Sequence record: NC_021529.2
Length of the DNA: 64,000 bases
Strand: one strand, 5' to 3'
Part shown: positions 1 through 64,000 of the stretch, one piece after another
How the letters are laid out: every line of letters starts with the position of its first letter
Numbering within the stretch: position 1 is the stretch's first letter
The notes under the pieces: model-generated
Database searches by the model: none
What the model saw: the letters and a program-made list of their open reading frames with translations, nothing else
What the model was told of the DNA's origin: nothing
Made by a program: the position numbers and the translations under genes

Positions 1-293
1 TTCTATACATGCGCGTAACGCTTCGTAAGAGTGCGTATAGATGATTGTGTCATCACTGAGTGACTTAATCACAAGAGCGTTTGCTTTGTAGTCGTTAAAT
101 GCTCTATTCGTCAACACGAAATCGCACCCAAAATCCCAACTGCTCATATGCGGGCATTTGTCATCACCGAAGATGATAACCTTGACATCACAGTTGTAAC
201 TTTTCATAAGTCGAATGTGATCTTGCAAGAATGTATAGATACCGCCACCGATGCCAAGCATGAAATCAGTGACCACGTATCGAATTTTTTCAT
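1..293 (-). CDS. Partial gene running off the left edge, GT-B glycosyltransferase-like N-terminus, apparent 1-nt frameshift in the A6 run after ATG
   Basis: GGAG SD and ATG at 293; adding one A gives MKKIRYVVTDFMLGIGGGIYTFLQDHIRLMKSYNCDVKVIIFGD, open to position 1. Confidence 0.4.
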
Positions 294-362
294 AAAAGTG
301 TTGACTCCACGTGTCTTAATATGTAGACTATATTTTATCGCAACAAGTACGAGATTTAAACA

Positions 363-566
363 ATGCGCAAGGCATCAGAAGACTTAATTCGAATGAGAGT
401 AGAATCCCTCCCTTTCGTGAGAATTAATGTTGATAATCAAATCAAGATATGCGAATATCTGTACTCGCTTGACGATGACGTTATCTATGCACTTGAGAAG
501 CATACTGAAACTTCAGACGGTGCGCGTAAAATATTAAAATTTCTATTGAAGAAAATTGGAGACTAA
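363..566 (+). CDS. Hypothetical protein
   Basis: 67-aa ORF co-oriented with and abutting the next gene. Confidence 0.55.
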   Translation: MRKASEDLIRMRVESLPFVRINVDNQIKICEYLYSLDDDVIYALEKHTETSDGARKILKFLLKKIGD

Positions 567-570
567 AATT

Positions 571-1047
571 ATGGCATATGAATCAGTATTCAACGGCACA
601 AATCGTTATAAAGTTCTGCGTGAAGGCAGAGAATACATCAACAAAGTTGCTGAGCGTCATGGCGCAGTAGCAAACGGCATTTATGTGACAATGGATCATC
701 ACATCGTTGATCGCATTATGGATCACTCGTTTCCAGCACGTGTGTTTGAAATCATCGTAGGTCGATTGATCAAAAATCACCAAGATGAAATTCTAAAACT
801 AGCAAACATGCCAGCAGAAAAACGCCCGAAGCATATCAATGTATACGGCAACAAGCCAGATTCACCGTACATGGTAGGCATAACAGTAAACAAAGCACAG
901 ACAGGTAAAGTTTATGTAAACTTACGTACGTGTTATAAAGAACGTAACAGTAAATATCGTCAACGCATCATCGAAGCATACAAGATTCGCGTGAAATCAT
1001 CATCTGAACTTGAGAACGCAGAAAGTGAGGTTGATTCAGATCAATAA
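571..1047 (+). CDS. Hypothetical protein
   Basis: ORF with GGAGA SD before ATG 571. Confidence 0.7.
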   Translation: MAYESVFNGTNRYKVLREGREYINKVAERHGAVANGIYVTMDHHIVDRIMDHSFPARVFEIIVGRLIKNHQDEILKLANMPAEKRPKHINVYGNKPDSPYMVGITVNKAQTGKVYVNLRTCYKERNSKYRQRIIEAYKIRVKSSSELENAESEVDSDQ

Positions 1048-1077
1048 ATAGAAAACAATTAAACAAATGAGGGAATT

Positions 1078-3306
1078 TTGATGCTTGTAGTGAAGTCTTC
1101 TGGCATTACAGAAGAATTTGAAAAAAGTAAATTGGCGCGTGTTTTAGTAGATGCTTGTAGAAACACAACAATCGACCCGTACCAATTACTTGACCGCGTT
1201 ATAGCTCAACTTAGCGACGGTATGACGAGCAAAGACATTCAAAAGGCAGCGATTAAAATCGCTGCCGATAGCATTTCAGTAGACGAGCCAGACTATCAAT
1301 ATGTCGCGGCTCGTCTTGCTATGTATGGTCTTCGCAAAGATGTATATGGGCAATTTGACCCAATTCCATTCAAACAACTAATCGAGAAAAACATCGAACT
1401 CGGTGTTTATGACCCTGAAATTCTTCAGAAATGGTCAGATTCAGAGATTGAATTCATTGAAACACAAGTTATGCACGAGCGTGATTTTGATTTCGCCTAC
1501 GCTGGTGTAATGCAGTTCAAGGAAAAATACTTGTGTAAAAACCGTGGTACTGGTGCAATCTACGAAACACCGCAATACGCTTACATGCTAATTGCAATGT
1601 GTCTGCACCAAGAAGAGAAATTCGACAGAATCAAGCACGTAATCAACTTTTACAACGCTGTATCAAATCAGAAACTTTCTTTACCAACCCCGATCATGGC
1701 AGGTGTTCGTACGCCAACTCGACAATTTAGCTCATGTGTTAAAATCGAATCTGGCGACTCTCTGCATTCAGTCAACAAAGTAGCCGAAGCAATCATCAAC
1801 TATATCAGTAAACGTGCTGGTATCGGTGTTAATGGCGGTGCTATTCGTGCTGAAGGCTCGGTTGTTCGAGCAGGTGAAATTCGACACACTGGTGTAATCC
1901 CATTCTGGAAACACTTTCAGACTGCTGTGAAGTCATGTTCACAAGGTGGTGTTCGTGGTGGTGCTGCAACGCTAACTTACCCGATTTGGCATTTAGAAGT
2001 TGAAAAACTTTTGGTGCTGAAGAACAACAAAGGCGTTGAAGAAAACCGTATTCGTCATCTTGACTACAGTGTGTCTATCAGTCGCTTGATGATGCAACGT
2101 CTAGCAACAAATGATTACATCACGTTGTTTAGCCCAGATGAACGTAATGGCGCACTTTATGGTGAATATCACACGAACCCTGAGAAGTTCGAAGAGCTTT
2201 ATCTAGAACTCGAAGCTGACCCGACAGTTCGTAAGAAGCGTATCAAAGCTACTGAGTTATTCAGCATGTTTTGTCAAGAGCGTACAAGTACAGGTCGAAT
2301 CTACCCGATCTTTGTTGACAACTTGAACTCTCAATCGCCATACATCGAAGCTATCAAGCAATCGAACTTGTGTATGGAAATCGCGTTACCGACGTACCCA
2401 CTTGGTAGTGCTGATGAAGAGATCGCACTTTGTACACTTGCTGCTTACAACTTAGGCGCAATGGAATCTGCAAGTGAATTTGCACATCTAGCACCGATTG
2501 TTATGCGTGCGTTAGATAACTTGCTTGATTATCAAGATTATCCTGTTGCTGCTGCTGAGACTGCGAAATATCGTCGTGCTCTAGGTGTTGGTATTACCAA
2601 CTTTGCTTACTTCTTGGCTAAGAACTTTGTTGGATATGATGCGTCTGCTAAATATCTTGTGCATGAGTGGATGGAAGCAATGTCGTACTACAACATTAAA
2701 GCATCTAATCAGCTTGCGAAAGAACGTGGCGCTAATAAATGGCATCGTAAGACCCGTTGGGCTCAAGGCAAACTACCAATCGATTGGTACAATAAAAATG
2801 TTGATAAGCTTGTAAAACCGCATTACAATTTAGACTGGGAATCACTACGAGAAGACGTGATTCGCTATGGTATGCGCAACGATACAACATCTGCATTCAT
2901 GCCGTGTGAAAGTAGTTCACAAATCAGTAACAGTACAAATGGCATCGAGCCGCCACGCGATCTAGTATCGACTAAGCAGTCAAAAGATGGTGTATTCAAC
3001 CAAGTAGTTCCTGAAGTTGATTTGCTGAAAGATGAATACGGTCTAGCGTGGAAAGTTTGTGCGAAAGACAACTATGGTTATCTGACTCTAGTTGCAATTA
3101 TGCAGAAATTCGTTGACCAGAGCATCTCCGCTAATGAATACCACGATCCTTCACAGATCGAAGATGGTAAAATTCAAATGGAAAGTCTTTTCAAGACTCT
3201 TGCTTTCTGTAGTCATTACGGTATTAAAACGCTGTACTACTCAAATACAAGAGACGGTGCTGACGGCACAGAAGACGGTGAAGATTGCGACGGTTGCAAG
3301 GTTTAA
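1078..3306 (+). CDS. nrdA: Class Ia ribonucleotide reductase alpha subunit with N-terminal ATP cone
   Basis: VVKSSG ATP cone, PTPIMAG, FSSC, SNLCMEI, C-terminal CDGCKV. Confidence 0.97.
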   Translation: MMLVVKSSGITEEFEKSKLARVLVDACRNTTIDPYQLLDRVIAQLSDGMTSKDIQKAAIKIAADSISVDEPDYQYVAARLAMYGLRKDVYGQFDPIPFKQLIEKNIELGVYDPEILQKWSDSEIEFIETQVMHERDFDFAYAGVMQFKEKYLCKNRGTGAIYETPQYAYMLIAMCLHQEEKFDRIKHVINFYNAVSNQKLSLPTPIMAGVRTPTRQFSSCVKIESGDSLHSVNKVAEAIINYISKRAGIGVNGGAIRAEGSVVRAGEIRHTGVIPFWKHFQTAVKSCSQGGVRGGAATLTYPIWHLEVEKLLVLKNNKGVEENRIRHLDYSVSISRLMMQRLATNDYITLFSPDERNGALYGEYHTNPEKFEELYLELEADPTVRKKRIKATELFSMFCQERTSTGRIYPIFVDNLNSQSPYIEAIKQSNLCMEIALPTYPLGSADEEIALCTLAAYNLGAMESASEFAHLAPIVMRALDNLLDYQDYPVAAAETAKYRRALGVGITNFAYFLAKNFVGYDASAKYLVHEWMEAMSYYNIKASNQLAKERGANKWHRKTRWAQGKLPIDWYNKNVDKLVKPHYNLDWESLREDVIRYGMRNDTTSAFMPCESSSQISNSTNGIEPPRDLVSTKQSKDGVFNQVVPEVDLLKDEYGLAWKVCAKDNYGYLTLVAIMQKFVDQSISANEYHDPSQIEDGKIQMESLFKTLAFCSHYGIKTLYYSNTRDGADGTEDGEDCDGCKV

Positions 3307-3315
3307 GGTAGATAA

Positions 3316-4440
3316 ATGTCTAAAACAATTTTTAATAAAAATAAGGTTGACCATCTTGGTCAACCTCTTTTCTTGGGCGAAGACCCGAATATTTCACGTT
3401 TCGAAACAGTAAAGCACGCTGTATTTGATCAGCTCACTGAAAAGCAGCTTTCATTCTTCTGGCGACCAGAAGAAGTCGATTTGACTCGTGACGCACAAGA
3501 CTTCGACCGTATGCCAGAACATTGGCAATACGTGTTCACACAGAATCTAAAATATCAATCACTATTAGACTCGGTTCAAGGGCGCGCTCCTAATATCGCG
3601 TTCTTGCCAATCTGTAGCGACAACGCATTCGAAAACTGGGTGACAACTTGGGACTTCAGTGAGACGATTCACAGTCGTTCATACACTCACATCATGCGTA
3701 ACTTGTACTCGAACCCGAGTGCTGTGTTTGATGAAATCGTTCTTGATAAGTCAATCATGGCGCGTGCTGAAGCGGTTACAGAGCATTATGACCGTCTAAT
3801 CGCAGAAACGCAGAAGCTACAGCAGCTTAAAGGCATGAATTGCGCACAGAGCATTCTACGCATTCAAGAAACTGCTGTCAAAGAAGCACTTTACTTGTGT
3901 ATGCACGCAGTAAACGCGCTTGAAGCAATTCGTTTCTATGTTTCATTTGCATGTACTTTCAACTTTGCTGAACAAGGCATCATGGAAGGCAACGCGAAAG
4001 TAATGAAACTGATTGCACGTGATGAGCAGCTTCACTTGAAAGGCACACAAGCGTTAATCAATATCTGGCACTCTGGTAAAGATGATCCAGAAATGGTAGA
4101 AATTGCTCGTCGTCTGAAACCAGAAGCTGAGAAGATTTTCATTGATGTAGCTGAGCAAGAAAAAGGGTGGGCACATTCATTATTTGCTAAAGGCACAGTT
4201 CCTGGCTTAAATGCAAATATGCTATGCGAATACGTTGAGTATCTTTCTGACAGTCGTATGCGTTCAGTGGGATTGGATAGCCCGTTTGTTCGTCGTAAGC
4301 ACCCTTTCCCATGGATTCGAAAGTGGCTAAATAGTGATTCAGTACAAGTTGCAGCACAAGAAGCTGAGCTAAGTTCATACCTAGTTGGTCAAATCAACTC
4401 GACGGTACGAGCTGAATTCCTAGAAACGTTAGAGGTGTAA
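3316..4440 (+). CDS. nrdB: Class Ia ribonucleotide reductase beta subunit
   Basis: FFWRPEEVDL, ETIHSRSY, EAIRFYVSFA, RDEQLH, QEAELSSY. Confidence 0.97.
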   Translation: MSKTIFNKNKVDHLGQPLFLGEDPNISRFETVKHAVFDQLTEKQLSFFWRPEEVDLTRDAQDFDRMPEHWQYVFTQNLKYQSLLDSVQGRAPNIAFLPICSDNAFENWVTTWDFSETIHSRSYTHIMRNLYSNPSAVFDEIVLDKSIMARAEAVTEHYDRLIAETQKLQQLKGMNCAQSILRIQETAVKEALYLCMHAVNALEAIRFYVSFACTFNFAEQGIMEGNAKVMKLIARDEQLHLKGTQALINIWHSGKDDPEMVEIARRLKPEAEKIFIDVAEQEKGWAHSLFAKGTVPGLNANMLCEYVEYLSDSRMRSVGLDSPFVRRKHPFPWIRKWLNSDSVQVAAQEAELSSYLVGQINSTVRAEFLETLEV

Positions 4441-4441
4441 A

Positions 4442-4741
4442 TTGTTAGAAATATTTGGTTGGGACGAAGACGATTTTCGTTGTGTTCCATGCTTAAAAGC
4501 AAAACGACTAGCTGAGACTCGTGGATTGATTTTTGATTTCATTCCACTTGCAAAAGAAAAAATCACAGAATCACATGCACACAATCGAGAAGAACTCGAA
4601 AGGCGTATGCATGAAATGGGTAAAGAGCTGAAGACTCTACCACAAGTATTCTTTGATGGTATTCACGTCGGTGGATTCGACGACTTCAAAACCAAGATTC
4701 ATGAGCTTGAAGAAGCTCGTTGGGAATCAAGACTGAAATAA
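4442..4741 (+). CDS. nrdC: Phage glutaredoxin/thioredoxin
   Basis: CVPC active site, TLPQVF..G.HVGGFDD, follows nrdB. Confidence 0.9.
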   Translation: MLEIFGWDEDDFRCVPCLKAKRLAETRGLIFDFIPLAKEKITESHAHNREELERRMHEMGKELKTLPQVFFDGIHVGGFDDFKTKIHELEEARWESRLK

Positions 4742-4748
4742 ATTAAGA

Positions 4749-4777
4749 AAAGGGTTGACATATGTCAGCCCTTTTTT
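4749..4777 (+). terminator. Rho-independent terminator
   Basis: AAGGGTTGAC-ATAT-GTCAGCCCTT followed by a T run. Confidence 0.75.
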
Positions 4778-4812
4778 GTATTCTGTGTTTGTTAAAACTA
4801 GATGAGTGAGAT

Positions 4813-5373
4813 ATGAAGAAGTTAATTGCGCTATTATTAGCTACGTGTGCGTTCAGCGCATCAGCGAGTCAATGTAAAGTAAATGGTCAAACGCTATCAG
4901 AGAAGCAATGGCACAACGTGCGTGCAGTGTTTGTGAACGGGTGGTATTATGATCTGAGCTGGTCGCTTGCTGCAATTGCAATAGTTGAGTCTAGTGCAGG
5001 CGAGAACATGATCAATCATCGAACGAAAGATTACGGCTTGATGCAGAATAACATAAAAACTGCAACAACACGTTTGAAGCGTTGGCGACAAGCAGGTAGA
5101 GATTTTGCACCGTACAACATTGACAATCCAGAAGATGTAAAGACGATATTGCTTACAGACAGAACAGTTTCTGTTCAGCTTGCAATTGAAGAACTCGAAT
5201 TCTGGAAAGGTGTTCGAGGCGACAACTGGCGTGAAATCTACTCAAGCTACAACGGTGGATATTACAAAGGTCAAAAATGGGAAAAGCGTGCTAGTAAGTA
5301 TGCAGACAAAATTGTTAATACGATGCGAGATCTAAAATCTTGCAGAAACGAACTAATGAGAGGGTTATATTAA
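4813..5373 (+). CDS. Secreted SLT/lysozyme-like protein (T4 Vs.1-like)
   Basis: Signal peptide, AIAIVESS catalytic Glu, YGLMQ, SYNGG. Confidence 0.75.
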   Translation: MKKLIALLLATCAFSASASQCKVNGQTLSEKQWHNVRAVFVNGWYYDLSWSLAAIAIVESSAGENMINHRTKDYGLMQNNIKTATTRLKRWRQAGRDFAPYNIDNPEDVKTILLTDRTVSVQLAIEELEFWKGVRGDNWREIYSSYNGGYYKGQKWEKRASKYADKIVNTMRDLKSCRNELMRGLY

Positions 5374-5558
5374 TGAGTAGTGTAATGATCTGGGCAGCCG
5401 CGTGGGCTATTCTGATGAACAATCAGTGGCTATTGAGAGTCTTTTGCTTATTCGGTTGGCACACATGGGAATATACGAAAGGTAGTAAGCGTGTATGTAA
5501 GCATTGTCAAAAGCGTCAAAGCCTAGTTCGCGTTGGCAAAGATAGCGATTGGCAATAA
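5373..5558 (+). CDS. Small hypothetical protein (DUF1660-like C.FGWH.W, CxxC)
   Basis: TAATG overlap with the upstream stop; CLFGWHTW and CKHC. Confidence 0.5.
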   Translation: MSSVMIWAAAWAILMNNQWLLRVFCLFGWHTWEYTKGSKRVCKHCQKRQSLVRVGKDSDWQ

Positions 5559-5583
5559 ATTACCAAAAGGTGGTAAAAAGTGC

Positions 5584-5612
5584 TTGCAATGGTTAACCGA
5601 TATCTGTAATAT
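5584..5612 (+). promoter_or_regulatory. Sigma70-type early promoter
   Basis: TTGCAA-17-TAATAT with an A-rich upstream element. Confidence 0.6.
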
Positions 5613-5681
5613 TGTCTACATCGAAACGAGAGACGAAAACAAAACGTCAATCACAAGACATAAACGAAGAGAGAATATTAC

Positions 5682-6713
5682 ATGTACGCAATCATCAAAA
5701 ACGCACTAAACAAAGACGAAATCGTAAACGGCACTTTTGAAGTAGTTACAAAACATCGTTGTGATAAAGCTAAAGCTCCAAAAGATGGTCGCATTCGTGT
5801 GATGATTAACGGTGAAGCAACTACTCTACGTGCTGATCGTCAAGATGTTTCTTACACTGATACAATCGACGGTGCACCGATGCAAGTTCACAGAACTCCA
5901 GTTGCTGAATCTGTAGCAGCATCGTTCGAACCTGAAGTTAAAGAAACAGAAGAAGAAATCGCACAGCGCATCGATCAAGCATTTGAAGCAATGGATATCT
6001 TTTCTGAAGGCGCTATTGAAGGTCACGTAACATCACTAATCATTTCTGGTGCTGCTGGTGTTGGTAAAACGTTTACTCTAGAGCGTGACTTGAAAGCTGC
6101 TGAAGCAAAAGGTAAGATTGAATTCAAGAAAGTCGCTGGTAAATGTACAGGTCTTGGTCTGTTCACTAAACTTTGGGAGTGTCGTCATCCAGGTTCGGTT
6201 CTTCTTCTAGATGACGTAGACGTATTCAAAGACGAAGATCAGCTAAACTTGCTTAAAGCAGCACTAGACACTGGTGAAGAGCGTTGGGTTTCGTGGGCAT
6301 CATCATCGTCTTACTTCGAAGAGCAAGGCATTGATCAAGAATTCTTGTTCGAAGGCACTGTAATCTTTATCTCTAACAAAGACTTTGATCGTGAACTTCA
6401 AGCTGGTACTAAACTAGCTCCACACTTTCAAGCACTGATTTCTCGTAGCGTTTACCTTGATTTAGGCGTTCACTCAAAAGAAGAAATCATGGTTCGCATC
6501 AAACAAGTTGTTCGCTCAACTACAATGCTTCAAGATCTTGGTCTGCAAGAACCACTAATCTCTGAAATGCTAGTTTGGATTGAAGATAACATTGCTGGTC
6601 TACGTGAATTGTCTCTACGTACTTGTTTAAAGATTGCAAACATGATGCTAACATCACCTACTAAATGGGAAATGCTTGCTAAGATGACAATGCTATCTAA
6701 GAAGCGTAAATAA
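5682..6713 (+). CDS. AAA+/P-loop ATPase
   Basis: Walker A GAAGVGKT, Walker B LLLDD, SRS arginine finger. Confidence 0.85.
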   Translation: MYAIIKNALNKDEIVNGTFEVVTKHRCDKAKAPKDGRIRVMINGEATTLRADRQDVSYTDTIDGAPMQVHRTPVAESVAASFEPEVKETEEEIAQRIDQAFEAMDIFSEGAIEGHVTSLIISGAAGVGKTFTLERDLKAAEAKGKIEFKKVAGKCTGLGLFTKLWECRHPGSVLLLDDVDVFKDEDQLNLLKAALDTGEERWVSWASSSSYFEEQGIDQEFLFEGTVIFISNKDFDRELQAGTKLAPHFQALISRSVYLDLGVHSKEEIMVRIKQVVRSTTMLQDLGLQEPLISEMLVWIEDNIAGLRELSLRTCLKIANMMLTSPTKWEMLAKMTMLSKKRK

Positions 6714-6759
6714 ACTCTTTAACGGGGCTGAAAAGCCCCGATAATCATTTGAGGGGAAT

Positions 6760-8046
6760 ATGCAACGAACATTATCAAGTATCGTTAATTGCGAAGCGTT
6801 AGAATACGCTATGTACACAATCGAAAATCGAGCAATTGCAAACGGAATCGATGGACTCAAACCAGTTCATCGATTTGTTTTGTATAACGTCATAAAAGAC
6901 GCTGCAACGAGCTTTGACAAGGTTGCTGCGTTAGGTAGCTCAGTATCAAAGATTGGTTACAATCACGGCGAGACGGCAGCACAAGACGCTCTAGCACTAA
7001 TGGCAGCAGAGTGGACAAACAACGTTCCGATTATACAAGGTCGCGGTAACTTCGGTTCGCGAATGGTTAAAGAATCTGCATCAGCTCGTTATGTTTACGC
7101 GAAGTTGCATGAAAATTTCGACAAGTACTTTAAAGACATTCATTTGTCTCCAGTGCATAGAGACGTTGAACACATACCACCACAGTTTTATGTTCCAGTA
7201 TTGCCGATGATTCTAATGAATGGTATATTCGGCGTTGCGACTGGTTTCGCATGTAACATATTACCACATGACCCTGAATGGGTGAAAAAAGCAGTGTTAG
7301 AATGCATTGCAGGCAAAGAAATCAGCGAACCTGTTATTAAGTTCCCTGAGTTTCGTGGTAAAATTGAAAAGCTAGAACACAACAAGTATGCGCAAATCGG
7401 CACTGTTGAAATCAGCGGGTTGACTGCGGTTGTTACTGAAATCCCAACAGGGTTTGATCACTCAAAATACATCACCGAGCTTGACAAACTAGTTGAAAAG
7501 GGTAAAATAAGCAGCTATGTTGATGAGACTAGCGACACGTTTCAGTTTCGAGTTCGATTCAAGCGCGGTGCGAAGATGTCTGAAGAATCGGTCATCAAAA
7601 CACTGAAGCTACAAAGCAACTTCACTCAGAATATCAACGTTACTGATGAGAACTATCAGATTCGTCATTTTGACGACGTGAGAGAACTTGTGAAGTGGTT
7701 TGTTGACTTTCGTATGTCGTTCTTACCGAAACGTATTGACGACGCTCAGAAGCGCACAGAGAAGCGTTCTTCACTTGCGTGTGCAAAAGTCGAGTTCATC
7801 AAAAAAGTAATATCAGGTGACATAGTTCTATTCGGTAAAAAGCGTGCTGAAGTGTCAGCAGAGCTTAAAGAAAACGAACTATTTAAAGAGCATGTAAATG
7901 ATCTTCTAAACATGTCAGTTGATAAAATGACTGACGACGAAATTGCTAGACTTGAGAAAGACGCTGAAGCAGCGCAAAAAGAACTTACGTACTGGCAGAA
8001 CACAACTGTACAGAAAGAGTTTATCAAAGACATTAAGGCGTTATAA
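6760..8046 (+). CDS. gp52: DNA topoisomerase II medium subunit (GyrA-like)
   Basis: DGLKPVHR, YNHGE, GNFGS, SARY catalytic Tyr. Confidence 0.95.
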   Translation: MQRTLSSIVNCEALEYAMYTIENRAIANGIDGLKPVHRFVLYNVIKDAATSFDKVAALGSSVSKIGYNHGETAAQDALALMAAEWTNNVPIIQGRGNFGSRMVKESASARYVYAKLHENFDKYFKDIHLSPVHRDVEHIPPQFYVPVLPMILMNGIFGVATGFACNILPHDPEWVKKAVLECIAGKEISEPVIKFPEFRGKIEKLEHNKYAQIGTVEISGLTAVVTEIPTGFDHSKYITELDKLVEKGKISSYVDETSDTFQFRVRFKRGAKMSEESVIKTLKLQSNFTQNINVTDENYQIRHFDDVRELVKWFVDFRMSFLPKRIDDAQKRTEKRSSLACAKVEFIKKVISGDIVLFGKKRAEVSAELKENELFKEHVNDLLNMSVDKMTDDEIARLEKDAEAAQKELTYWQNTTVQKEFIKDIKAL

Positions 8047-8288
8047 TGAACATAATCGTTGAGAATGGGAACATTCAACCGAACGATCAGAAGACGCTAT
8101 TTGGTGATGAAGAAGTCGTGAGAGTGCCTAGCACTTTCACGCTCACTGATTTAGTGTGTCATCTAGATCTTTACAAATCTAAAACGCAAGCTCGACAAGC
8201 AAATCGAGTAGGTGCAATTCCAGATGGATGGTCTGTATTCAAAGGCAATAAGAAAACACCACTATACGTCTGGAACCCAACAGAGTAG
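8046..8288 (+). CDS. Small protein with an S4-like RNA-binding motif
   Basis: LTDLVCHLDLYKSKTQARQANRVGAI resembles the TyrRS S4 motif. Confidence 0.5.
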   Translation: MNIIVENGNIQPNDQKTLFGDEEVVRVPSTFTLTDLVCHLDLYKSKTQARQANRVGAIPDGWSVFKGNKKTPLYVWNPTE

Positions 8289-8295
8289 GTAAATT

Positions 8296-9171
8296 ATGCA
8301 GGTAAAATGGACAGAAATGTTCTATTCAGTTCAAGGCGAAGGCAAATACACTGGTCAAGCTAGTTTATTCTTTCGCTTCTGGGGCTGTAATCTAGAATGT
8401 CATGGCTTTGGTCAAGAAGATCCGACGAATAAAGACACGTGGGTATTAGACTTCAAAGACTACGACCCAAAAGCGAATAACGTAACTTCAGTCGAAGAAC
8501 TGCCTGTATGGACTCGTGGTTGTGATTCTTCATACACGTGGGCTAAAAAGTATGCTCATCTTGCTTCTAAGTCTGAAGCTTCAGACGTGTGCGAAGCAAT
8601 GCTTGACAAACTGCCTAATCGAGTATGGGGAGATATTCACTGGGTTATTACTGGTGGTGAGCCGTTGATGAATCAGCAGCAAATCATCGACATGATGAAG
8701 TACTTTGTTTCAATCAACAACTACCCGAAGAACATCACAATTGAAACGAACGGGACTAAAACACTAAACTCAGAGTTCACCGACGTTTGGTCAATTATTC
8801 AAGAAGAACTTGATGTGACGCTTTCATTCAGCGTATCAGCAAAACTGTTTAATGTCACTGGTGAAGTGCATGAAAAAGCAATCAAGCCAGATGCTGTAGA
8901 ATCATACGCTAGACAAGGTGAAGTATGGTTAAAGCCAGTTGTTGTTGATACTGAAGAGTGTTGGGACGAGCTTGACGAAGTAATAGCAAAGTTCAAAGCA
9001 AAACGCTTGTTACATGATGTTCCAGTTTATATTATGCCATGTGGTGCTACTCAGGAAGAGCAAGAGCAAGATGGTTATATGGCGTCAATTGCTGAGAAAG
9101 CATTGGCTCGCGGTTATAACGTTTCTGTGCGTGTACACGTGTGGATTTGGGGTAACGCTGTGGGTACGTAA
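8296..9171 (+). CDS. queE: 7-carboxy-7-deazaguanine synthase, radical SAM
   Basis: FYSVQGEG, RFWGCNLEC...CDS, ITGGEPL, IETNGT, SAKL, RVHVWIWG. Confidence 0.9.
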   Translation: MQVKWTEMFYSVQGEGKYTGQASLFFRFWGCNLECHGFGQEDPTNKDTWVLDFKDYDPKANNVTSVEELPVWTRGCDSSYTWAKKYAHLASKSEASDVCEAMLDKLPNRVWGDIHWVITGGEPLMNQQQIIDMMKYFVSINNYPKNITIETNGTKTLNSEFTDVWSIIQEELDVTLSFSVSAKLFNVTGEVHEKAIKPDAVESYARQGEVWLKPVVVDTEECWDELDEVIAKFKAKRLLHDVPVYIMPCGATQEEQEQDGYMASIAEKALARGYNVSVRVHVWIWGNAVGT

Positions 9172-9200
9172 GTACCCTTCATTTAAAGTGAGAAATTAAT

Positions 9201-9455
9201 ATGATTCTATTTGGTCACGTAGTTGGTACTATCGGCATGATTCTAATCTGTCTGGCATTCTGGATGGTGACGAGTGAGAAATACAAGCCTACAGACGATA
9301 CGTACTTGTGGACTAATATGTCTGGTGCAATACTGCTGACGATTAGCTTGCTAATCAATTTCAACTTAGGTAGCTTTATGATTGAGCTATTCTGGATGTA
9401 CATCAGTGGCACATCACTATACAAAAACTACAAAGAGCGTAAAAACTCTAAATAA
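9201..9455 (+). CDS. Small 3-TM membrane protein (CBU_0592-like)
   Basis: Three hydrophobic segments; Y..N..GA.LL and N...F.IELFW..IS pattern. Confidence 0.65.
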   Translation: MILFGHVVGTIGMILICLAFWMVTSEKYKPTDDTYLWTNMSGAILLTISLLINFNLGSFMIELFWMYISGTSLYKNYKERKNSK

Positions 9456-9458
9456 ATG

Positions 9459-9486
9459 TTGAATAGATTGCTGGTTCGTGTATAAT
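9459..9486 (+). promoter_or_regulatory. Sigma70-type promoter
   Basis: TTGAAT-16-TATAAT. Confidence 0.55.
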
Positions 9487-9520
9487 CAACTGCGAATCAG
9501 CACATTAACGGAGAATTGAC

Positions 9521-9676
9521 ATGTCAAAAAATAAGCAAAGCAACAAACCTCAAAACTTCGTTGCGAAGCACATGAACACTTTCAATCATGCTTCAGTCGA
9601 AGAAGATCGAAAGAAGAAATCGAAGCGTTTGACAAAGCGTAAAATGAAACACAAAGGGAAAGCCTATGACGATTGA
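9521..9676 (+). CDS. 51-aa basic protein absent from the ORF track
   Basis: GGAGA SD; MSKNKQSNKPQNFVAKHMNTFNHASVEEDRKKKSKRLTKRKMKHKGKAYDD. Confidence 0.7.
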   Translation: MSKNKQSNKPQNFVAKHMNTFNHASVEEDRKKKSKRLTKRKMKHKGKAYDD

Positions 9677-9965
9677 GGTATCACCAACTTTACCATTTCC
9701 GAAGCCTAAGCCTAAATTCATCCCTGAATCTGACGATCATGAATTCTTTCATGACTGTGCGAGTTTTGACTGGTACTACAAATTCAGTGATAGCTACGAC
9801 GTTGAACTACGCGGTGAACGTGCGTTATCGAAGCTTAAAAGCAGAATAACAAGCGAACGTCGAAATCTAATCTATGAAGCATGGTGTCAGTACATGTTCA
9901 GTGGTCCGAACTACGGGCTAGAGCAGTTACCAGAGCCGAAATGGGAAGATTTCAAAGATGCATAA
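9666..9965 (+). CDS. Hypothetical protein
   Basis: Operon-like overlapping ORF. Confidence 0.7.
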   Translation: MTIEVSPTLPFPKPKPKFIPESDDHEFFHDCASFDWYYKFSDSYDVELRGERALSKLKSRITSERRNLIYEAWCQYMFSGPNYGLEQLPEPKWEDFKDA

Positions 9966-10227
9966 AGACGTACTAGGCAACGTAATCGAAATGAAAGATA
10001 TTGTGTTTCGTCTTTCAAAAGAGCGTTTGTGCGTTGAACCATGCATCGTAACTGGATTTACAGAACACAAAGTTTTATTAAATGACGGTAGACAGTGCGA
10101 CCCAAATCGCGTAGTCGTCGTGACAGAGCAAATTCAAAACAATGGTATTGATTTGTGGTCAAACACACTCGAATTTAAATACCGGGATTACATCATCAAA
10201 GGCTACGAACGCCTAAAACATAAGTGA
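9958..10227 (+). CDS. Hypothetical protein
   Basis: Operon-like overlapping ORF. Confidence 0.65.
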   Translation: MHKDVLGNVIEMKDIVFRLSKERLCVEPCIVTGFTEHKVLLNDGRQCDPNRVVVVTEQIQNNGIDLWSNTLEFKYRDYIIKGYERLKHK

Positions 10228-10234
10228 GAAAAAC

Positions 10235-10507
10235 ATGACATTCTTCCAAAAAATCTTAGCAATTTTCAGCAACACGCCTCGCGAAACAGATGACATCTTA
10301 GATGACATGAACAAGCGAGCCAACGAACTTCGAGCGCGTGCGCAGTATGATCAAGATCAGATCTCAGCTAACGAAGCAGAGACAGTTCGAGTACGTGAAG
10401 AAGCCGAGCGACGTGCGCAAGAGCTTGAAGCTCAAAGCAACGTACGAGCACAATCAAAAGAGCGTGCAGAGCGTGTTGCGAAGCGAGTTGAAGAATTCAC
10501 AGCGTAA
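10235..10507 (+). CDS. Coiled-coil hypothetical protein
   Basis: Heptad-rich ORF followed by a terminator. Confidence 0.7.
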   Translation: MTFFQKILAIFSNTPRETDDILDDMNKRANELRARAQYDQDQISANEAETVRVREEAERRAQELEAQSNVRAQSKERAERVAKRVEEFTA

Positions 10508-10582
10508 ACGCAAGCATTTCAAAAGCCCCTTAATTGGGGCTTTTTTGTGTTCAACATAAATACACTAAAATAGGGGAACACG

Positions 10583-11689
10583 ATGAAAAATTTAAAATCA
10601 TTTATGGAAGAGCTTCAGCTAGTAACTGAAGTCTTCGTTCGTGGCGGTCGCCCACGAAACGGGTCTAAAGTTCTTGCAAACGGCAAGAACATTTGGGTGT
10701 GGAACAACGATAGAGAGTTCGAACGACTTGCGCCATTCATCAATCGCGAGTTAGGCACAGACTTTGACGAAGAATACGACGTTGATCAATGGTACGAAGA
10801 AGGCGCACAAGCGGTATACGCGACGATTGAGAACGGAAGACTAGACATGACTGGCATTTCTTCTTATCGCCCTGCTGTAACGTCTGACACACTTCGCAAG
10901 ACTGTTAAAGCTCTTAACCTGAACGGTGTTACACGTCGCACGCAATCATTCAACCCAGATTACGATGAAGTTGAACACGATTTCGAGACCAGTCGTTACG
11001 AATTCAACAAGAAGCTGTCACAGAAAACGTTCTATCACGGAACATCAACTACATTTATTGAGTCTATGCTGAAGTTCGGCTTGAAACCAAACCCAGGCGA
11101 AGCTCAATTTGACAACATTGAACATCAAGACAAAGTTTTCATCACTACTGAACTTGATAAAGCAATGTTCCATGCGACTCACTCGGCGAACAAAAACAAT
11201 TCGTTCCCTGTTATCATCGAGCTACGCATACCAGATGAAGCAAAACTTGTGTCTGACTATGATGTTGTAATTGACACAATGGGTGCTGATTCAGACGAAG
11301 CATTAGAACTTGGGTATTCAGACATATTCTATCAGTTGCCAAATTATCGCGGTGACGGTAGCAAATATGATGATATGCATCAAAGATTCGGCAAGCGTCT
11401 CGACAAATTGAGCACTCGCGTTGGTATCTTCGGGTACAAAGGTCGTATTCCTGCAAGTCATTTCAATTTCATCTTCGCTGACGGTGATGTTATCGAAGAG
11501 TCTATGCCTGAAATGTACTGGGAAATGGATGGCGAATTCGATATGTCAGAAATGCGTACGGAATCAGTAAATCATCGTTCATTCGACTACTGGGATCAAT
11601 TCAAGCCAGATAAATTCATTGCACACTTCGAAGATCTTTGGGATGATCTCAGAGACGAAGAAGATGAAGATGAAGACGATTGGGACTAA
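10583..11689 (+). CDS. Late protein with an ADP-ribosyltransferase/Tpt1-like core and acidic tail, possible internal head protein
   Basis: CATAAATA late promoter 10555-10562; MKNLKSFMEE N-terminus; FYHGTS..GLKP..VFIT motif. Confidence 0.6.
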   Translation: MKNLKSFMEELQLVTEVFVRGGRPRNGSKVLANGKNIWVWNNDREFERLAPFINRELGTDFDEEYDVDQWYEEGAQAVYATIENGRLDMTGISSYRPAVTSDTLRKTVKALNLNGVTRRTQSFNPDYDEVEHDFETSRYEFNKKLSQKTFYHGTSTTFIESMLKFGLKPNPGEAQFDNIEHQDKVFITTELDKAMFHATHSANKNNSFPVIIELRIPDEAKLVSDYDVVIDTMGADSDEALELGYSDIFYQLPNYRGDGSKYDDMHQRFGKRLDKLSTRVGIFGYKGRIPASHFNFIFADGDVIEESMPEMYWEMDGEFDMSEMRTESVNHRSFDYWDQFKPDKFIAHFEDLWDDLRDEEDEDEDDWD

Positions 11690-11730
11690 ATACTAGGGAG
11701 CAATGAAGCTCCCTTTTTAAGGATTGAATC

Positions 11731-12216
11731 ATGTATAAATGCAAACATTTCAAAATTCAAGAGATAGTCACGCCAGATATGTATTATAACTGGGGTGATG
11801 CTTGTTGGTCTCTTTTCGACGACCGTCTATTACGCACTCTAGACGCTCTCAGAGAACGTTTCGGTCCATGCACCATAAACGATTGGAGTTGGGGAGGATC
11901 GTTCAAATACAGCGGTTTCAGAGACGAGAATTACTACGGGACGACTGCTAAGTACCTTGCAAGTCGTTCTCAGCACAAATATGGTCGCGCTGCTGACTGT
12001 AAATTCCGAGATTTCACGTCTGAAGAAGTACGTAAATACATTTTAGAGAACCCAGACGAATTCCCATACGTGAAATTCATCGAATGTGGTCCGTTAGCTA
12101 ATGGTTCTCGTATGTCGTGGGTTCACATTGACGTTCGCAACAGCGAAGACGTTCAGTGCTGGTCACCACTCGAAGGGTTTATTAGTGCAGATGAAGTAAT
12201 TCGTCGCAAACTTTAG
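11731..12216 (+). CDS. Peptidase M15 (Zn D-Ala-D-Ala peptidase), endolysin candidate
   Basis: GFR..Y, SQHKYGRAAD, WVHID; TAAATA upstream. Confidence 0.8.
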   Translation: MYKCKHFKIQEIVTPDMYYNWGDACWSLFDDRLLRTLDALRERFGPCTINDWSWGGSFKYSGFRDENYYGTTAKYLASRSQHKYGRAADCKFRDFTSEEVRKYILENPDEFPYVKFIECGPLANGSRMSWVHIDVRNSEDVQCWSPLEGFISADEVIRRKL

Positions 12217-12280
12217 TTTAACAGCTATCACTTTGACGCTACTATGAATTTGTCAAACAACACAACAAAAGGTCTACTAC

Positions 12281-12988
12281 ATGGGCAAAAAGAAGAAAGA
12301 AGAACGCACAATTGAACGTGTCGAATTGCTGACTTTCAATCAAGAGCAATACGCTGAAGCATTATGGGAAGATGTTGCAGATGACGGCTCAGGCGCGTTC
12401 GTATTCGCCATTGGGTCTGCTGGTACAGGTAAGACGTGGCTAGCAACAACACTCGGCGCTGACATGTATTCAACGATGGAATATACTCAATTCATCATCT
12501 TGAAGCCAACACTTTCTTGTGGTGAAGAATTAGGCTACTTGCCTGGTACTCTTGAAGAGAAAATGGAACCGTGGATTCAAACTGTAACACAGCCATTAAA
12601 AGACCGTTTAGGTGCTGATAAATTCAAATGCGATTGGAACAAACGTATTCACGCTGAACCTATTCAGTTCGTGCGCGGTAAGACGTTTGACAATTGCTTT
12701 ATTGTAGTTGATGAAGCACAGAACTTAACTAAAACTGAAATTCAGACTATCATGACTCGTATCGGTGAAAATACGAAGATGGTATTCTGTGGCGACTTGA
12801 AGCAAGACGATCACAAGATGATTTATCGCACTGGCAAGAAAGAAGTCAGCGGTCTAGCGTGGATGATCAACGAAATTCGTATGCAGCAGCGTGCTGGCAT
12901 CGAGATCATTGAATTCACAAACAAAGACGTTGTACGTTCTGGTGCGTGTAAGCTTGCTCTTGACATTATCGACAAGGCAGACGATTAA
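12281..12988 (+). CDS. phoH: PhoH-like ATPase
   Basis: GSAGTGKT, LGYLPG, RGKTF, VDEAQN, GDLKQ.D. Confidence 0.92.
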   Translation: MGKKKKEERTIERVELLTFNQEQYAEALWEDVADDGSGAFVFAIGSAGTGKTWLATTLGADMYSTMEYTQFIILKPTLSCGEELGYLPGTLEEKMEPWIQTVTQPLKDRLGADKFKCDWNKRIHAEPIQFVRGKTFDNCFIVVDEAQNLTKTEIQTIMTRIGENTKMVFCGDLKQDDHKMIYRTGKKEVSGLAWMINEIRMQQRAGIEIIEFTNKDVVRSGACKLALDIIDKADD

Positions 12989-13296
12989 TGGGAAAACTAA
13001 TCGACAATCAAACCGTCAAGGTAACTGATATCGGTAACTTTAACTTGCTAGTCAAACACTGGTATCCAACTGAAGACAAATATCAATCAGTCGAGTTGCT
13101 TCTTGAAGTTGATGAGATTGTAAACATCAAAGTGTATGATGATGCAACTGTCCCGGGTGGTACGTATTCTGTGATAACAAAGACATCGAAGCATTACACA
13201 ACAGTGATCGGGTCGCTATTGCAAGATAGAACATCCCCTGACTACAACATCAAAAAAGATCGACACCGTATTCAGGTAACGACAAAACTCAAATAA
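12988..13296 (+). CDS. Hypothetical protein
   Basis: TAATG coupling; followed by a UUCG terminator. Confidence 0.7.
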   Translation: MGKLIDNQTVKVTDIGNFNLLVKHWYPTEDKYQSVELLLEVDEIVNIKVYDDATVPGGTYSVITKTSKHYTTVIGSLLQDRTSPDYNIKKDRHRIQVTTKLK

Positions 13297-13297
13297 C

Positions 13298-13324
13298 AAA
13301 AGCTCCTTCGGGAGCTTTTTTGTT
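13298..13324 (+). terminator. T4-type UUCG terminator
   Basis: GCTCC-TTCG-GGAGC followed by a T run. Confidence 0.85.
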
Positions 13325-13370
13325 TAGTCTGTCACAAAATTGATATAAAATACTCTGACGGGAGGTGTCA

Positions 13371-13586
13371 ATGAAAGACAAACAACAATTGAAAGTTAGA
13401 TGCTCTATTCATATCGCAGAACAACTACAGCAGTTACCCGAATTTCGTAATATGTCAGTTACGAAAATCTTCCACACAATATCTACAAATTATCTCAACA
13501 ATAGTGCGATTCAGCACATCGGGGCGATTAATGGACAGAACAGAAATCATCATTCCAACGAAACACGTTCGGAATGCGGGTTATGA
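13371..13586 (+). CDS. Possible ribbon-helix-helix DNA-binding protein
   Basis: GGAGG SD; QQLKVRC strand followed by two helices. Confidence 0.4.
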   Translation: MKDKQQLKVRCSIHIAEQLQQLPEFRNMSVTKIFHTISTNYLNNSAIQHIGAINGQNRNHHSNETRSECGL

Positions 13587-14262
13587 ATTTGAAGTAATAG
13601 ACACTAGCAAGCTAGATCATTACCACGTACGATGTGTTACAAACACACTGTATGACAATAGAATTCAAGGGTCTAAGTTAGACGGGTTTCGCGCTGAAAT
13701 AACATTAATGGATGCAGAATCGCTAATCTTCTTAAACTCGATGAATCTATATGCAAACTTCACTGAATCAAATCGAGCAAACAATGGCATGAAACGTATT
13801 AAGTCAGCTCGATACGACTTTCATCATTACTATCAAGAACAAGAAAACTGGTTCAAATCTATTCTACGACAAAATAAAATCACAGTTACATATTCTAACG
13901 GCGAAACAAGAGAAAAGCTACCTACCTTTTACACTTGTGGTCTACGATTATCAAATGTGAGACGTTCAGCGGACAAAGCGTGCGCAATGCTCGTGCTAGA
14001 TGAGAATCAAAAACCAAAGCTATATGCTTTTGCAATCGGTAAGTTGAGGTATGTTGTAGATGCGTATGACAAGACGCAAAACATTAACTGCCCTGCTCAA
14101 ATCGGGAAGAAAACGATTGACGTTATTGAGTGTTTAGATTATAATGATGAAGACGATTGGAATGACGAAAATGAACTCGAAGAAGCTCATAAGAAAATAG
14201 TCATTCCCGATGTATCAGACTTAGACAAAATATTAATGTCGCTAGACGAAGAAGAGTTTTAA
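13531..14262 (+). CDS. Hypothetical protein
   Basis: Long ORF with acidic C-terminus. Confidence 0.7.
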   Translation: MDRTEIIIPTKHVRNAGYEFEVIDTSKLDHYHVRCVTNTLYDNRIQGSKLDGFRAEITLMDAESLIFLNSMNLYANFTESNRANNGMKRIKSARYDFHHYYQEQENWFKSILRQNKITVTYSNGETREKLPTFYTCGLRLSNVRRSADKACAMLVLDENQKPKLYAFAIGKLRYVVDAYDKTQNINCPAQIGKKTIDVIECLDYNDEDDWNDENELEEAHKKIVIPDVSDLDKILMSLDEEEF

Positions 14263-14265
14263 TTT

Positions 14266-14565
14266 ATGAATGAAGTATCAACACAAACGTACAAAAGCAC
14301 CCCAGAACTAGCTCTTGATATTGCAGCATATGCATCACTGTTAGTCAAGCTCGGTTATGAGGATTGTGTCACAAATCAGAAACTCTTTGTAGAAATGTGT
14401 AACGAAGCAGGGTTTAGAACAACAACGGGCAAAGAATTCACTCAAATGTCATTCAGACAAATGTTTGCTCGACTTCCACAAGGCACAAAACGCGAAGTTC
14501 GCGAATCATTCTCGTGGGGAAATATTCCTACGAGTGAATCAATCTTAGAAAGCATTTATGTATAG
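14266..14565 (+). CDS. asiA: Anti-sigma70 factor AsiA
   Basis: ASLLVKLGYEDCVTNQKLFVEMCNEAG..SFRQ aligns to T4 ASILIKFSREDIVENRANFIAFLNEIG..SFRK. Confidence 0.85.
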   Translation: MNEVSTQTYKSTPELALDIAAYASLLVKLGYEDCVTNQKLFVEMCNEAGFRTTTGKEFTQMSFRQMFARLPQGTKREVRESFSWGNIPTSESILESIYV

Positions 14566-14572
14566 GTAAATT

Positions 14573-14866
14573 ATGGAATTTGGAAATGCGTTAGCATCGT
14601 TAAAAGCAGGTAGAAAACTCTCACGTGAGGGTTGGAATGGTAAGGGTATGTTCATTGTGTTAATGCCAGCACTTTACTTGCCGCCTTTTAACACTCAAGA
14701 CACAATGCGTAAAGTGAATGACCGTACTGCAAAACATATCGGCGAAGACACACCTTTAGATAGCCAACCGTATATCGCTATGTTTACGGCTGAACAAAAA
14801 TGGCAACCGGGATGGGTTGCGTCTCAAGCAGACATTCTAGCAGACGATTGGATTGTACACGAATAA
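14573..14866 (+). CDS. DUF2829 / Tad2-like anti-defence sponge
   Basis: FGNAL..LKAG.K..R.GWNGKGMF and W..SQ.D.LA.DW. Confidence 0.8.
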   Translation: MEFGNALASLKAGRKLSREGWNGKGMFIVLMPALYLPPFNTQDTMRKVNDRTAKHIGEDTPLDSQPYIAMFTAEQKWQPGWVASQADILADDWIVHE

Positions 14867-14897
14867 TAAAAAGGAGAGCAAATGCTCTCCTTTTTTC
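14866..14897. terminator. Bidirectional terminator between convergent genes
   Basis: A run-GGAGAGC-AAAT-GCTCTCC-T run. Confidence 0.8.
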
Positions 14898-14899
14898 GG

Positions 14900-15472
14900 T
14901 CACTGTTTCTTAGTTCGTTTGTCAATTTCTTGAACTTTACTGTCAAGATTGTCAATACGATTATTAAGTATCTCACCATCTTTCGCTGTGAAGCGGTCTG
15001 ATGAATCGACATTGATTAATGTCTCTACCCTGGCTAAATCAGTCTCAATTTTAGAGTAACGAGAATGGGTACCGTCTATCTTAGTCATGATAACATCTTG
15101 AGTGCTTTTAACACTTTCGAATGAATTGACTAGATTTTTGTCGCCCAATTCTGACGCGCTCCTCAATGCTCTTACTTCGCTTTCAAGACTACCATAGTTA
15201 ACAAGCACTTGATCTTGCTTTTTGACCATAAGAGCTTGCGCTCCTTCTAAGCCGATAAGCTGTTGTGCTTGCGTTGCGTTTGTTAGTTTGATGTCAGTTA
15301 TTTCTTGCATGATTTTAGCGTTTTGAGCAACCGCGGTTTTTCCTTGTTCTTGAACAATCTGTAATGCTTCCTGCATACCACCGTAGTTAGTCGCCACGCT
15401 CAGTGAGCTGATAGCCAGAGGGATAAGAATCGTACCTATAACAGCTAACAATATTTGCGCCATCTTACTCAT
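14900..15472 (-). CDS. Single-TM coiled-coil late protein, holin T candidate
   Basis: N-terminal TM, TATAAATA promoter about 15514-15521, sits between tail fibres and asiA as T4 gene t does. Confidence 0.45.
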   Translation of the reverse strand: MSKMAQILLAVIGTILIPLAISSLSVATNYGGMQEALQIVQEQGKTAVAQNAKIMQEITDIKLTNATQAQQLIGLEGAQALMVKKQDQVLVNYGSLESEVRALRSASELGDKNLVNSFESVKSTQDVIMTKIDGTHSRYSKIETDLARVETLINVDSSDRFTAKDGEILNNRIDNLDSKVQEIDKRTKKQ

Positions 15473-15516
15473 AGTTTTGGTCCTACGTTATCTTAATCTC
15501 TGACTCTCACCTGTAT

Positions 15517-18500
15517 TTATAATCTAAACAGCTTCTTCCACCAAGGACGTTTAAGCTCTTGTACTTCGCTCTGAAGCGTTTCAACCTTTTCATTAAGCTC
15601 TTTAGTGGCTTCAATCAAAAGACCCACTAGATTCCCGTACGCTACCGAATAATGCCCCTCTGGGTCATCATCTGTAGGGCCACCCATTACAGCTTCAGGT
15701 AGAACTTCAAGAATCTCTTGAGCAATCACACCAGTTTGACGTGGACATTCTTGATCGGTACGATCATAAGTGTAACCACTTATTTTCGAAACTTTCTCAA
15801 GTGGGTTATCAATGCGCTCGATATTTGTCTTGACTCGAATATCAGAGTACGCAGTTACGTTACCAGCAGTCCAGATGTTTTCACCCATAGCGGATTTACC
15901 GGTGCCGTTAATACACCAAACAGCTTGGTGACCGCCTGCCATGTTTCCGCCAGTCGCGTTGTTTGTATGCTTATAAGCAAACCCATACATATTGCCGAAA
16001 GTCGAACCGTCATCTGCGATCATGAACCCCGAACCCATCGACCAGATATGTCCGATCTTTGTTGAATCATAGATTCCGTACATCCCAGAACGTCTTTGAC
16101 TCGTCAGTCGAGGGTAAATTCGACCCGTTGTATCAAATTGCAGACGTTCATTACACAGATACCCGTGTTTAATCTTAGTAAATCCGTCGCTAGGACGAAC
16201 TGTAAGACCTTGGTTCTCAGATGCATACAATGTATCACCCGAGTGCCACACAAGCCCAAATGATGCAGTTGATGTACTTGTGTTAACATCTACCGTATCA
16301 GCCCATGATGCAGTCGAAGCATTACCGCTTAGTGACCCAACGAAACTACCATTTAAAGTACCACCAACAACAGATAGACTCCCGCTTGAATTACAATCCA
16401 GACGAATATCGTAATCTGCTGTGCTATCAGTAGTATGGAAGTCAATGTATCTACCCATTTCAAGCACGCCTGAAGTCGTTACTTTAGGTAGATACTTACC
16501 TGCAATAGAAGCAAATGTTGCACCTGTTGAAAATTCACTATTCTGGGCGAATCTAGAGTTTGATTCAGATTCAGTATAGTAACGACCATCATGCGTGTGA
16601 GAGTCGTTAGCAACAGCAACTGTTAAAGTAACGTTAGATCCGCCGTTTATTGATACAGACCCAGTTGCATCACCAGCTAATGTCAGAGTACGAGCAGTTG
16701 TCCACGTGTCTGCGTTTGGATGATAGTTATCCATGAAGATACGTTGTTTTGTTGCTGCCGATGTCGTATCAGACGTGTTGTTCTTGTACGCATACCACAA
16801 TTGCGCCATAGCTGCGTTATCAGCAAATGAATACAGTGTATGTCTGTACTTCGAACCACCGTTATGACCCCATTGAATCCAGTTCAAGAAATTCGACAAT
16901 CCAGATCCAGCAGGTGCACTAGTTGTACCAGTACGGAACTCTTGCGTTTGCGAGTTCCAGTTGGCGTTCATTGGATTCAATCTATTATGAGTGTGCGAAT
17001 CGTTAGTAACCTCAGCCGATAATGTAACATTTGCACTACCGTCGATTGACACTGAACCAGTCAAGTCACCCGCTAATGTAATAGTTCTAGCAGTTGTCCA
17101 TTTATCAGCATTTGGGTGGTAGTTGTCTGCGAACAAACGAGACCACGATCCAGTACCGCTACGGTGATGCATCTGACCTGATGAATTGAACGATAGCTGA
17201 TGGTTGTACGCGCCAGTATGAGTATTCAGCGTGATTACACCATTCGCGTTGTTTGTCACACCACTAGGTATGTTTGCAGCCGATGATTCATACGTCGTAT
17301 ATGACAATCCACCTTCATTTGTAAATAGTCGTGAATTCAAATCAATCGAAGAGCGAATACCTAGTATATTGGGCAATGTGACATCACCGCCAGACTTGAA
17401 GTTGACTAAGTTTGAACCCATAGTCAAGTTTCCAGTCATCGTGTCGCCACCAATATTCACGTAACGAGCATCAGATTCTGATTCAGTGAAGTAACGACCA
17501 TCGTGCGTATGAGAGTCATTAGCAACTGTAGCAGTCAGAGTTACATTAGAACCACCATTGATTGATACAGAGCCAGATAGATCCCCAGCAAGTGTTATCG
17601 TACGTGCAGTAGTCCACGTGTCTGCATTTGGATGATACGCATCATGAAATACTCTCTGATTGACTTTTGCAAAAATCTCACCTTCAACTTCTAAGCCAGC
17701 CTGAGCAACAGTACCACCATTAGAACGAATCTGAAGTGCTTGTCCATTACCGCCAGTTGTGTTAAGCTCACCGTCAGTTATTTCATGAACAAGTTCAAGA
17801 TTTTGCCCCGGGGATGTAATCCAGTTAATACCAGAATTAGTGTTAACGTAGTCAGTTTCATTAAAGCTAAGGCGACCACCTGCTTTACTAATAGCAACAT
17901 TACCCGTGAACGTATCACCTGTCACATTAGCAAAGCGTGAGTCTGCTTCTGTTTCAGTGTAGTAACGCCCATCGTGCGTGTGAGAATCGTTTACAACTGC
18001 AACTGTCAGTGTCGCATTTGATGACCCATCAATTGACACAGACCCTGTTGCATCACCAGCTAATGTCAGCGTACGAGCAGTTGTCCATTTATCAGCATTT
18101 GGGTGATATGCGTCATGAAAAACGTTGCCTCCATTGTATGTGAATACAGAAGCATTTACATTGAACGTATCTCCATTTGAAATCTGAAATGTCCCATCAG
18201 TGCGAACAAGAGAAGACCCGAAATACACACCAGTAACGTACGCAGCTTGGTCATTAATTCTCAACCAAGAATCGAAACTTCTAATCGTTGTCTTGTCGTT
18301 CATATCAAGATTCGACAAGTTCAAATTCAAATTGTCAGTTGCAATGCGCATTCTAGTTGTAGCAGTTGTATCCTCACGAATACTCAACGTGCTATTATCA
18401 GCAATAACAAACCATTGTTTGTTCGTTGCATCAGTTTCTTTCAATAACAGACGTGGTGATGTACCATTGATCTCGATTTCATTAGCTGAGTTTATCAGCT

Positions 18501-18756
18501 TACCTGTCATCGTATCACCGTCTTTCTTGACATATCCGCCTGCATGAATCGGAGCGAATAAAGCATTAGATTCAGTTTTCGTATACGCAGAAGTAGTTCC
18601 ACCATTGCCTAGTTCGCCTGGCAGCGGTGTATCAAATTCTGTGTATATCTTGTAGCCTTGGTACAGAATCGTGTCGCCTTGGGGATCAAAGCGAAGATTT
18701 CCTCCGTGCCAGACTATATTACCGCCAATTGCAGTAGTAGATCTTAGTTCTGCCAT
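15517..18756 (-). CDS. Tail fibre with repeats and C-terminal peptidase S74 chaperone
   Basis: 4 YHPNADxWTTART repeats; SDIRVKTNI..GVIAQE..VAYGNLVGLLIEA. Confidence 0.9.
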   Translation of the reverse strand: MAELRSTTAIGGNIVWHGGNLRFDPQGDTILYQGYKIYTEFDTPLPGELGNGGTTSAYTKTESNALFAPIHAGGYVKKDGDTMTGKLINSANEIEINGTSPRLLLKETDATNKQWFVIADNSTLSIREDTTATTRMRIATDNLNLNLSNLDMNDKTTIRSFDSWLRINDQAAYVTGVYFGSSLVRTDGTFQISNGDTFNVNASVFTYNGGNVFHDAYHPNADKWTTARTLTLAGDATGSVSIDGSSNATLTVAVVNDSHTHDGRYYTETEADSRFANVTGDTFTGNVAISKAGGRLSFNETDYVNTNSGINWITSPGQNLELVHEITDGELNTTGGNGQALQIRSNGGTVAQAGLEVEGEIFAKVNQRVFHDAYHPNADTWTTARTITLAGDLSGSVSINGGSNVTLTATVANDSHTHDGRYFTESESDARYVNIGGDTMTGNLTMGSNLVNFKSGGDVTLPNILGIRSSIDLNSRLFTNEGGLSYTTYESSAANIPSGVTNNANGVITLNTHTGAYNHQLSFNSSGQMHHRSGTGSWSRLFADNYHPNADKWTTARTITLAGDLTGSVSIDGSANVTLSAEVTNDSHTHNRLNPMNANWNSQTQEFRTGTTSAPAGSGLSNFLNWIQWGHNGGSKYRHTLYSFADNAAMAQLWYAYKNNTSDTTSAATKQRIFMDNYHPNADTWTTARTLTLAGDATGSVSINGGSNVTLTVAVANDSHTHDGRYYTESESNSRFAQNSEFSTGATFASIAGKYLPKVTTSGVLEMGRYIDFHTTDSTADYDIRLDCNSSGSLSVVGGTLNGSFVGSLSGNASTASWADTVDVNTSTSTASFGLVWHSGDTLYASENQGLTVRPSDGFTKIKHGYLCNERLQFDTTGRIYPRLTSQRRSGMYGIYDSTKIGHIWSMGSGFMIADDGSTFGNMYGFAYKHTNNATGGNMAGGHQAVWCINGTGKSAMGENIWTAGNVTAYSDIRVKTNIERIDNPLEKVSKISGYTYDRTDQECPRQTGVIAQEILEVLPEAVMGGPTDDDPEGHYSVAYGNLVGLLIEATKELNEKVETLQSEVQELKRPWWKKLFRL

Positions 18757-18824
18757 GTTATGTTCTCATTTGTTCATTTATCATGTATTTATGCAGATAT
18801 AAAAAAGCTCCCGAAGGAGCTTAA

Positions 18825-21800
18825 TTAACTTATTAATGATTCGAGTCTTGCAAGTCGCTCTTCTAGTGCTTCACGCTTGCGCTTCTCTTCTTTGATGCCT
18901 TCGATCAAAAGACCAACCATGTTTCCGTATGCTACTGAATACATACCATCATCATCTTCGATTACTGCTTCAGGTAGTACTTTTAGAACTTCTTGAGCAA
19001 TAACACCCGTTTGACGTTCTTCGATATCGGTACGGTCATATGTGTAACCGTTTAGTTCATCAATCTTATCAAGCGGGTTAACGATTTTCTCAACATTTGT
19101 CTTCAAACGTGAATCTGAGTATGCAGTTACGTTACCGGATGCAGTCAATGCGCCAGTAACAGTCACACCAGCAGATGTTGTTTCTATCCTATTGGCACTG
19201 TTGTAATACAGACGAACACCAGCATTTTCAGTCATCTGAACAGCCCAGTCGCCATTCTGATCATCGTAAATACCACACGTCGCGCCGTCTGTCATGAACG
19301 ACCAGATACCCTCGTTTGCAGAGTTTGATATCTGCAAACCACCCCATGCAGAAGTAGAACTCTTAATCATCAACAAGTCAGTACGGTCAGTTGATTCATT
19401 TAGAACAACTTCACCACCAAGCTTCAATTCATTGATGATCATCCCGGTGCCATAGTACCACCCACCAGTTGAGATTCGCGCAACGGGTGAATCGAAGTTT
19501 GAGAATAACCAACCACTCAGACCACTACCACTAGCACGGAAACGACACCAGTAACCAGCGACACCAGTATCGCTCCTAATCTGCATCAGATTTTGATAGC
19601 CGCTGTTAGATACGCCTAAAGCAGCACCATCTGCGTTTAATGTTCCGTTTGTAATCGTACTGCTTCCGCTTGTCTTCACATACTGAGTATCGTGAGTGTG
19701 CGAATCGTTTGCAACAGCAGCCGTCAATGTTACATTAGACCCACCATTGATTGATACAGAACCAGATAGATCGCCAGCTAATGTCAGAGTACGCGCAGTA
19801 GTCCACGTGTCTGCATTTGGGTGATAGTGATTGCTATATCCAGTTCGCCACCCAGGAGAATAAGTCGAACCGTTGTCAATGTATATAAACTCGCGGCGTG
19901 TATTACCACCGCCTGAGCTAGTAGTCGCCGTTGTAACTCTAATCGTACACCCGGTTTGCGATTTGCCGATTACTTCAATGACTGAACCAGCAGTTCCGAA
20001 TTTGCCAACACCGGTGTCAACCACAACTTGAGCAGCATACGACCAAGAACCACGACAAACCCAATATTGAGTTGAAAATGCACCTTTAGTATTCAACAGA
20101 GATAAAAATTCAGCAGTAGTTACAGCTTGACCAGTACCAAACGATATGTTTGCATCACCTTCAGCTCCAGTCAGTTCTTCAGGAGACCATGACACGTTAG
20201 CAGTACCGTCAAATGACTTTGCAGTATTTCCGATAGTGAACGTTCTTGATGTTAGCAACTTAGTTGCAGATGATGCATTGCCACTAAGAGCCCCGGTGAA
20301 TGTAGGTGCAGTTACAGTGTGTAGAAATGTAGCTGTACCGTTTTCATTCAATCTAAAGTCTTCAGTGCCACCATTGTATCTAAATGCCATAACACCATTC
20401 TGGTGATCTAGCTGCCAGTAGTTGTCGCTGTATGTCGAATCCATCAAGTTCAACTGAACGTTAGTATGGCGAATTGTCACCTGACCATTAATCGTCCCAC
20501 CTGTATCAGAGCGCAAGAGCTGTGTACTTTGTAGACCATCAAGTAGGTCTGCATCAAGACCACTACCAGAACCATCATTGCCAGCATGCCATACTGCATT
20601 TCCTCTATACGTGATAGAACCACTTGAGAAATTCAATAAATTAACGGGCGCACCCGCACTCATGTATCTGAAGGTATATGCTGACGAATCACCATCATCA
20701 TCGTTATTATGAGTGAAGAATAATTCAGTATCTGTCAGATGTACAGTTACGTTATCGTCTTGTCCAGTCTGAGCGAAGCTGTTTCGCTGTATTCTAAATG
20801 GAGTCGAACCATCATTAGTGTTTACGTTAAAGCCAGCAGCGCGGTTTACTGTCACCGGAAGAGTGACATTACCTGAACCATCTATAGCAACAGAACCAGA
20901 CACGTCACCAGATAGGCTAATTGTACGTGCAGTAGTCCACTTGTCTGCATTTGGGTGATACTCATCATCAAATACAGCAACCCAATCACCAGCAGTTGTT
21001 GCTATTGTACTTTGCCACCATAGACGCTGTGTGTTTTGACCGACTGCAAGGTTCATCGAGTAACCATTTGCATTATTATGCTCAGTATGGATACCCCATA
21101 GCCATCCAGTTTCACCTGCTGGTCTGCCTGTTACTGATGCGCCAACGTCAATGAACCCACTTCGAGTTATATCAGACACATCACCAGACGTATATTGCAT
21201 TGATCCACGAAGACCATTACTTGTACCACCAAACCCATAGATGATATTCGTAGCGTTTGCGTTTGTGTTTGGCAGTGTCAAGAAACCAGTCATTGCGTCG
21301 CCAGTAACATTCACAAATCTAGCATCTGATTCTGTTTCAGTATAGTAACGACCATCGTGCGTGTGTGAGTCATTGCCAACAACTGTAGATAATGTCACAT
21401 TAGAGCTACCATCAATCGAAACTGAACCAGTAACATCACCTGAAAGCGTCAACGTACGAGCTGTTGTCCATTTATCAGCTTCTGGGTGAAACTCTGTGTG
21501 ATATAGAGTTGACCAATCATCCCAAACACCACCGTATCGTGTTCTGAACGATATTGTACCGTTGCCAGCAGATGTCCCGTATGGTATTGCTAGTTGAGTA
21601 AGATTGCCAGATGTTCCATATGTGTAATTCTGTAGATACCAATACCCAGTTCCGTTTGGCGGCAAGTTAATAGCAGTGCTACCAACGATTTTATAATACG
21701 TACCTGCCTGAGTTAGCGCATCAAGATCTGACGTTGTATCGCCACCGTTATCAGTTTTACCCGTTGCTCGATAATTTGAATTAGACGCACTTATACCAAC

Positions 21801-22388
21801 TTCTTCAAATGTAGTATGGTTCGGTAGAACAGCATTTATCGTAACGTTTGATGTGCCGTCGATTGATACCGACCCAGTCACTTCACCTGCTAATGTCAGC
21901 GTACGTGCAGTTGTCCATTTATCTGCATTTGGGTGATAGTTGTCTGCAAAAATTCTCTGAGTTGTGTTTAAGTACCCAATACCATTAACAACGATATTGT
22001 TGTTTGAACGAGAACCGTACATTACAACATTTTCAACACCACTTTCACGCCTGATTAATTGCCACTGATTTACAGTACCGTCATAGTGATAACGAACACC
22101 ATGATTTCCATTATCTTCAGTCAAATACAAACTAGCATCTGTGTTCGCAAAGCTGCTTAAATGCAATTGTGCTGATGATTTATAAATCGTCAAATCACCG
22201 CTCATCGTATCACCAGCAAGTTTTACAACTGCTTCTGTCAAGTCTGTGTGGGGATCTGGCTTGTCGTTTTCTGTGTATAGCTTGTATCCGTTGTAAAGTA
22301 CAGTTTCGCCTTGTGGATCGAAACGTAAATTACCTCCGTGCCATACTATATTACCGCCAATTGCGGTTGTTGAGCGTAATTCTGCCAT
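18825..22388 (-). CDS. Paralogous tail fibre with S74 chaperone
   Basis: Identical N-terminal 27 aa, 4 repeats, SDSRLKTN..GVIAQE; CATAAATA promoter. Confidence 0.9.
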   Translation of the reverse strand: MAELRSTTAIGGNIVWHGGNLRFDPQGETVLYNGYKLYTENDKPDPHTDLTEAVVKLAGDTMSGDLTIYKSSAQLHLSSFANTDASLYLTEDNGNHGVRYHYDGTVNQWQLIRRESGVENVVMYGSRSNNNIVVNGIGYLNTTQRIFADNYHPNADKWTTARTLTLAGEVTGSVSIDGTSNVTINAVLPNHTTFEEVGISASNSNYRATGKTDNGGDTTSDLDALTQAGTYYKIVGSTAINLPPNGTGYWYLQNYTYGTSGNLTQLAIPYGTSAGNGTISFRTRYGGVWDDWSTLYHTEFHPEADKWTTARTLTLSGDVTGSVSIDGSSNVTLSTVVGNDSHTHDGRYYTETESDARFVNVTGDAMTGFLTLPNTNANATNIIYGFGGTSNGLRGSMQYTSGDVSDITRSGFIDVGASVTGRPAGETGWLWGIHTEHNNANGYSMNLAVGQNTQRLWWQSTIATTAGDWVAVFDDEYHPNADKWTTARTISLSGDVSGSVAIDGSGNVTLPVTVNRAAGFNVNTNDGSTPFRIQRNSFAQTGQDDNVTVHLTDTELFFTHNNDDDGDSSAYTFRYMSAGAPVNLLNFSSGSITYRGNAVWHAGNDGSGSGLDADLLDGLQSTQLLRSDTGGTINGQVTIRHTNVQLNLMDSTYSDNYWQLDHQNGVMAFRYNGGTEDFRLNENGTATFLHTVTAPTFTGALSGNASSATKLLTSRTFTIGNTAKSFDGTANVSWSPEELTGAEGDANISFGTGQAVTTAEFLSLLNTKGAFSTQYWVCRGSWSYAAQVVVDTGVGKFGTAGSVIEVIGKSQTGCTIRVTTATTSSGGGNTRREFIYIDNGSTYSPGWRTGYSNHYHPNADTWTTARTLTLAGDLSGSVSINGGSNVTLTAAVANDSHTHDTQYVKTSGSSTITNGTLNADGAALGVSNSGYQNLMQIRSDTGVAGYWCRFRASGSGLSGWLFSNFDSPVARISTGGWYYGTGMIINELKLGGEVVLNESTDRTDLLMIKSSTSAWGGLQISNSANEGIWSFMTDGATCGIYDDQNGDWAVQMTENAGVRLYYNSANRIETTSAGVTVTGALTASGNVTAYSDSRLKTNVEKIVNPLDKIDELNGYTYDRTDIEERQTGVIAQEVLKVLPEAVIEDDDGMYSVAYGNMVGLLIEGIKEEKRKREALEERLARLESLIS

Positions 22389-22477
22389 TATTATTCATTC
22401 CATCATTGAAATAGTATATGACAGTATTTATGCAAATAAAAAAGGCGCCACTAGGGCGCCAAAAATATTCAAATGAT

Positions 22478-22783
22478 TCAACTGAAAATTTCAACAAGAA
22501 ATGACAATCCAGCAGTCTCTATGAGTCGTTGAATCGCAACATCATTGTTTTCAAAAGTATTTGCGTACAACTCAATAAAACAAGCTTCACCGATATGTGG
22601 CAAAGCACCTTCATAATTCCCGATAGACGCTCTGCCGTCTTCAACACGAATATAGTTCCCATCGACTCCACCTTTATAGAACAAATAGCTGCCTCGATTG
22701 CAACGAGTTGCCTCATCCAATGTCCACTTATCGACAGAACGTTCGGTTATTCGTTTCCAGTCTTCAAATTCGTCGCGTGTCAT
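22478..22783 (-). CDS. Hypothetical protein
   Basis: ORF with GGAGG SD. Confidence 0.65.
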   Translation of the reverse strand: MTRDEFEDWKRITERSVDKWTLDEATRCNRGSYLFYKGGVDGNYIRVEDGRASIGNYEGALPHIGEACFIELYANTFENNDVAIQRLIETAGLSFLVEIFS

Positions 22784-22838
22784 AATATGTCCTCCGTTTG
22801 ATTTACAAGAAGTATATCACGCAGAGAGCATATTGCAA

Positions 22839-23363
22839 CTATTTTCTTCGACTTGCTTTATTTGCTTTTCGTTTCGCTCTTCTAAGCTCTTTACGTTTAG
22901 CAATCTTATCAGCACGTCGAACAGCATCATAATCCGCTGCACAAGACGCTGCAAACGCATCTGGCTTGAATACGGGCTCTTGACCCACATAACCCAGAAT
23001 AGTTCCCTTAGCTTCGTTATACGCGATATGAGACCGGTGTGCAGGGTCTGGGTTGATATCGACGTGAACTTCGAAGCCTCGCGGGCCACACATTGGTTTA
23101 ACTCTCAGTGCAGTTTCACCAGCTTTATAAACTTCAGTCATCAAACGACTTCGAATACCATCTTTGCTAGACATATAAGCAGGTTCAGTTTCGACAGATT
23201 TGAAAACTTGAGCACCTTTACTACCTTCAAGATGTATGATTATCACAGTAGCGTAACTGATCATGTCACTTTTACGCTTGCTATCACACCCGACGTATAT
23301 AGTACTATTCGGATGACTGTTGTTGATAGCTGTTTCTATTGCTTCCCAATCGAACATTTTCAC
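22839..23363 (-). CDS. RNase H-like YkuK (DUF458) family protein
   Basis: IYVGCDS, RLMTEV, EVHVDIN, KPDAFAAS.AAD. Confidence 0.8.
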   Translation of the reverse strand: MKMFDWEAIETAINNSHPNSTIYVGCDSKRKSDMISYATVIIIHLEGSKGAQVFKSVETEPAYMSSKDGIRSRLMTEVYKAGETALRVKPMCGPRGFEVHVDINPDPAHRSHIAYNEAKGTILGYVGQEPVFKPDAFAASCAADYDAVRRADKIAKRKELRRAKRKANKASRRK

Positions 23364-23409
23364 CTCTATTCAAAACAAAAAAGGGCAGCATAATGCCACC
23401 CTTAGTCAA

Positions 23410-24846
23410 TTAAAAACTGTATCGGTCAACGCCGACAGTTTTCAGCATGATCTTGACTGGCTCAAGTTCACCACCTAACAGTGAAGTTAGAATTGATGGA
23501 CTACAACCCGAAACCAGTGCAGTACCTGCTTCACCTGATTTAACAGGAACGTTGTCTAAACGACCGCGAATGTTCCAGAACACTAGTTGAGGCATTTCAT
23601 AACCAGCACGTGCGTACTTAGCTTTGATTGCGTCAAAGTTTGCAACTTCGCCACGACCATACCAACCACCACCGGTGTTTGCTTGATCGAATTCCATGTC
23701 ACTCATGATAAGCAACTTGGTTGGCATATCTTCTTGTGAAAGATTTGCACGACTCGCACGCTCTAAAAGAACGTCGAAACATTTCCCGATGTTAGTGCTC
23801 ATGTCTTCGCCTGAGCGATTCATGTTGTCAAGACGCTCTTTTAGTGAGCTACCGCGCAACTGGTGGAAGTGCGGATTACTTGAGAACGAAATGAATTGAT
23901 CTTTGAAGATACCTTCATTGCGCTCAGCAACGTAAATGCCTAGAGACATTGCTACTTGCTTACAAGTAACTGCGTTAGCAGCGTGTACACCGTTGATCGG
24001 CGTGCTCATAGAGCCAGACACGTCTACAACAGGGATGATACGCTCATCAGAGCCTTCCATGTAGTTCGGTAGAGCTTTCCATTGCTCGTTCGCTACAGAT
24101 GCGTTACCGCGTTCTACGCTTTTAACAACATCGTATGGGAACAATGCACCAGCGTTGATCTTCGCTTCGCCTTTTTGAAGTGATTCGATGTAGTTTGTGT
24201 AACGAGTTTCAGCGTTACGACCAAATGCTTTTTGATAACGAGCAGACGCTACAGAAGGCAACTTACCGAAGTCGATTGCATCCCAATCTTTCGCACACAT
24301 CTTTTGTTCAACAGTGTCAGACAAAAGAGCAAGAATCTTACGCCACTGCTTAGAAGTCACGCCAAGAGACTTGATTGTGCGCTTGAACACGTGACCGTTT
24401 TTGCTGTTTTCGCGAGGGAACCACTTAGCAGCAAGACCATTCTTGTCGTTGACAATCGCATTTGACCACATAGTGATCGCGTCTTTTTCAAGTTTAGTAC
24501 CGAAAGCAACGATTAAGTCATCGAAACGACCTAATTCTGGTACTTTTGACATTACAGCTCGTGCCACTTCTGGCTGTTCATTACAAAGTTTAGCGAACAA
24601 AGTACGGAAAGTACCACGTTCACCCGCACCACCTCGAACGTCACGAGACCATAGCAAGATGCGAGTCGCTAGTTCTGGGTTTTCTGCAAACGCACGACCG
24701 AACAGTGTTTTAGACTGATCGTTGCCACGCATAGCAGCAATACCGAAGAACAAGTTTAGACACTCGTTACCTGAAGTGCTGTGGGTAACTGCACCGTTTG
24801 CTGTACGTGAATCGTTTGATTGCATAGCGTTCATAAATGCTGACAT
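23410..24846 (-). CDS. DUF2828-type helical + vWA protein (Ro60/TROVE-like architecture)
   Basis: RDVRGGAGER, GRFDD, AAKWFPRE, VVDVSGSM MIDAS, SDMEFD, VFWN; GAGG SD before ATG 24846. Confidence 0.8.
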   Translation of the reverse strand: MSAFMNAMQSNDSRTANGAVTHSTSGNECLNLFFGIAAMRGNDQSKTLFGRAFAENPELATRILLWSRDVRGGAGERGTFRTLFAKLCNEQPEVARAVMSKVPELGRFDDLIVAFGTKLEKDAITMWSNAIVNDKNGLAAKWFPRENSKNGHVFKRTIKSLGVTSKQWRKILALLSDTVEQKMCAKDWDAIDFGKLPSVASARYQKAFGRNAETRYTNYIESLQKGEAKINAGALFPYDVVKSVERGNASVANEQWKALPNYMEGSDERIIPVVDVSGSMSTPINGVHAANAVTCKQVAMSLGIYVAERNEGIFKDQFISFSSNPHFHQLRGSSLKERLDNMNRSGEDMSTNIGKCFDVLLERASRANLSQEDMPTKLLIMSDMEFDQANTGGGWYGRGEVANFDAIKAKYARAGYEMPQLVFWNIRGRLDNVPVKSGEAGTALVSGCSPSILTSLLGGELEPVKIMLKTVGVDRYSF

Positions 24847-24882
24847 TGTTGATTTCCTCATATTAATTTGCTGTATAATGTC
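24842..24882 (-). promoter_or_regulatory. 5' UTR hairpin with ACAGCAA motif enclosing the SD and start codon
   Basis: GACATT-ATACAGCAAATTAAT-ATGAGG-AAATCAAC-AATGTC. Confidence 0.7.
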
Positions 24883-24894
24883 GTTGATGTGATG

Positions 24895-24923
24895 ATTATA
24901 CACGGGTTTAAACCCGTATAAAC
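24895..24923 (-). promoter_or_regulatory. T4-like early promoter with a palindromic spacer
   Basis: GTTTAT-17-TATAAT; ACGGGTTTAAACCCGT at 24902-24917. Confidence 0.7.
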
Positions 24924-24929
24924 ATCTTT

Positions 24930-25247
24930 TTAATTAAATTTCGGATGACGAATCATCATAGCACTGTTTTCGTAAATTTCGATGTTGATTACGCCAGATG
25001 TTTCATACTGAGTTCGAACATTACGATACCCGTGTGCGTCTAGCAATGATCGTACAATCGAAGCACCGCGCTTGTCTTTGTCAGATGCATGAATCGGCAC
25101 AGATATTGTGAACGGGAATGTGATATCTTCTTTCAACGCTTCAGTGAATGACAATTCACATGCGTCGCGATAGTGCTTATTCAACACAATATTGAGATCA
25201 CGCTCACGTTCGTTTATTTTCTGGCTTAACTGATCGTGTGTAATCAT
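24930..25247 (-). CDS. Hypothetical protein, paralogue of the neighbour
   Basis: FPFTISV...GYRNVRTQY. Confidence 0.65.
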   Translation of the reverse strand: MITHDQLSQKINERERDLNIVLNKHYRDACELSFTEALKEDITFPFTISVPIHASDKDKRGASIVRSLLDAHGYRNVRTQYETSGVINIEIYENSAMMIRHPKFN

Positions 25248-25576
25248 TGTTCAACTCTCTTGTGATTCTTATTGATGGTGATCTGAACATACGAATAAGA
25301 CACGTCTCGAACGTCCCTCACATCACCGTTGTACTTACCGAATTGAGCTTTGAAATTTTCAAACCCTTCTCGACGCAACACGTCTTGAACAAGAGTCATC
25401 ATTTCATCACAGCATTCGTTGTATTGCAATCGAACTTGAATAGTTACAGGGAATGAAAACCCACCAACATTACTGATTCTACGTTCAATCGCAGCTCGAA
25501 CATCAGTAATGAACTTATCTTCTCGCGCTCGTCGATTGCTATCTACTTTCTGAATTAATGTGTCATACAAATTCAT
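25244..25576 (-). CDS. Hypothetical protein
   Basis: FPVTIQV...GFENFKAQF; ATGA overlaps. Confidence 0.65.
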   Translation of the reverse strand: MNLYDTLIQKVDSNRRAREDKFITDVRAAIERRISNVGGFSFPVTIQVRLQYNECCDEMMTLVQDVLRREGFENFKAQFGKYNGDVRDVRDVSYSYVQITINKNHKRVEQ

Positions 25577-25944
25577 AGATAATCCTTAATTGTCCCCGTG
25601 AAGTGACGAATACATGAGCTGTCAAGACGTTTTCGACCATCGCCTTCTACATCTGGTAGCGTATATTCATCGTTAAATGGTTGACCGCTTTCTTTTGCGA
25701 TCTCGTAAGCATCAGCTCGATTGAAGTACTCACCACAATAGTTGATGAATCCCTGTCCACGATCACCTAGCTCACTTCGGTGTTCAATCGTACAACCAAG
25801 CTCTTTGATTAGCTTAAAAACGCTTTGCATGTTTCGACCGAAGTGGCAGCTATCAGCTACTACAACTTCACGTTTTTCACCGTTTGGTAATGTAACTCGA
25901 ATTGCGTTTGCAGCAGCAGAGATCACATTGACGTGTTCTGACAT
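25573..25944 (-). CDS. Conserved phage hypothetical protein
   Basis: QGF...GEYFNRA.AYEIA..SGQ pattern. Confidence 0.7.
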   Translation of the reverse strand: MSEHVNVISAAANAIRVTLPNGEKREVVVADSCHFGRNMQSVFKLIKELGCTIEHRSELGDRGQGFINYCGEYFNRADAYEIAKESGQPFNDEYTLPDVEGDGRKRLDSSCIRHFTGTIKDYL

Positions 25945-26282
25945 GAATCATACCTCATAAAAATAGAACCAACACGCTTGTATTGATCAGTGTTCATTAA
26001 TAGACGTGCCATTTTAGTGTGAGCAACTGGATTACTCGTCACTAGAATTACAGTCTTTGGATAATTGCCATGATCAATTGCATGAGATAAAATGTGATAT
26101 CCCTCATGACCTAGTGCATCGCCTAAGTCATTGTCCATGAATAATGTGATATCAGTTAGATTCGTGTGCTTGATGAATTTCATGCCTTCTTTATATGTTC
26201 GAAGAACTAGCTTTTCATCTTCACGAACTGTATCTGCGGTTAACTTATTAATGTCACGCAGATCATCGATCAATACATACAT
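25923..26282 (-). CDS. Cyclic-phosphate-processing receiver-like domain protein
   Basis: IDDLR, MDNDLG, GY, VTSNP. Confidence 0.65.
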   Translation of the reverse strand: MYVLIDDLRDINKLTADTVREDEKLVLRTYKEGMKFIKHTNLTDITLFMDNDLGDALGHEGYHILSHAIDHGNYPKTVILVTSNPVAHTKMARLLMNTDQYKRVGSIFMRYDSCQNTSM

Positions 26283-26343
26283 AATATTTCTCTTGCTTAT
26301 TGAATAAATACTATCATACAGTTCAAACAAAGAGAAGTCAACA

Positions 26344-26715
26344 ATGAATGATGAAAAAATCGTATCTTTTGAAGAATACCTAAATGAAGGGTGGTTTGAA
26401 AGACAATGGTCGCGTTATAAAGCAGGAGCCGACTCTAGAAGCATCAAGAAGCTCGCTAAGATGCATACAAAGCTTCTGCATATAGAACAGAAGGCAAAGC
26501 AAAACAAGTACCGCTACGACGTTGTGCGCTACAATTACGAGCATATTAAAATGAATGTGCTTGACGCGAAGCGACTTATCAACAAACTTCGATACAAGAA
26601 AGGAATTAGTCAAGAGCTAGTTCAGGCAATGGATAAACTAGATCTTGAATTGGATAGATTGAATGACTTTGCGGTCGAGGGATTGCATATGCTCATGATT
26701 AATCACAAGCTATAA
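26344..26715 (+). CDS. Late small protein, internal-protein-like
   Basis: AATAAATA about 26303; VSFEEYLNE motif; own terminator. Confidence 0.6.
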   Translation: MNDEKIVSFEEYLNEGWFERQWSRYKAGADSRSIKKLAKMHTKLLHIEQKAKQNKYRYDVVRYNYEHIKMNVLDAKRLINKLRYKKGISQELVQAMDKLDLELDRLNDFAVEGLHMLMINHKL

Positions 26716-26744
26716 GAAAGCCCCAATATGGGGCTTTTTTGTTT

Positions 26745-26957
26745 TCAGTGTGAGTGGCGTAACTTTTTCTCGATCATACGATCTACAATCGTGGAGTACA
26801 GTAAATGTTCTTTGTAATATTTCTCATCAACTCGGTTGCATTGGAATTGTCGAAAATCTTTGCGAAGACGTGCAATAAATTTATTAAGTGCTTTGCGTAC
26901 TTTGCAAACTTCAGATAGTTCCATGCTCTTTAGTGTTTCTTCAGAAAGTATTTCCAT
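26745..26957 (-). CDS. Hypothetical protein
   Basis: ORF with GAGGTG SD. Confidence 0.6.
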   Translation of the reverse strand: MEILSEETLKSMELSEVCKVRKALNKFIARLRKDFRQFQCNRVDEKYYKEHLLYSTIVDRMIEKKLRHSH

Positions 26958-26986
26958 GATTGTTCACCTCTTAGTTAATAGAATAC

Positions 26987-27031
26987 GGGAGACACGGGAA
27001 TCGAACCCATTGCCTTGACCACATATCTCCC
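26987..27031 (-). ncRNA. tRNA-like minihelix (acceptor + T arm, no anticodon arm)
   Basis: GGGAGAT/GTCTCCC and ATGGG-TTCGATT-CCCGT. Confidence 0.5.
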
Positions 27032-27053
27032 ACTGAGAAGTTACGCCAATCTG

Positions 27054-27278
27054 TTAATGTGCTAATCTCATCAAACGGCGCATACGTTCTCTTTCTGATA
27101 GCTCATCTAGATTTTCTGTTTTCACCTCTTTGACTTCTTCTGGCTGCTCATCGTCAGATGTTTTTTTCTTAGCATCTGGACCGATGTTGTCCCATAATGG
27201 GCTATTACGCCAGTTTTCGTTGTATCCGTTACCTAGCCCACGACCTTCGCGTGCGTGTGATTTTCTGTGTTGACTCAT
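27054..27278 (-). CDS. Small hypothetical protein
   Basis: ATGA-coupled to the upstream frameshifted ORF. Confidence 0.6.
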   Translation of the reverse strand: MSQHRKSHAREGRGLGNGYNENWRNSPLWDNIGPDAKKKTSDDEQPEEVKEVKTENLDELSERERMRRLMRLAH

Positions 27279-27474
27279 TCGTCGGAATTCTTCGTTACTT
27301 GTTTTACTACACCAGCGGCAGCAACAGCACCTGCTACTTTCGCACCCGTTTTCGCTTTCTTAGCTACAGACTTTGCTTTTGATTTCACCTTGTCACGCAG
27401 CTTACGTTTTTGTTATCGACTGGTTTCTTGTCTTCAATTTCCGACATGAATACGTCGAATGTTTTATCACTCAT
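27275..27474 (-). CDS. Internal-protein-like Lys/Ala-rich protein with a 1-nt frameshift in an A5 run
   Basis: MSDKTFDVFMSE... joins KRKLRDKVKSKAK...; TAAATA promoter 27507-27513. Confidence 0.5.
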
Positions 27475-27548
27475 GGCAATTCTCCATCTGTGTTTGAGTA
27501 TAACTGTATTTAGTATCAAAATAACTTAATTTGCAAACTCCATAAACA

Positions 27549-27572
27549 AAAAACCCGCTCAATGGCGGGTTC
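27549..27572 (-). terminator. Rho-independent terminator
   Basis: AACCCGC-CATTGA-GCGGGTT followed by a T run on the minus strand. Confidence 0.75.
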
Positions 27573-27587
27573 TAATGTGCAATCAAC

Positions 27588-27858
27588 AGACATTCGAGAA
27601 GTGTTTTTTCGTCTTTCCTTAAATCTCATTTGACTAGCTTGTTTCTTATACAAGCAAGCATTTGCGTATTCAGCGCAACGCCAATTCCGTTTAACGATAC
27701 GAAAATCGTCGAAGTCATTTCCTACTTCACGAGAACACCGTTCTCTTAGCTGTCAGGCTTACGTCATCACTGAGAATGCAGCTAGTACGCCCCGTTCGTT
27801 ACCGCTAGATAACTATTAATTTTAGCTTCTTTGATTAGAATATTGCTGTACAATGTCT
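27588..27858 (-). ncRNA. Long ACAGCAA-family structured RNA 1
   Basis: AGACATT/AATGTCT closing stem, TACAGCAA, GACGAAAAAACACTTC shared with 31537-31746. Confidence 0.6.
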
Positions 27859-27869
27859 TATTGCGAATT

Positions 27870-27958
27870 TGGCGGAGATACTGGGAGTCGAACCCAGAGA
27901 ACGCTATTAACGTCCGACACCTTAGCAGGGTGCTGTCATACCATTAGACCATATCTCC
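27870..27958 (-). tRNA. tRNA-Ser(GCT)
   Basis: Cloverleaf, loop CTGCTAA, long variable arm, CCA. Confidence 0.92.
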
Positions 27959-27960
27959 AG

Positions 27961-28140
27961 TTATTTCTTACCGCGTTCTGCTTTGCTAATTTCAACAGCC
28001 GCGATTTGTGCGTTTGCTTCTTCTTCAGTATCATGTGTACCAAGTACACGACCTTTAGATGAAAGAGCAACCCACTTGTTACCACGCTTCTGTACTTTCT
28101 CAGTCAGTTCGTGATATTCATCAAACGTTTTCAATTTCAT
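27961..28140 (-). CDS. Internal-protein-like small late protein
   Basis: MKLKTFDEYHELTE; TATAAATA at 28166-28173. Confidence 0.65.
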   Translation of the reverse strand: MKLKTFDEYHELTEKVQKRGNKWVALSSKGRVLGTHDTEEEANAQIAAVEISKAERGKK

Positions 28141-28461
28141 GTCTAATCCCTCAGTTAGTTTATAATATTTATAACTGAGCAACTTTTAATCAGTGGCATG
28201 CTGCTTTCATGCTCAGACATATATTTGCTCTTAATGCAGGCGTATGCCACGCGCAGCGCAGATCCCATTTGATAATTTAACGACTTACGGGACTCTTAGC
28301 AAGTCTACACATAGCCTTTCAGCTATATCTTCTTTTAAGACCATAGTGTCGTACGGTCTAATCAAGACAATTCTCACTGCCTATCGTCAGTCTAGAACTC
28401 ATAAATGAGGGAAGAAAATGACGGTCACTGACAGAAGTCATGCATAGCACGTTCTTGAATT

Positions 28462-28529
28462 TGGTAGTCACGAGGGAATCAAACCCTCACTCAACGAGTT
28501 TTAGAGGCTCAGAGCAATCATTGTGACCA
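28462..28529 (-). tRNA. Atypical tRNA with CTA anticodon (amber/Pyl-like) or pseudo-tRNA
   Basis: 7-bp acceptor, loop CTCTAAA, T arm, CCA; D arm degenerate. Confidence 0.5.
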
Positions 28530-28763
28530 TTATAATTTGAATCCGATGCTCAACACCCAACGAGATTCATTAGCTTTAGTCGTGCGGTGATAGAACTTAT
28601 CAGCACGAAACCCAAACAACCTATCTTTGATGATATGAAATGCACCATTACAGATGAATTCACCACCAGATTTAGGTTTCTTTACAACCCAATTTATTCT
28701 ATAATGAAATTTACCAGGGTCTTTGTGTTTAGGAATATATGAGTCTTTAGGATAATGAAACAA
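28530..28763 (-). CDS. Small protein with 2OG-Fe(II) oxygenase-like motifs
   Basis: IPKHKD, R.N.V, H...K...SR.VLSIG. Confidence 0.45.
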   Translation of the reverse strand: MFHYPKDSYIPKHKDPGKFHYRINWVVKKPKSGGEFICNGAFHIIKDRLFGFRADKFYHRTTKANESRWVLSIGFKL

Positions 28764-28887
28764 GTAGAAATCAAAGTGTTTGCAATAAAACAGCGTGAAT
28801 ACTCGATATCCAGTTGCCCATTTATCTAATCCCCATTTAAATCTTCTTAACGTTGGTTTTTGAGTCTACATACAAATTACCTTTAAT

Positions 28888-28964
28888 TGGTGCCCAACCC
28901 GAGATTCGAACTCGGATCATCTAGTGTTTGAAACTAGCGCCTCTGCCAATTGGACTAGTTGGGC
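28888..28964 (-). tRNA. tRNA-Leu(CAA)
   Basis: Loop TTCAAAC, CCA, short variable loop. Confidence 0.88.
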
Positions 28965-28970
28965 GAAATA

Positions 28971-29047
28971 TGGTACGCATGGGCGGATTCGAACCGCCAT
29001 CCCTGAGAATTTAAACCTCATGCCTCTGCCAATTGGACCACATGCGC
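28971..29047 (-). tRNA. tRNA-Leu(TAA)
   Basis: Loop TTTAAAT, CCA. Confidence 0.88.
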
Positions 29048-29249
29048 GTTATTGTGTCGTTATGTCGATGTTCACGACACTGCTAGGCTGCCGAGTTATC
29101 AACTCATTATACTAGCCAAGGGCTTCTTACACACTAATCACTACTCGCAAGTAGCAATTCAAACATGCTCAGTTCCGAGCGATTAACCTCTTAGACCGTA
29201 GTCTCGAACCATAACCGACCCCTATGCACATCCAACTTGTGCATCGTCT

Positions 29250-29474
29250 TTAATACTGATCTTGCAACCCGCACTTAGTGCATGTCGCAGTAATTAATTC
29301 AAACCCGCTATTATCAGCAACCATTTCATGTTCACAATCAAGTTGCTTTCTCAATTCATGCAAGTGAGCTTTTTGCTCATGCAACTTCACAGAAGTTCTT
29401 CGAATGCTATCTTCAGTCAAGCGAATTGAAAATTTAACAGATCTGTCTAAGTATTCTTTAACTTCTGGGTTCAT
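29250..29474 (-). CDS. Hypothetical coiled-coil protein with Cys/His motif
   Basis: Start after tRNA-Cys; CEH...CTKC. Confidence 0.55.
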   Translation of the reverse strand: MNPEVKEYLDRSVKFSIRLTEDSIRRTSVKLHEQKAHLHELRKQLDCEHEMVADNSGFELITATCTKCGLQDQY

Positions 29475-29491
29475 GATATAGCTCTCAAAAT

Positions 29492-29565
29492 TGGAGCCCG
29501 AACAGAGAATCGAACTCTGACCGCGGGATTTGCAATCCCTCATACTTCCATTATACGATTCGGGC
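29492..29565 (-). tRNA. tRNA-Cys(GCA)
   Basis: Loop TTGCAAA, U73, CCA. Confidence 0.88.
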
Positions 29566-29570
29566 GTTGT

Positions 29571-29873
29571 TTAGTATGTCGCAAAACGAATTTTAATGTT
29601 TTGCTCATCTACTGGCAATACTGCATACAGATAAAAATGCGCAAATTCAGACATTTCATTTTTATGTCGTTTTATCTGCTCATGTTCTATTGCTCGTTCA
29701 ATCAACCAATAGAAGTCAATTCTGTGCATATCATCAGTAATTGGTATAATCAATGAGCGAACTTCAACGTGCGCTGCGTTTAATGAACTACCATGTATAA
29801 CTTCACCAGTTCTACTATCAACAGCATTACACGGACAACAGATTAAGTGAATTTTCTTACCATGAATATACAT
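29571..29873 (-). CDS. Hypothetical protein
   Basis: ORF between tRNAs. Confidence 0.5.
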   Translation of the reverse strand: MYIHGKKIHLICCPCNAVDSRTGEVIHGSSLNAAHVEVRSLIIPITDDMHRIDFYWLIERAIEHEQIKRHKNEMSEFAHFYLYAVLPVDEQNIKIRFATY

Positions 29874-29965
29874 ACGTACCTACGGAAAATAAACTAGTGC
29901 TTCGTGATTAACTAGACCTTCGATTTCTTCTTCAGTCATAATATATTTCTCATTCAAATGTACTT

Positions 29966-30040
29966 TGGGGTGACCGACGGGAATCGAACCCGCGAGTTCC
30001 TGAATCACAATCAGGGGCATTACCACTCTGCCACAGCCAC
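29966..30040 (-). tRNA. tRNA-His(GTG)
   Basis: Loop TTGTGAT, C73, CCA; position -1 is T. Confidence 0.88.
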
Positions 30041-30115
30041 ACCAAAGTACACTTAATGAACTTTGGGATACATTTACGTGGATCATTCGAGCGTAGCACT
30101 ACTACGCTAGTAAGT

Positions 30116-30427
30116 TTATTTGATTTTTGATAGCATTTTATGCATATCTTTCGTGTTGTTTAGAAAGTCAACATAATGAGCAAAATCAACGTCTCTGTCG
30201 TATTGACGAACTAGAGAACTAGTCTTTGCTAGCCACTCATCAGTGATGATATCATTCAACCCGAAGTTTTTCTTCAGAGCCATTAAGCGTCGCTCGTAAT
30301 CATCACCGTCGATGTTCATTGGATCAGGAGCGATATAGTCAGAAAGGATCTCAGCATTTTTGTCGATACGTTTCATATCGAACTTTTCATCAAGTTGAGA
30401 TTCAGTGTATTCTTTAAATGATTGCAT
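30116..30427 (-). CDS. Internal-protein-like late protein
   Basis: MQSFKEYTESQLDE; AATAAATA upstream. Confidence 0.6.
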   Translation of the reverse strand: MQSFKEYTESQLDEKFDMKRIDKNAEILSDYIAPDPMNIDGDDYERRLMALKKNFGLNDIITDEWLAKTSSLVRQYDRDVDFAHYVDFLNNTKDMHKMLSKIK

Positions 30428-30451
30428 AGTTTTATCTCTTGTCTTAAAAAC

Positions 30452-30694
30452 TTATTTATTGTTCTTGAGATAGATACTATCACTCGAAAGCTCTCTTGTA
30501 AACATATTTTTGAAATAAATTTCAATATCGTCTGAAGTAGTAGAAGATTCAATGCTCAATGCAAGTTCTAGAATCTTACCACGTTTATAACCGGCACGCC
30601 AACAGTCAAACATAAGTCTGTCCATTTGTTTCAGTTTTTCAACTTGATTTGGGTGTACGTATTCGTGAGATTCTAGCAAAGCTGGTGTGTTCAT
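30452..30694 (-). CDS. Hypothetical protein
   Basis: ORF with GAGA SD. Confidence 0.55.
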   Translation of the reverse strand: MNTPALLESHEYVHPNQVEKLKQMDRLMFDCWRAGYKRGKILELALSIESSTTSDDIEIYFKNMFTRELSSDSIYLKNNK

Positions 30695-30719
30695 AATATA
30701 ATTCTCATTTAAAAATGAA

Positions 30720-30793
30720 TGGTAGCCCCTGTCGGATTCGAGCCGACTCTACTTCTGTGTAAGAGAAGCGTACTCCCATTATACTAAGGGGCT
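30720..30793 (-). tRNA. tRNA-Val(TAC)
   Basis: Loop CTTACAC, CCA. Confidence 0.88.
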
Positions 30794-30794
30794 A

Positions 30795-30938
30795 TTAGAC
30801 TGGATAATTGTATTTCCATTGATCTGGATCTGGTCTACCACAACGAGTACACGATGTGCCTAACCAATTTTTCTGACCACAAACACAAGTGTAACCTTGT
30901 TGTTCGAAGTTTTCACCACCGATACTAAGAATTTTCAT
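30795..30938 (-). CDS. 47-aa zinc-ribbon-like peptide absent from the ORF track
   Basis: MKILSIGGENFEQQGYTCVCGQKNWLGTSCTRCGRPDPDQWKYNYPV. Confidence 0.45.
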   Translation of the reverse strand: MKILSIGGENFEQQGYTCVCGQKNWLGTSCTRCGRPDPDQWKYNYPV

Positions 30939-30953
30939 ACAATCACCAAAAAT

Positions 30954-31028
30954 TGGAGCGGGTACACGGACTCGAACCGAGACGAACGACTTGGAAGGAC
31001 ATCATGCTACCAATTACATCATACCCGC
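30954..31028 (-). tRNA. tRNA-Gly(TCC)
   Basis: Loop CTTCCAA, U73, CCA. Confidence 0.85.
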
Positions 31029-31320
31029 ATTGTTTAATCTGAAGCGTCGAACAAATCACGTATTGCACGTAGATTCGTAAGCTCTACTGTAAGTGTTCTA
31101 ATAAAGAACGGGTTAGTCTCTTTAGCGAGACGATTTTCAACATAACGAATTTTATCGCGTATGTTGCCCTTGCTTAGTGTAAAGTAGTCATGCTTCTTTC
31201 TCTTCGTTTGAAGTTAGTATTTGGAAAACTTGTTCATCGATTTCTTCTTGAAGTAGCCACTGTTGATAAACATATTCGGCATATTCTAAAGTTTCATTCA
31301 TAAACAAGCCTTTTTGAATT

Positions 31321-31396
31321 TGGTGGAGACACCGATACTCGAAATCGGATCTAACGCCGTATGAAAGCGCCGCTCTACCACTTGAGCTACATCTCC
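31321..31396 (-). tRNA. tRNA with CAT anticodon (elongator Met probable)
   Basis: Loop TTCATAC, CCA. Confidence 0.82.
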
Positions 31397-31536
31397 ATAT
31401 CTTGGTTTTGTATGTTTTACATGACGATAACCAGAAACGTGCATAATAATGCCACGTGATACATCCTATATCACGGCTAACTGAGTTAGCATATCGTGCC
31501 TTGCGGCTGTAGTGTCGTTTCCGACGAATTAAGTAC

Positions 31537-31746
31537 AGACAATACCGAAGTGTTTTTTCGTCTTTGACATGAATCGGAGTTGACTATCTTATTGGTTCTC
31601 AACAAGCAAATATCGTCTGTTTCAGCGACGCGCCTATCTGACTATTTCTAGACAGAGAGAATCTTTCCTTTCAAGCTGCACCGAAGCACTTCCCAGGTTA
31701 AGACAATCACCTTTTTAAGTAAGTAATTGGTTGCTGTATATTGTCT
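31537..31746 (-). ncRNA. Long ACAGCAA-family structured RNA 2
   Basis: AGACAATA/TATTGTCT closing stem, ATACAGCAACCAATT, GACGAAAAAACACTTC. Confidence 0.6.
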
Positions 31747-31811
31747 AACTATCTGCACTCGTACGAATCTCGAAAGGTATCGTAGTTGTCGTGCAGAAGT
31801 TCTTAAATCTT

Positions 31812-32048
31812 TTACTCGTCCATCAATCCGTCGTAGAAATCATCCAATGCTGAATGCACACGACGTAAACGATCAACGTTCCCACGACCGTAGTTCATGT
31901 CAGTTTCACGCGCCCAATCCATCATTGCACTAGATTGCATGATTGAATAAGCCTTGTGAAAGAAGTCTTCAAACTGTTCTGACGATTCAAACTCACGTGG
32001 TAATGTTCTTGCTTCGTTTAATTTCTTAAACTCGTTATATGTTTTCAT
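31812..32048 (-). CDS. Internal-protein-like late protein
   Basis: MKTYNEFKKLNE; TATAAATA at 32070-32077. Confidence 0.7.
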   Translation of the reverse strand: MKTYNEFKKLNEARTLPREFESSEQFEDFFHKAYSIMQSSAMMDWARETDMNYGRGNVDRLRRVHSALDDFYDGLMDE

Positions 32049-32085
32049 GAGATTCTCCTATTAAAAACATATTTATACAAGAACT

Positions 32086-32161
32086 TGGCATCCCCACTAG
32101 GATTCGAACCTAGAACCACATCCTTAGAAGGGACGTGCTCTTCCAATTGAGCTATGAGGAC
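32086..32161 (-). tRNA. tRNA-Arg(TCT)
   Basis: Loop CTTCTAA, CCA. Confidence 0.92.
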
Positions 32162-32235
32162 ATTAAAAAGATTCGATCCATAAGCTCGTGCAGATGATGG
32201 TAGTAAAGAGAATCCGCGCTCATGTGATCGAAATT

Positions 32236-32311
32236 TGGTGGAAATGACGAGACTCGAACTCGCAACCTCCTACTTGCAAGGCAGGTGCTCTCCCAATTGA
32301 GCTACATCCCC
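32236..32311 (-). tRNA. tRNA-Ala(TGC)
   Basis: Loop CTTGCAA, G3:U70, CCA. Confidence 0.92.
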
Positions 32312-32713
32312 ATTATACAGTCTGTGAACAATCGCATGGCAATTCGGACACAGTGGTATTAAATTTGTTATGTCATTATTCGTGCGGTCGTTGTCTATAT
32401 GATGTACATCAATTACTACATCAAAACCACAATTTGCGCACTTCTTTTCATAATGCTGAAAGCAAATAGTCGTATAGCATTTGGCATTATCGTTCCAGTA
32501 TGCTTGTCTATTGTTCGCACATGAGCGACTACAGAAACGTGAACGTTCATACGCTTTTGTATTTCGTCTGCCAACGAAGATATAAAGTTCACCACAACAC
32601 TCACATCGTTTAGTATGCGTTTTAACTGCACCTAGTCTTCTATCGACTGCTTCTGCTCTGCGTTGTTTGTATTGTTCTGTATGATATTTACCGTTATTCA
32701 TGATGATTCCCAT
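32270..32713 (-). CDS. HNH endonuclease with zinc motifs, overlapping tRNA-Ala
   Basis: CECCG, FCSRSC, VHHIDNDRTNN..NL..LCPNCH. Confidence 0.85.
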   Translation of the reverse strand: MGIIMNNGKYHTEQYKQRRAEAVDRRLGAVKTHTKRCECCGELYIFVGRRNTKAYERSRFCSRSCANNRQAYWNDNAKCYTTICFQHYEKKCANCGFDVVIDVHHIDNDRTNNDITNLIPLCPNCHAIVHRLYNGDVAQLGEHLPCK

Positions 32714-32794
32714 ATTAGTTTAAAATATAGGATCTCATGCTAACTGAGTAGATTCCACCACTTACTTTTGAAAGAAGCAAGAAACTCATATTTA

Positions 32795-33004
32795 TTACAA
32801 CTGCGTGATTGTGATATGATCCCAGCCATATAGACCATCAAGCTCTTCAATCGGCTCACACACAATGTCAGAAATATACTCAGCAACTTTTGCTTCAATT
32901 TCTTCATCAGATAGTTTTTCATCAACGGAAAAAGCATCTTCGTTATTGTTGCCACCGAAATAACCGCCAATGTCATATTCACACCATATTGAAATATATT
33001 TCAT
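32795..33004 (-). CDS. Acidic hypothetical protein
   Basis: GAGA SD; start after tRNA-Thr. Confidence 0.55.
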   Translation of the reverse strand: MKYISIWCEYDIGGYFGGNNNEDAFSVDEKLSDEEIEAKVAEYISDIVCEPIEELDGLYGWDHITITQL

Positions 33005-33029
33005 GTTATTCTCACAGTTGTTTTGAAAA

Positions 33030-33105
33030 TGGTGCCCTGACACGGATTTGAACCGCGAACCTGCTCATTACAAGTGAGCTGCACTGCCAGTTGTGCTATC
33101 AGGGC
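33030..33105 (-). tRNA. tRNA-Thr(TGT)
   Basis: Loop CTTGTAA, CCA. Confidence 0.92.
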
Positions 33106-33110
33106 GATAC

Positions 33111-33223
33111 TGAGTGTCATTACTTGCGCCATCCGAGACTAGAGATACCAACTCTAAACGGGATTCGAACCCGAAACATTTCTTTTATCGGAAGAATTTG
33201 TAATTGTTTGCTGAAAACACTCA
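33111..33223 (-). ncRNA. ACAGCAA-family RNA enclosing an Ile-type anticodon arm and a T arm
   Basis: TGAGTGT/ACACTCA; CAGCAAACAATT; TTCTT-CCGATAA-AAGAA; CGGG-TTCGAAT-CCCG. Confidence 0.65.
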
Positions 33224-33231
33224 ATGGTATT

Positions 33232-33305
33232 TGGCTGGGATATAGAGATTCGAACTCTAACTGACGGAATCAAAATCCGTAGTGCTACCATTACACCATA
33301 TCCCA
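33232..33305 (-). tRNA. tRNA-Gln(TTG)
   Basis: Loop TTTTGAT, U1:A72, CCA. Confidence 0.92.
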
Positions 33306-33312
33306 ATTGTTC

Positions 33313-33561
33313 TTATCGCTGAAAATAGCCGTGACTCATTTTGATCTTATCGGCAAATTCGCGAAGCATACGGTCTGCAAGTTCAAACGATAACTCTTTA
33401 TCAGCGTCACCTTGTTGCTGCAAATCGTGTGCAATTTTACTTCGAAGCTCTTCTGGCTTGTACCCGAACACTTGTTTACCCCAGTGTTCTTTAACTCTAT
33501 GGTACGATTCCATCGAAATGCTATCTCGTCTAGCTTCTTGAAATTCTGAAAATGTTTTCAT
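33313..33561 (-). CDS. Internal-protein-like late protein
   Basis: MKTFSEFQE; TATAAATA at 33585-33592. Confidence 0.65.
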   Translation of the reverse strand: MKTFSEFQEARRDSISMESYHRVKEHWGKQVFGYKPEELRSKIAHDLQQQGDADKELSFELADRMLREFADKIKMSHGYFQR

Positions 33562-33601
33562 GATTATTACCTTTCGTAAAATCATATTTATAAATTATCT
33601 T

Positions 33602-33677
33602 TGGCGGAACCGACGGGGCTCGAACCCGCTTCCTTTCCCGTGACAGGGGAATATGCACCCAGTTACACCTCGGCTCC
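33602..33677 (-). tRNA. tRNA-Asp(GTC)
   Basis: Loop CTGTCAC, G73, CCA. Confidence 0.9.
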
Positions 33678-33896
33678 CCAAAGACAACTTACGTTGCTTT
33701 GTGCTCGTGCAAACCAAACACTAGCTAAACGACTTCTTGATTTCTTAGTTGTACTATACATTCCCTGCTAAGGGCATCATCGTTCTTGTTTTTAGCAAAT
33801 GTCATGAAAGTGAGATCTTGTTATGCAGGAGGTTTCAAATCTCTGCATACAAGCAGACATAACAACCAATGCTCTCATACATTGTCATGGTCAAAT

Positions 33897-33972
33897 TGGC
33901 GCTTCATGTTGGGCTCGAACCAACGACTCACGGATTAACAGTCCGTCACTCTACCGACTGAGTTAATGAAGC
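33897..33972 (-). tRNA. tRNA-Asn(GTT)
   Basis: Loop CTGTTAA, CCA. Confidence 0.92.
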
Positions 33973-33977
33973 AAATA

Positions 33978-34052
33978 TGGCGACGAAGGAGAATTTCGAA
34001 ATCTCGACCTGCGGGTTAACAGCCCGCTGCTCTGCCTCTGAGCTACTCCGTC
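33978..34052 (-). tRNA. tRNA-Asn(GTT), second copy
   Basis: Loop CTGTTAA, CCA. Confidence 0.88.
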
Positions 34053-34064
34053 ATTAAATTAAAC

Positions 34065-34123
34065 AGTAATCGTTTTTTGCTTTTTTAAAATAAAAGTTTT
34101 GTATTGTTTGCTGCAAGATTACT
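34065..34123 (-). ncRNA. Minimal ACAGCAA-family RNA with a Lys-type anticodon stem-loop
   Basis: AGTAATC/GATTACT; CAGCAAACAAT; CTTTT-ATTTTAA-AAAAG; CAAAAAAC. Confidence 0.6.
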
Positions 34124-34128
34124 TAAAC

Positions 34129-34202
34129 TGGCAGGGACATAGAGATTCGAACTCTAACGAACGGGTTTGGAATCCGTCATGCTGCCGTTACATCATGTCC
34201 CT
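34129..34202 (-). tRNA. tRNA-Trp(CCA)
   Basis: Loop TTCCAAA, G73, CCA. Confidence 0.88.
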
Positions 34203-34208
34203 AAAATT

Positions 34209-34282
34209 TGGTAGCCCCAGACAGACTCGAACTGTCAACGTGCGATTATCGGTCGCGTGTTTTACCGTTAAACTATGGAGCT
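34209..34282 (-). tRNA. tRNA-Ile(GAT) with C33
   Basis: Loop CCGATAA, CCA. Confidence 0.85.
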
Positions 34283-34344
34283 AAAGTGAGCACCGAAGTG
34301 CTCTTGTTAATCGGTTAAGTGACTAAACTCCCCGGTTAACAAAT

Positions 34345-34443
34345 TGGCGGAAGACTAGGGATTCGAACCCTAACAGGCATTCCCATGCCCCGACGGTTTT
34401 CAAGACCGTTGCCGCTACCCCGAATCTTTCGGCTAAGCCTTCC
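34345..34443 (-). tRNA. tRNA-Ser(TGA) with enlarged D loop
   Basis: Loop CTTGAAA, long variable arm, CCA. Confidence 0.82.
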
Positions 34444-34449
34444 TTAATT

Positions 34450-34526
34450 TGGATGCGTGAGGTTGGATTCGAACCAACGACCTCCAGCTTATGAGACTGG
34501 TGAGCTGACCACTGCTCTACTCCGCA
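34450..34526 (-). tRNA. tRNA-Met(CAT), initiator-like D arm, bulged acceptor
   Basis: Loop CTCATAA, CCA. Confidence 0.7.
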
Positions 34527-34536
34527 TTTATTCAAC

Positions 34537-34623
34537 AGCTTGCGTTCTTTGGTCTGTTTATCGCTGTCTGAGTCATGCCCGTCGAGCGATCAATAGATTA
34601 AGTATTTTTGCAGTATGCAAGCT
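34537..34623 (-). ncRNA. Variant ACAGCAA-family RNA
   Basis: AGCTTGC/GCAAGCT; ATACTGCAAAAAT; ATCGCT/AGCGAT hairpin; CAAAGAAC. Confidence 0.45.
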
Positions 34624-34628
34624 AAATC

Positions 34629-34715
34629 TGGTGGTCCGCCTAGGACTCGAACCTAGAAGCCCGATTAAGGGCGAGGGATTTACAATCCCCTGACTTACCA
34701 TTAGTCTAACGAACC
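34629..34715 (-). tRNA. tRNA-Tyr(GTA)
   Basis: Loop TTGTAAA, long variable arm, CCA. Confidence 0.9.
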
Positions 34716-34721
34716 AGAATT

Positions 34722-34796
34722 TGGTTCACCCGACGAGATTCGAACTCGCGCATACTTCCTTGAAAGGGAAGTGACCTACCATTAGTCTACGGGTGA
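34722..34796 (-). tRNA. tRNA-Glu(TTC)
   Basis: Loop CTTTCAA, CCA. Confidence 0.88.
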
Positions 34797-34860
34797 ATTA
34801 TATTGTATATTGATTTGCAAGCTAATCAACTTGCAAAGCGATACACAATGTATCTGAATT

Positions 34861-34934
34861 TGGTGGGTCCACAGAGATTCGAACTCTGACTGAAGGATTA
34901 AAAGTCCCATATGCTACCATTACATCATAGACCC
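34861..34934 (-). tRNA. tRNA-Lys(TTT)
   Basis: Loop CTTTTAA, CCA. Confidence 0.9.
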
Positions 34935-35022
34935 AATTTGATTTTCATGTTAAGAGCGTTTGCAAAATAACTCAAAACTAAAATCTCTTGCTTGATTTAA
35001 CTCTTACAAACAAGCTATAATT

Positions 35023-35098
35023 TGGTGCACCCTACGGCTATCGAGACCGTGACCTGCGGGACTTCAATCCGCCGCTCTACCAACTGAGCTAAGGGTGC
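35023..35098 (-). tRNA. tRNA-Phe(GAA), atypical T loop
   Basis: Loop TTGAAGT, T loop CTCGATA, CCA. Confidence 0.78.
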
Positions 35099-35150
35099 AA
35101 TGTGCGAAGATTTATGTTTTAAGTCAGCTATCGCATACAGACTACATGTT

Positions 35151-35228
35151 TGGTACGCATGAAGAGATTCGAACTCTTAACTTCTGGTTTCTAAGACCAG
35201 TGCCTCTGCCAGATTGGGCTACATGCGC
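35151..35228 (-). tRNA. tRNA-Leu(TAG)
   Basis: Loop CTTAGAA, CCA. Confidence 0.9.
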
Positions 35229-35253
35229 ATTAAATTGTAAACTTCTTTTCTTC

Positions 35254-35357
35254 ATTATACATGATGTTTTTATCGTTGTAAACATCTTTTTTAATTTATT
35301 TTGAAGAACTTCGTTTTTCTATGTGTTAATACTAACACTCACTCAAGACATCTTAAA
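35254..35357 (-). promoter_or_regulatory. Two tandem early promoters driving the tRNA cluster
   Basis: TTTACA-17-TATAAT (35282-35254) and TTTAAG-17-TAGTAT (35357-35329). Confidence 0.7.
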
Positions 35358-35434
35358 CACTAATTTGTGAAAAAGTTCGTTAAATTCTATCGTCTCGACA
35401 GTACTTAACGAGATACGGTCCTAAGCGTATCAAC

Positions 35435-35510
35435 TGGCACCCAATACAAGATTCGAACTTGTAACCTTCGCCTTCGTAGGGCGCTGCTCTTCCAATTGAG
35501 CTAATCGGGC
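35435..35510 (-). tRNA. tRNA-Arg(ACG)
   Basis: Loop CTACGAA, CCA. Confidence 0.92.
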
Positions 35511-35517
35511 ATTAATA

Positions 35518-35594
35518 TGGTCCGTGACAAGCGATTCGAACGCTTAACTTCTCCGCCCCAAACGGAGTACTCTACCAGATTGAGCTAGTCACGG
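35518..35594 (-). tRNA. tRNA-Pro(TGG)
   Basis: Loop TTTGGGG, C1:G72, A73. Confidence 0.92.
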
Positions 35595-35603
35595 TTTTTA
35601 AAT

Positions 35604-35679
35604 TGGTCGGTGTGAAGAGATTCGAACTCTTTCCGCTCGCTCCCAAAGCGACCATGCTCCCATTAAACACCACACACCG
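35604..35679 (-). tRNA. tRNA-Pro(TGG), second copy
   Basis: Loop TTTGGGA, C1:G72, A73. Confidence 0.85.
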
Positions 35680-35992
35680 TTTGTTCTTTAACTTTGTTTA
35701 TGATACTCTGCAATCAAAGTACGATAAACAAAATTTTCAATTTATTTTCATTTTATTCAGATAATAAAAAGGACGCTATTTGCGTCCTCAAGTATACTTC
35801 TATGTTATACTATCGGACTACAAGAGGGGATCCCAGTTTTGTTTCGCACACGGATTCGCTAGATACACGAATTCTGAGCGCAGAAAATCGCTGCGTAAAA
35901 TCTCAGTTGAATGTGTAATCGAATGTGTCATTGAATGCTCTCTTGCAAAAATTAAAATTGTTTTTCTTCTTTATTTTATTTATATTCGTGTT

Positions 35993-36901
35993 TCAATCGT
36001 ATAGACAAATTTTACCATGTTTTTCAAAATATTTTAAAATTTCTTCATATTCAACGTCAGAAAGTGTGCGAAATTCACGAAATCCGTCACCAGTAGAAGC
36101 GTCGTAAGGAAGTCTTGTGTATTTTTTATGCAAGTACGATTCATGCATACGAGCATCATTAACAGTTATAGACAATAAATTGTGTATATCAGTCCCACGT
36201 TTTCTCGCACATTCATACACTCTCTGTTTGACACGATAACTATTGCAAATTCCAATCTTACAATTTCCAGCATCATCAGTCCACATGTATAACCCATCGT
36301 GATTTCGATTTGAACATCCCGGACACCCAGAATAAAACTTCAGATTGGCTATTACAGGATTCCACGTCAATTCACACACATGACATGTATGCTCCCATGT
36401 CTTCCCAGAATTAGTGCCCCACGCATCGTTGTAAGGCGAAACAGTCAATGAAGGGTGTCTAGATTTTATAAATTCAACATATTCATCGTACGTATTCTTA
36501 CGACGGCACTCGGGACAGGAATATTTAGAAGTCCACGATACATTTCGCGAGTATTCACTACCACAGTCATGACAATGAAATTCAACTCTATTTCTGCCTC
36601 CTTTACCGTTACCAATATGAACGTATTCATGTTTGATAAGTTCGATTTGAGGATATTTTTCCTCGTGGGTTATGCGAAATTCTTCAAATTTCTCGTTGCG
36701 AACACATCGTTCACATGGCACAGTACCGTGCTTTGAAATTCGAGAATCTGACACTATATGAAAATCACCGCAAACAATACATTCTAGATAGTGATATGAA
36801 TCTAGAATTCTATGTTCCCCAAACCCATCAATAATATCACAACTTTGCTCAATTTCTGGTTTGAGTTCGGGATCTGAACATGAGCACTTATACGATATCA
36901 A
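35993..36901 (-). CDS. Zinc-ribbon repeat + GIY-YIG/T5orf172-type endonuclease
   Basis: Several CxxC pairs; LYMW..CKIGI..R..E..LH..Y..G..E.F. Confidence 0.7.
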   Translation of the reverse strand: MISYKCSCSDPELKPEIEQSCDIIDGFGEHRILDSYHYLECIVCGDFHIVSDSRISKHGTVPCERCVRNEKFEEFRITHEEKYPQIELIKHEYVHIGNGKGGRNRVEFHCHDCGSEYSRNVSWTSKYSCPECRRKNTYDEYVEFIKSRHPSLTVSPYNDAWGTNSGKTWEHTCHVCELTWNPVIANLKFYSGCPGCSNRNHDGLYMWTDDAGNCKIGICNSYRVKQRVYECARKRGTDIHNLLSITVNDARMHESYLHKKYTRLPYDASTGDGFREFRTLSDVEYEEILKYFEKHGKICLYD

Positions 36902-37181
36902 AGATTCTACAGCACGTCTAGCACCGTTTGTTTTCTTCAGTTCAATTTCACCAAAAGCAATTCACAGTCACTCTATCAATCTCAGGTGACATTTCTAATT
37001 TAGTCACACTTAGTCGTTCGAGTCCGGAAATGATAAATTCATAGCGCGCCAATTTAGATTTAGTTGGCGCGCTCATGCAGCCATTAGTTTTAGAGTGATT
37101 GTCAATTATAATCATAACATCTCATTCAATTATGAAGTTCTCAATATAATGTATCACAATTGACATATACTTGCAAATTAA

Positions 37182-37415
37182 TTAACCTAGATGCTTACGC
37201 TTATTCATTTCAACTAGAATTTCATCGTTGTAATGCTTGTTAAGCTGTACAAACTTCTTGTGTTGATCTTCTGTCAACTCATTCGTGTCATTTAGGTGCT
37301 TCAAGAACCCAAGAGGCTTACGAAACGACTTACGATACTCGTTCAGACGTTCATCTGTTAGATTATGCAACTGTTTCGGAGTAAGCAGTACTTTATTAAT
37401 ATCAAAATTACTCAT
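37182..37415 (-). CDS. Hypothetical protein
   Basis: GAGG SD. Confidence 0.6.
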   Translation of the reverse strand: MSNFDINKVLLTPKQLHNLTDERLNEYRKSFRKPLGFLKHLNDTNELTEDQHKKFVQLNKHYNDEILVEMNKRKHLG

Positions 37416-37440
37416 GTGTAACCTCTCTTTGTTTGTAAAA

Positions 37441-37556
37441 TGGTAGTCGGGGCTGGATTCGAACCAGCGACCACGTGCTTAACAGGCAATTGAAAGAGTG
37501 CTGGAGCGATACTTGACAGTATCATTCTTCGTGCTCTACCACTGAGCTACCCGACT
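37441..37556 (-). tRNA. tRNA-Asn(GTT) with a 41-nt insertion between nt 28 and 29
   Basis: Removing 37489-37529 gives a 75-nt cloverleaf with CGTGC/GCACG stem and CCA. Confidence 0.75.
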
Positions 37557-37561
37557 GTAAA

Positions 37562-37852
37562 TTATATGTTGAACTCACCACGTTCGAACGCTGCTAAGAA
37601 CTCAGCAGTTGAATCAAATGCAATGTATTCTTTACCAGTATGTTCTTTTGTTCGAACTCTAACTTTACCACCGCGAACTGCAACTTCGAATTGCCCGTGT
37701 TTAACATGAGCGTCTTTACGAACTGAACCTGACATCATTTTCTCAAGTTTCTTCGCAAAGTTTACGTCGTTGACGGTAGTAGGATTCTGTGGCATAAGTT
37801 TATCCCAACGAGAATCGCGCATTTCTGTAACAAACTCATCGAAAGTTTTCAT
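37562..37852 (-). CDS. Internal-protein-like late protein
   Basis: MKTFDEFVTE; CATAAATA at 37875-37882. Confidence 0.7.
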   Translation of the reverse strand: MKTFDEFVTEMRDSRWDKLMPQNPTTVNDVNFAKKLEKMMSGSVRKDAHVKHGQFEVAVRGGKVRVRTKEHTGKEYIAFDSTAEFLAAFERGEFNI

Positions 37853-37877
37853 TGTACTCTCCTTTTAAAGAAAGTAT

Positions 37878-38405
37878 TTATGTTCGAAGTTTGAACTTCA
37901 GATTTCGCCATTCAAATTTGGATACGTTTCGATTATGATAAAACGAATCCCAGTCAATTGAAATAGGACAATTCTTACTACCAACACGAGCTATGAATAC
38001 GTCGTGAGTCTTTCCGTATCGCTTTCTAAGCTCGTTTACGCGCTTATCGTAGTTAGCGATATAATCAGAGCAAGCTTTGTTATACGCAGCTTTAGAGAAG
38101 CGTTCAGTGCCTGCAAAACTACCGCTTAGATACGGACGGATTACTCGTACACGTTCAGTCGACCATCCCATATTGAAACTGTTCTCAATTTCACCCATGA
38201 TCTTGCCAGTCTTTTTACAACGAGCTAGAATAACCCAACAACGCTCACGTCGAAAATCTTTTCGAGTGTACACATTAACATGTTCTTCGACATAATTAGC
38301 GTGTTTGTTGTTGTAAATCGCTCGAAGACGCTTTCTCTCTTCAGGATCCATTGCAGCACGTTCTTCTTTAGAGAACGCTTGCGCAAATGTCATCGGCACA
38401 TTCAT
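37878..38405 (-). CDS. Hypothetical protein
   Basis: 175-aa ORF with ATGA coupling. Confidence 0.7.
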   Translation of the reverse strand: MNVPMTFAQAFSKEERAAMDPEERKRLRAIYNNKHANYVEEHVNVYTRKDFRRERCWVILARCKKTGKIMGEIENSFNMGWSTERVRVIRPYLSGSFAGTERFSKAAYNKACSDYIANYDKRVNELRKRYGKTHDVFIARVGSKNCPISIDWDSFYHNRNVSKFEWRNLKFKLRT

Positions 38406-38611
38406 ATCATACCTCGCTTACGCTTCAACTGACTTCGCTCAATCTGAGTAGTAATTTGCTTGTCTTTAGCTTTACTGCGACGAGAATTACCCCATCGAAA
38501 CCCAGCGCATAATCCGTGTTGATCACGCTTTAGCTTTTTTGCAAGCCAATGCGGGATATCTTCACCTTTACGCTGGTAATGCTTAGCAATATCAGTATAC
38601 GTTTTACCCAT
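38402..38611 (-). CDS. Small basic protein
   Basis: GGAGA SD. Confidence 0.6.
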   Translation of the reverse strand: MGKTYTDIAKHYQRKGEDIPHWLAKKLKRDQHGLCAGFRWGNSRRSKAKDKQITTQIERSQLKRKRGMI

Positions 38612-38622
38612 AATATTCTCCG

Positions 38623-38861
38623 TGGACGGGTGGGAGAATCGAACTCCCTACTGGCGCAACACATCGTCAACCCGATAAGAGTTTCGAAGTAAGAGCCTAT
38701 CAGCATATCAAATTCATTGTCTTTATTTCAACACACGACATTTCGACCTGTCAATGTGTCTTTTCTCGACACGTCCGAGTGATTCAGCACCATCACAGAT
38801 AGCGAATCTGCAACTGTACTAATGTTCGGCATACACTGCACACAGAGCACCAAGCCCCGCC
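38623..38861 (-). ncRNA. About 240-nt RNA with a 3' T arm and acceptor-like stem (tmRNA/T4 rnaC-D-like)
   Basis: 5' GGCGGGG, 3' GGGAG-TTCGATT-CTCCC-ACCCGTCCA. Confidence 0.45.
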
Positions 38862-38872
38862 ATAATAAATTG

Positions 38873-38950
38873 TGGTGACCCCAACAGGACTCGAACCTGT
38901 AACCTACCGATTATGAGTCGGTTGCTCTAACCGAGTTGAGCTATAGGACC
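38873..38950 (-). tRNA. tRNA CAT, probably Ile2 (lysidine type)
   Basis: Loop CTCATAA, ileX-like body, CCA. Confidence 0.85.
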
Positions 38951-38954
38951 ACGA

Positions 38955-39323
38955 TTATCTTTCAAGAAATCGACCAATCTTCGCTGCAAAAATGTTCTCT
39001 TCTTCTGCAATCAGAGCAACAGATTTTACTTGATGAAATACATCTTGATCATGTAAGTTATCTAGTTTACCTGCACATTTTGTCAGTTCTTTGATTGTAC
39101 GTCTAATCTCTATGCCGTCATGCTGACTTACTTCAGGATGCGTGTTGAGATTATCCATAACGGGAATTATTTTACCATAACATCCCATTCCGATAAAGTT
39201 TATCACAAGTCTATACTGCATTTCAACAGCAAATGAGCAATATTTTCTAAGATTGCGCTTTACAATTTCACAGCGATGTAAAATGCAATCTAACTCGCTG
39301 TTTATCTCATCAAACTTATTCAT
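38955..39323 (-). CDS. Hypothetical protein
   Basis: GAGG SD before MNKFDE. Confidence 0.6.
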   Translation of the reverse strand: MNKFDEINSELDCILHRCEIVKRNLRKYCSFAVEMQYRLVINFIGMGCYGKIIPVMDNLNTHPEVSQHDGIEIRRTIKELTKCAGKLDNLHDQDVFHQVKSVALIAEEENIFAAKIGRFLER

Positions 39324-39341
39324 AAACCCTCGTTTAAATCT

Positions 39342-39456
39342 GAGGTGAAGTGCAGGACTCGAACCTGCGACATCCGGCGTGCATGTGAATGCAGCATGAA
39401 ATCTTATCAGACTTCTTTTTTGGGCCGGCGCTCTAACCAACTGAGCTAACTTCACC
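39342..39456 (-). ncRNA. tRNA-like RNA with a 45-nt two-hairpin insert replacing the anticodon loop
   Basis: Canonical D and T arms, CCGGC/GCCGG stem, G-1:C73, ends TCA. Confidence 0.65.
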
Positions 39457-39469
39457 ATTGTAAAAACAC

Positions 39470-39599
39470 ATTGATGCGGGTGCAGGATTCGAACCTGCGT
39501 CACGATCTTATGAATGATATGCGAATTGATTGCCGTACAGATTCTTAACAGAATCAGTTTTTTGCTACGTGTGCTGCCACTACACCAACCCGCATCAAT
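39470..39599 (-). ncRNA. tRNA-like RNA (CAT, 8-nt loop) with a 49-nt insertion at 28/29
   Basis: 12-bp terminal stem, D and T arms, TACGGCAATCAATT motif. Confidence 0.65.
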
Positions 39600-39867
39600 A
39601 TGTTTTCGAGAGTGCTTGCATAGACCTAACGGTAATTCCCTACACAAGCACCAAAAAATCCTATTATATTTGCCTTAGCTAATCACAACACAACCTGGAG
39701 TCGTGCGCTTTAAGTACGGGTTGATTGACCCGTTCGCGTATGATTAGCGTAAAAGTATGATTACGCACCTTTTCTTCTTCAATGTCCAAGGCAAAAAGGA
39801 CGATGAATACTAGTGCGAGAAGATATACAATCAAATTGTTCACCTCGCTTAAACAGTGAGAGTACAT

Positions 39868-39990
39868 TGGTCGAGTGTAACAGAATCGAACTGTTCCCAC
39901 GATCTCCCTATGATATGCGTAAATTGGTTGCTGAATATAATCATGTCTGATTACAGTATGCTACGTGTGCTGCCACTACACCAACACTCG
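39868..39990 (-). tRNA. tRNA-Pro(AGG)-like with a 49-nt insertion at 28/29
   Basis: C1:G72, A73, CCA, loop ATAGGGA; 74-nt cloverleaf once the insert is removed. Confidence 0.7.
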
Positions 39991-40005
39991 ACCAATGTAC
40001 TCTCG

Positions 40006-40156
40006 ATATTTTAAATGTGCGCTACTTGCACGCCGACTGAGCGAATTTTAACTCAGCTAGTTTTTGTTCGTGAGCTAGTCCGCTAAGACTTCTCGCTGCT
40101 CGGCAGAACTTACCTGCCCCTATGTATTCATTGCGGCTAACGCACATTTAAAATAT
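40006..40156 (-). ncRNA. Multibranch structured RNA closed by a 16-bp stem
   Basis: ATATTTTAAATGTGCG/CGCACATTTAAAATAT with internal hairpins. Confidence 0.45.
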
Positions 40157-40160
40157 TACT

Positions 40161-40260
40161 CATCTTCAGCAAAGAGACAGAAACGATGAGTCTAGTCTGT
40201 TTATCAAAGTGTTCATCTTCAAGAAGAGGCGAAAACGATGAACTTAGTTCGCTTAATCAA
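40161..40260 (-). repeat. Two 47-nt tandem leader repeats with covarying stems
   Basis: 40161-40207 and 40214-40260. Confidence 0.6.
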
Positions 40261-40265
40261 CTGTG

Positions 40266-40400
40266 TTAATCTTAACATCTTTTCAGTGTAAGTCAACAAC
40301 TTTTTTCATTTATTTCATCGAGTTGAAAGTTTTTGTTTCTGTTTCTGTCTCTCGACTCGATGAAATACATTCTACAGACTTATTTTCGAAAGTCAACAAC
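40266..40400 (-). promoter_or_regulatory. Two strong tandem early promoters at the head of the RNA cluster
   Basis: GTTGTTGACT-17-TAAGAT and GTTGTTGACT-17-TAGAAT, with A-rich UP elements. Confidence 0.75.
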
Positions 40401-40414
40401 TTTTTCAAATTAAT

Positions 40415-40669
40415 TTAAACAGAAAGAATAATACCGCTTTCTGTCTCACCGCGCTCAAGCGCAGCATGTTTGATCTGTAGTTGTGATACCGCTTGTTGAA
40501 GCTCAAGAATAGCTTTGTCATAAAGCTTGTTGTTCTCTTTAAGCAAAGTAATCTGATCAGTCTGTAAGCCGACAATATACGTCAATAGAACGACGCTCTC
40601 ATCTGAATTAAGTGATTCAGGGTCTTCTTGATACTTCTTCAATACTGCTTCGGTAGATAGATCAGTCAT
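40415..40669 (-). CDS. Coiled-coil hypothetical protein
   Basis: Overlaps the 57B stop. Confidence 0.65.
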   Translation of the reverse strand: MTDLSTEAVLKKYQEDPESLNSDESVVLLTYIVGLQTDQITLLKENNKLYDKAILELQQAVSQLQIKHAALERGETESGIILSV

Positions 40670-41117
40670 TGTTAGCAACCCAATTTAAGTCTAGTGGTTC
40701 GATGTATTCATCAACAAGCCGAACTTCAGCGTTAACAAACATCGGTGTGATAACGTCATCATAAGATAACGTAACGTGAGGTTGATAGTCAGGGTAATCG
40801 TGTGTACCACCGATAGAGATAAGGTCTTCGTGACGCTCGACAAGTTCAGGACATGTCATTTTAGCAACAACTGCGTGCTTACCGTCTTGCGTTTTCCAGC
40901 AGTCAATTTGTTCGACAGTGGCAACGAAAGTTGTATCTACGGTAGGAACATCAATTTGTTTGCGACTAAAAAGCACAGTCACATGAAAATCATCTGGATC
41001 TAGCGGATTTTGCAGACGAAGCGTTTTCTGCAATTGAATAAGTTCTTGCTTACTCGCTTCGTCTACTTTGATACCAACGTAAGTTCCCTGACTTTCAAGG
41101 AACTTAGATAGTTTCAT
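40662..41117 (-). CDS. gp57B: 2H phosphoesterase, T4 gp57B/Acb1 homologue
   Basis: HVT x2; LRLQNP..HVT..FSR aligns to T4 57B; syntenic with 57A and gene 1. Confidence 0.85.
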   Translation of the reverse strand: MKLSKFLESQGTYVGIKVDEASKQELIQLQKTLRLQNPLDPDDFHVTVLFSRKQIDVPTVDTTFVATVEQIDCWKTQDGKHAVVAKMTCPELVERHEDLISIGGTHDYPDYQPHVTLSYDDVITPMFVNAEVRLVDEYIEPLDLNWVANND

Positions 41118-41392
41118 TATTCAGCTTCTTCTTCTGTTGGTTCAGCAGGAGTTTCACCGGCAACTGGGCGCTCAGCCTTACCAGTAATGAAAGCGATTTC
41201 GTCAACATAGTTCTGTAGTGAACTTGCTTTTTCCTGATCGAAATCAAGTAGTTGCGCTAGTACGTTAACGAATTGACCGAAAGAGCTACGTTCTGCTTGA
41301 AGTGCTTCTTGTAGGTCAAAGGTACGAACTTTAAGATCTTTGATTACTTCGCCTTGCTGTTCGATTACTTGTTCTGGAGTTTGTTGTGACAT
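41117..41392 (-). CDS. gp57A: Tail fibre chaperone gp57A-like
   Basis: Coiled coil, acidic tail, position between gene 1 and 57B. Confidence 0.6.
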   Translation of the reverse strand: MSQQTPEQVIEQQGEVIKDLKVRTFDLQEALQAERSSFGQFVNVLAQLLDFDQEKASSLQNYVDEIAFITGKAERPVAGETPAEPTEEEAE

Positions 41393-41401
41393 TTCTTCAC
41401 C

Positions 41402-42040
41402 TTAAAATAAATTGTTAATTTGTTCATGTAGTTCTTCAAGAGAACCATTATTGTCTATTTGAATCGCGTCATTGATGTGACCCAACTCAGTATCGCTAAT
41501 GTGATTTGATGCAAGCGAACCGTCTCTGGTTACCTGAAGCATCGTGCCACCAAGCTCTTGTACTAATTGCAATTCGTTTTCAAAACGAACATCAGTAATT
41601 ATAAAGACTAAATTAGGATTGTTAAACACTAGCTCATTGTATTTATTGCGTGCGTAATTTATCCAATGCTGATCGTCAAGTGAACGAGCGACATCAGTAC
41701 CAGTCATTTGCAATAAATCTCGAATACTGAACAATCCAGTATGTCGTAAAAGCGAGTAATACACATAATTATAATCAGCATCAACCTTTGCGTATTCACA
41801 GCAAGTCAATACGATTTCTACCGCTTCGTCGAAAGTGAATGTAGGGACTTCTCTATCAAAATTGTTTTGCCCGTCGATGTCTGCGTACTCATAGCCATAT
41901 TCTTTCAGTTTAATAAACAAACCCTCTTTAATCGGGTCTGCAAATTTGTAAATGTAAGCATTGTCACTATGAGATTCTTTTAGGATTTCAGCGACTGTAT
42001 CTTTGCCAGAACGCTTCTGCCCATTGATTCCTATTATCAT
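41402..42040 (-). CDS. gp1: Deoxynucleoside monophosphate kinase
   Basis: GQKRSGKDT, RDLLQ..GT, ITDVRF.NE. Confidence 0.9.
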   Translation of the reverse strand: MIIGINGQKRSGKDTVAEILKESHSDNAYIYKFADPIKEGLFIKLKEYGYEYADIDGQNNFDREVPTFTFDEAVEIVLTCCEYAKVDADYNYVYYSLLRHTGLFSIRDLLQMTGTDVARSLDDQHWINYARNKYNELVFNNPNLVFIITDVRFENELQLVQELGGTMLQVTRDGSLASNHISDTELGHINDAIQIDNNGSLEELHEQINNLF

Positions 42041-42254
42041 AATGAGTTACCAGTCAATTATTGTTTCGTGTCTTGATTATACGACGAAAGTGGAGTTATC
42101 TAAACAGAACTCCATTCTCATTCCCTAATATCTCTAATTCCTCTAACTTCACTAAAACCCCTAATACTACTAAGATGATGCGGAATTTTTCCGCCTCACC
42201 AACTTCAATCTCCGCTTCGCTCAGTTTCAGATACAAAAAAGCCCCGAAGGGGCT

Positions 42255-42794
42255 TTAAAGACTGTCAGTATAAGGTGAGATAGTAATCTCTTTCCCATCG
42301 ACTTTATGAATCATTTCGAAGTAAGCATATTCGAACTCAACATCACAAGTTACAGTTTCAACATCACCAGATTCAGTATAGTTCCATTCTATTGCACTTA
42401 GTGACTTTGGGAATGGGTTGATGAATCGATATGTTGCTATGACTTTATCTTTGTTGTTGTCTAATACATGCAATAGCATCGTTACTGGAACTTTACCATC
42501 ACTGTTACTAGGTCCTGTTGGGTTATTCATGGTGATCATCCACTTGTATAACTCAGCATAGGTACGCATTTCTTCATCGACTAGAAATTGAATTGATAAG
42601 TCATCATAAGAAGTACCAGACCCTGCTATATTGTTGTTAGCTAGTTTTGAATACTTCGGTCCGCGACTAACACTTGCAACTTCCATGTTAACACCAGGAA
42701 TAGTGGCAGTTTGTATCTGCCACTGAAATGTTTCTGTTGCACCATTATCTGGAATGTCGATTCGGAAATTATTCTTCATCGTCAAGTTTTTCAT
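42255..42794 (-). CDS. gp3: Tail tube terminator
   Basis: Q..TIPG, YD.L...FLVDE.M..Y..LY.WM. Confidence 0.85.
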   Translation of the reverse strand: MKNLTMKNNFRIDIPDNGATETFQWQIQTATIPGVNMEVASVSRGPKYSKLANNNIAGSGTSYDDLSIQFLVDEEMRTYAELYKWMITMNNPTGPSNSDGKVPVTMLLHVLDNNKDKVIATYRFINPFPKSLSAIEWNYTESGDVETVTCDVEFEYAYFEMIHKVDGKEITISPYTDSL

Positions 42795-44734
42795 TAGTTA
42801 ACATTCCCTCTTGTTGGGTTAGAGATCTTAGCTTGACCACCACTTGTAATAGGGTGAGAAAGATTCGTCGTGTTCTGAACGCTGTTAACAGCTTGATTAA
42901 CGAAGTTTGTTCCCACTTCTCTAGTTTGCTGTGCTGCTCTAGCTGCTGCTTCACGAGCTGCAACGGCTTCTAATATGACTGAACGCTTAATCTCTTGATA
43001 CGGCTTGATAACACCTTCATCAAGCATACGCTTCATTTCAGCAGCGACGATTGCATCTTCTTGCATTTGCTTCTTCTCAACTTCTGCTGCTAAGAATGCG
43101 TCAAGAGATTCCGCAGATGATGCAAGTTGCTTAGCTGGATCTTTGATGCTTTCCATTACGCCTTTAGCACCGTCTACAACCGCTTGTGCGCTGTTCTTAG
43201 CGCCGTTGACGATAGCATCTTTAGCGTTGTTCAAATAATCCGTTTGATAGCGTGCAGTGAGTCTAGCGTTAACTTCTGCTTTGTCTGCTTCCAACTTATT
43301 GCGATCAGCAGATAGTTTATCTTTCCCTAGCATTTCAGGTCTATCAATTCCCGGTATCCAGTCAATGATACTACCAGCAACTTCTTTGATGTTTAACATC
43401 ATGTTTTCTATTGCTATCATAAGCAATCTAAACGAGTCTGGTATTGACAAGAAACTTGCGATTATTTGGTTGACAGCAGTTACATACATGTTGAACGCTT
43501 TCTCGACGAAAGAAGTCAGCTTCTGGAACCCAGAAACAACACCTTCGACTGCACCTTCTGGTACTGCATCAACGATATTATCACCTACTAATCCAAACCA
43601 GTCAGCAATTCCCTGAACCATATCGTTGAACCAGTTCGATACTATGCTGAATAGCATTTCTCGTTTATCTGAATCACTGAATATGCTTTTTAGTGACACG
43701 AATATTCTGTCTATCTCGTCTTCGAATACTTTGTAAATTGAGTAACCAGCTAGGATTGCAATTAATCCGGGACCTGACAACATCATGCCTACCATTCGAC
43801 CTAGACCTAAAAATGCTTGTCTAACAACAACCATCATCCATTTCTTGATCGTTCCACTCATATCATCAGCTAATGATTGAATGACATTACCAGTACCTTT
43901 AGTAAATTTTCCGAATCCTAGTAGTATCATTGATGCGATACGACCTAGTTTCCCGAATTTACTAGCAGCAGCGGCAGCGGTTGCTAAGTTCCCAGCTAAA
44001 CCGATAACTTGAGTACCTAAGAACGCAACTCCTACACCAAGAATTTGAAATAGTCTAGCAATCCATCCAAGTTTTTTGCCTGTAAGATGTATTGCGATTT
44101 TCTTCAAATCACTTGCTTGGTTTCGCTGAACTTTCATGTTCTCTTTGTAACGATGGAGTTCAGTTTTGCGATTTCTCGACTCGGTCATTACTTGATACGC
44201 GAATATCTTCTTGTATAACGCACTGATAAAGCCCACAGTCAACGGAGCGTTGTTACCCGCACCATTCTGTAGAAAACTATTCAAATCGTCAGCAGCCGTC
44301 TTCTGAAGCCCGATGACGCGCTTCATGTCATTGACTCTGAAGATCAATCTTTCAAACCAACGAGTAAACCCCTCCTGTAAACGAGCAAATTGCATTTTAG
44401 CTGTAAGTTGAAGTTGTTGAATTCCGTTATTGATTCGAGAAAGATGACCCTTGAAGTCCAGAGTTGATTTGATGATATCGGTTAACGATAAGATCGCAGC
44501 GCGAACTTTATTGGATGATTGCTCGAAGTTTTCAACGACACGTTGAAACAACCCTTTTTGCTGTGTAACTGCTTTTTCATTTGTTTTGAAAACCGATTCC
44601 ATTGTCTTCATCATGGACGTCGTAGTCACATCAATATTACTAATATGACGTGCTACACGTTGCATGGTATAGACTTCTGGTCGGTCTTCTTGTTGTAAAA
44701 TGATGAGATCTAATCTTCCGATTATCTCATTCAT
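42794..44734 (-). CDS. Tape-measure/hub gp29-like protein
   Basis: 646 aa, helical with Gly/Ala-rich hydrophobic core, in the tail module. Confidence 0.5.
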   Translation of the reverse strand: MNEIIGRLDLIILQQEDRPEVYTMQRVARHISNIDVTTTSMMKTMESVFKTNEKAVTQQKGLFQRVVENFEQSSNKVRAAILSLTDIIKSTLDFKGHLSRINNGIQQLQLTAKMQFARLQEGFTRWFERLIFRVNDMKRVIGLQKTAADDLNSFLQNGAGNNAPLTVGFISALYKKIFAYQVMTESRNRKTELHRYKENMKVQRNQASDLKKIAIHLTGKKLGWIARLFQILGVGVAFLGTQVIGLAGNLATAAAAASKFGKLGRIASMILLGFGKFTKGTGNVIQSLADDMSGTIKKWMMVVVRQAFLGLGRMVGMMLSGPGLIAILAGYSIYKVFEDEIDRIFVSLKSIFSDSDKREMLFSIVSNWFNDMVQGIADWFGLVGDNIVDAVPEGAVEGVVSGFQKLTSFVEKAFNMYVTAVNQIIASFLSIPDSFRLLMIAIENMMLNIKEVAGSIIDWIPGIDRPEMLGKDKLSADRNKLEADKAEVNARLTARYQTDYLNNAKDAIVNGAKNSAQAVVDGAKGVMESIKDPAKQLASSAESLDAFLAAEVEKKQMQEDAIVAAEMKRMLDEGVIKPYQEIKRSVILEAVAAREAAARAAQQTREVGTNFVNQAVNSVQNTTNLSHPITSGGQAKISNPTRGNVN

Positions 44735-44753
44735 CTTTTTTCGTCAGCCGCCA

Positions 44754-44921
44754 TTATTGCTGTTCCTTACTCTTTTCTTGAATGTGGTGAATAAGCTGTG
44801 CGGCATAGATTTCACGCTCGAATAGAACCATAGTTTCTAGATCGTGAAGAGAAAAATTGCCATGAGTGATCATGGCAAAGTTTTCTTTGTAATACTCTTC
44901 AAGTGAGTATCTACCGAGCAT
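44754..44921 (-). CDS. gp51: Baseplate hub assembly catalyst gp51-like
   Basis: Y...F.M..H..FSL.DLE.M..FEREIY. Confidence 0.7.
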   Translation of the reverse strand: MLGRYSLEEYYKENFAMITHGNFSLHDLETMVLFEREIYAAQLIHHIQEKSKEQQ

Positions 44922-45769
44922 TATACGAAAAAATCTTCTATGCCTTGTAGTGTTACTTTTTCGTGATTCCCGCACTTAGGACATGTTACGTCGATGTGAG
45001 TTGTCACACGCGGCACTGAGTCTACAAATGACTGAACTTTCTTGAACGCTGCTGTATCAAGTTCGCCCATGATGTCAACAAGTTTTTCTTGTGCTGCTAA
45101 TTCTTCTTTCGTGTATACAGTATCACCAACATGAACTTCATGAATCGATTCAACTGCGATATTAAACAACCCTTGTGGTGTATTTGGATCGTTATTCTCG
45201 TACACTCGAATACCTGGGTGTTTTAAAATAATTGCGACGTTTTTGTTTACTTTGACGAGATTTTCGCCATTAAACTCTGGGACGAATGCTGCATTCAAGT
45301 CAATAAATGCAGTGATTTTCTCACCACACAGATGTTTATCTGGTGCAAGAACTTTTTCAATCGCCTCTTCATCTGATTGTTGCATAATCTCAGCAAACAA
45401 ATCATCGGCAGTTTTTTCTAGTTCGGCTTCTTCCTCTTCAGAAAGTGCTTGCAACTCTTCTTCTGGTTTGTCAGCACAGCAGTTGTACTCTGCTTTGATT
45501 TCTGACACGCCATTACTATTCATATACATGTGGATGAACAGATATTCAGCGTCCCCTACTGACAAATCTTCCATTTTAATGTCTGAAACGATACAGTTTT
45601 CTAGGCATTGCTCAATCGCATCAACTTTAGCGTCGGATTCGTTTGCTATGAGTAGTGCTTTATGCTCTTTCGCAAGCATTGCACGCAGCTTCACTTCTTC
45701 GCCTGTTGATGGTAGTGTTACAGTATATTGTGGCGCAGCGAGTACGCTAATATCAAATGCTTTAGTCAT
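44921..45769 (-). CDS. gp26: Baseplate hub subunit
   Basis: LPSTG..V..R....KE.K.LL; CPKCG; GIEDFF. Confidence 0.85.
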   Translation of the reverse strand: MTKAFDISVLAAPQYTVTLPSTGEEVKLRAMLAKEHKALLIANESDAKVDAIEQCLENCIVSDIKMEDLSVGDAEYLFIHMYMNSNGVSEIKAEYNCCADKPEEELQALSEEEEAELEKTADDLFAEIMQQSDEEAIEKVLAPDKHLCGEKITAFIDLNAAFVPEFNGENLVKVNKNVAIILKHPGIRVYENNDPNTPQGLFNIAVESIHEVHVGDTVYTKEELAAQEKLVDIMGELDTAAFKKVQSFVDSVPRVTTHIDVTCPKCGNHEKVTLQGIEDFFV

Positions 45770-45778
45770 GATGTTACC

Positions 45779-46525
45779 TTAAAATAAATTTGAGAATGTT
45801 TCAGATGCAGTATTGTAAATGCTGTTGTAAGTCTTCTCGAAATTCTGAGTTATGTTAAGTGAATCTGCGATTGTGTTTGACAAGTCTTCACTCATATATG
45901 TTGCACTTTCGTAAACGAATTCAACTTCGAATTCAGCTACCGCGTTGTTATTTTCATAACCAAGTTGCACACCACCTACACGAATAGGGAAAGCGTTTTT
46001 CAAACTGGTCATAGTTGCCATATTTGAGTTGCGGTCGTACGTGTAGATCTCGATTGTTCTTGCATAGTTTGCAAAGAATCCGACTTGTGCAGAGTCATTC
46101 GAATAGATCTGTTTAAACCACCCCATAAGCATTTTTCTTTCTGGGTGTGACGGCGACAAGTACAGCGACATCGTAACCGTCTCGTCTGTTTTTGCCTTTA
46201 CTACGTGATGTGGGCGACGGCGCGTTTTGTCAACGTCAGTTTCGTATGATGAACCTGGTAAATTGACTGATTTAACCATCATCCCAATGTTTCGTTCAAG
46301 CTCAAACCCAGTACCAAATAATGCCGCTGTTGATGCGAGTGCGTCTTTAACTCCGATACCTTTTATCACGTCGATATCAGAGTTTAAAAACGATTCACCC
46401 GTGTTCATTATCTGTTTTGCTGTATCTTGCAGCGATGCAAATCGCACCGCATACAAGTTCTGTCTTGCTAAGTCGTTCTTAGACACATGAGATAAGAACT
46501 TCTTAACATCTATACCGATTGCCAT
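45779..46525 (-). CDS. gp54: Baseplate tail-tube initiator (gp54/gp19-like fold)
   Basis: DLAR.N.Y, VNLPG, NAFPI.V..V.L.YE. Confidence 0.65.
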   Translation of the reverse strand: MAIGIDVKKFLSHVSKNDLARQNLYAVRFASLQDTAKQIMNTGESFLNSDIDVIKGIGVKDALASTAALFGTGFELERNIGMMVKSVNLPGSSYETDVDKTRRRPHHVVKAKTDETVTMSLYLSPSHPERKMLMGWFKQIYSNDSAQVGFFANYARTIEIYTYDRNSNMATMTSLKNAFPIRVGGVQLGYENNNAVAEFEVEFVYESATYMSEDLSNTIADSLNITQNFEKTYNSIYNTASETFSNLF

Positions 46526-46528
46526 TCG

Positions 46529-47125
46529 TTATCTCCTTCTATAACGATCATCGTAAGCACGAACAGCAGAAATGTTACGACCATTTTTAGCAACGAATTG
46601 TTGCAACGGCATGTGAATAACATTGTACCAGTCATGTGGCTTCACTTCTTCAAGAGAGCCTTTGATCCTCTTCATGATGTAAAGCTTCACCATGTGCTTA
46701 CTAAACTTAATGTTCTTAACTCGACCCCAATCTATAACCAATCGAGTAGAGTTTGAAACTGTTTTTGTGTTTGCATAACGAAGTAGTGTAGTCAAGAACT
46801 TTTCACGTTCTTTTGGTGGGATATAATGCAAGTTAAGCCCTAGCATATAACCTTTCTGCTGACCAAGACAAAGAATACATGGGAATTTATCCCAGTATGG
46901 CAGTTTATCTTTAGTTTTTGCGTCGTATGCAAATACGTACATGTTTCCCTTGTACGGCACTTGCACTTTTCTGCTTCGTATAGCGTCGTGTACTTTCTTT
47001 TTGAACCAAGCAAACGATTTGCGTTGATTTTTTGCTATCGGTTGACGACCAAGCTCGTGAGTTTGAGCTTTGAAGCTGTCAAGAAGACTCTCTTTCTTCT
47101 TCTTTGCGCGTTCTGTTCTAGCCAT
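46529..47125 (-). CDS. gp2: DNA end protector
   Basis: Y.F.YDAK.KD.LPYWD.FP, GLNLHY. Confidence 0.9.
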   Translation of the reverse strand: MARTERAKKKKESLLDSFKAQTHELGRQPIAKNQRKSFAWFKKKVHDAIRSRKVQVPYKGNMYVFAYDAKTKDKLPYWDKFPCILCLGQQKGYMLGLNLHYIPPKEREKFLTTLLRYANTKTVSNSTRLVIDWGRVKNIKFSKHMVKLYIMKRIKGSLEEVKPHDWYNVIHMPLQQFVAKNGRNISAVRAYDDRYRRR

Positions 47126-47580
47126 TACACTCTCAGTCCTATTAGTTTTCTCAACCCATGCTCAGTAAGCACGCGAAAAATCCAACCCTTTTGTTTAGCG
47201 AATTTAATCGCTGCTTCCCACTTGTCTTGATTTACTTGGAATGTGTAAACTTCTTTGAGTAGACGTTTCTTAGCCTTCTCAGTAAGACGTTGTGGTTTTT
47301 CGGGTGGCATTGTTTCTTTATGAGGTTTTATCTCGAATATGAACTTTCTACCGTCATCAAACTCGACGTAAAAGTCCATAAAATATCTACGTTTTTTACC
47401 GCCATCCGCAGAGCTAACATACGGTATGACTATTTCTTCTGAGTTCCAACGAACAACGTGCGTGTTGTTATCACACCAGCGCATAAAAGACAATTCCCAC
47501 GAGCTTCGATACTCGATTTTCTGATAATTGCCTTTGTACTTTGACTTGTTCGACGGTACAAATTTTCCAGAGTATGCCAT
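47125..47580 (-). CDS. gp4: Head completion nuclease
   Basis: Y.G.F.P.N..KYKG, YRSSWE, W.SEE, RYF.DF, EIKP. Confidence 0.92.
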   Translation of the reverse strand: MAYSGKFVPSNKSKYKGNYQKIEYRSSWELSFMRWCDNNTHVVRWNSEEIVIPYVSSADGGKKRRYFMDFYVEFDDGRKFIFEIKPHKETMPPEKPQRLTEKAKKRLLKEVYTFQVNQDKWEAAIKFAKQKGWIFRVLTEHGLRKLIGLRV

Positions 47581-47597
47581 ATTTACGCCTCCTTTCT

Positions 47598-47622
47598 ATT
47601 ATTTAGTTCTTCTCTAAATACA
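47598..47622. promoter_or_regulatory. Divergent late promoters
   Basis: TAAATA on both strands between gp4 and gp48. Confidence 0.6.
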
Positions 47623-47649
47623 GATATAGATTTATACGGAGACGATAAA

Positions 47650-48807
47650 ATGGGATTACTAGATGGGCTATTTAGCCCAATTAGCGCAAAGACTAGAGAG
47701 GGACTAAACCGAATTGAGACTGTTGGTGGTGTTGATAGCACAACAACTGAGGAAGTGACTTCTGAGACAGACCAAGGTCGTGTAAGTCAATCTGGATCCG
47801 TTGCGCACACTTACCCGTCTAACTTAGGCGCTAGATCGGGACACCCGAACTTTTTCATATTCCGCGCTTATGATATGGCTAGTATTACAAAACAGCACTA
47901 CACGACTATGAGGCAGTCATTCAGCTCACGCACACAAGACGATGAGCAAGGTGCTGCTATTAGCGGCACATTAATGGCTACTCTTGCGCTGTATGCTCCT
48001 AACTTAGTCGAAGAGGTTTCACATGAGTTTGACAAGACGACGACATCAGTTCTGAAAGACTTCTTGGCAGATGCCGCAGACATTCGCGGTGCTGATTCAG
48101 CAGGAGAAGCATATGATGCAGGTAAACGAGCCGCAACGACTGCTGCTGGTGCAGCTATTGCTCAGATTCAGCGTTCATTCATTCAGTCAAATGCCGCTGC
48201 TGCTCTTGAGCGTGGTGGTCAAGTAGTAACTGATAACGTTTCAGTGACTGCATACAAGGGAACCGCTCAAAGAACGCAAACAATGATGTATCAGTTCCAT
48301 CCAAAATCACTTGAAGAGTTGAAAGAAGTTGCTGGTGTGATCAAGACGTTTTATCGTCTATCTCTACCTGTAAAAGGCAAATTTGATTCAGAACTGATTA
48401 AAGCGGGCACGGAAGTTTTCGGTAGTGGCTTTGCAGCAGGCGCTAGTAAATTTGCGACTGTATTAAAAGCACCTCCAGTATGGATGATTGAAGAAGTGTC
48501 AGACACTGATGCTGATAGATACACACCAAGGTTTGTATTCGGTCCTGCTGGCATCACATCAGTTAAATTAAACAGAACACCAGATCAATACTGGAGAACA
48601 TTCAGAGGTACAGCGGGTGATCCTGCTGGTATTGAACTTGAAGTTACATTCACTGAATTGATCTCACTAGACCGCGCTCTATACGATAACGACATTGCTT
48701 CGTCATCACGTGGGTATGATAAGGGATATGAGACTCAGAATGGAACAAATACAAACTCTGGTTCGTTCTTTGGTGATATTACTGGTACAATTAGCGGGTT
48801 ATTCTAA
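47650..48807 (+). CDS. gp48: Baseplate tail-tube cap
   Basis: F.P.S..E...V..I..F; PP.W; L...FTE...L.R. Confidence 0.7.
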   Translation: MGLLDGLFSPISAKTREGLNRIETVGGVDSTTTEEVTSETDQGRVSQSGSVAHTYPSNLGARSGHPNFFIFRAYDMASITKQHYTTMRQSFSSRTQDDEQGAAISGTLMATLALYAPNLVEEVSHEFDKTTTSVLKDFLADAADIRGADSAGEAYDAGKRAATTAAGAAIAQIQRSFIQSNAAAALERGGQVVTDNVSVTAYKGTAQRTQTMMYQFHPKSLEELKEVAGVIKTFYRLSLPVKGKFDSELIKAGTEVFGSGFAAGASKFATVLKAPPVWMIEEVSDTDADRYTPRFVFGPAGITSVKLNRTPDQYWRTFRGTAGDPAGIELEVTFTELISLDRALYDNDIASSSRGYDKGYETQNGTNTNSGSFFGDITGTISGLF

Positions 48808-49385
48808 TGATTTTTTCAATATTTGACAAGACTGAGTATCTTGGGTTGAATACTGCTGATATTTTCAAGAACTTGAATTACTATCATAAGCAAATCATAC
48901 CAGGATACACGACAATACAATATAAAATTAGGGGCGATTATCGCCCTGAACAAATTGCATACGAGTTATACGGCGACACGTCTCTTTACTGGCTGATTAT
49001 GCTTCTTAATAGAAGAGTTGACCCGTATTACGATTGGATTCAACCAAACGAAACTGTATCTGAAAATTCAATATATCGCTATCAATATGTTGGTGGTAAT
49101 GAGCAAGTTCATCATTACGTCGATGAGGGCGGTCGTTGGTGGTTCGATATGATAGAAGATCCAGAAAACCCACGAAATTGGTATAATAAATTCGACTGGG
49201 AAAATAATGCGCCTGAAGAAGGGCAGGAAGATTATAGGGAAATTCTATATCACGGTGTTATGATACCAGTTTCGATTGATGAACATGAGTTTAATAAAAA
49301 TGAAGAACTGCGAGTTATTGACGTACTTTCGAGTGATGATGTCAGCACATATATAAACTCGTTTTTGAGATTAGCAGGGGTATAA
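48807..49385 (+). CDS. gp53: Baseplate wedge subunit
   Basis: RPEQIAYELYG...YW.I.L.N...DPY.DW. Confidence 0.9.
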   Translation: MIFSIFDKTEYLGLNTADIFKNLNYYHKQIIPGYTTIQYKIRGDYRPEQIAYELYGDTSLYWLIMLLNRRVDPYYDWIQPNETVSENSIYRYQYVGGNEQVHHYVDEGGRWWFDMIEDPENPRNWYNKFDWENNAPEEGQEDYREILYHGVMIPVSIDEHEFNKNEELRVIDVLSSDDVSTYINSFLRLAGV

Positions 49386-49386
49386 A

Positions 49387-50658
49387 ATGTTTGAAATGCG
49401 CTCAGCTAACCCAGTTGAAAACTTTGTGGTTAGCAAAATTCGCGTGAGGGGATTGAATTTCTCAGCATCTGTTGAGAATGAAATAACGCATCTTGAAGTG
49501 TATGAATCTCTTGATGGATTAATATCAGGCGTATTTATGTTCAAGGACTCCATTGGTGTTGTTGATACTCTTAGAATTTCCGGCTTTGAGGCAGTCGATC
49601 TTGAATTTGCGTCATACGTCGGTGCGAGGGCGCATAAAGTATACCAGAGATCATTTCGCGTAACTGGTATATCACGAATGCCGTCGAGAACTGGTGGGTT
49701 CGAATCTACTATTATTCGTTTCACAAATAACTTGATTACTCTGAACGATTATGTTAAACGCCCTTATGTATTCAAGAAGACAAGTATTTCTAATATTATA
49801 AAGACGATATTGGATGGTCTTGGTGATGAAGCACCGCAATACGAACTCGAATCGTCGCTTTATCAGAGAGATTTTGTGACTGGAATTGCTAGACCTTATA
49901 ACGTGATCAGAAGTGTTGTTGATTACGCAAGTACTGACGTGAACAACAGTTGCAAATTCTTCTTTTATGAAGATCGCGATTCCATCAAGTTTGCATCACT
50001 TGGTACTATACGCAATAAAGATTACGAGTTTATTATTCGTAAAGGTGCTGATACTGGTGATGTCAAATGGACATCAGGAGACACGAATGTAATAACTGCA
50101 TTGCGTGTTGTTGTGAAAGAACAGTCTAACATGCATGAGATTTCTAGTGGATTATTCGGCTCAAGAACATATTCGCATAGTTTAGTTCGTAAAAAGTTGA
50201 CGACGAAGGATGTGCGTCGAAACGACTATATTCAGCAAGTTGGCATATTGAACGACGTTGCTCATATGTACACGACTGACGATGAATTTCCTAGTGAAGT
50301 TGAAGAGACATTGCAGCCTCTAAACAGCATTCAGCTTGTGTCTAACGATGGGTTTTATTCAAACGATAATAAGCACACGCTTGGGTCTATTCATGGTGTG
50401 TCGCTTATGGAAGAGACGTATCTAAACGCGAAACAAATACTTGTTGAGATACCCGGGAATACGAACATTACTGTTGGTGATGTCGTGTTCTTAGATTATC
50501 ACTCAGTGACTGGTGACAATCACTCTAGTTTAGATGCATCAGGTCGTTGGATTGTACACGAATTGAAGCACAGAGTCGAGCCAAATTCATTCATCACGAC
50601 ACTTGAGTTGTCATCTGATTCATCAGTAAATACGGCAGTATCTGGGAGCGAAAAATAA
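49387..50658 (+). CDS. gp27: Baseplate hub protein
   Basis: YE.L.G..G...F.D..G; FFFYED; IPG...I.VG. Confidence 0.7.
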   Translation: MFEMRSANPVENFVVSKIRVRGLNFSASVENEITHLEVYESLDGLISGVFMFKDSIGVVDTLRISGFEAVDLEFASYVGARAHKVYQRSFRVTGISRMPSRTGGFESTIIRFTNNLITLNDYVKRPYVFKKTSISNIIKTILDGLGDEAPQYELESSLYQRDFVTGIARPYNVIRSVVDYASTDVNNSCKFFFYEDRDSIKFASLGTIRNKDYEFIIRKGADTGDVKWTSGDTNVITALRVVVKEQSNMHEISSGLFGSRTYSHSLVRKKLTTKDVRRNDYIQQVGILNDVAHMYTTDDEFPSEVEETLQPLNSIQLVSNDGFYSNDNKHTLGSIHGVSLMEETYLNAKQILVEIPGNTNITVGDVVFLDYHSVTGDNHSSLDASGRWIVHELKHRVEPNSFITTLELSSDSSVNTAVSGSEK

Positions 50659-51827
50659 TGTTTATGGGATTAGAAGGGTTTGAATGGTGGACTGGTGTTG
50701 TCGAAGATCGCACATCAGACCCTCTCAAGCTCGGTAGAATTAAAGTTAGGATGATTGGATTGCACCCTGAGAAGAAAAGCTCAGAGCAAGGTATTAGAAC
50801 TGAAGAGTTGCTATGGGTTCACCCTATGCAATCGATTGATAACGCTGCAATGAATGGTATCGGCAAGACATCACTCGGCGTTGTTGAAGGGACATGGGTT
50901 TTTGGGTTTTTCAGAGATAAATTACGTCAAGATGCAGTCGCAATGGGAGTGTTCCCTGGCATACCAGAAGACATCCCAAATGGAAGCAACGGGTTTAATG
51001 ACCCAAATGAGAAATATCCACTTGCAGACAAATTAAATGAGCCAGACACAAATCGCCTAGCTCGTAACGATGTCGATCCAGATGCGTATGACGAATCGCA
51101 ATCGCAATCGAATTTTGACAGCGGTGAAGCAGAATACGTCTATAGACCGCATCCTGTTATCGCTAGTAAGCGTTCGATGGAAGAGAAAGGCATTACAACT
51201 GCGGGGTATAACGCTTCTGGTCAGACGTACGATGAACCCGCAACACCGTACGCAGCTCAATATCCATTTAATCACGTTCATGAATCTGAGTCTGGTCACA
51301 TTCATGAAATTGATGACACAGAAGGCGCAGAGCGTCTACACACGTATCATAGAACAGGTACATTTGAAGAGATACATCCAGATGGTAGTCGTGTTACTAA
51401 AATCGTAGGTGATGACTTTGAGATAATCCATACCAATAAGAATGTGCTAATAAAAGGGAATCTTAACATTACTGTTGATGGTGACGCGACATTTTACTGC
51501 AAGCAGAATGTAACTCAGCAGATTGATGGTGACTTGAAGCAGCACATTAAAGGTAACGTAGAACAGCACGTTGAAATGAATGTTACGCAAACTGTTGACC
51601 AAAATGTAACTCAAACAGTTGGTGGTAATGTCCAGAGCAATGTATCAGGTGATTACACTCAACATGTTAGTGGGAATTACACTATTACAGTTGGTGGTTC
51701 TATGTCTGAGAGTGTCAGTTCGTCATATACTCGCTCGGCATCATCAATTAGTGATAACGGTGGTGGCGCGACGTTAGACTTAGCTGGATCTGCGTCATTA
51801 GACGGTACGACAGTGAATCTAGGGTGA
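50658..51827 (+). CDS. gp5: Baseplate hub/needle, OB-fold + beta-helix, no lysozyme domain seen
   Basis: GVVEDR.DP.KLGR.KVR; YPFNHV.ESESGHI.E.DDT; V.GN repeats. Confidence 0.9.
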   Translation: MFMGLEGFEWWTGVVEDRTSDPLKLGRIKVRMIGLHPEKKSSEQGIRTEELLWVHPMQSIDNAAMNGIGKTSLGVVEGTWVFGFFRDKLRQDAVAMGVFPGIPEDIPNGSNGFNDPNEKYPLADKLNEPDTNRLARNDVDPDAYDESQSQSNFDSGEAEYVYRPHPVIASKRSMEEKGITTAGYNASGQTYDEPATPYAAQYPFNHVHESESGHIHEIDDTEGAERLHTYHRTGTFEEIHPDGSRVTKIVGDDFEIIHTNKNVLIKGNLNITVDGDATFYCKQNVTQQIDGDLKQHIKGNVEQHVEMNVTQTVDQNVTQTVGGNVQSNVSGDYTQHVSGNYTITVGGSMSESVSSSYTRSASSISDNGGGATLDLAGSASLDGTTVNLG

Positions 51828-51831
51828 TTAA

Positions 51832-52317
51832 ATGGCTAGCATATTACCATTAACACTAGCAACAATCGCAGAAGGGGAGAACGTCGATGTGACGTTCTCT
51901 GCTGTTTTAGAGGTAGGCGAAACGCTAGTTGACATCAACATAACAGATCATCGAGCTAATACGGGTATAACCGTTACTGGTGCTAGATATCACGGGCAAT
52001 ATCAAGACTCATTTGATCTAGGGCCGAGTGGGTTGAAATATCGAGATACACGAGATAATACTTATCATACAGTTGGTAAATTCAGTGATCTTCCCGCTAA
52101 TCCAGCTCACGGTCACGTTTATAGATTTGAAGCACCAAGTCCATTATCAACTGATTACTTTTACGAAGTGACGGTTAATTATACATACGAAGATCCACTT
52201 GTACCAGGCGTTATCGATGAACTTCAGATAGTTCAAACGTTCACGCAGACTGTGAAAGGTAAATGGGATAATTGGGCTACACAACTTAGAAATTATATAG
52301 CAGCAGGGAGTACATAA
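51832..52317 (+). CDS. gp5.1-like baseplate-associated protein
   Basis: Position after gp5; W.....LR.Y C-terminus. Confidence 0.6.
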   Translation: MASILPLTLATIAEGENVDVTFSAVLEVGETLVDINITDHRANTGITVTGARYHGQYQDSFDLGPSGLKYRDTRDNTYHTVGKFSDLPANPAHGHVYRFEAPSPLSTDYFYEVTVNYTYEDPLVPGVIDELQIVQTFTQTVKGKWDNWATQLRNYIAAGST

Positions 52318-52925
52318 TGCCAGCATTAGCAGGAGCAAACGAACCGACAACAGGTCATGAAACATATCCACCAACTGAAGTTACTGGTGGTAGTTCTAAG
52401 GGATAACGAACTGAGTCGGAGACACGCTGTTTTAGAGGTAGGCGAAACGCTAGTTGACATCAACATAACAGATCATCGAGCTAATACGGGTATAACCGTT
52501 ACTGGTGCTAGATATCACGGGCAATATCAAGACTCATTTGATCTAGGGCCGAGTGGGTTGAAATATCGAGATACACGAGATAATACTTATCATACAGTTG
52601 GTAAATTCAGTGATCTTCCCGCTAATCCAGCTCACGGTCACGTTTATAGATTTGAAGCACCAAGTCCATTATCAACTGATTACTTTTACGAAGTGACGGT
52701 TAATTATACATACGAAGATCCACTTGTACCAGGCGTTATCGATGAACTTCAGATAGTTCAAACGTTCACGCAGACTGTGAAAGGTAAATGGGATAATTGG
52801 GCTACACAACTTAGAAATTATATAGCAGCAGGGAGTACATAATGCCAGCATTAGCAGGAGCAAACGAACCGACAACAGGTCATGAAACATATCCACCAAC
52901 TGAAGTTACTGGTGGTAGTTCTAAG
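51901..52925 (+). repeat. Exact 500-bp direct duplication separated by 25 nt of barcode + adapter (artefact)
   Basis: 51901-52400 equals 52426-52925; CTGAGTCGGAGACACGC is the reverse complement of the 454/Ion A adapter end. Confidence 0.92.
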
Positions 52926-53138
52926 GTGTTTGTACAAGGTAAGCAAGCGTTATCGAAAGATAATCTAGTGCATATCACACACTGTAACACAGTAGAACCA
53001 CATGATTGTCATGCAGGTAGCGCAGCGACGTATAGTCCGAAAGTGTTCATAGAAGGGAGCAATGCAATCCGCATCGGCGACACATTAACGTGCGGCGACA
53101 CGGTTGCAGGTGGTTCAGGGAAGGTATCTAGTTCGTAG
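52842..53138 (+). CDS. gp5.4: PAAR spike tip
   Basis: GH..PPT..T.GS.KVF..G; HC..H; RIGD.L.CGD.V..GS. Confidence 0.9.
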   Translation: MPALAGANEPTTGHETYPPTEVTGGSSKVFVQGKQALSKDNLVHITHCNTVEPHDCHAGSAATYSPKVFIEGSNAIRIGDTLTCGDTVAGGSGKVSSS

Positions 53139-53487
53139 CTGAGTGATTTTTGATTAGCTCTTCACTTTTGAGTGTAGTGACATCAACTTCTTCTGGAGTG
53201 AATGCGTTGTTTTTCATCACTGGTGCTTCGATCTTTTTGAATTCATCTACTTTGTGCTTGTGTACATCGGTAACGACTTCAGTCGCAGTAGGTCGAGTGA
53301 TTGGTGACGTTGCAATTTTGTAACCACTGAACACTAGAGTCAGAAGAACAGATGCAGCAATGATTTTACCGTATGGTAATACAACTTTAATTTTAAAGAT
53401 TGATGAGATTATGTATACGATCAGAAGTGCTAGTAATACCACTGAAAGTAGTCCGACAACCGGTGCAACGACAAGTAAGAATTCCAT
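53128..53487 (-). CDS. 2-TM membrane protein
   Basis: Two hydrophobic segments. Confidence 0.65.
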   Translation of the reverse strand: MEFLLVVAPVVGLLSVVLLALLIVYIISSIFKIKVVLPYGKIIAASVLLTLVFSGYKIATSPITRPTATEVVTDVHKHKVDEFKKIEAPVMKNNAFTPEEVDVTTLKSEELIKNHSATN

Positions 53488-53540
53488 TATATTTTCCTTT
53501 TTGAAGAGAGGGCAGCGACATGCTGCCCTTTTTGTTTTGA

Positions 53541-54416
53541 TTATTTAATCGGAGTTTGTACTGCGATATCGTCTAGCATTTCAGTCGGGATGAACACTTT
53601 GTTCGTAGATTTAGCAAGCTCACGTAGAGTTTTTTGCTCTTCTAGGAAACGTACGTTTGCGTTCATCAGCTTGTCAGCAACCAGTTTCTTGGTTTCAGCT
53701 TCGTACAGTTCGATCTCACGCTCACGTTTCGACACTTCTTCGCGAGTTGCGATTGTTAGTAAGTCTAGCTTACGCTGTGCTTTAAGCGTATCTTCTGCTT
53801 GACGACGTTCAGCAGACTTAACTTGTGCGTCGGTGATCGTTGGTGGATACACGACATCAGTAACGCCTACGACTTTAAGTACGAACGGTGTATCTGATAG
53901 CTCTTTATTCAGTCGATCTTTAACGAACTGATTCAGTGCTTCACGACTCGATGCCACCTCTGCAATGCTGTATTCAGCGATGATCGATGGGATGATTGTA
54001 TTCAGCTTAGCTCGTGCATAGCGAACGAACACGTCTTTCTGTGAAATCACACCGAGTTGATCTGTTTTCGCAGCAAACGGAACTTTCGCAAACACGAAGT
54101 TGTACTTCGCAGGATCTACAGTCATCGTCATTTCAACGTCGTAGTCAAGCATCAGTTCGTCTTTCGGCATGAACGTTTTGAACTTCATTTCGTAGAAGCT
54201 ATCTGACACATCTAGAAGAACTAGACGATCAGGGTAGCGCCATGCGTAGTCAAGACGGAATTTTGATGGTTGACGCGGTTCAGCACTCAAGTCGAAGCCA
54301 TCTTTCGTTTGAATCTTGCCGACGAAACCAGTTGGAATTTCAGCAGGTGTACCACAGCCAACAAGTGCTAGACCTAGACCAGCGACTGCAAGTAGTTTTG
54401 AAAATTTCTTAATCAT
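53541..54416 (-). CDS. SPFH/band-7 domain lipoprotein
   Basis: Lipobox LVGC, SPFH core, C-terminal coiled coil. Confidence 0.75.
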   Translation of the reverse strand: MIKKFSKLLAVAGLGLALVGCGTPAEIPTGFVGKIQTKDGFDLSAEPRQPSKFRLDYAWRYPDRLVLLDVSDSFYEMKFKTFMPKDELMLDYDVEMTMTVDPAKYNFVFAKVPFAAKTDQLGVISQKDVFVRYARAKLNTIIPSIIAEYSIAEVASSREALNQFVKDRLNKELSDTPFVLKVVGVTDVVYPPTITDAQVKSAERRQAEDTLKAQRKLDLLTIATREEVSKREREIELYEAETKKLVADKLMNANVRFLEEQKTLRELAKSTNKVFIPTEMLDDIAVQTPIK

Positions 54417-54495
54417 GTATTGCTCTCTTAGTTAATGAAGTTTAAATCACAATCTCGTTTGTTTGTGCGCTTCGTTGCGCTGACGAGATACATAT

Positions 54496-54524
54496 TATTC
54501 AAAACGTATCGCAGTGTCAACACT
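54496..54524 (-). promoter_or_regulatory. Sigma70-type early promoter for the SPFH cassette
   Basis: TTGACA-17-AATAAT. Confidence 0.6.
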
Positions 54525-54557
54525 TTTTTATAAATAATTTTAAATTAGGAGAAAACT

Positions 54558-54977
54558 ATGGCTATAGCAGAGCTAAACACACTGAAGCCGGGACACTACT
54601 ACTATAGTGATATCCCTGCTAACTTTAGCAAAAGCGTTGTTAATAATGACATCAGTGCATCGTATGACTTAAAAGCAATACAAGAATCAATTGTCGGCAT
54701 CGTAGGGACGAAGAAAGGCGATAGACCGTTCAATCCCGAATTCGGATGTGATATCAGCAATCAACTTTTTGAAAACATTTCAGCGGCAAGCGCGTTTGCT
54801 ATCAAATACAGCATCGAGAACGCGATCTCTAAATGGGAGCCGCGTGTAATCATCAAAAAGATTGAAGTTCTACCGTTATATGAACAAAACACGTACGAAG
54901 TTGTTGTTCAGTATCACTTACGAACGAACTTCGACCGATTGTTCGCACTGAAAACAAGTCTCAACAATAGACTTTAA
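54558..54977 (+). CDS. gp25: Baseplate wedge subunit
   Basis: AI..SI..I..T.KG.RPF.P.FG; I..WEPRV; TATAAATA upstream. Confidence 0.92.
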   Translation: MAIAELNTLKPGHYYYSDIPANFSKSVVNNDISASYDLKAIQESIVGIVGTKKGDRPFNPEFGCDISNQLFENISAASAFAIKYSIENAISKWEPRVIIKKIEVLPLYEQNTYEVVVQYHLRTNFDRLFALKTSLNNRL

Positions 54978-55055
54978 CAATAGCCCGCAATAGCGGGCTT
55001 TTTTGTGCATTAAATATAAGAAACGAAAATACAAATTTACCAACAGGGGAATAAC

Positions 55056-57014
55056 ATGGCAACTAACTCGAATTTACCTGTTAGTTCTGGCTCATTTGAG
55101 ACAATCAAACAAGACTTGATTCAATTCCTAAAAGGACAGGATGAGTTTAAAGATTACGATTTCACGGGAAGTCGTCTTAATGTACTGACAGATTTGCTTG
55201 CATACAACACAATGTATATTCAGCACTACTCGAATGCAGCGTTGTTCGAGGGTTTCATGCGAACAGCACAGAAACACAGCAGTGTTGTTCAACACGCACA
55301 AGACATGGGATATGCACCAAGCTCGTTGTCAGCAGCAACACACACAATTGGCATCAAAGCATATCACGCAGCTAACCCAGTTGAGATCACACTAGGCACT
55401 GGTACTCGTTTCAGTGCAGACGTTGATGGTATTGATTACTACAGCTACATCGTATGGGAACCGCATATTCTAATCGGTGCTAAGCAAGACCCGCTAAATC
55501 CTGCTAGTCCGTTGATCTATCAAGATCAGATTGATTTGGTTCAAGGTACGCTAGGTCGATATGAAACGTTGTTTAGCGAAACCGAAGCAATTACAATCAA
55601 AGATCCAGATTTAGATCGCAACTATGTTCGCGTATTCGTTGACAATGCAGAGTGGACAAACTGGACAGACAAATCGATTGTAAACGTTACAGGCGGTTCT
55701 AGCGTGTTTTATCTTCGCGAAACAGTAGACGGGTACACAGAAGTGTACTTCGGTGAAGGCGAATTGACTGATTTTACAGAGAATGCGGGAGCGTATAACC
55801 CTGGCTATATTGGTGGTCTACGACCAGTTGAAGGTCAGCGTATTCGTGTTCAATATGTTAAAACATCTGGTCCGCTTGCTAACGGCTCTAAGAACTTCAC
55901 GTGGGCTGATGACATTCCGAATTTCCAATTAGATGATAAGAACATCGACGACAACCCAAATGACGATGAGAACTTCGTAGGGTCAATTGGTGGTGGTTTC
56001 GCAGAAGGCACAGAACGTATTCGTGAACTTGCGCCTATATTCCGCGAGTCTCAACGTCGTTGTGTTACAAAACTTGACTATGAAACGTTCGTTTCGCAGA
56101 AGTTTGGTAATATAGTTCAAGCAGTACAGGCGTTCGGTAGCTCAGATAAACCGGGATATGTTTTCATTTCGATCAAACCTAAGAGCGGATTGACATTGCC
56201 GCAAGTAGCTCGTAATGACATCGAAGATTATCTTAAAGAGTTCAACATCGTTACAGTTACGCCAAAAGTTGTAGACCCTGACTATCTGTACATTAAGCAT
56301 AATCTACGCATTAACTACAGAACTGGCTCATTAACTGAAGGTGCTGACTATCTTAAAGCTCAGATAATCAATGCTATTTCTGACTATTACTACAACGAAG
56401 TAGAGATTTTCAACGCATCGTTTCATGTATCTAAGATGCTTAGCTATGTTGATGAAGCGCACACATCGATTCTAGGTTCTCGCTGTGACATCAGTCTTGT
56501 TCGAGAACTGAGAAACTTCGCTCAAACGCCGATGAGTGGATATAGCTTCTTGAACCCAGTAGAAGAACGTTCTGTTCGTTCTGAAGATATTAGATTCTTA
56601 CCTGAAGGGTATGACGTACAGATCAGAACTACTGATGCAAGAACTGCACCAACACAAGAAAACATCGGTACTGTGTTGTTAGGTCCATTCGCAGCAGGCG
56701 ATATTACGTCACCAATAGACCCAGAAACTGGTCTTGCTACTGGCGCATATACAGCAAACGATTTTGATCGTACGGTTGTTGGTGGTCGTAGTCTGTACTA
56801 CAGAGTCGGGACAATAAACTATGAATCTGGGTTGATGGATTATGATTTCATAAACTTGGGAATTAACTCATCGGATTGGGATGTTACAGGTAATCTAATC
56901 GTTACTGCATCACCAGATCGCGTGAATATATACACAGAAGATGGTAGCTTGATTGTATATGAGAACGAGCTCCGTCCTCAATACACTGACATCGTTCTAG
57001 AAGGTATTTCATAA
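55056..57014 (+). CDS. gp6: Baseplate wedge subunit
   Basis: Q.EF.DYDF.GS..NVL.DLLAYNT; Q.RCVT..DYE. Confidence 0.93.
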   Translation: MATNSNLPVSSGSFETIKQDLIQFLKGQDEFKDYDFTGSRLNVLTDLLAYNTMYIQHYSNAALFEGFMRTAQKHSSVVQHAQDMGYAPSSLSAATHTIGIKAYHAANPVEITLGTGTRFSADVDGIDYYSYIVWEPHILIGAKQDPLNPASPLIYQDQIDLVQGTLGRYETLFSETEAITIKDPDLDRNYVRVFVDNAEWTNWTDKSIVNVTGGSSVFYLRETVDGYTEVYFGEGELTDFTENAGAYNPGYIGGLRPVEGQRIRVQYVKTSGPLANGSKNFTWADDIPNFQLDDKNIDDNPNDDENFVGSIGGGFAEGTERIRELAPIFRESQRRCVTKLDYETFVSQKFGNIVQAVQAFGSSDKPGYVFISIKPKSGLTLPQVARNDIEDYLKEFNIVTVTPKVVDPDYLYIKHNLRINYRTGSLTEGADYLKAQIINAISDYYYNEVEIFNASFHVSKMLSYVDEAHTSILGSRCDISLVRELRNFAQTPMSGYSFLNPVEERSVRSEDIRFLPEGYDVQIRTTDARTAPTQENIGTVLLGPFAAGDITSPIDPETGLATGAYTANDFDRTVVGGRSLYYRVGTINYESGLMDYDFINLGINSSDWDVTGNLIVTASPDRVNIYTEDGSLIVYENELRPQYTDIVLEGIS

Positions 57015-60000
57015 TGGCGAATCTATTACAGGCACCTCCAATTATGGAGGTGTCAATCGACAAATTGACGCGAAATTACGCTGAATTGTCGTGGACAACT
57101 GTCGGCATGAATTTCAGATACGAAATTCATGTTCGTTCAGCGAGTAGCGCGGAAAGTGTATCGTCGCAACTGTACACGCCACTATACCCAAACCCATTCA
57201 CTAGCGAAACTCGACTTTTCACTGGTATCAACCCGTCAGTTCGTTACTACCAGTGGCGTATTCGTTCTGTATATAAAGGCTTTGAGCCTAGCGAATGGAT
57301 TGAATCTGATATTGGGTATGCGTCTAGTACAAACGACTATGATGTTAATAGTCAAGTCGAGTTTACTCCAGCTACATCGTTTATCGAGGCTAGACTGAAC
57401 AACGACAACGACCAATATCTGAACAGTCGAAATCAAATACAAGCGACACTAGTACGTCCAGGGTTTGAATTCGACCCAAACATGCTTAATGCTGATTCTG
57501 CATCTTACTGGTTCGTAACAAACCCTGGGTTTAGTGCAAACTACGGTAAAGTGCCATCAGTTTGTCAGTCAAACACTCGCGTAATCCCGTCTGTGATTGA
57601 TGACGTTGTATATGCATTCGAGCGTTGGCAAGAAGTTTGTAAAATATCGAATGATGGTGGTCAAACTTGGCAAACATATCGAGCAACTAACACTCGACTT
57701 GGAAATCCAGTATACGATTGTATTTGTCAGCAGTCAAACACGTTTAGTTACTTGCTTGGGTATGATTACTTGATTCAAGGCGTATCGTCAACCGATATCG
57801 ACTATTCACATGATAATGGTCTTGAGTATTCACATGCTTCGGTTGATCTAACATTCGACCGCCTTGACTTTGACCTTGGATTTGGTTATGAAGTAGAACG
57901 CTTCAAAGATCTAGCTATTCTTCCGCCTCAAGTTCGTCAAAAAGCAGATGCATTTGGCGTCGATGACGTAATGACAGTCGTAACGTATGCAAACACATAC
58001 GTATGGCATAATAACAGAATCCCAAGAATCTTTGATAACGTTTTATCTGATTTATATGGTGAGCGTATTTTCGAAACGACTGGTGAATTGAATAATGAAC
58101 CTGTTTACTTCGAAGGTAAAGTTGTTCTAAACGACATCAGTCGTCCTGATTTCGACGAAGACACAGCAGACGTTTGTGTAAAGAAAATTCAGTACTATGA
58201 TGACCCGTCGCAAGGTCTAGATTATCAAGACGGAAACATGTATGCGCTTGTTATCGGCGAATGGGAACATGACTCTAATGGAAAACGTATCGGAACATCC
58301 GATCCGAATAACATTCGAGGCGTGTATCGTCTAAATCGAACAGCAATAATGGATTCTGCGATTGTAATAGGGTACGAAAATCTTGCGTGGGAGCGCGTAT
58401 ACGGTAATATACAAGAAGAGCGTGACTTGTTAAATGAACGTTCTGTTATCTCTCGTGATACCACACACTTGATTGTGGGACATGATCTGACTAAGAACTA
58501 TGGCGAAGAGGGAAATCCTGCATACGACAATCGCCAAGAATCAAGTGGTGCACCGGGAAATTATCACTCACTACCGGGAAGTCACTACGGTACTATCGAT
58601 GACCCAGATTTAGTTCTTGAAAATCCAGATGTCAGCGAAGCAGTTCGTATGTTCTCGAAGCCATTCTTCACAACGTACGTTAAGCCGATGTCTCAGATTA
58701 TCGCGACTACAGATGGTGATACGTGGGATTATAAACCTCAAGATTACTACGGTGCTGCTCATTTTAACTGGATGCAACGTTCTCAGACTCGTGATTGGAA
58801 ATCATGGATAAATGAGATCATGTACTACAAACAAGAGTCTATTTTCAGACGTGATTTCGCAGATGGGCAAGATGTTCGTTGGAAAGAAACGTACAACGAA
58901 GGCGAATATTTGTTTGAAGCACCAAACTTGACAATCTTCGGATTCAACGGCTATGCAGCAGGCGCGATTATTCATTCTAAGAATGATAACAAAGTGATTG
59001 GGTACTACAAGTTCACTTATCGCGTAGACATTACTGCTCCGATACGTTGGTCTCCAGAGCGTAGAGTAATGGATGCTAGTTTGTCGAATTACACGCCAGT
59101 TATAATTGAACAACCAGCGCCAGACCCAACATCTATCATAGACCCAACACTAACACCGTTAGTCTACAAGATGATGCCTGAAAACTACTTGGATTCAGAT
59201 GGATTCTACAAGCAATTTGCGAAGTATTATCTTGATTTCATCAGTAAAGGTGATGGTACAGCATACAACAATGTGTACAACTTGTTGAATAGCAAAAACC
59301 CACTTGATGACCATTACACTGAGTATCTACACAAGCTAGTATACGAGCGTAACCGAATTCTAGAACCTGAAAAACGTGATGCAGTTGTTAAGTTCTTCTT
59401 AGCAAGACGCGCAGACTTCTACAGCACGAAGGGTATTCTTGATTCGTACAAGTTCTTGTTTAAATTGCTATACAATGAACAAGTTGATGTTGAGATCGAG
59501 TCGCTTAATACGTTCGAATATTCAATCGTTGTAAACTCTAATGATGTAACCGATGACATTGTTGGTCTTCGAATATTCACAGACACGGGTAATGCTGATG
59601 TGACATACGTTGATCGCCATTACATCGATGGTAAACGCTATTGGAAATTGACTCTTAACAACTTGATTGGTGAGTTGAATATCGGCGATTCTCTGCAAAT
59701 TGATGGACTTGATTTCACTGCAACTGCTATCACTGGTGTGCAAGGTGACAGAATCGACTATGATTCGAATGAATTTCTAGATAGAAGCAAATCGTACTAT
59801 GTTATGAAATTGCGTTCAGAGCTTCAATTGAGTCAGTACAAAGATGACGTAATTCGATTTGTACATCCAATCGGGTTTGGATTCTTGGGAATCACGCTAT
59901 TAACTGTGTTGATTAATCATGGTATTTCAGTTGATCATCATGAAACTGTTGTTGACTCGTATCGTTTAGTTCGTTACGACAATGGAATTGGGTTGAACTT

Positions 60001-60511
60001 CACTGAAGAAACATCATTGCTTGATTTCAACGATGAGAGAGTGTACAACTCGTTTGGCGAACTTCAACTGAAGCCTAACCCGCTTGCACTAGAAGATCCG
60101 TTAGATCATGCTATTCAAGATAGACTTACAAACACACAAGGTGTGACTATCACTGAATACAACGACTACTGGAGCAACGAGCGTATCATTGCGCTTGACG
60201 AATATACAGCGATTGATGAGCAACGATATATAGAAACAAGTACTGGCGATATAAACGACGAATGGGGCGGCATACAACGTACTATCAACCCTGATTATAA
60301 CCCAACTGCTAAAGTTCACGAAGCGGATGCAAACGGTTCTATTCAGTGGGGCATGACACCGTATGAGCGTGCACCTGCATTTATGTTTGACTGGTCGACT
60401 GGCGCAATGAGTATTTCAGACATGTACGAAGATAGCGACAACAGACTGAAAGATAACATTGGCAACCCGTATGACCCAGAAACGCCGACTCAAAAACAAA
60501 TAGGTGAATAA
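57014..60511 (+). CDS. gp7: Baseplate wedge initiator
   Basis: FN3-like N-terminus; FY..KG...SYKFLFK.LYN; HP.GF; synteny. Confidence 0.85.
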   Translation: MANLLQAPPIMEVSIDKLTRNYAELSWTTVGMNFRYEIHVRSASSAESVSSQLYTPLYPNPFTSETRLFTGINPSVRYYQWRIRSVYKGFEPSEWIESDIGYASSTNDYDVNSQVEFTPATSFIEARLNNDNDQYLNSRNQIQATLVRPGFEFDPNMLNADSASYWFVTNPGFSANYGKVPSVCQSNTRVIPSVIDDVVYAFERWQEVCKISNDGGQTWQTYRATNTRLGNPVYDCICQQSNTFSYLLGYDYLIQGVSSTDIDYSHDNGLEYSHASVDLTFDRLDFDLGFGYEVERFKDLAILPPQVRQKADAFGVDDVMTVVTYANTYVWHNNRIPRIFDNVLSDLYGERIFETTGELNNEPVYFEGKVVLNDISRPDFDEDTADVCVKKIQYYDDPSQGLDYQDGNMYALVIGEWEHDSNGKRIGTSDPNNIRGVYRLNRTAIMDSAIVIGYENLAWERVYGNIQEERDLLNERSVISRDTTHLIVGHDLTKNYGEEGNPAYDNRQESSGAPGNYHSLPGSHYGTIDDPDLVLENPDVSEAVRMFSKPFFTTYVKPMSQIIATTDGDTWDYKPQDYYGAAHFNWMQRSQTRDWKSWINEIMYYKQESIFRRDFADGQDVRWKETYNEGEYLFEAPNLTIFGFNGYAAGAIIHSKNDNKVIGYYKFTYRVDITAPIRWSPERRVMDASLSNYTPVIIEQPAPDPTSIIDPTLTPLVYKMMPENYLDSDGFYKQFAKYYLDFISKGDGTAYNNVYNLLNSKNPLDDHYTEYLHKLVYERNRILEPEKRDAVVKFFLARRADFYSTKGILDSYKFLFKLLYNEQVDVEIESLNTFEYSIVVNSNDVTDDIVGLRIFTDTGNADVTYVDRHYIDGKRYWKLTLNNLIGELNIGDSLQIDGLDFTATAITGVQGDRIDYDSNEFLDRSKSYYVMKLRSELQLSQYKDDVIRFVHPIGFGFLGITLLTVLINHGISVDHHETVVDSYRLVRYDNGIGLNFTEETSLLDFNDERVYNSFGELQLKPNPLALEDPLDHAIQDRLTNTQGVTITEYNDYWSNERIIALDEYTAIDEQRYIETSTGDINDEWGGIQRTINPDYNPTAKVHEADANGSIQWGMTPYERAPAFMFDWSTGAMSISDMYEDSDNRLKDNIGNPYDPETPTQKQIGE

Positions 60512-61535
60512 AGTGGCAAAAATTTACAGATCGACAATCACAACAGAGTATCGAGTTAACAACTTGATGAACTTCTACAATAACGTAGGTGATGGAGACG
60601 ACCAGAACACAATTTACCTCATGTTCGGTCGCAATGAACCATGGTCAGATCGCGAAGATGAAATAAACTTCGCGCCGCCATATCCGAACGATAGCCCAGA
60701 TGGAAAAGCTGATGTTTGGGCTCGTTCTCTTGGTATGATCAAAATACCTAAATCTCAGCTTCGCCCTGTACTTCCTCGTAAGGATTGGGGCGACCCTGAT
60801 TTGACAGATCCGCTACGTTTCACTTTTGGTGATATTGTAACAGTTAACACACTGAACATCAATAGTCACCCAAGTGCTCTTAGCGGTTATATGGTATATC
60901 GATGCGTTGATATACCTGAAACTGATCCTAATAACACGAATATTAGAGGGACGTGTTCAATCGTTACTGTGACAGACAAAAACGACTGTGTTGCAGTCGG
61001 TGGTACGTGGAATGCTCCATCATCGCCGGGTAACCAAGAGAACATCCCTCATGGTACAGGGAATGCAATAGAAACTGGCGACGGGTATGTATGGGAATAT
61101 CTGTACACAATACCGCCAAGTGAAGTGTTGACTAGTGTAACACGAGAATACATTGTTTGTCCATTCCCAGAAGATGTTATTTCAAATCGTGAGGCGTGGG
61201 GATTAGATCAGAACATCGTATTCAATGAGAATTATGATGAAACGATCTTCAGTGTTGGCGCAGTTCAGCTACGTTTTAGAGCAAAACTTGCAGGATCTGA
61301 TTTCATACACTTATTCGGACCTGGAAATCAGGGATATCGTCAACTTTCGCTTGTTCAAAACCCTCTTCTAATTCGAGAAGAAGGTGAAACATCAGACACA
61401 AAAGCGACAGCAACGAGATACAACCCTCACGAGATTCAAGAAGGTACGGGTCAGATAATTTACATGGAAAATCGTCAACCGATAAGAAAGACGCTCGACC
61501 AAGTAGAAGAGTTCAACTTGATCTACAACTTCTAA
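60504..61535 (+). CDS. gp8: Baseplate wedge subunit
   Basis: FGR.EPW; R.DW; GDGY.WEYLYTI; IY.ENR.PI. Confidence 0.9.
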   Translation: MNKVAKIYRSTITTEYRVNNLMNFYNNVGDGDDQNTIYLMFGRNEPWSDREDEINFAPPYPNDSPDGKADVWARSLGMIKIPKSQLRPVLPRKDWGDPDLTDPLRFTFGDIVTVNTLNINSHPSALSGYMVYRCVDIPETDPNNTNIRGTCSIVTVTDKNDCVAVGGTWNAPSSPGNQENIPHGTGNAIETGDGYVWEYLYTIPPSEVLTSVTREYIVCPFPEDVISNREAWGLDQNIVFNENYDETIFSVGAVQLRFRAKLAGSDFIHLFGPGNQGYRQLSLVQNPLLIREEGETSDTKATATRYNPHEIQEGTGQIIYMENRQPIRKTLDQVEEFNLIYNF

Positions 61536-61590
61536 TAAATATAGTAAATAACTCATTAGGCGCGAGTTCGCGCCTTTCTTGGAGATTAAG

Positions 61591-62547
61591 ATGGGACGAC
61601 AAAGATTAGAAACTGGTACTGCTGGTTCAGTAGGTACTGGTGACACTATTCACAACGGTGGTAACAAGCTTCGCGATAATTCAGATGAATTTTATCACAT
61701 CAATGCGGATTTTGAGCTAACCGACGCAGGGGAAAACTACATCCCTGCATATAACGACAACGCGCCTAGACCTCATGCAGGTGGTTATTGGAATAGAATA
61801 CCACCAAGTTCAACAGCAGGTGGTTCTGGTGGACCAAACAATACAAACTTGCTAACGTCTATCGTTACAGGTGGTAAGTACGATATCGACACATCAGCGT
61901 TAGGTGGCGGTGCTTCGATGACGTTAAATCTTCCTAAGATTGGTACGTCAGCAGGTCAAGCGAAACGCGGCGAGCGTATTGAGTTTCAGAATACAACAGC
62001 AACACTTGACACAAACCCGATTACAATTCAAGCGTCTGCGGGTGATGCGATTGTATCTGCATCTGAATTGAACGGCACTCACATCGTCAGAACTAATTAC
62101 TGTCATATTGTATGTACAGTAATCGATGATGGTACTGGATTAGCAGGTACTCCTCAATGGGGCATTAAGATAAACCCACTTGTAGGTGATTTTAGCGCGC
62201 CTGTTAATGACACGATATTTTCTATTCCAGATACTGTAACAGCAACCATGCCATTGTTCGATATACTTTCATTTGCATCATGTAAATTGATGGTTTATGC
62301 AGAGAACAGCGACCCGCTACAAGGTGGTGCTGTAACTCGAAGAATGACATCGGAAATATTGCTGCTAAATAATATAACAGATGTCTATATTGATGAATAT
62401 TCAGTAGTCAATACAGATAAAGAATTCGGCAACTTGATTCTGATTGAACCACGTGTTGATAACGGCGTAATCGTTCTTGATATCACATCAAATGACGACA
62501 ACGTTTCAATTGCTATCAAATCAATCGAAACAATCAGACTATCATAA
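61591..62547 (+). CDS. gp9: Baseplate tail-fibre connector
   Basis: G..GS.GTGD....GG.KL..N; follows gp8. Confidence 0.8.
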   Translation: MGRQRLETGTAGSVGTGDTIHNGGNKLRDNSDEFYHINADFELTDAGENYIPAYNDNAPRPHAGGYWNRIPPSSTAGGSGGPNNTNLLTSIVTGGKYDIDTSALGGGASMTLNLPKIGTSAGQAKRGERIEFQNTTATLDTNPITIQASAGDAIVSASELNGTHIVRTNYCHIVCTVIDDGTGLAGTPQWGIKINPLVGDFSAPVNDTIFSIPDTVTATMPLFDILSFASCKLMVYAENSDPLQGGAVTRRMTSEILLLNNITDVYIDEYSVVNTDKEFGNLILIEPRVDNGVIVLDITSNDDNVSIAIKSIETIRLS

Positions 62548-62556
62548 GGGACAGCA

Positions 62557-64000
62557 ATGAAACAGACTATCAACGTCGGGCAAATTGTCGATGACGGTAC
62601 TGGTGACTACCTTCGTCAAGGTGGCATCAAGACACGTGACAATTTCGACGAAATATACAGTCATTTAGGCGACGGTAGCAGACTATATGCTGCCGGTGCT
62701 TGGCGAACTTGGAAGTATGCTTCCACATATCTTAACGGCGATACATCATACAACTCTGCTAATGCTGACCTATATTTCGACGAGTACGGTGATGGTCAAG
62801 GCCCAGAGCTTCATGCAAACTTCGGTGAATCATGGACTATCGATACTACACTAGGTGATGTCGATGTTTATCTGCCAGCAGGTGTTGAAGAAGCGGACTA
62901 CGGCAAAGCGATTCGCATACGCGACGTGAAGGGCGTTTGGGATAAGAACATAGTAACAGTCTACCCAGACTCTAAAGACTCTATAAAGCGCGTTGCAGCG
63001 TCTACACAGACGGATCTGGGTACAGGGGCTGAGTTTACTAACGCTTATCAAGATCTAGAGCTTGTTTTCACTCCGCCACGTCACTGGGAATATGTTGCTC
63101 AGAAATACGTTAACGGGTTGACTTTTGGTGATGTGCCTAGCGTTCTTCGTAGAGCAATAATTTCACGTCAAGGTCAACGTGATTTCAACATGTCACTAGA
63201 GCTTAATGGTGGTATTTACAACCAAGCAGCAGTTGAAGTTTATCGTCGAGGAAACTTGATGTACTTCGGTGACGATCTTAGTGATTTCAGCGACTACGGT
63301 TCAATCCCACTACACACAGTCGAAGATTGGGTTGAAAATAACCCAGAGACGTATTACGTAGGTGACTTAGTTCGTGGTGATGACATCACAGGGCGTGACG
63401 ACCGTATCTGGCAATGTATCGTAGAGCATAACAGCATCGGTGCATGGGAAGAAACAAAATGGGCTGAATTTGCAGATTTCCCGGACTATGCGTATCACGC
63501 TGGATCTACTGCATATAGCGTAGGCGATATTGTTCTTCAAGATCACGATGGGTATGTTCAATCATTTGAATGTTTGATTTCACATACATCAGCATCTGGA
63601 TATACAGATTTAACAGCAGATAGTCGATGGAAGCAGTTGACTAATGACGATCTAGCGCCTCTTGATGGACGCACGATTCGATTGCGTTTAGCAGCGAATG
63701 CAGGCGACCCGCTTGCTATGGTAACATATCTAAGTGATGTGTCAAGCTTCCGTAGCAGCTATATGCTGAAATCAATTAAGTTAATCGATGAAAATAACTA
63801 CGGCGTAGACGAACAGCCAGGCGCAGTTGTTAAGAAAGAATTTGTGCCGGGAATGTCGTTAAATCTAGTTGACTTCGGTCTTCCAGATTACACACAGTAC
63901 AACACTGAAACTCTAGAAGTGCTTGTCAACGGTAGTCAACTTACTCGTGCTAATACAGCAGGCAACGGTGATAGTGAGAATGGTGGCGAATATGACTTCG
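62557..64000 (+). CDS. gp10: Baseplate wedge/tail pin, partial
   Basis: MKQTINVGQIVDDGTGDYLRQGG matches the T4 gp10 N-terminus; open to the window end. Confidence 0.9.
   Translation, partial: MKQTINVGQIVDDGTGDYLRQGGIKTRDNFDEIYSHLGDGSRLYAAGAWRTWKYASTYLNGDTSYNSANADLYFDEYGDGQGPELHANFGESWTIDTTLGDVDVYLPAGVEEADYGKAIRIRDVKGVWDKNIVTVYPDSKDSIKRVAASTQTDLGTGAEFTNAYQDLELVFTPPRHWEYVAQKYVNGLTFGDVPSVLRRAIISRQGQRDFNMSLELNGGIYNQAAVEVYRRGNLMYFGDDLSDFSDYGSIPLHTVEDWVENNPETYYVGDLVRGDDITGRDDRIWQCIVEHNSIGAWEETKWAEFADFPDYAYHAGSTAYSVGDIVLQDHDGYVQSFECLISHTSASGYTDLTADSRWKQLTNDDLAPLDGRTIRLRLAANAGDPLAMVTYLSDVSSFRSSYMLKSIKLIDENNYGVDEQPGAVVKKEFVPGMSLNLVDFGLPDYTQYNTETLEVLVNGSQLTRANTAGNGDSENGGEYDF

What the first reader, a model, noticed from the sequence alone, without database searches (positions are those of the whole stretch)
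33111..33223. Acceptor-less tRNA mimic copying the phage's own unusual Ile anticodon loop
Seen: inside TGAGTGT/ACACTCA, after CAGCAAACAATT, come TTCTT-CCGATAA-AAGAA, a 5-nt variable loop, a T arm and a D-like hairpin. The loop CCGATAA, with atypical C33, is identical to that of the tRNA-Ile at 34209. Inference: a rearranged tRNA that shows an anticodon but cannot be charged, as expected for a nuclease decoy or T-box-like ligand.
Basis: partly seen in the sequence, partly recalled or inferred. Interest (0 to 1): 0.75.

Follow-up and report, generated by a model that had tools for sequence, protein, structure and literature searches.

The report
Phage tRNA-like Y RNA candidate
This unannotated 113-base gene in the tRNA cluster of Vibrio phage nt-1 is a conserved tRNA-shaped RNA that cannot be charged. 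It most likely partners the phage's own Ro60-like protein, as Y RNAs do, rather than acting as a decoy that copies the isoleucine anticodon.

Summary
Between tRNA-Gln and tRNA-Thr of Vibrio phage nt-1 lies a 113-nt RNA. It has a closing stem, an anticodon-like hairpin, a 5-nt linker, a canonical T arm and two further hairpins. It is conserved and unannotated in about 50 KVP40-like phages.

Compensatory base changes support the T arm and the next hairpin within the genus. They support all five helices once the matches in Shigella phage Sf14 and a mycobacteriophage are added.

The CCGAUAA loop does equal the phage's C33 tRNA-Ile loop. KVP40, VH7D and VS1 changed this loop to 8, 6 or a different 7 nt. 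KVP40 and VH7D, where tRNA-Ile was read, keep CCGAUAA there. So "copying the Ile loop" is not a conserved feature.

The decisive context is a Ro60-like gene (DUF2828 plus vWA) at 23413-24846. In seven lineages, small RNAs with the same frame cluster beside such genes. The frame is a terminal stem, then U(U/A)CAGCAA, a variable cargo, the returning stem and a G.

Best reading: a Y-RNA-like tRNA mimic, with binding inferred and not shown. The frame also resembles Dictyostelium Class I RNAs.

The parts
33217..33222 (-). P1, 5' strand (GAGUGU) of the closing stem
   Evidence: It pairs with 33112-33117. It is invariant within the genus. It covaries in the Sf14 and mycobacteriophage matches, where 5 of 6 pairs change on both sides.
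33197..33216 (-). Frame motif UUUCAGCAA followed by ACAAUUACAAA, predicted single-stranded
   Evidence: UUWCAGCAA is invariant in 12 genus sequences. The same stem-plus-(U)ACAGCAA frame recurs beside Ro-like genes in seven phage lineages.
33180..33196 (-). hp1: anticodon-like arm UUCUU-CCGAUAA-AAGAA. It sits at the position of the 'V' stem-loop of YrlA.
   Evidence: The stem is conserved and has compensatory changes in 1.081.O, Sf14 and the mycobacteriophage. The loop varies in length and sequence.
33175..33179 (-). 5-nt linker AUGUU (variable-loop-like)
33158..33174 (-). T arm with the canonical T-loop UUCGAAU
   Evidence: The loop GUUCGAWUC is conserved. Three stem pairs change on both sides within the genus and four in the wider set.
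33140..33156 (-). hp3: UAGAG-UUGGUAU-CUCUA. The loop looks like a D-loop, but the hairpin sits where YrlA has its closed acceptor-like stem.
   Evidence: Three pairs change on both sides and 100% of cells are paired. The loop is nearly invariant.
33128..33139 (-). hp4: small hairpin GUC-UCGGAU-GGC with a conserved GG in the loop. It is at the D-arm position.
   Evidence: GG is present in every homolog. In D484 a further inner pair, outside the three counted pairs, reads G-C where F86 and D482 have U-A. It aligns to the Sf14 D arm (GGUG-UAAUGGAA-GCAC) in the model search.
33110..33127 (-). 3' linker GCAAGUAAUG, P1 3' strand ACACUC, and the AG tail
   Evidence: ACACUCAG is invariant. tRNA-Thr starts 4 nt further on.
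23413..24846 (-). Gene for the Ro60-like protein (DUF2828 + DUF7788/vWA), the proposed protein partner
   Evidence: Pfam E-values are 3.8e-29 and 1.3e-46. An AlphaFold model (pLDDT 81.9) matches Ro60 structures over the full length, with Foldseek E about 1e-7 and TM 0.55-0.60.
34064..34122 (-). Paralogous mini framed RNA: AGUAAUC, UUGCAGCAAACAAU, an A/U-rich stretch, GAUUACU, G
   Evidence: It matches the Rfam Dictyostelium Class I RNA model end to end at 33.4 bits, E 4e-5 in a 146-nt search, below the gathering score of 41.5.
24838..24884 (-). Frame-like hairpin GACAUU-AUACAGCAA...AAUGUC-AG. It encloses the Shine-Dalgarno sequence and start codon of the Ro-like gene.

Best explanation
The element is a gene for a small non-coding RNA of the Y-RNA kind. 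It is a tRNA mimic that cannot be charged and that works with the phage's own Ro60-like protein.

It is transcribed as part of the tRNA polycistron. It begins 8 nt after the CCA of tRNA-Gln and ends 4 nt before tRNA-Thr. The enzymes that mature the neighbouring tRNAs would release it (inferred).

It folds into a closing stem P1 that carries a conserved single-stranded U-U-W-CAGCAA motif on its 5' side. P1 encloses a tRNA-like domain made of an anticodon-like hairpin, a 5-nt linker, a canonical T arm, a closed hairpin at the acceptor position, and a reduced D-like hairpin with a GG loop. The helices are shown by covariation.

The stem-plus-ACAGCAA module is proposed to be the binding site of the Ro-like DUF2828/vWA protein encoded 8.3 kb downstream on the same strand. 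This is inferred from co-occurrence. The tRNA-like domain is proposed to recruit a tRNA-recognising partner, such as PNPase, repair or modification enzymes, or a defence nuclease. That would be analogous to the Ro-Y RNA-PNPase complexes of Deinococcus and Thermus phage phiLo (inferred by analogy).

The resemblance of the hairpin loop to the C33 tRNA-Ile loop is probably ancestral. It is dispensable, because several lineages lost it.
For: - Identity and conservation: the window is Vibrio phage nt-1. The element is conserved in 50 records at the same place and annotated in none.
- Structure: covariation within the genus. With more distant matches, 17 of 24 pairs change on both sides, 97.4% of cells are paired, and slid controls give 1-5.
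- Wider family: a covariance model built from the genus finds full-length matches next to the Ro-like genes of Shigella phage Sf14 (46.4 bits, E 2.6e-7) and mycobacteriophage Wigglewiggle (32.8 bits, E 2.4e-4). Both have the order frame, anticodon-like hairpin, T arm, acceptor-like hairpin, D arm.
- Protein partner: the window encodes DUF2828 + DUF7788 with a Ro60 fold. Homologs occur in 711 phage records, including 56 Vibrio phage records. In most of the loci fetched they lie beside or within a few kb of tRNA genes.
- Frame enrichment: 19 sense-strand framed CAGCAA sites cluster within about 1.2 kb of the Ro-like gene in six independent loci. There were 0 antisense sites there, and shuffles gave a mean of 0.07-0.67 per locus.
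- A frame also wraps the translation start of the nt-1 Ro-like gene. This is the usual arrangement for autoregulation by an RNA-binding protein.
- An IMG/VR contig has a sub-threshold YrlA-model hit (37 bits, gathering score 69) carrying the same frame, immediately upstream of its DUF2828 gene.
- Literature: Y RNAs with tRNA-like domains are encoded near Ro60 genes in bacteria and phages (PMC4201824). Phage phiLo Ro60 binds phage Y-like RNAs and host PNPase (PMC12135203). The Ro60-like gp130 of Felixounavirus Bas63 counters the Ppl defence, and its authors guessed that some neighbouring 'tRNA genes' are Y RNAs (bioRxiv 10.1101/2024.10.10.617714).
Against: - No expression, processing or binding data exist for this RNA. 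Protein binding rests entirely on co-occurrence.
- The Ro-like gene is 8.3 kb away in nt-1, not adjacent.
- The canonical Ro-binding motif of YrlA (GNCGAA / CGAA) is absent, and the Rfam YrlA model does not hit the element at E<=10. It also does not hit the Sf14 or mycobacteriophage relatives at E<=1.
- Three of nine DUF2828 loci outside the window (Ci1, Astolliot, AsFcp_1) had no strict frame hit.
- The covariation in P1, hp1 and hp4 comes from three distant sequences aligned by the model itself, which biases toward the structure.
- The assignment of hp3 versus hp4 as the D-arm equivalent is unresolved.
Confidence: 0.6

Rival explanations
1. Anticodon-nuclease decoy. The RNA displays a copy of the phage's own C33 tRNA-Ile anticodon loop on an unchargeable scaffold. 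In doing so it soaks up or inhibits a host tRNA-Ile-directed nuclease.
For: - The 7-nt loop is identical to the C33 tRNA-Ile loop in nt-1.
- The F86/D48x lineage keeps the core CGAUA, including C33, and the tRNA-Ile of F86 is also C33.
- A 7/7 match to one of about 25 tRNA loops is expected in roughly 0.15% of random loops (own arithmetic).
- All five 7-nt loops in the wider family have pyrimidines at positions 32-33 and U36-A37.
- A Ro-like homolog in Bas63 counters a defence system (bioRxiv 10.1101/2024.10.10.617714).
Against: - KVP40 (8-nt CUUACGAA) and VH7D (6-nt AUCGGA) lost the mimicry while their tRNA-Ile keeps CCGAUAA. VS1 (CUAUGAA) lost it too, but its tRNA-Ile was not read.
- Sf14 and 1.081.O show UAU and UUU, not their own Ile loop CUGAUAA.
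- The stems of the hairpin and of tRNA-Ile are unrelated.
- The invariant parts of the RNA are the frame motif, the T loop and the hp3 loop, not this loop.
- I know of no Ile-specific anticodon nuclease (from memory).
Confidence: 0.08
2. A decaying tRNA pseudogene or fusion remnant. The 3' two-thirds of one tRNA would have been joined to the D arm of the next, and the remnant is carried along without function.
For: - The element lies in a dense tRNA cluster that also holds HNH endonuclease genes and other odd tRNA-likes.
- The order anticodon arm, variable loop, T arm is that of a tRNA.
- In Sf14, the stretch covering the 5' part of the homolog (frame, anticodon-like arm, T arm) scores 30 bits on the Rfam tRNA model, just above its gathering score of 29.
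Against: - The element is conserved more tightly than the neighbouring functional tRNA-Thr.
- Compensatory changes keep all helices paired.
- Its single-stranded motifs are invariant.
- The same architecture is found in Felix-O1-like phages and mycobacteriophages.
Confidence: 0.05
3. A structured stable RNA or processing element of the tRNA operon that acts independently of the Ro-like protein. It could be a handle for RNase P or RNase E, a scaffold for tRNA-modifying enzymes, or an RNA like T4 species 1 and 2 (rnaC, rnaD), whose functions are unknown.
For: - It has the same genomic setting as T4 rnaC and rnaD, next to tRNA genes.
- T4 rnaC also carries a T arm.
- The conserved 5' spacer AAUACC and the tight packing between two tRNAs suggest co-processing.
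Against: - It does not explain why the same closing frame recurs on cargo-less mini RNAs, or on the leader of the Ro-like gene, specifically in phages that encode the Ro-like protein.
- T4 rnaC and rnaD show no match to the model.
Confidence: 0.22

Closest known systems
YrlA-type bacterial and phage Y RNAs (Rfam RF02553; Chen et al. 2014, PMC4201824)
   Same: - Size of about 110-120 nt, with the 5' and 3' ends paired in a closing stem.
- An internal tRNA-like domain with a canonical T arm, followed by a closed acceptor-position hairpin and a D-like hairpin.
- An extra stem-loop upstream of the T arm.
- Encoded in a genome that has a Ro60-fold protein.
- Cannot be aminoacylated.
   Different: - It has no GNCGAA/CGAA Ro-binding motif. 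It has U(U/A)CAGCAA instead.
- It gives no hit to the Rfam model.
- The partner protein belongs to the DUF2828 family, not Pfam TROVE.
- The D arm is reduced to a 3-bp hairpin.
- The gene sits inside a tRNA polycistron 8 kb from the protein gene.
Dictyostelium Class I RNAs (Rfam RF01414; Kjellin et al. 2021, PMC7919456)
   Same: - The frame: a conserved 5' G, a 6-8 bp terminal stem whose sequence varies but whose pairing is kept, then an unpaired ...U(U)ACAGCAA motif right after the 5' strand, a variable interior, and a 3' C-U/A-G-U tail.
- The nt-1 mini RNA at 34064-34122 matches the model end to end at 33.4 bits.
- Two Aeromonas phage RNAs score 28-30 bits.
   Different: - The element studied here carries an 80-nt tRNA-like cargo, so it is twice as long.
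- All phage scores are below the gathering threshold of 41.5.
- Class I RNAs are eukaryotic, have their own promoter element, and are reported to bind an RRM protein.
- Common descent or a shared protein partner is untested.
T4 species 1 and species 2 RNAs (rnaC, rnaD)
   Same: They are stable small RNAs of unknown function encoded at the end of a T4-type tRNA cluster. rnaC carries a T arm.
   Different: There is no sequence or model similarity. They have no CAGCAA frame, and the T arm is at the 3' end as in a tRNA. Their annotated neighbourhood in the T4 record shows no Ro-like or RNA-binding protein gene; T4 was not searched directly for one.
Thermus phage phiLo Yrl1/Yrl2 with phiLo Ro60 (PMC12135203)
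   Same: These are phage-encoded Y-like RNAs and a phage Ro60-fold protein. phiLo Ro60 is the best structural match of the nt-1 protein.
   Different: The phiLo RNAs were identified by a CGAA motif and lie directly upstream of the gene. That paper describes no tRNA-like domain.

Membership tests
YrlA / bacterial Y RNA (RF02553) | Scores at or above the Rfam gathering threshold (69 bits) | tested here: not met
   There is no YrlA hit to the element at E<=10, and none to the Sf14 or mycobacteriophage relatives at E<=1. A framed RNA in IMG/VR contig L050 reaches 37 bits.
YrlA / bacterial Y RNA (RF02553) | Terminal stem formed by the 5' and 3' ends | tested here: met
   The P1 stem GAGUGU/ACACUC is present. 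Five of its six pairs change on both sides across the wider set.
YrlA / bacterial Y RNA (RF02553) | Conserved Ro60-binding motif GNCGAA(N)G on the 5' strand of the stem | tested here: not met
   The 5' side carries UUWCAGCAA instead.
YrlA / bacterial Y RNA (RF02553) | tRNA-like domain in the order T arm, acceptor-like stem-loop, D arm | tested here: inconclusive
   The T arm is canonical and covaries. Two hairpins follow in the right order. However, the D-position hairpin has only 3 bp, and the D-loop-like sequence UUGGUAU sits on the acceptor-position hairpin.
YrlA / bacterial Y RNA (RF02553) | Encoded near a Ro60 ortholog | tested here: met
   A Ro60-fold gene lies at 23413-24846 on the same strand, 8.3 kb away. 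The matching RNAs lie about 1.1 kb (Sf14) and 0.1 kb (mycobacteriophage) from theirs.
YrlA / bacterial Y RNA (RF02553) | Bound by Ro60 in vivo | not testable with these tools
   This needs immunoprecipitation or a gel-shift assay.
tRNA (RF00005) | Cloverleaf with a free acceptor stem and arms in the order D, anticodon, T | tested here: not met
   ARAGORN and Rfam tRNAs in the window but not this element. The order of its arms is permuted.
Dictyostelium Class I RNA (RF01414) | Short terminal stem plus the 11-nt motif CCUUACAGCAA next to its 5' strand, a 3' CUGU, and a length of 42-65 nt | tested here: not met
   The element has the stem and U-U-U-CAGCAA. It ends in CAGU, is 113 nt long, and gives no model hit. 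Its cargo-less paralog at 34064-34122 scores 33.4 bits against a gathering score of 41.5.
Ro60 / TROVE proteins (for the proposed partner) | HEAT-repeat ring plus a C-terminal vWA domain | tested here: met
   The AlphaFold model has pLDDT 81.9 and pTM 0.83. Its eight best PDB matches are all Ro60 structures aligned over the full length, with E 1.7e-7 to 2.6e-4. Sequence searches do not reach Ro60.

The most novel reading that the evidence does not exclude
The terminal stem plus U(U/A)CAGCAA plus 3' CUG(U) frame would be the universal recognition module of the DUF2828 branch of Ro60-like proteins.

Phages from at least seven lineages (T4-like, Felix-O1-like, Campylobacter, Listeria, Aeromonas and mycobacterial phages, plus uncultured ones) would then encode arrays of such 'framed' RNAs with different cargoes. 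The cargoes include none, tRNA-like domains, and the protein's own mRNA leader. The Class I RNAs of Dictyostelia, so far considered unique to social amoebae, would be the eukaryotic counterpart of the same RNP system.
Probability: 0.25. Interest if true: 0.85.

Novelty: new variant of a known kind. Interest (0 to 1): 0.62.

Why it matters
Large lytic phages carry tRNA clusters whose "pseudo-tRNAs" and gaps are routinely ignored. This gap holds a conserved structured RNA.

If it is the RNA partner of the phage Ro60-like protein, it would supply the missing RNA component of a widespread system. Homologs of the protein occur in 711 phage records. The homolog in one Felix-O1-like phage has been shown to counter a bacterial defence.

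It would also define a new protein-binding RNA frame that can be searched for. It makes testable whether phages assemble Ro-Y RNA particles around tRNA mimics to protect, repair or police their tRNA pool.

The unexpected likeness of the frame to Dictyostelium Class I RNAs offers a concrete hypothesis for an RNA class whose mechanism is unknown.

Tried and rejected
- Ordinary tRNA, intron-containing tRNA, or permuted tRNA with an acceptor. I could not build one by hand, and ARAGORN and Rfam find none.
- Homology to T4 rnaC/rnaD. I fetched and read them. There is no similarity, and the model does not hit them.
- Searches for more distant copies by fixed patterns. The 15-nt motif alone gave mostly chance hits in IMG/VR. 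Motif plus 3' strand gave only KVP40, VH7D and one false hit. The T-loop plus hp3 pattern gave the same two. The metagenome scan gave nothing. A BLAST walk from the most divergent member added nothing.
- Promoter or terminator next to the element. None is found within or beside the element, and the counts are no higher than in shuffles.
- The motif as a DNA-level MotA-box-like promoter on the other strand. I rejected this because independent copies are flanked by different complementary stems.
- Protein-coding reading. Only spurious short ORFs are annotated over it in some records.
- Sequence-level link of the protein to Ro60. Pfam TROVE and a PDB sequence search do not detect it. Only the fold does.
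- A pseudoknot between the conserved 5' spacer AAUACC and the hp3 loop GGUAU. The complementarity exists, but the two loop variants (ValKK3, F86) break it rather than compensate, so I did not adopt it.
- The KVP40 genome paper (PMC180978) is not held in the library. The supplements of Chen et al. 2014 are not held either.

Full report
**What the window is.** A 4-kb stretch around the finding is 100% identical to Vibrio phage nt-1, a KVP40-like member of Schizotequatrovirus (Straboviridae). Between about 27.9 and 39.5 kb the window holds a minus-strand cluster of 28 tRNA genes. The finding lies between tRNA-Gln (33232-33305) and tRNA-Thr (33030-33105). It must be read on the minus strand.

**Checking the observation.**
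- the closing stem (U)GAGUGU / ACACUC(A);
- UUUCAGCAAACAAUUACAAA;
- hairpin hp1, UUCUU-CCGAUAA-AAGAA;
- the linker AUGUU;
- a T arm, (U)CGGG-UUCGAAU-CCCG(U);
- hairpin hp3, UAGAG-UUGGUAU-CUCUA;
- a small hairpin hp4, GUC-UCGGAU-GGC;
- GCAAGUAAUG, the 3' strand of the stem, and AG.

The phage's tRNA-Ile(GAU) does have the loop CCGAUAA with the rare C33. Neither ARAGORN nor Rfam reports anything at the element, even at E<=10. The fold energy of the single sequence is not exceptional (z = -1.1). The case therefore rests on comparison with other phages.

**Conservation and structure.** A BLAST search finds the element in 50 phage records, all Schizotequatrovirus-like. It always lies between tRNA-Gln and tRNA-Thr, at 73-100% identity, and it is annotated in none of them.

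It is more conserved than its neighbour. tRNA-Thr has very different sequences in KVP40, TCU-VP03 and QD01, while their elements are nearly the same.

On 11 genus sequences, 97% of cells in the proposed helices are paired. Six pairs (three in the T arm, three in hp3) change on both sides. None of 500 shuffles reached the observed value on four of the five measures (21 did for pair types). Sliding the partners gives 0-1 such pairs. P1, hp1 and hp4 do not vary within these 11 sequences.

A covariance model built from them finds three further matches over its full length:
- the divergent genus member 1.081.O (61.9 bits);
- an RNA in Shigella phage Sf14 at L134:6445-6565 (46.4 bits, E 2.6e-7);
- an RNA in mycobacteriophage Wigglewiggle at L138:4533-4655 (32.8 bits, E 2.4e-4).

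With these added, 17 of 24 pairs change on both sides, in all five helices. Slid controls give 1-5. One caveat applies: that alignment is fitted to the model.

**The Ile-loop claim.** The hp1 stem is conserved, but its loop is the most variable part of the RNA:

| Phage or group | hp1 loop | Length |
|---|---|---|
| nt-1 | CCGAUAA | 7 |
| F86 / D48x | UCGAUAC | 7 |
| 1.081.O | CUUUUAC | 7 |
| VS1 | CUAUGAA | 7 |
| TCU-VP03 / QD01 / ValKK3 group | CUGAUGAA | 8 |
| KVP40 group | CUUACGAA | 8 |
| VH7D group | AUCGGA | 6 |

tRNA-Ile keeps CCGAUAA in nt-1, KVP40, VH7D and F86. It has the ordinary CUGAUAA in 1.081.O and Sf14. The Sf14 RNA shows CUUAUAA and the mycobacteriophage RNA shows CUGGUAA.

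The identity in nt-1 is therefore real. The shared CGAUA core, including C33, in two lineages hints at an ancestral relationship with the C33 Ile loop. But three lineages lost the likeness, and the two of them whose tRNA-Ile I read (KVP40, VH7D) kept that tRNA loop unchanged. Displaying an Ile anticodon cannot be the conserved function. All five 7-nt loops do look like anticodon loops, with pyrimidines at positions 32 and 33 and U36-A37.

**The lead that changed the picture.** The motif CAGCAAACAAU occurs twice exactly in the tRNA region. With one mismatch allowed there are nine sites in the window, against 2.5 expected.

- The second exact copy (34103-34113) is flanked by a different complementary stem, AGUAAUC / GAUUACU.
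- A third copy (31736) is flanked by GUUAGACAAU / AUUGUC-U-UAAC.
- A fourth lies inside the long "anticodon arm" of a tRNA-like gene.

A pattern scan of IMG/VR also turned up two uncultured phage contigs (L050, L042). In these, several small RNAs start with a stem followed by U(U)ACAGCAA and end with the returning strand followed by UG. One of them scores 37 bits on the Rfam YrlA (Y RNA-like) model, below its gathering score of 69. The next gene on that contig is a DUF2828 + DUF7788 protein.

**A Ro60-like protein in the window.** The same protein family is encoded at 23413-24846 on the minus strand, with 44% identity to the L050 protein.
- An AlphaFold model built on a 24-sequence alignment has pLDDT 81.9 and pTM 0.83.
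- Its eight best PDB matches are all Ro60 structures aligned over the whole length: Thermus phage phiLo Ro60, Xenopus Ro60 and human Ro60. E-values run from 1.7e-7 to 2.6e-4, with TM 0.55-0.60 for the best matches.
- Sequence methods alone do not connect it to Ro60.
- Its neighbours include an RNase H-like PF04308 protein and a cREC domain protein. The cREC domain has been linked to RNA-end repair systems in phages (PMC7824862).

Homologs of the protein occur in 711 phage records: Felix-O1-like, Campylobacter, Listeria, Staphylococcus, Enterococcus, Aeromonas and Erwinia phages, 56 Vibrio phage records, and mycobacteriophages, where the product is annotated "Ro-like RNA binding protein". At least 7862 metagenomic proteins also match. 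In most of the loci I fetched, the gene lies beside or within a few kb of tRNA genes.

**The frame travels with the protein.** I fetched nine loci around DUF2828 genes. In six of them a strict scan found 2-5 hits per locus, 19 in all. The scan required a stem of at least 6 Watson-Crick pairs, 1-3 nt, CAGCAA, 15-140 nt, the returning strand, and a G.

All hits were on the strand of the gene and within about 1.2 kb of it. There were no antisense hits in those loci. Dinucleotide shuffles gave a mean of 0.07-0.67 per locus.

The stems differ from copy to copy, which argues for an RNA-level element. They usually begin (U)AG and end CU, followed by G(U).

Three loci (Ci1, Astolliot, AsFcp_1) had no strict hit. 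Ci1 does have tRNA-like genes whose extended anticodon arm holds the motif.

In nt-1 a frame also encloses the Shine-Dalgarno sequence and the AUG of the Ro-like gene itself. That is the arrangement expected if the protein represses its own translation.

**Anatomy in the light of the relatives.**
- The Sf14 and mycobacteriophage RNAs have, in order: the frame, an anticodon-like hairpin, a T arm, a closed hairpin, and then a clear D arm (GGUG-UAAUGGAA-GCAC and GCUU-AAGGGCA-GAGC).
- That is the YrlA layout described by Chen et al. (PMC4201824). Those authors call the hairpin before the T arm "V", and the closed hairpin the acceptor-like stem.
- By position, nt-1 hp3 is therefore the acceptor-like stem and hp4 a reduced D arm.
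- By sequence, however, the hp3 loop UUGGUAU is the more D-loop-like of the two.
- I could not decide which GG contacts the T loop.
- Either way, the RNA has no free acceptor end.

**Mechanism proposed.** The following is shown:
- a conserved RNA with five supported helices and a canonical T loop;
- a frame shared with many RNAs next to Ro-like genes;
- a Ro60-fold protein in the same genome.

The following is inferred:
- release from the tRNA transcript by the tRNA-processing enzymes;
- binding of the frame by the Ro-like protein;
- use of the tRNA-like domain to recruit a tRNA-recognising partner.

The analogy is the Ro-Y RNA-PNPase particle, which phage phiLo also forms with host PNPase (PMC12135203). 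A role in counter-defence is plausible. The Ro60-like gp130 of Felixounavirus Bas63 counters the Ppl system, and its authors guessed that some neighbouring "tRNA genes" might be Y RNAs, without identifying them (bioRxiv 10.1101/2024.10.10.617714).

**Comparison with what is known.** The element works like a YrlA-type Y RNA, but it fails two membership tests: the Rfam model score and the CGAA-type Ro-binding motif. I found no paper linking DUF2828 proteins to RNA partners.

The frame is strikingly like that of Dictyostelium Class I RNAs. These have a 6-bp terminal stem with a conserved 5' G, the 11-nt motif CCUUACAGCAA, and a 3' CUGU (PMC7919456).
- The nt-1 mini RNA at 34064-34122 matches the Rfam model of that family end to end at 33.4 bits, with E 4e-5 in a 146-nt search.
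- Two Aeromonas phage RNAs score 28-30 bits.
- All of these are below the gathering score of 41.5.

Whether this reflects a shared protein partner, common descent or convergence is open. I could not check whether dictyostelids encode DUF2828 proteins.

**Verdict.**
It is an unchargeable tRNA mimic, but not a conserved Ile-anticodon copy. A Y-RNA-like role fits the evidence better than a decoy or a T-box ligand.
- I rate it a new variant of a known kind.

Noticed in passing
window 23413-24846 (-), with 22842-23363 (-) and 25926-26330 (-): A Ro60-fold protein (DUF2828 + DUF7788/vWA) lies just downstream of the tRNA cluster. It is flanked by an RNase H-like PF04308 protein and a cREC (cyclic-phosphate-processing receiver) protein. 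The set looks like an RNA-repair or RNA quality-control module.
   Followed up: yes
window 24838-24884 (-): A frame-like hairpin, GACAUU-AUACAGCAA...AAUGUC-AG, encloses the ribosome-binding site and start codon of the Ro-like gene. It lies just downstream of a TATAAT box. This may be a site for translational autoregulation.
   Followed up: partly
window 34064-34122 (-) and about 31690-31749 (-): Two cargo-less RNAs of about 60 nt have the same frame. The first matches the Rfam Dictyostelium Class I RNA model end to end (33.4 bits; gathering score 41.5).
   Followed up: partly
window 37444-37556, 39344-39455, about 39472-39594, about 39868-39993 (all -): Four tRNA-like genes have normal acceptor, D and T arms. 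In each, the anticodon arm is replaced by a 44-60 nt insert. In three of them the insert holds a 6-bp hairpin with a GNNA tetraloop. In the 39868-39993 copy, and in degenerate form at 39472-39594, it carries a UUCAGCAACCAAU-like motif. ARAGORN misses all four, and Rfam calls two of them. KVP40 annotates comparable long tRNA-like genes in the same cluster as tRNA-Pseudo-3/4/5 (correspondence not checked). Citrobacter phage Ci1 has similar genes right after its Ro-like gene (L132:5891-6125).
   Followed up: partly
window 34209-34282 (-): tRNA-Ile(GAU) has C instead of the near-universal U at position 33, and a C-A mismatch at the top of the anticodon stem. The C33 loop is shared by KVP40, VH7D and F86. 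Phage 1.081.O and Sf14 have the ordinary CUGAUAA.
   Followed up: partly
window 33224-33231 (-) and homologs: The 8-nt spacer between the CCA of tRNA-Gln and the element is conserved (AAUACC/U...). It is complementary to the hp3 loop (GGUAU). The two natural loop variants break the pairing rather than compensate for it.
   Followed up: partly
L050:11500-12250 and L042:1700-2530 (IMG/VR contigs): Arrays of three or four framed small RNAs lie immediately upstream of a DUF2828 gene. Several follow near-consensus sigma-70 promoters, and one scores 37 bits (below threshold) on the YrlA model.
   Followed up: partly
L133:3021-3995 (Aeromonas phage LAh_6): Seven consecutive framed RNAs of 56-91 nt fill the 1 kb upstream of the Ro-like gene. 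The annotated start of that gene (3908) probably lies too far upstream, because the last frames overlap it and the protein similarity begins at 4001.
   Followed up: no
window 32273-32713 (-): An HNH endonuclease gene is embedded in the tRNA cluster. F86 has one as well (L140:4498-4884).
   Followed up: no

What the first reader, a model, noticed from the sequence alone, without database searches (positions are those of the whole stretch)
37441..37556. tRNA-Asn with a 41-nt intron-like insertion at position 28/29
Seen: deleting 37489-37529 restores a 75-nt cloverleaf (stem CGTGC/GCACG, loop CTGTTAA, CCA). The insert holds the hairpin GATAC-TGTCAA-GTATC plus CCAGCAC..CAAT. Known: bacterial tRNA introns are large group I introns in the anticodon loop, and short non-canonical introns are archaeal/eukaryotic and need EndA. 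Inference: either a new short intron type or a permanent protein-binding side arm. The discriminator is A rather than the usual Asn G73.
Basis: partly seen in the sequence, partly recalled or inferred. Interest (0 to 1): 0.8.

Follow-up and report, generated by a model that had tools for sequence, protein, structure and literature searches.

The report
tRNA-shaped phage RNA with side arm
The "tRNA-Asn with a 41-nt insert" is real, but it is one of four copies in this Vibrio phage of a widespread, strongly conserved family of tRNA-shaped RNAs with a structured side arm in the anticodon stem, and these RNAs most likely partner a phage Ro60-like RNA-binding protein rather than carry an intron.

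Summary
The window is Vibrio phage nt-1. 37441-37556(-) is a full tRNA body, and removing 37489-37529 gives a 75-nt tRNA-Asn(GUU). It is not a one-off or a pseudogene.

- It is 98-100% identical across about 30 KVP40-like phages whose flanks are about 79-85% identical.
- The window holds three paralogues (39341-39455, 39471-39594, 39868-39990).
- A covariance model finds 95 distinct relatives in Vibrio, Aeromonas, Yersinia/Erwinia, Synechococcus and uncultured phages.

All members share a module in the anticodon arm: an A-rich linker, a hairpin with a UGNNNA hexaloop (6/6 pairs covary), and an invariant C-N-G-C-A.

Several paralogue classes have no anticodon loop. Members with Ser- or Tyr-like loops lack the class-II variable arm. 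"Anticodons" differ between near-identical copies. The family is therefore not simply intron-bearing tRNAs.

In 22 of 65 loci a DUF2828/vWA protein lies nearby, always on the same strand, and within 1.4 kb in 15 of them. The nt-1 copy (23413-24846) models as a Ro60 fold.

Best reading: a new, tRNA-shaped class of Y-like RNA whose side arm binds the phage Ro60-like protein, acting in tRNA damage, repair or decay conflicts. Binding and function are inferred, not shown.

The parts
37441..37556 (-). Whole RNA gene (class A long tRNA-like RNA, 116 nt including the encoded CCA)
   Evidence: Rfam tRNA 49.8 bits. Family covariance model R1 gives 106.4 bits, against 56 bits or less for ordinary tRNAs. 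98-100% identical in about 30 phages.
37550..37556 (-). Acceptor stem, 5' strand (AGUCGGG)
   Evidence: Pairs with 37445-37451. Five of the seven pairs change on both sides in the 6E35.1a/D482 orthologues. All 7 pairs covary across the family.
37533..37547 (-). D arm (GCUC-AGUGGUA-GAGC)
   Evidence: Covariation of alignment columns corresponding to the 13-22-46 and 9-12-23 tertiary contacts suggests an L-shaped fold.
37530..37532 (-). Outer part of the anticodon stem, 5' strand (A26 C27 G28), pairing with 37473-37475
   Evidence: Helix 3: 3/3 pairs show compensatory change and about 81% of cells are paired.
37489..37529 (-). The 41-nt inserted module (side arm) between canonical positions 28 and 29
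   Evidence: The module is homologous in all family members.
37524..37529 (-). A-rich linker (AAGAAU)
   Evidence: An A-rich 5' linker is present in all classes.
37508..37523 (-). Hairpin HP1 (5 bp, hexaloop UGUCAA at 37513-37518)
   Evidence: 6/6 pairs of this helix have compensatory changes and 93-95% of cells are paired. Loop positions 3-4 are the most variable columns between close relatives.
37499..37503 (-). C-N-G-C-A motif (CAGCA here)
   Evidence: C, G, C and A are invariant in the 23-sequence alignment and at least 90% conserved in 95 distinct sequences.
37489..37498 (-). G-poor tail of the module, ending in AAU
   Evidence: Variable in length and ends in AU or UU in most three-way-junction members.
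37476..37488 (-). Inner 3-bp stem plus 7-nt anticodon-like loop CUGUUAA (GUU at 37481-37483)
   Evidence: Helix 5: 3/3 pairs are compensatory. The same GCCUGUUAAGC occurs in Vibrio, Aeromonas, Synechococcus and uncultured-phage members.
37452..37468 (-). T arm (GCUGG-UUCGAAU-CCAGC)
37441..37451 (-). Acceptor 3' strand (37445-37451), discriminator A (37444), CCA (37441-37443)
39341..39455 (-). Paralogue class B: the module replaces the anticodon loop inside a 5-bp stem CCGGC/GCCGG
   Evidence: Rfam tRNA 55.9 bits with a 44-nt block. R1 gives 92.7 bits. No U33-containing 7-nt loop can be restored by one deletion.
39471..39594 (-). Paralogue class C (three-way-junction type, 8-nt loop AUUCAUAA)
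   Evidence: R1 gives 105.3 bits. Orthologues differ in the loop.
39868..39990 (-). Paralogue class D (three-way-junction type, loop AUAGGGA)
   Evidence: R1 gives 88.1 bits. 98.4% identical to the KVP40 copy.
23413..24846 (-). Gene for the predicted protein partner: Ro60-like protein (DUF2828 + DUF7788/vWA, 478 aa). The partnership is inferred.
   Evidence: Pfam and PHROG 'RNA-binding protein'. AlphaFold model with pLDDT 78 and pTM 0.77. Best PDB folds are phage phiLo Ro60 9L5Y (E 1e-8) and D. radiodurans Rsr 2NVO (E 2e-7). Orthologues lie next to family RNAs on the same strand in 22 of 65 loci.

Best explanation
The locus encodes a stable, unspliced, tRNA-shaped non-coding RNA. It belongs to an uncurated family found in many large phages. 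The RNA has a complete tRNA body (acceptor, D and T arms). Its anticodon stem is turned into a three-way junction by a conserved side arm: an A-rich linker, a hairpin with a UGNNNA hexaloop, and an invariant C-N-G-C-A. An Asn-type anticodon stem-loop is still displayed.

Proposed mechanism, all inferred. The RNA is cut out of the early polycistronic transcript by the tRNA-processing enzymes. The side arm docks on the phage's Ro60-like ring protein (window 23413-24846). The resulting particle works like Ro60/Y-RNA particles: the tRNA-like part recruits or gates tRNA-handling partners such as exoribonuclease, repair enzymes or anticodon nucleases. This would protect or manage the tRNA pool during infection.

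Shown here: the sequence, the fold (by covariation), conservation, family size, gene linkage to the protein, and the protein's Ro60-like predicted fold.

Inferred: expression, lack of splicing, RNA-protein binding, and the biological role.
For: 1. Purifying selection. The RNA is 98.3% identical between nt-1 and KVP40. The adjacent ORF is 78.5% identical and gp57B 85.5%. Five acceptor pairs are kept by double changes in D482/6E35.1a.
2. Family. Model R1 separates members (63-110 bits) from ordinary tRNAs (56 bits or less). There are 4 members in the window and 95 distinct sequences overall.
3. Structure. 94% of cells are paired against 59% in shuffles. All six helices show compensatory change. 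Alignment columns corresponding to tRNA tertiary contacts covary.
4. The module is kept where decoding is impossible. Classes B and E have no anticodon loop. Members with Ser- or Tyr-like loops lack a long variable arm. Near-identical RNAs differ in the 'anticodon' (UGA against UGU). Position 36 and the hexaloop centre are the most variable columns between close relatives.
5. Protein linkage. A DUF2828/DUF7788 protein lies in the held flanks of 22 of 65 RNA loci, on the same strand in 22 of 22 and within 1.4 kb in 15. Only 711 of 50,697 phage records encode such a protein at all.
6. The nt-1 orthologue has a Ro60-like predicted fold. The mycobacteriophage orthologue is followed by a partial YrlA match. 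This fits the published pairing of Ro60 with tRNA-like Y RNAs in bacteria and phages (PMC4201824, PMC12135203).
7. Neighbourhood. A cyclic-phosphate-processing cREC protein and an RNase H-like protein flank the Ro-like gene, and Acb1 lies at the other end of the tRNA cluster. Metallophosphoesterases and, in Listeria phage AG20, RtcB and RNA ligase lie beside orthologues.
Against: - No expression, size or binding data exist for any member.
- In nt-1 the Ro-like gene is 12.6 kb from this locus. In Yersinia phage fHe-Yen9-04 it is about 195 kb away.
- R1 finds no family member next to the Ro-like gene in FelixO1, Listeria AG20, Campylobacter PC14 or mycobacteriophage Whirlwind, so the protein does not need this RNA family.
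- The side arm lacks the published Ro-binding motif GNCGAAN0-1G, and the RNA ends are in the acceptor stem rather than in a Ro-binding stem.
- The Asn-type anticodon stem-loop is conserved over very distant phages, and most Asn-type copies have G73. That would also fit a chargeable tRNA.
- Thermodynamic folding of the single sequence prefers another fold (-35.7 against -27.9 kcal/mol for the comparative structure).
Confidence: 0.55

Rival explanations
1. Intron-containing tRNA-Asn. The 41-nt arm is cut out by a protein endonuclease and the halves are rejoined, for example by phage or host RNA-repair enzymes. This would give a working 75-nt tRNA, and the excised arm might itself be the active product.
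For: - Exact removal gives a canonical tRNA-Asn.
- Canonical loops for Asn, Asp, Lys, Glu, Tyr, Arg and Cys, often with a fitting discriminator (G73 for Asp in 8 of 9 and for Asn in 11 of 17; U73 for Cys), occur on the 3' side of the module.
- An unrelated insert of about 55 nt occupies the same 28/29 site in other tRNA bodies.
- RNA end-healing and ligase genes are nearby in several phages.
Against: - No insert-less allele in 50,697 phage genomes.
- The arm is as conserved as the exons.
- Classes B and E have no restorable anticodon loop.
- Ser- and Tyr-type members lack class-II arms.
- Anticodons switch between near-identical copies.
- No bulge-helix-bulge, no covariation between the two junction strands and no ribozyme family match.
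- The phage already has two ordinary tRNA-Asn genes.
Confidence: 0.12
2. Working elongator tRNA-Asn that keeps the arm permanently. It is charged and used by the ribosome, and the three-way junction makes it resistant to nucleases that cut the anticodon stem.
For: - All tRNA core features and the Asn loop are conserved.
- Defence nucleases are known to cut anticodon stems. PARIS AriB cuts between positions 40 and 41 of tRNA-Lys, Thr and Asn (PMC12409363). OLD removes the anticodon arm (PMC12445682, title).
- Phage tRNAs are known counter-defences (PMC11555353).
Against: - From established ribosome structures (my knowledge, not tested here), the 30S P site contacts the backbone around positions 28-30, so a 41-nt arm there should clash.
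- A73 in nt-1 and KVP40 is not the Asn discriminator.
- Paralogues without anticodon loops keep the arm.
- It duplicates two normal tRNA-Asn genes.
Confidence: 0.1
3. Free-standing decoy or competitive inhibitor of anticodon-directed host nucleases. It acts without the Ro-like protein, and its two anticodon-like loops are tuned by selection.
For: - The hypervariable positions are the centre of the hexaloop and 'anticodon' position 36, on an otherwise fixed scaffold.
- The loop types seen (Asn, Asp, Tyr, Lys, Glu, Arg-UCU) are classes known as nuclease targets (PMC12409363, PMC13096335, and my own knowledge of colicin E5 and PrrC).
- Anti-defence neighbour Acb1.
Against: - It does not explain the invariant C-N-G-C-A and hairpin, or the same-strand linkage to the Ro-like gene.
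- No nuclease partner has been identified.
Confidence: 0.15
4. Decaying tRNA pseudogene, as annotated in KVP40 (tRNA-Pseudo-3).
For: Public records annotate it as a pseudo-tRNA or give inconsistent identities: Val, Ile, OTHER.
Against: - Higher conservation than neighbouring genes.
- Compensatory changes.
- 95 distinct relatives with the same architecture.
Confidence: 0.02

Closest known systems
Bacterial and phage Y RNAs of the YrlA type (Rfam RF02553; Chen et al. 2014, PMC4201824)
   Same: Both are about 100-130-nt non-coding RNAs with a tRNA-like D/T/acceptor domain. Both are encoded on the same strand near a Ro60-type ring protein, often in several copies, and in an RNA-repair context. The orthologous phage protein in mycobacteriophage Whirlwind is followed by a partial YrlA match.
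   Different: - Here the RNA is a complete cloverleaf whose 5' and 3' ends form the acceptor stem with CCA. The presumed protein-binding module sits in the anticodon stem.
- The conserved motif is a hairpin plus C-N-G-C-A, not GNCGAAN0-1G.
- An anticodon-like 7-nt loop is kept.
- The Rfam YrlA model does not match the locus.
- The partner protein is of the DUF2828/DUF7788 type and is not detected as TROVE by sequence.
Thermus phage phiLo Ro60 with Yrl1/Yrl2 (PMC12135203; PDB 9L5Y)
   Same: A phage-encoded Ro60-fold protein with phage-encoded partner RNAs next to its gene. It is the best structural match to the nt-1 protein model. It was proposed to engage host PNPase.
   Different: The phiLo RNAs are stem-bulge-stem Y RNAs with a CGAA motif, not tRNA cloverleaves. 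Sequence identity of the proteins is about 14%.
KVP40 'tRNA-Pseudo-3/4/5' and similar annotations (Aeh1 'pseudo', PX29 'tRNA-Leu' with intron, fHe-Yen9-04 'tRNA-Pseudo')
   Same: These are the same genes. The KVP40 Pseudo-3 copy is 98.3% identical to the finding.
   Different: These are labels from tRNA finders only. No family, structure, conservation or partner was described in the papers I could read. Two KVP40 copies are not annotated at all.
Phage T4 species 1 and 2 stable RNAs (rnaC, rnaD)
   Same: Small RNAs of about 120-140 nt and unknown function, encoded inside a T4-type tRNA cluster.
   Different: No detectable homology. R1 gives 21.9 bits for rnaC and nothing for rnaD. There is no hairpin plus C-N-G-C-A module.
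Archaeal and eukaryal short tRNA introns at non-canonical positions
   Same: A short insert in the anticodon stem whose removal restores a cloverleaf.
   Different: There is no bulge-helix-bulge. No EndA-type enzyme is known in bacteria or their phages. The insert is conserved and is retained in non-restorable paralogues.
Engineered 'tRNA scaffold' for expressing RNAs in E. coli (my knowledge: Ponchon and Dardel 2007)
   Same: A foreign structured RNA is grafted into the anticodon stem of a tRNA body, which gives processing and stability.
   Different: This one is natural, and the grafted module is conserved across phage families.

Membership tests
Canonical elongator tRNA (tRNA-Asn) | Cloverleaf body: 7-bp acceptor stem, D arm with GG, T arm with UUCGA, tertiary covariation | tested here: met
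   Rfam tRNA 49.8 bits over model positions 1-71. Helices and alignment columns corresponding to the 13-22-46 contact covary.
Canonical elongator tRNA (tRNA-Asn) | Uninterrupted 5-bp anticodon stem with 7-nt loop in a molecule of about 74-95 nt | tested here: not met
   A 41-nt module lies between positions 28 and 29. ARAGORN does not call the 116-nt sequence without intron mode.
Canonical elongator tRNA (tRNA-Asn) | Asn identity set: GUU anticodon plus G73 (established for E. coli; my knowledge) | tested here: inconclusive
   GUU is present. The discriminator is A in nt-1, KVP40 and D482, but G in VS1 and in 11 of 17 distinct Asn-type relatives.
Canonical elongator tRNA (tRNA-Asn) | Aminoacylation and decoding on the ribosome | not testable with these tools
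   Needs charging and translation assays.
Protein-spliced short tRNA intron (archaeal/eukaryal type) | Removal of one contiguous insert restores a canonical tRNA | tested here: met
   Met for this locus. Not met for paralogue classes B and E.
Protein-spliced short tRNA intron (archaeal/eukaryal type) | Bulge-helix-bulge at the two junctions | tested here: not met
   Inspection of the junctions in all classes found no conserved 4-bp helix flanked by 3-nt bulges. There is no covariation between the two junction strands.
Protein-spliced short tRNA intron (archaeal/eukaryal type) | Splicing endonuclease available; spliced product detectable | not tested
   Only 17 window ORFs around the cluster were scanned, and none is EndA-like. 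No RNA data.
Protein-spliced short tRNA intron (archaeal/eukaryal type) | Intron-less alleles among relatives | tested here: not met
   All 48 phage records that cover at least 80% of the query carry the insert. The other hits match only the 3' half of unrelated tRNAs.
Group I intron in a tRNA gene | Ribozyme core of at least about 200 nt, inserted in the anticodon loop | tested here: not met
   The insert is 41 nt and lies in the stem. Rfam gives no intron family match.
tRNA pseudogene | Neutral decay: no excess conservation, broken pairs | tested here: not met
   98.3% identity against 78.5-85.5% for neighbouring genes. Pairs are kept by double substitutions.
Y RNA / YrlA | Encoded within about 4 kb of, and on the same strand as, a Ro60 orthologue (criterion of PMC4201824) | tested here: inconclusive
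   For the family, a Ro-like gene lies in the held flanks of 22 of 65 loci, on the same strand in 22 of 22 and within 4 kb in 16. For this locus it is on the same strand but 12.6 kb away.
Y RNA / YrlA | tRNA-like domain with D and T arms | tested here: met
Y RNA / YrlA | GNCGAAN0-1G motif near the 5' end, with the RNA ends forming the Ro-binding stem | tested here: not met
   The ends form the acceptor stem. The conserved motif is C-N-G-C-A after a hairpin.
Y RNA / YrlA | Score at or above Rfam's gathering threshold for RF02553 (69 bits) | tested here: not met
   No YrlA match at the locus. The only window match is 23.5 bits, straddling two other genes.
Y RNA / YrlA | Physical binding to the Ro60-type protein | not testable with these tools
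   Needs co-purification or EMSA.
Ro60 / TROVE-vWA proteins (for the predicted partner, window 23413-24846) | HEAT-repeat ring followed by a vWA domain | tested here: met
   Model with pLDDT 78 and pTM 0.77. The top three PDB matches are Ro60 chains (9L5Y_A E 1e-8, TM 0.54/0.56; 2NVO E 2e-7). The next matches cover only the vWA domain. Sequence search alone finds no Ro60.
T4 rnaC/rnaD stable RNAs | Sequence or structure homology | tested here: not met
   R1 gives 21.9 bits for rnaC and no hit for rnaD.

The most novel reading that the evidence does not exclude
The side arm is a true short intron. It would be cut out at the base of the three-way junction and the halves rejoined by the phage's RNA-repair set (Ro60-like protein, cyclic-phosphate-processing cREC protein, ligase). 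That would be the first protein-dependent splicing of a short tRNA intron in a bacterial virus, with the tRNA-shaped Y-like paralogues as relatives that lost the exon function.
Probability: 0.08. Interest if true: 0.95.

Novelty: new variant of a known kind. Interest (0 to 1): 0.7.

Why it matters
Ro60/Y-RNA particles are known in animals, bacteria and a few phages, but why bacterial Y RNAs imitate tRNA is still unresolved. This family is the most extreme case. It is a full cloverleaf that can be cut out and given CCA like a tRNA, it carries a conserved arm in the anticodon stem, and it still shows an anticodon-like loop whose triplet changes quickly between close relatives.

It occurs in many large phages. 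The isolates infect Vibrio, Aeromonas, Cronobacter, Yersinia, Erwinia and Synechococcus. It also occurs on dozens of uncultured viral contigs and one Lachnospiraceae metagenome bin. It sits beside tRNA arrays, RNA end-healing genes and anti-defence genes.

If the RNA does bind the phage Ro60-like protein, several things follow:
- It gives a tractable system (V. natriegens with nt-1, or co-expression in E. coli) for asking what the tRNA mimicry is for.
- It links Ro60 biology to the current tRNA-centred arms race between phages and bacterial immunity.
- It would correct two decades of annotation. These genes are labelled pseudo-tRNA, tRNA-Val/Ile/Leu/Phe with intron, or are covered by false protein calls.
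- It would justify a new RNA family model.

Tried and rejected
- T4 rnaC/rnaD as homologues: no shared module and weak scores.
- tmRNA-like reading starting at the GCA of the motif: only class D reaches a stop in frame, so it is inconsistent (inspection).
- Hammerhead- or pistol-type self-cleavage: the hexaloop resembles CUGANGA only in some members, the loop does not covary with anything, and Rfam gives no match.
- Bulge-helix-bulge formed by the A-rich linker and the U-rich tail: pairs can be drawn in nt-1, D482 and BUCT_2 but not in other members.
- Alternative pairing of the CCAGC in the arm with the T stem or with UGCCUG. This is favoured by energy, but the motif is invariant while the supposed partners change, so comparison does not support it.
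- Recent origin from the phage's own tRNA-Asn genes: not similar outside universal positions.
- The search for related loci with gp57B returned only KVP40 itself.
- Pfam on the ORFs that flank the finding (ORF195, ORF196, ORF197 and others) gave nothing. ORF195 homologues do recur next to the RNAs in Vibrio and Aeromonas phages and in Cronobacter phage S13, but I have no function for them.
- R1 finds no member beside the Ro-like gene of FelixO1, AG20, PC14 or Whirlwind.
- A scan of 185,579 prokaryotic genomes with an Asn-type pattern found clear members (76 and 86 bits) only on one Lachnospiraceae bin contig that carries a tRNA cluster and looks like a phage.
- Nine literature searches found no description of this family. 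The KVP40 genome paper itself is not held.
Full report
**Identity of the window and check of the observation**

The window is Vibrio phage nt-1 (HQ317393.2, 100% identity; window position 37000 is record position 99000). All genes discussed lie on the minus strand. ARAGORN finds 28 ordinary tRNA genes between 27.8 and 39 kb, but not the element in question.

The element at 37441-37556(-) reads as acceptor, D arm, A-C-G, a 41-nt insert, then UGC-CUGUUAA-GCA-CG, variable loop, T arm, acceptor, A and CCA. Rfam's tRNA model matches it from end to end at 49.8 bits (E 2.7e-8), leaving the middle unaligned. Joining the flanks of 37489-37529 gives a 75-nt sequence that ARAGORN calls tRNA-Asn(gtt).

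With introns allowed, ARAGORN calls the intact element tRNA-Ala(ggc). Public records label the same gene Val, Ile or pseudo. tRNA finders have no consistent reading of it.

**It is not unique**

The Rfam scan showed a second long tRNA at 39344-39455 with 44 nt in place of the anticodon loop. Reading upstream showed two more. KVP40 annotates the orthologues as tRNA-Pseudo-3, -4 and -5. phi-Grn1 annotates five long "tRNAs" of 113-122 nt.

A 23-sequence alignment shows that all of them share one module inside the anticodon arm:
- an A-rich linker;
- a 5-6-bp hairpin with a six-base loop that starts UG and ends A;
- a motif with invariant C, G, C, A (C-N-G-C-A);
- a G-poor tail.

In most members, including the finding, the module is inserted between positions 28 and 29. 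This makes a three-way junction: an outer stem (A-C-G/C-G-U), the hairpin, and an inner 3-bp stem with a 7-nt loop.

**Comparative support for the fold**

On the 23-sequence alignment the proposed structure has 93% of cells paired, against 64% after shuffling and 34-44% when partners are slid. I built a covariance model, R1, from it.

R1 separates family members (63-110 bits) from ordinary tRNAs (56 bits or less). It finds exactly four members in the window: 37441-37556, 39341-39455, 39471-39594 and 39868-39990.

In all there are 109 hits and 95 distinct sequences. On these:
- 94% of cells are paired against 59% in shuffles;
- every helix shows changes on both sides;
- the hairpin shows this in 6 of 6 pairs and the inner stem in 3 of 3.

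Alignment columns corresponding to the 13-22-46 and 9-12-23 tertiary contacts of tRNA also covary. No further long-range pairing appeared.

Single-sequence energy minimisation prefers other folds: -35.7 kcal/mol, against -27.9 for the comparative structure. The competing pairs involve the invariant motif and are not supported by comparison.

**Conservation**

The finding is 98-100% identical in about 30 KVP40-like phages. Between nt-1 and KVP40:

| Feature | Identity |
|---|---|
| The finding (class A) | 98.3% |
| Paralogue D | 98.4% |
| Adjacent ORF195 | 78.5% |
| gp57B | 85.5% |
| Ordinary tRNAs | 70-100% |

The upstream ORF196 is not even present in KVP40.

In the more distant 6E35.1a/D482 group, five acceptor pairs are kept by double substitutions while the D arm and the Asn stem-loop are unchanged. 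No insert-less orthologue exists among 50,697 phage records. The phage's two ordinary tRNA-Asn genes are not close relatives. The pseudogene reading is contradicted.

**Why the family is not simply "tRNAs with an intron"**

- In classes B and E, and in similar members from other phages, the module replaces the anticodon loop. No single deletion yields a 7-nt loop with U33.
- Members whose loops look like Ser or Tyr anticodon loops have 4-6-nt variable regions. They therefore lack the long arm that bacterial SerRS and TyrRS need (that requirement is established knowledge).
- Orthologues of class C carry different loops. Two near-identical uncultured-phage RNAs differ only by UGA against UGU in the "anticodon".
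- Over 32 comparisons of close relatives, the most variable columns of the whole molecule are the two central bases of the hexaloop (6 and 9 changes). "Anticodon" position 36 has 7 changes, while neighbouring loop bases never change.

On the other side, loops typical of Asn, Asp, Lys, Glu, Tyr, Arg-UCU and Cys are common, with discriminators that often fit. The Asn-type stem-loop is conserved from Vibrio to Aeromonas and Synechococcus phages. So the members probably descend from real tRNAs, and the displayed loop seems to matter.

**The protein partner**

I compared all ORFs flanking the RNAs.

A protein of about 470-520 aa lies next to them, on the same strand, in 15 loci from about 11 lineages. 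These include Synechococcus phage BUCT-ZZ01 and a contig 99.6% identical to Cronobacter phage S13. Taking the whole held stretches (median flank only 3 kb), 22 of 65 RNA loci contain it. It is on the same strand in all 22 and within 1.4 kb in 15.

Pfam assigns it DUF2828 plus DUF7788 (vWA-like). Only 711 of 50,697 phage records encode a relative. Those records include representatives of the isolate groups that carry the RNAs: KVP40, D481, Aeh1, LAh_6, fHe-Yen9-04 and S13 (BUCT-ZZ01 also carries it). Mycobacteriophage annotators call it "Ro-like RNA binding protein".

The nt-1 copy is in the window at 23413-24846(-). It lies 3 kb beyond the last tRNA and 12.6 kb from the finding. Sequence search against solved structures finds nothing useful. 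An AlphaFold model (pLDDT 78, pTM 0.77) matches Ro60 of Thermus phage phiLo (9L5Y, E 1e-8, TM 0.54/0.56) and D. radiodurans Rsr (2NVO, E 2e-7) over its whole length. All other matches cover only the vWA domain.

In mycobacteriophage Whirlwind the orthologue is followed by a partial Rfam YrlA match.

Published work shows:
- Ro60 orthologues in more than 250 bacteria and 22 phages have tRNA-like Y RNAs encoded nearby on the same strand, and more variants were expected (PMC4201824);
- a phage Ro60 binds two phage Y-like RNAs and host PNPase (PMC12135203);
- such proteins, with a tRNA-like partner, are viewed as an RNA-repair platform in jumbo phages (PMC7824862).

**Neighbourhood**

In nt-1 the Ro-like gene is flanked by a cyclic-phosphate-processing cREC protein (25923-26330) and an RNase H-like protein (22839-23363). 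At the other end of the tRNA cluster, directly upstream of paralogues D, C and B, lies gp57B, which is Acb1, the anti-CBASS nuclease.

Elsewhere the Ro-like gene sits beside tRNA arrays. Its neighbours include metallophosphoesterases, Band-7 proteins and, in Listeria phage AG20, RtcB and an RNA ligase.

Promoter-like sites lie upstream of paralogue D on the minus strand, and no minus-strand terminator-like site was found across 36900-40700. These are consensus matches only. The finding itself lies 5 nt after ORF196 and 25 nt before ORF195, so it must be cut out of a polycistronic transcript.

**Interpretation**

The best-supported reading is a new, tRNA-shaped class of Y-like RNA. The tRNA body would provide processing and stability. 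The conserved arm in the anticodon stem is the likely docking site for the Ro60-like protein. The displayed, fast-evolving anticodon-like loops suggest contact with something that reads anticodon loops. That could be damaged or targeted tRNAs, anticodon nucleases or repair enzymes, in the conflict over the tRNA pool that is now well documented (PMC12409363, PMC11555353, PMC13096335, PMC12445682).

Only the sequence-level statements are shown. Binding, lack of splicing and the role are inferred.

The weak points:
- the 12.6-kb distance in nt-1;
- the absence of the family beside the Ro-like gene in several phage groups;
- the lack of the published Ro-binding motif;
- the conservation of a chargeable-looking Asn arm.

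Splicing, or direct use as a nuclease-resistant tRNA, therefore remain open for this copy, at low probability.

**Novelty**

The genes have been visible since the KVP40 genome of 2003, but only as "pseudo-tRNAs". Rfam 15 has no family for them. A review of non-canonical tRNAs does not mention them. Nine literature searches found no description.

Ro60/Y-RNA systems with tRNA mimicry are known, so this is a new variant of a known kind rather than a new category.

Noticed in passing
window 40662-41117 (-): The gp57B homologue is Pfam Acb1 (anti-CBASS nuclease, E 7e-47). It lies directly upstream, on the same strand, of the long tRNA-like genes D, C and B.
   Followed up: partly
window 25923-26330 (-) and 22839-23363 (-): A cREC_REC 'cyclic-phosphate processing receiver' protein (E 6e-16) and an RNase H-like PF04308 protein (E 4e-17) flank the Ro60-like gene. 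Together they look like an RNA end-healing or repair cluster at the far end of the tRNA array.
   Followed up: partly
IMG/VR L051 2302-2433(-) and 2070-2198(-); L078 3487-3611(+); L088 2912-3038(+) and 3061-3170(+): A second, unrelated insert of about 55 nt (a CCGCAAGGG hairpin, then GGGUUAYC) occupies the 28/29 site or an adjacent position in the 5' strand of the anticodon stem in Asn- and Cys-type tRNA bodies. It occurs in an uncultured phage and in Chloroflexi and Sphingobacterium metagenome bins. One copy has no anticodon arm at all.
   Followed up: no
L010 1376-1496; L013 1069-1188; L014 1069-1188; L015 1068-1188: Aeromonas T4-like phages carry, just upstream of their two family members, a tRNA-like gene of about 121 nt. 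In PX29 it has two UUCGAAU T-arm-like hairpins inside one acceptor stem (the only copy I read). R1 gives 34-45 bits.
   Followed up: no
window 37182-37415 (-) (ORF195); L010 1814-2092; L160 3211-3483: A small protein of 77-92 aa (PHROG 9405, no Pfam) recurs next to the long tRNA-like genes in Vibrio phages, Aeromonas phages and Cronobacter phage S13 (about 33% identity, E about 1e-5). In Aeh1 it is annotated as rI.1-like.
   Followed up: partly
window 38955-39647 (-); L011 1509-1694; QD01 record at 182244-182359: Protein-coding calls laid over these RNA genes are probably false. Examples are a 230-aa ORF spanning paralogues B and C in the window, LAh_9 gp040, and a QD01 'hypothetical protein' over class A.
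   Followed up: no
window 35993-36901 (-): ORF194 (302 aa), at the upstream edge of the tRNA array, between it and the finding, matches PHROG endonuclease and HNH endonuclease families. It is likely a homing endonuclease, like segB in the T4 tRNA cluster.
   Followed up: no
L158 1267-1385 versus L099 3422-3540: Two near-identical uncultured-phage family members differ in the 'anticodon' (UUUGAAA against UUUGUAA). This is an identity switch that a working tRNA could hardly tolerate.
   Followed up: partly
L001 3781-3906 (-) and 4171-4293 (-): KVP40 has two more family members (classes C and D) that its record does not annotate. nt-1 lacks class E, which KVP40 (Pseudo-4), phi-Grn1 and D482 have.
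   Followed up: yes
L211 (Listeria phage AG20) 4953-11455: The Ro-like gene there is followed within 5 kb by a phosphohydrolase, an RtcB 'tRNA splicing ligase', a 'tRNA amidotransferase' and an RNA ligase, and is preceded by the tRNA array. R1 finds no family member, so another partner RNA may lie in the 396-nt gap upstream of the gene.
   Followed up: no

Follow-up and report, generated by a model that had tools for sequence, protein, structure and literature searches.

What is the RNA encoded at the upstream end of the tRNA array of Vibrio phage nt-1: a working tRNA, the remnant of one, or a tRNA body put to another use? The window that we analysed, 64,000 nucleotides long, is 100% identical to NC_021529.2, the record of this KVP40-like T4-type phage, and the gene in question (hereafter the target) stands at the upstream end of a minus-strand array in which ARAGORN recognizes 28 standard tRNA genes. 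The target is not among these 28, its site bears no annotation of any kind in the nt-1 record, and Rfam RF00005 failed to match it either at the gathering score or at E ≤ 10; in the window as a whole, no Rfam family besides tRNA was found. Its sister genes P3 and P5 are called by standard tRNA models with large insertions, whereas the target receives no call. The KVP40 record labels three sister genes tRNA-Pseudo-3, -4 and -5 and leaves the orthologue of the target unannotated.

The target has a tRNA-shaped body (Table 1). Its acceptor comprises 7 bp, its D arm reads GTGT/AGTGGCA/GCAC with the usual A14, G18G19 and A21, and its T arm, GCAGG-TTCGAAT-CCTGC, which contains GTTCGAATC, is standard. 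After A26 and the C27-G28 that precede it, an insert of 49 nt splits the anticodon stem into 2+3 bp: a script parse of the anticodon arm (39503-39569) gives CG, the insert, ATC, the loop ATTCATAA, GAT and CG, and the C42-G43 and a 4-nt variable loop follow. The insert, which we call the side-arm module, consists of an A-rich 5′ strand, then a hairpin, then a 3′ strand with ACGGCAA. The fold of the target beats those of shuffled sequences (z = -3.6). The loop is indeed 8 nt long, as the first-pass annotation had stated, and the 12-bp terminal stem described there is real within 39470-39599 and continues to 20 pairs at 39462-39607 (7 of the acceptor and 13 of leader and trailer, two of them G-U). 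The TCAA seen there in place of CCA is likewise present, the 3′ side reading ...ACCCGCA-UCAA.

That annotation had further set the target beside a Pro-like RNA, our paralogue D, which aligns as a paralogue of the second tRNA-Pro of nt-1 and carries, in its anticodon-arm region (39900-39965), a 49-nt insert at the same position. An alignment of relatives (A3, below) bears out the comparison in each respect: the two RNAs have the D arm, the start of the insert and its length in common and differ in acceptor, T arm and loop, and their insert hairpins differ in sequence yet both pair.

Table 1. Features of the target, its paralogues and the presumed partner gene in the window.
Feature	Position	Strand	Remark
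Target, whole RNA: tRNA-shaped body plus 13-pair leader/trailer extension	39462..39607	-	helix 1 95.7% paired
Target, tRNA-like core, acceptor position 1 to 72, 120 nt	39475..39594	-	
Target, 49-nt side-arm module between tRNA positions 28/29	39519..39567	-	R1 59.8 bits; copy used in training
Target, module hairpin GATTCT-GTTA-AGAATC	39540..39555	-	covariation in 20 diverse modules
Target, 'anticodon' loop ATTCATAA, 8 nt, on 3-bp stem ATC/GAT	39508..39515	-	varies among orthologues
Target, 3′ trailer strand of extended helix; begins UCAA in place of tRNA NCCA	39462..39474	-	
Paralogue D, Pro-like, loop ATAGGGA, 21-bp terminal helix including encoded ACCA	39859..40003	-	R1 45.4 bits
Paralogue P5, module plus second hairpin inside 5-bp anticodon stem, ends UCA	39345..39455	-	27.6 bits, untrained
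Paralogue P3, Asn(GTT)-like, 41-nt module at 28/29, ends ACCA	37445..37556	-	R1 34.1 bits
Minimal open-ended module, 59 nt: terminal stem, TTGCAGCAAAC, A-rich strand; no tRNA body	34065..34123	-	sequence reading
Permuted tRNA-like RNA; ends pair beside TTTCAGCAAAC, loop closes acceptor-like stem	33111..33223	-	sequence reading
DUF2828/DUF7788 protein gene, 478 aa, presumed partner of module RNAs	23410..24846	-	Ro60-shaped predicted fold
mRNA leader of protein gene: 7-bp hairpin, then ACAGCAAAT just upstream of ribosome-binding site	24847..24903	-	module look-alike

Alignment A3 holds 14 sequences, comprising 11 orthologues of the target, two copies of D and one cyanophage relative. In it 97.5% of cells pair in the proposed structure and 25 of the 40 pairs have changed on both sides; none of 500 shuffles reached any of the measures, and in controls with slid partners pairing fell to 31-51%. 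The terminal helix alone accounts for 14 changed pairs out of its 20, among them -1:73 (A-U in nt-1, U-A in KVP40) and -3:75. Positions 73-76 of the tRNA body are thereby placed inside a covarying helix in which 73 and 75 change along with their leader partners. The 3′ end is UCA in the target and CUA in the KVP40 orthologue, neither of them CCA; an encoded CCA stands at the called 3′ end of 27 of the 28 standard tRNAs of nt-1.

Because the terminal helix and the whole fold covary across Vibrio phages, the target is a selected RNA structure and not a decaying pseudogene. The opposite reading is the one implied by the labels of its KVP40 sisters, and the irregular anticodon loop and the missing CCA would suit it; we give it a negligible probability, since compensatory changes are found in every helix, the target is 82-97% identical across phages where the flanking DNA is about 86% identical, and the same architecture recurs in distant phage families. 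The element is kept in at least 49 phage records: BLAST finds a target-like element in 64, 49 of which cover at least 80% of it.

A selected helix could also be nothing but a processing or boundary signal, a site for RNase III or RNase P or a terminator for the polycistronic tRNA transcript, in an RNA that has itself no role. Twenty pairs make about two helical turns, a U-run follows them, and the gene lies only 14 nt upstream of the next tRNA-like gene. Such a signal would nonetheless leave the conserved D and T arms, the module and the link to a Ro60-like protein (below) unexplained, and a consensus terminator scan placed no terminator at the target, so that we see only a small chance of this being the whole explanation.

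If the RNA is functional, does it decode? Seven phages (nt-1, CZ01, VS2, QD01, KVP40, phi-pp2 and F86) have an identical loop, ATTCATAA. The remaining orthologues read ATTTCAA (V09), ATTTCCAA, of 8 nt (phi-Grn1), CTTCAAA (1.081.O), ATTCTAA (6E35-1b) and, in D479, a CTCTTAA-type loop of 7 or 9 nt, and the cyanophage relative reads ATCATAA; across orthologues the loop is thus 7, 8 or 9 nt long and its triplets differ. Mean pairwise differences come to 0.04 for the T arm, 0.13 for the D arm region and 0.27 for the loop, whose variability equals that of the freely compensating helices. By reading, the body of the target resembles Glu-type module RNAs of other phages. Taken from sequence comparison, these patterns suggest that the target is free of the constraint expected of a decoder, and a non-charged mimic fits the evidence, although the RNA might yet be trimmed and receive CCA afterwards. 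We conclude that the target probably no longer decodes.

Frameshift-suppressor tRNAs such as sufD have 8-nt loops and are otherwise normal, chargeable tRNAs that end in CCA. The target resembles them in carrying an 8-nt anticodon loop on a tRNA body, and departs from them in that its loop varies and its ends are buried, whereas theirs is a fixed extended anticodon on a chargeable body with CCA. As a quadruplet (+1 frameshift) or opal-suppressor tRNA, the target would present a matured loop A-U-UCAU-A-A that reads four bases or UGA. The recurrence of the same 8-nt loop in seven phages speaks for this, as do the orthologue of 1.081.O and a relative in a Yersinia jumbo phage, both with 7-nt loops and UCA at 34-36. 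Other orthologues, however, offer TTC, TCT, CTT or the 8-nt loop ATTTCCAA, CCA is missing and the discriminator is both variable and paired, and the proposal depends on the intron model (below) as well; we hold it to be highly improbable. A loop that drifts in both length and sequence, together with the covariation of positions 73 and 75 with the leader, makes a dedicated role as a quadruplet decoder unlikely. Of the two possibilities raised by the first-pass annotation, a non-chargeable mimic or a quadruplet/frameshift-type anticodon, the former fits the paired ends, the lack of CCA and the membership in a family tied to a Ro60-shaped protein (below), and the latter finds no support in loops of 7-9 nt with differing triplets.

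The side-arm module recurs well beyond the target. An alignment of 20 diverse inserts (A1) has an A-rich 5′ strand, a hairpin of 6-8 bp with a 4-nt loop and a 3′ YRGCAA strand, the GCA of which is invariant among the 20. In the hairpin 96.4% of cells pair and all 7 pairs change on both sides, which none of 500 shuffles equalled. R1, a covariance model of the module that misses permuted and distant copies, finds four copies in nt-1, five in KVP40, three in the Erwinia jumbo phage pEa_SNUABM_12, two in Synechococcus phage BUCT-ZZ01 and six in Vibrio phage D479, and it recovers copies on which it was not trained, namely P5 of nt-1 (27.6 bits) and Pseudo-4 and -5 of KVP40. Overall, KVP40-like, Aeromonas, Eneladus and cyanophage genomes all have tRNA-like genes with the module. 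In most members it sits at 28/29, in others at 29/30, at 31/32, or inside or after the loop, and the proximal and distal pairs of the anticodon stem always total 5 bp. Most of the other members have canonical 7-nt loops (Asn, Lys, Tyr, Ile, Met/Ile, Pro, Glu), and about half of them encode CCA. These genes are the family to which tRNA-Pseudo-3, -4 and -5 of KVP40 and the tRNA-OTHER or odd calls of phi-pp2 and phi-Grn1 belong, as orthologues of P3, of P5 and of a fifth member; in those records, unlike here, they are called pseudogenes or tRNAs with arbitrary anticodons. Our literature search found no description of these tRNA inserts, nor of DUF2828 in phages.

The module also occurs on other topologies. 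Besides the minimal and permuted RNAs of nt-1 (Table 1), the IMG/VR contig L129 has a module closed directly by a 5-bp helix and followed by GCCA. Its neighbour is an RNA of 117 nt (MFE -36.9, z = -5.3) in which the two ends come together to form the module hairpin, ACAGCAA and an A-rich strand lie at the junction, a loop closes the acceptor-like stem, and the T arm, the D arm and an anticodon-like arm are all preserved. This RNA is a circular permutation of the architecture of the target, and a second permuted module RNA is present in L143. A permuted relative searched against Rfam gave no match. Across these settings the module behaves like a conserved RNA element in its own right.

Each module phage tested encodes one protein with DUF2828 and DUF7788 and a vWA MIDAS motif, which PHROGs and RefSeq name 'RNA-binding protein' and for which IMG/VR holds 324 loci. 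An AlphaFold model of the nt-1 protein, built with 26 homologues (pLDDT 80.4, pTM 0.79), had as its top 13 matches in the PDB only Ro60/TROVE structures, along the full length and at E 8e-9 to 4e-5; these come from Thermus phage phiLo (the best), Xenopus, human and Deinococcus, and the next matches are isolated vWA domains. By sequence, Pfam TROVE has no match in four phage genomes, phmmer and profile searches of the PDB with the protein returned nothing relevant, and Pfam at E ≤ 10 reports only DUF2828, DUF7788 and a weak vWA. In nt-1 the gene is flanked by those of a protein with a cREC cyclic-phosphate domain and an RNase H-like protein.

Module and protein go together. Among complete genomes, all 12 that are module-positive encode DUF7788 and none of nine module-negative ones does, the genomes in this count being related and not phylogenetically independent. 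The nine are the tRNA-rich phages T4, 44RR2.8t, RB43, S-PM2 and T5 and four complete IMG/VR genomes, in which the DNA pattern matched and R1, run on the fetched locus only, did not. Four R1-positive records have no such protein; they are fragmentary, with a completeness of 2-32%. The protein gene of nt-1 shares strand and tRNA region with the target, from which 14.6 kb separate it. In several other lineages protein gene and module RNA are closer and on one strand: cyanophage BUCT-ZZ01 has a tRNA-Met and two module RNAs after the protein gene, three MAG contigs have a module RNA 100-440 nt upstream of it, and in Aeromonas phages the two are 2.5-4 kb apart. A strict scan of 80 loci recovered 22 long tRNA-shaped genes in 13 of them, all on the strand of the protein gene, against two such genes in reversed-sequence controls. 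Part of this adjacency is explained by the frequent position of the protein gene inside tRNA arrays.

R1 itself gave nine hits on 80 IMG/VR loci of the protein and, with default filters, none on 39 loci of the DUF7788 protein from a prokaryote collection. A separate script found module-bearing tRNA-like genes adjoining three of those 39 protein genes, so that R1 is too restrictive to reach distant members; many phages have module RNAs that are either more than 10 kb away from the protein gene or too divergent for the model.

The mRNA of the protein imitates the module. In nt-1 its leader resembles the module just before the ribosome-binding site (Table 1), and ACAGCAA, with a background frequency of 2.8%, is present in 22 of the 91 distinct leaders of the protein gene (p about 1e-14), where it clusters between -24 and -50. 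The leaders of several distant homologues have a stem that encloses ACAGCAA and an A-rich strand and ends at the ribosome-binding site. The distribution of the module, its position and this imitation in the leader point to binding by the Ro60-shaped protein.

An insert in an anticodon stem may also be an intron. Archaeal and eukaryal protein-cut tRNA introns are short and lie at variable sites of the anticodon arm, Cyanidioschyzon has permuted tRNA genes, and red algae use the splicing machinery to mature their permuted tRNA genes. The module resembles such introns in being a short anticodon-arm insert at variable sites whose removal restores the arm, and in having permuted versions; it differs from them in its conserved interior, in its free-standing and mRNA-leader copies and in being specific to bacterial viruses. 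A group I intron is not indicated, Rfam Intron_gpI giving no match to the target and the 49 nt of the insert comparing with a group I core of at least 200 nt.

In an intron reading, the target would be an intron-bearing tRNA gene and the module a new protein-assisted tRNA intron, with the Ro60-like protein as recognition factor and phage ligases rejoining the exons; RNase III and RNase P would trim the terminal helix, and CCA would be added later. We regard this as unlikely, and as the main rival of the reading that we favour below. Removal of the insert would leave a perfect CGATC/GATCG stem in the target, judging from both flanks, and the stem would be restored in the same way in every member with the module at 28/29, 29/30 or 31/32; the insertion site varies in the manner of archaeal introns, many members have canonical anticodon loops and an encoded CCA, and the permuted genes with their ends in the module hairpin recall those of red algae. 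RNA ligases of the Rnl1 and Rnl2 types are encoded by five of five module phages tested, in the Erwinia phage one of them adjoins the protein gene, and in nt-1 the cREC protein is nearby. RtcB was absent from the five module phages. The gene near the target annotated as an RNA ligase, gp57B, matches Acb1 (anti-CBASS) at 159 bits and was dropped as a candidate splicing ligase for that reason.

Several facts weigh on the other side. Free-standing modules with their own 5-bp helix and GCCA cannot be introns, nor can the 59-nt minimal RNA and the copies in mRNA leaders, and neither the free-standing nor the permuted forms can be simple introns. The module interior is conserved among distant phages, unlike that of protein-cut introns. 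T4 has the same ligases and no modules, and the MFE folds of the target display no bulge-helix-bulge motif. Nor would splicing yield a stable decoder from the target, whose loop, discriminator and CCA are not conserved. A broader form of the idea would make the module the signal of a phage cut-and-rejoin pathway. Guided by the Ro60-like protein, and with Rnl1/Rnl2 and cREC healing and sealing the ends, this pathway would excise the module from tRNA precursors and also bring the circularly permuted genes to maturity, and the target would be a switchable pro-tRNA that yields a non-standard decoder with an 8-nt loop. We consider this a shade less probable still; if true, protein-guided tRNA splicing would be described for the first time in the bacterial or viral world.

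We favour, by a modest degree of belief, a different role: that the target is a Y-RNA-like partner of the phage Ro60-like protein, to which it would bind. What speaks for it is the covarying structure, the spread of the family, its genomic linkage to the protein and the predicted Ro60 fold of that protein. The target would be a functional non-coding RNA derived from a tRNA and not a working decoder, keeping the elbow formed by the D and T arms and a 2+3-bp anticodon stem, with both ends buried in the 20-pair helix and an anticodon loop free to drift. The side arm on the 5′ strand of the anticodon stem, which we presume to be retained in the mature RNA, is most likely the docking site for the DUF2828/DUF7788 protein. 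Through it the RNA would couple a ring/vWA protein of the Ro60 kind to a tRNA look-alike, and the resulting particle probably serves tRNA surveillance, repair or counter-defence during infection. Several observations run counter to a Y-RNA-like role. Without the insert, every member would have an exact 5-bp anticodon stem, and the canonical loops of most other members and the CCA encoded by about half are as expected of an intron in a working tRNA; the module phages tested all carry both types of ligase; and the TROVE, PDB sequence and YrlA searches brought no recognition, with a gap of 14.6 kb in nt-1. The Y-RNA-like and intron readings are compatible, in that processing might be guided by the protein.

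Among known systems, YrlA with Rsr and the Ro60/Yrl pair of phage phiLo come closest. YrlA, which associates with Ro60/Rsr (PMC4201824; RF02553), is like the target an RNA of some 100-150 nt with a tRNA-like domain of D and T arms and a long stem of its 5′ and 3′ ends, and it is encoded with a ring-plus-vWA protein of the Ro60 type, often within a few kb and on the same strand. The target, by contrast, ends at the acceptor as a real tRNA does, its presumed docking element is a capped side arm of the anticodon stem with YRGCAA, and its presumed partner stands outside Pfam TROVE, is Ro60-like by predicted fold alone and is encoded at the distance given above. The Ro-binding stem motif of YrlA, GNCGAAN0-1G (PMC4201824), is absent from the terminal helix of the target; the start of its module, CG|TAGCAAAA, echoes it loosely at best, and a few other module members read CGAAG or CGAAA there. 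The YrlA model scores the target at only 23.5 bits (gathering score 69), a spurious match that joins its T arm to the D arm of the next gene, and seven loci of the protein gene gave no YrlA match in Rfam. The target is outside the YrlA family: covariance model, motif, topology and protein all differ.

Thermus phage phiLo encodes a Ro60 with two partner RNAs, Yrl1 and Yrl2 (PMC12135203; PDB 9KOP, 9L5Y), and so provides a phage protein of the Ro60 type whose partner RNAs adjoin its gene; it is also the best structural match to the model of the nt-1 protein, at a sequence identity of about 15%. Its RNAs are, however, stem-bulge-stem Y RNAs with CGAA and not modules embedded in tRNAs. A review of jumbo phages mentions that in some phages a TROVE protein is accompanied by a tRNA-like partner (PMC7824862). 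Within the T4-type phages themselves, the stable RNAs C and D of T4 (species 1 and 2) are comparable in length (119-139 nt) and in lying inside a tRNA array, and one has a T-arm-like element; they lack the R1 module, and T4 lacks the DUF7788 protein.

Ro60/Y-RNA particles have been described in animals, in some bacteria and in a few phages. Here, a large and widespread phage group, which includes KVP40-like vibriophages, Aeromonas T4-like phages, Eneladus jumbo phages, a cyanophage and IMG/VR loci, has a divergent Ro60-shaped protein along with several RNAs that share one conserved module, carried on real tRNA bodies, on permuted bodies, on mini-helices and in the leader of the protein's own mRNA. 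The 'pseudo-tRNA' annotation of these genes is corrected accordingly, and the target has the appearance of a 'Y RNA' of a new, viral kind; if the module is spliced, it would constitute a new class of tRNA intron. With KVP40 or nt-1 on Vibrio, a genetically tractable system is at hand for a Ro60-type particle and its tRNA mimics, in which roles in repair, as decoys or in quality control may be explored.

Several further elements lie close to the target, a tRNA-shaped RNA of nt-1 that carries the module as a side arm. About 10 nt upstream of its extended terminal helix is a hairpin that is retained in both nt-1 and the related phage KVP40 despite differing sequences, the stem being GTGCTTG/CAAGCAC in the former versus TGCTTACG/CGTAAGCA in the latter. 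Between the target and its module-bearing paralogue D is a small ORF whose N-terminus is hydrophobic and whose ribosome-binding site reads GAGGTG, and the KVP40 record has a 73-aa CDS at the matching position. In another paralogue, P5, the module and a second hairpin both sit inside a perfect 5-bp anticodon stem, leaving no canonical anticodon loop, and the 3′ end is UCA rather than CCA, as it also is in the target. The product of the nearby gene gp57B is best fit by the anti-CBASS protein Acb1 (PF23474, 159 bits), far above LigT-type families.

Features near module RNAs and Ro60-like genes
Feature	Sequence	Coordinates	Strand	Label or match
RNaseH_like protein gene	nt-1 window	22839-23363	-	PF04308, 63 bits
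cREC_REC 'cyclic-phosphate processing receiver' domain protein gene	nt-1 window	25923-26330	-	PF20274, 59 bits
P5	nt-1 window	39345-39455	-	
Hairpin upstream of target	nt-1 window	39610-39660	-	
Small ORF between D and target	nt-1 window	about 39690-39850	-	
gp57B	nt-1 window	40662-41117	-	'RNA ligase' in nt-1 and KVP40 records
Free-standing module with permuted RNA beside it	L129 (IMG/VR UViG_3300012347_000364)	4898-5077		
Second permuted tRNA-like RNA	L143	about 13100-13260		
Permuted tmRNA	L098	1353-1676		RF04321, 71.7 bits
Rnl2-type RNA ligase ORF and Ro60-like gene	W03 (Erwinia phage pEa_SNUABM_12)	100451-102977		
rnaC, rnaD (stable RNAs)	L109 (phage T4)	1909-2172		

The module also occurs in other settings. 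In L129 it is free-standing, closed by a GGGAC/GTCCC helix plus GCCA, and is adjoined by a circularly permuted tRNA-like RNA whose ends make the module hairpin; L143 holds a second permuted case. Two IMG/VR phages (L058 and L092) have, some 100 nt upstream of position 10001, the 5′ half of a tRNA carrying the beginning of the module (…GATTCTGATAAAGGA…), and this half continues directly into the ribosome-binding site that serves the Ro60-like gene, whose product is the presumed partner of the module RNAs; a truncated module RNA appears to act here as the leader of that gene.

A further class of long tRNA-shaped genes (109-147 nt), with a Leu/Ser-like D arm and large inserts of a different kind, is found downstream of the Ro60-like gene in six loci (L045, L047, L050-L052 and L101), 1-4 kb away and on the same strand; R1, the covariance model built for the module, gives no match to these inserts. 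The stable RNAs rnaC and rnaD of phage T4 are placed at the end of its tRNA cluster, and an element resembling a T arm occurs in one of them; the module and the DUF7788 protein are both absent from T4.

Other RNA-related genes lie near Ro60-like genes. In one IMG/VR contig the Ro60-like gene lies 3.4 kb downstream of a permuted tmRNA, and in Erwinia phage pEa_SNUABM_12 it is immediately preceded by an Rnl2-type RNA ligase ORF. In nt-1 itself, the cREC_REC protein gene lies 1 kb upstream of the Ro60-like gene, with three small ORFs intervening, and the RNaseH_like protein gene follows immediately downstream; these two neighbours give the locus a flavour of RNA end-processing.
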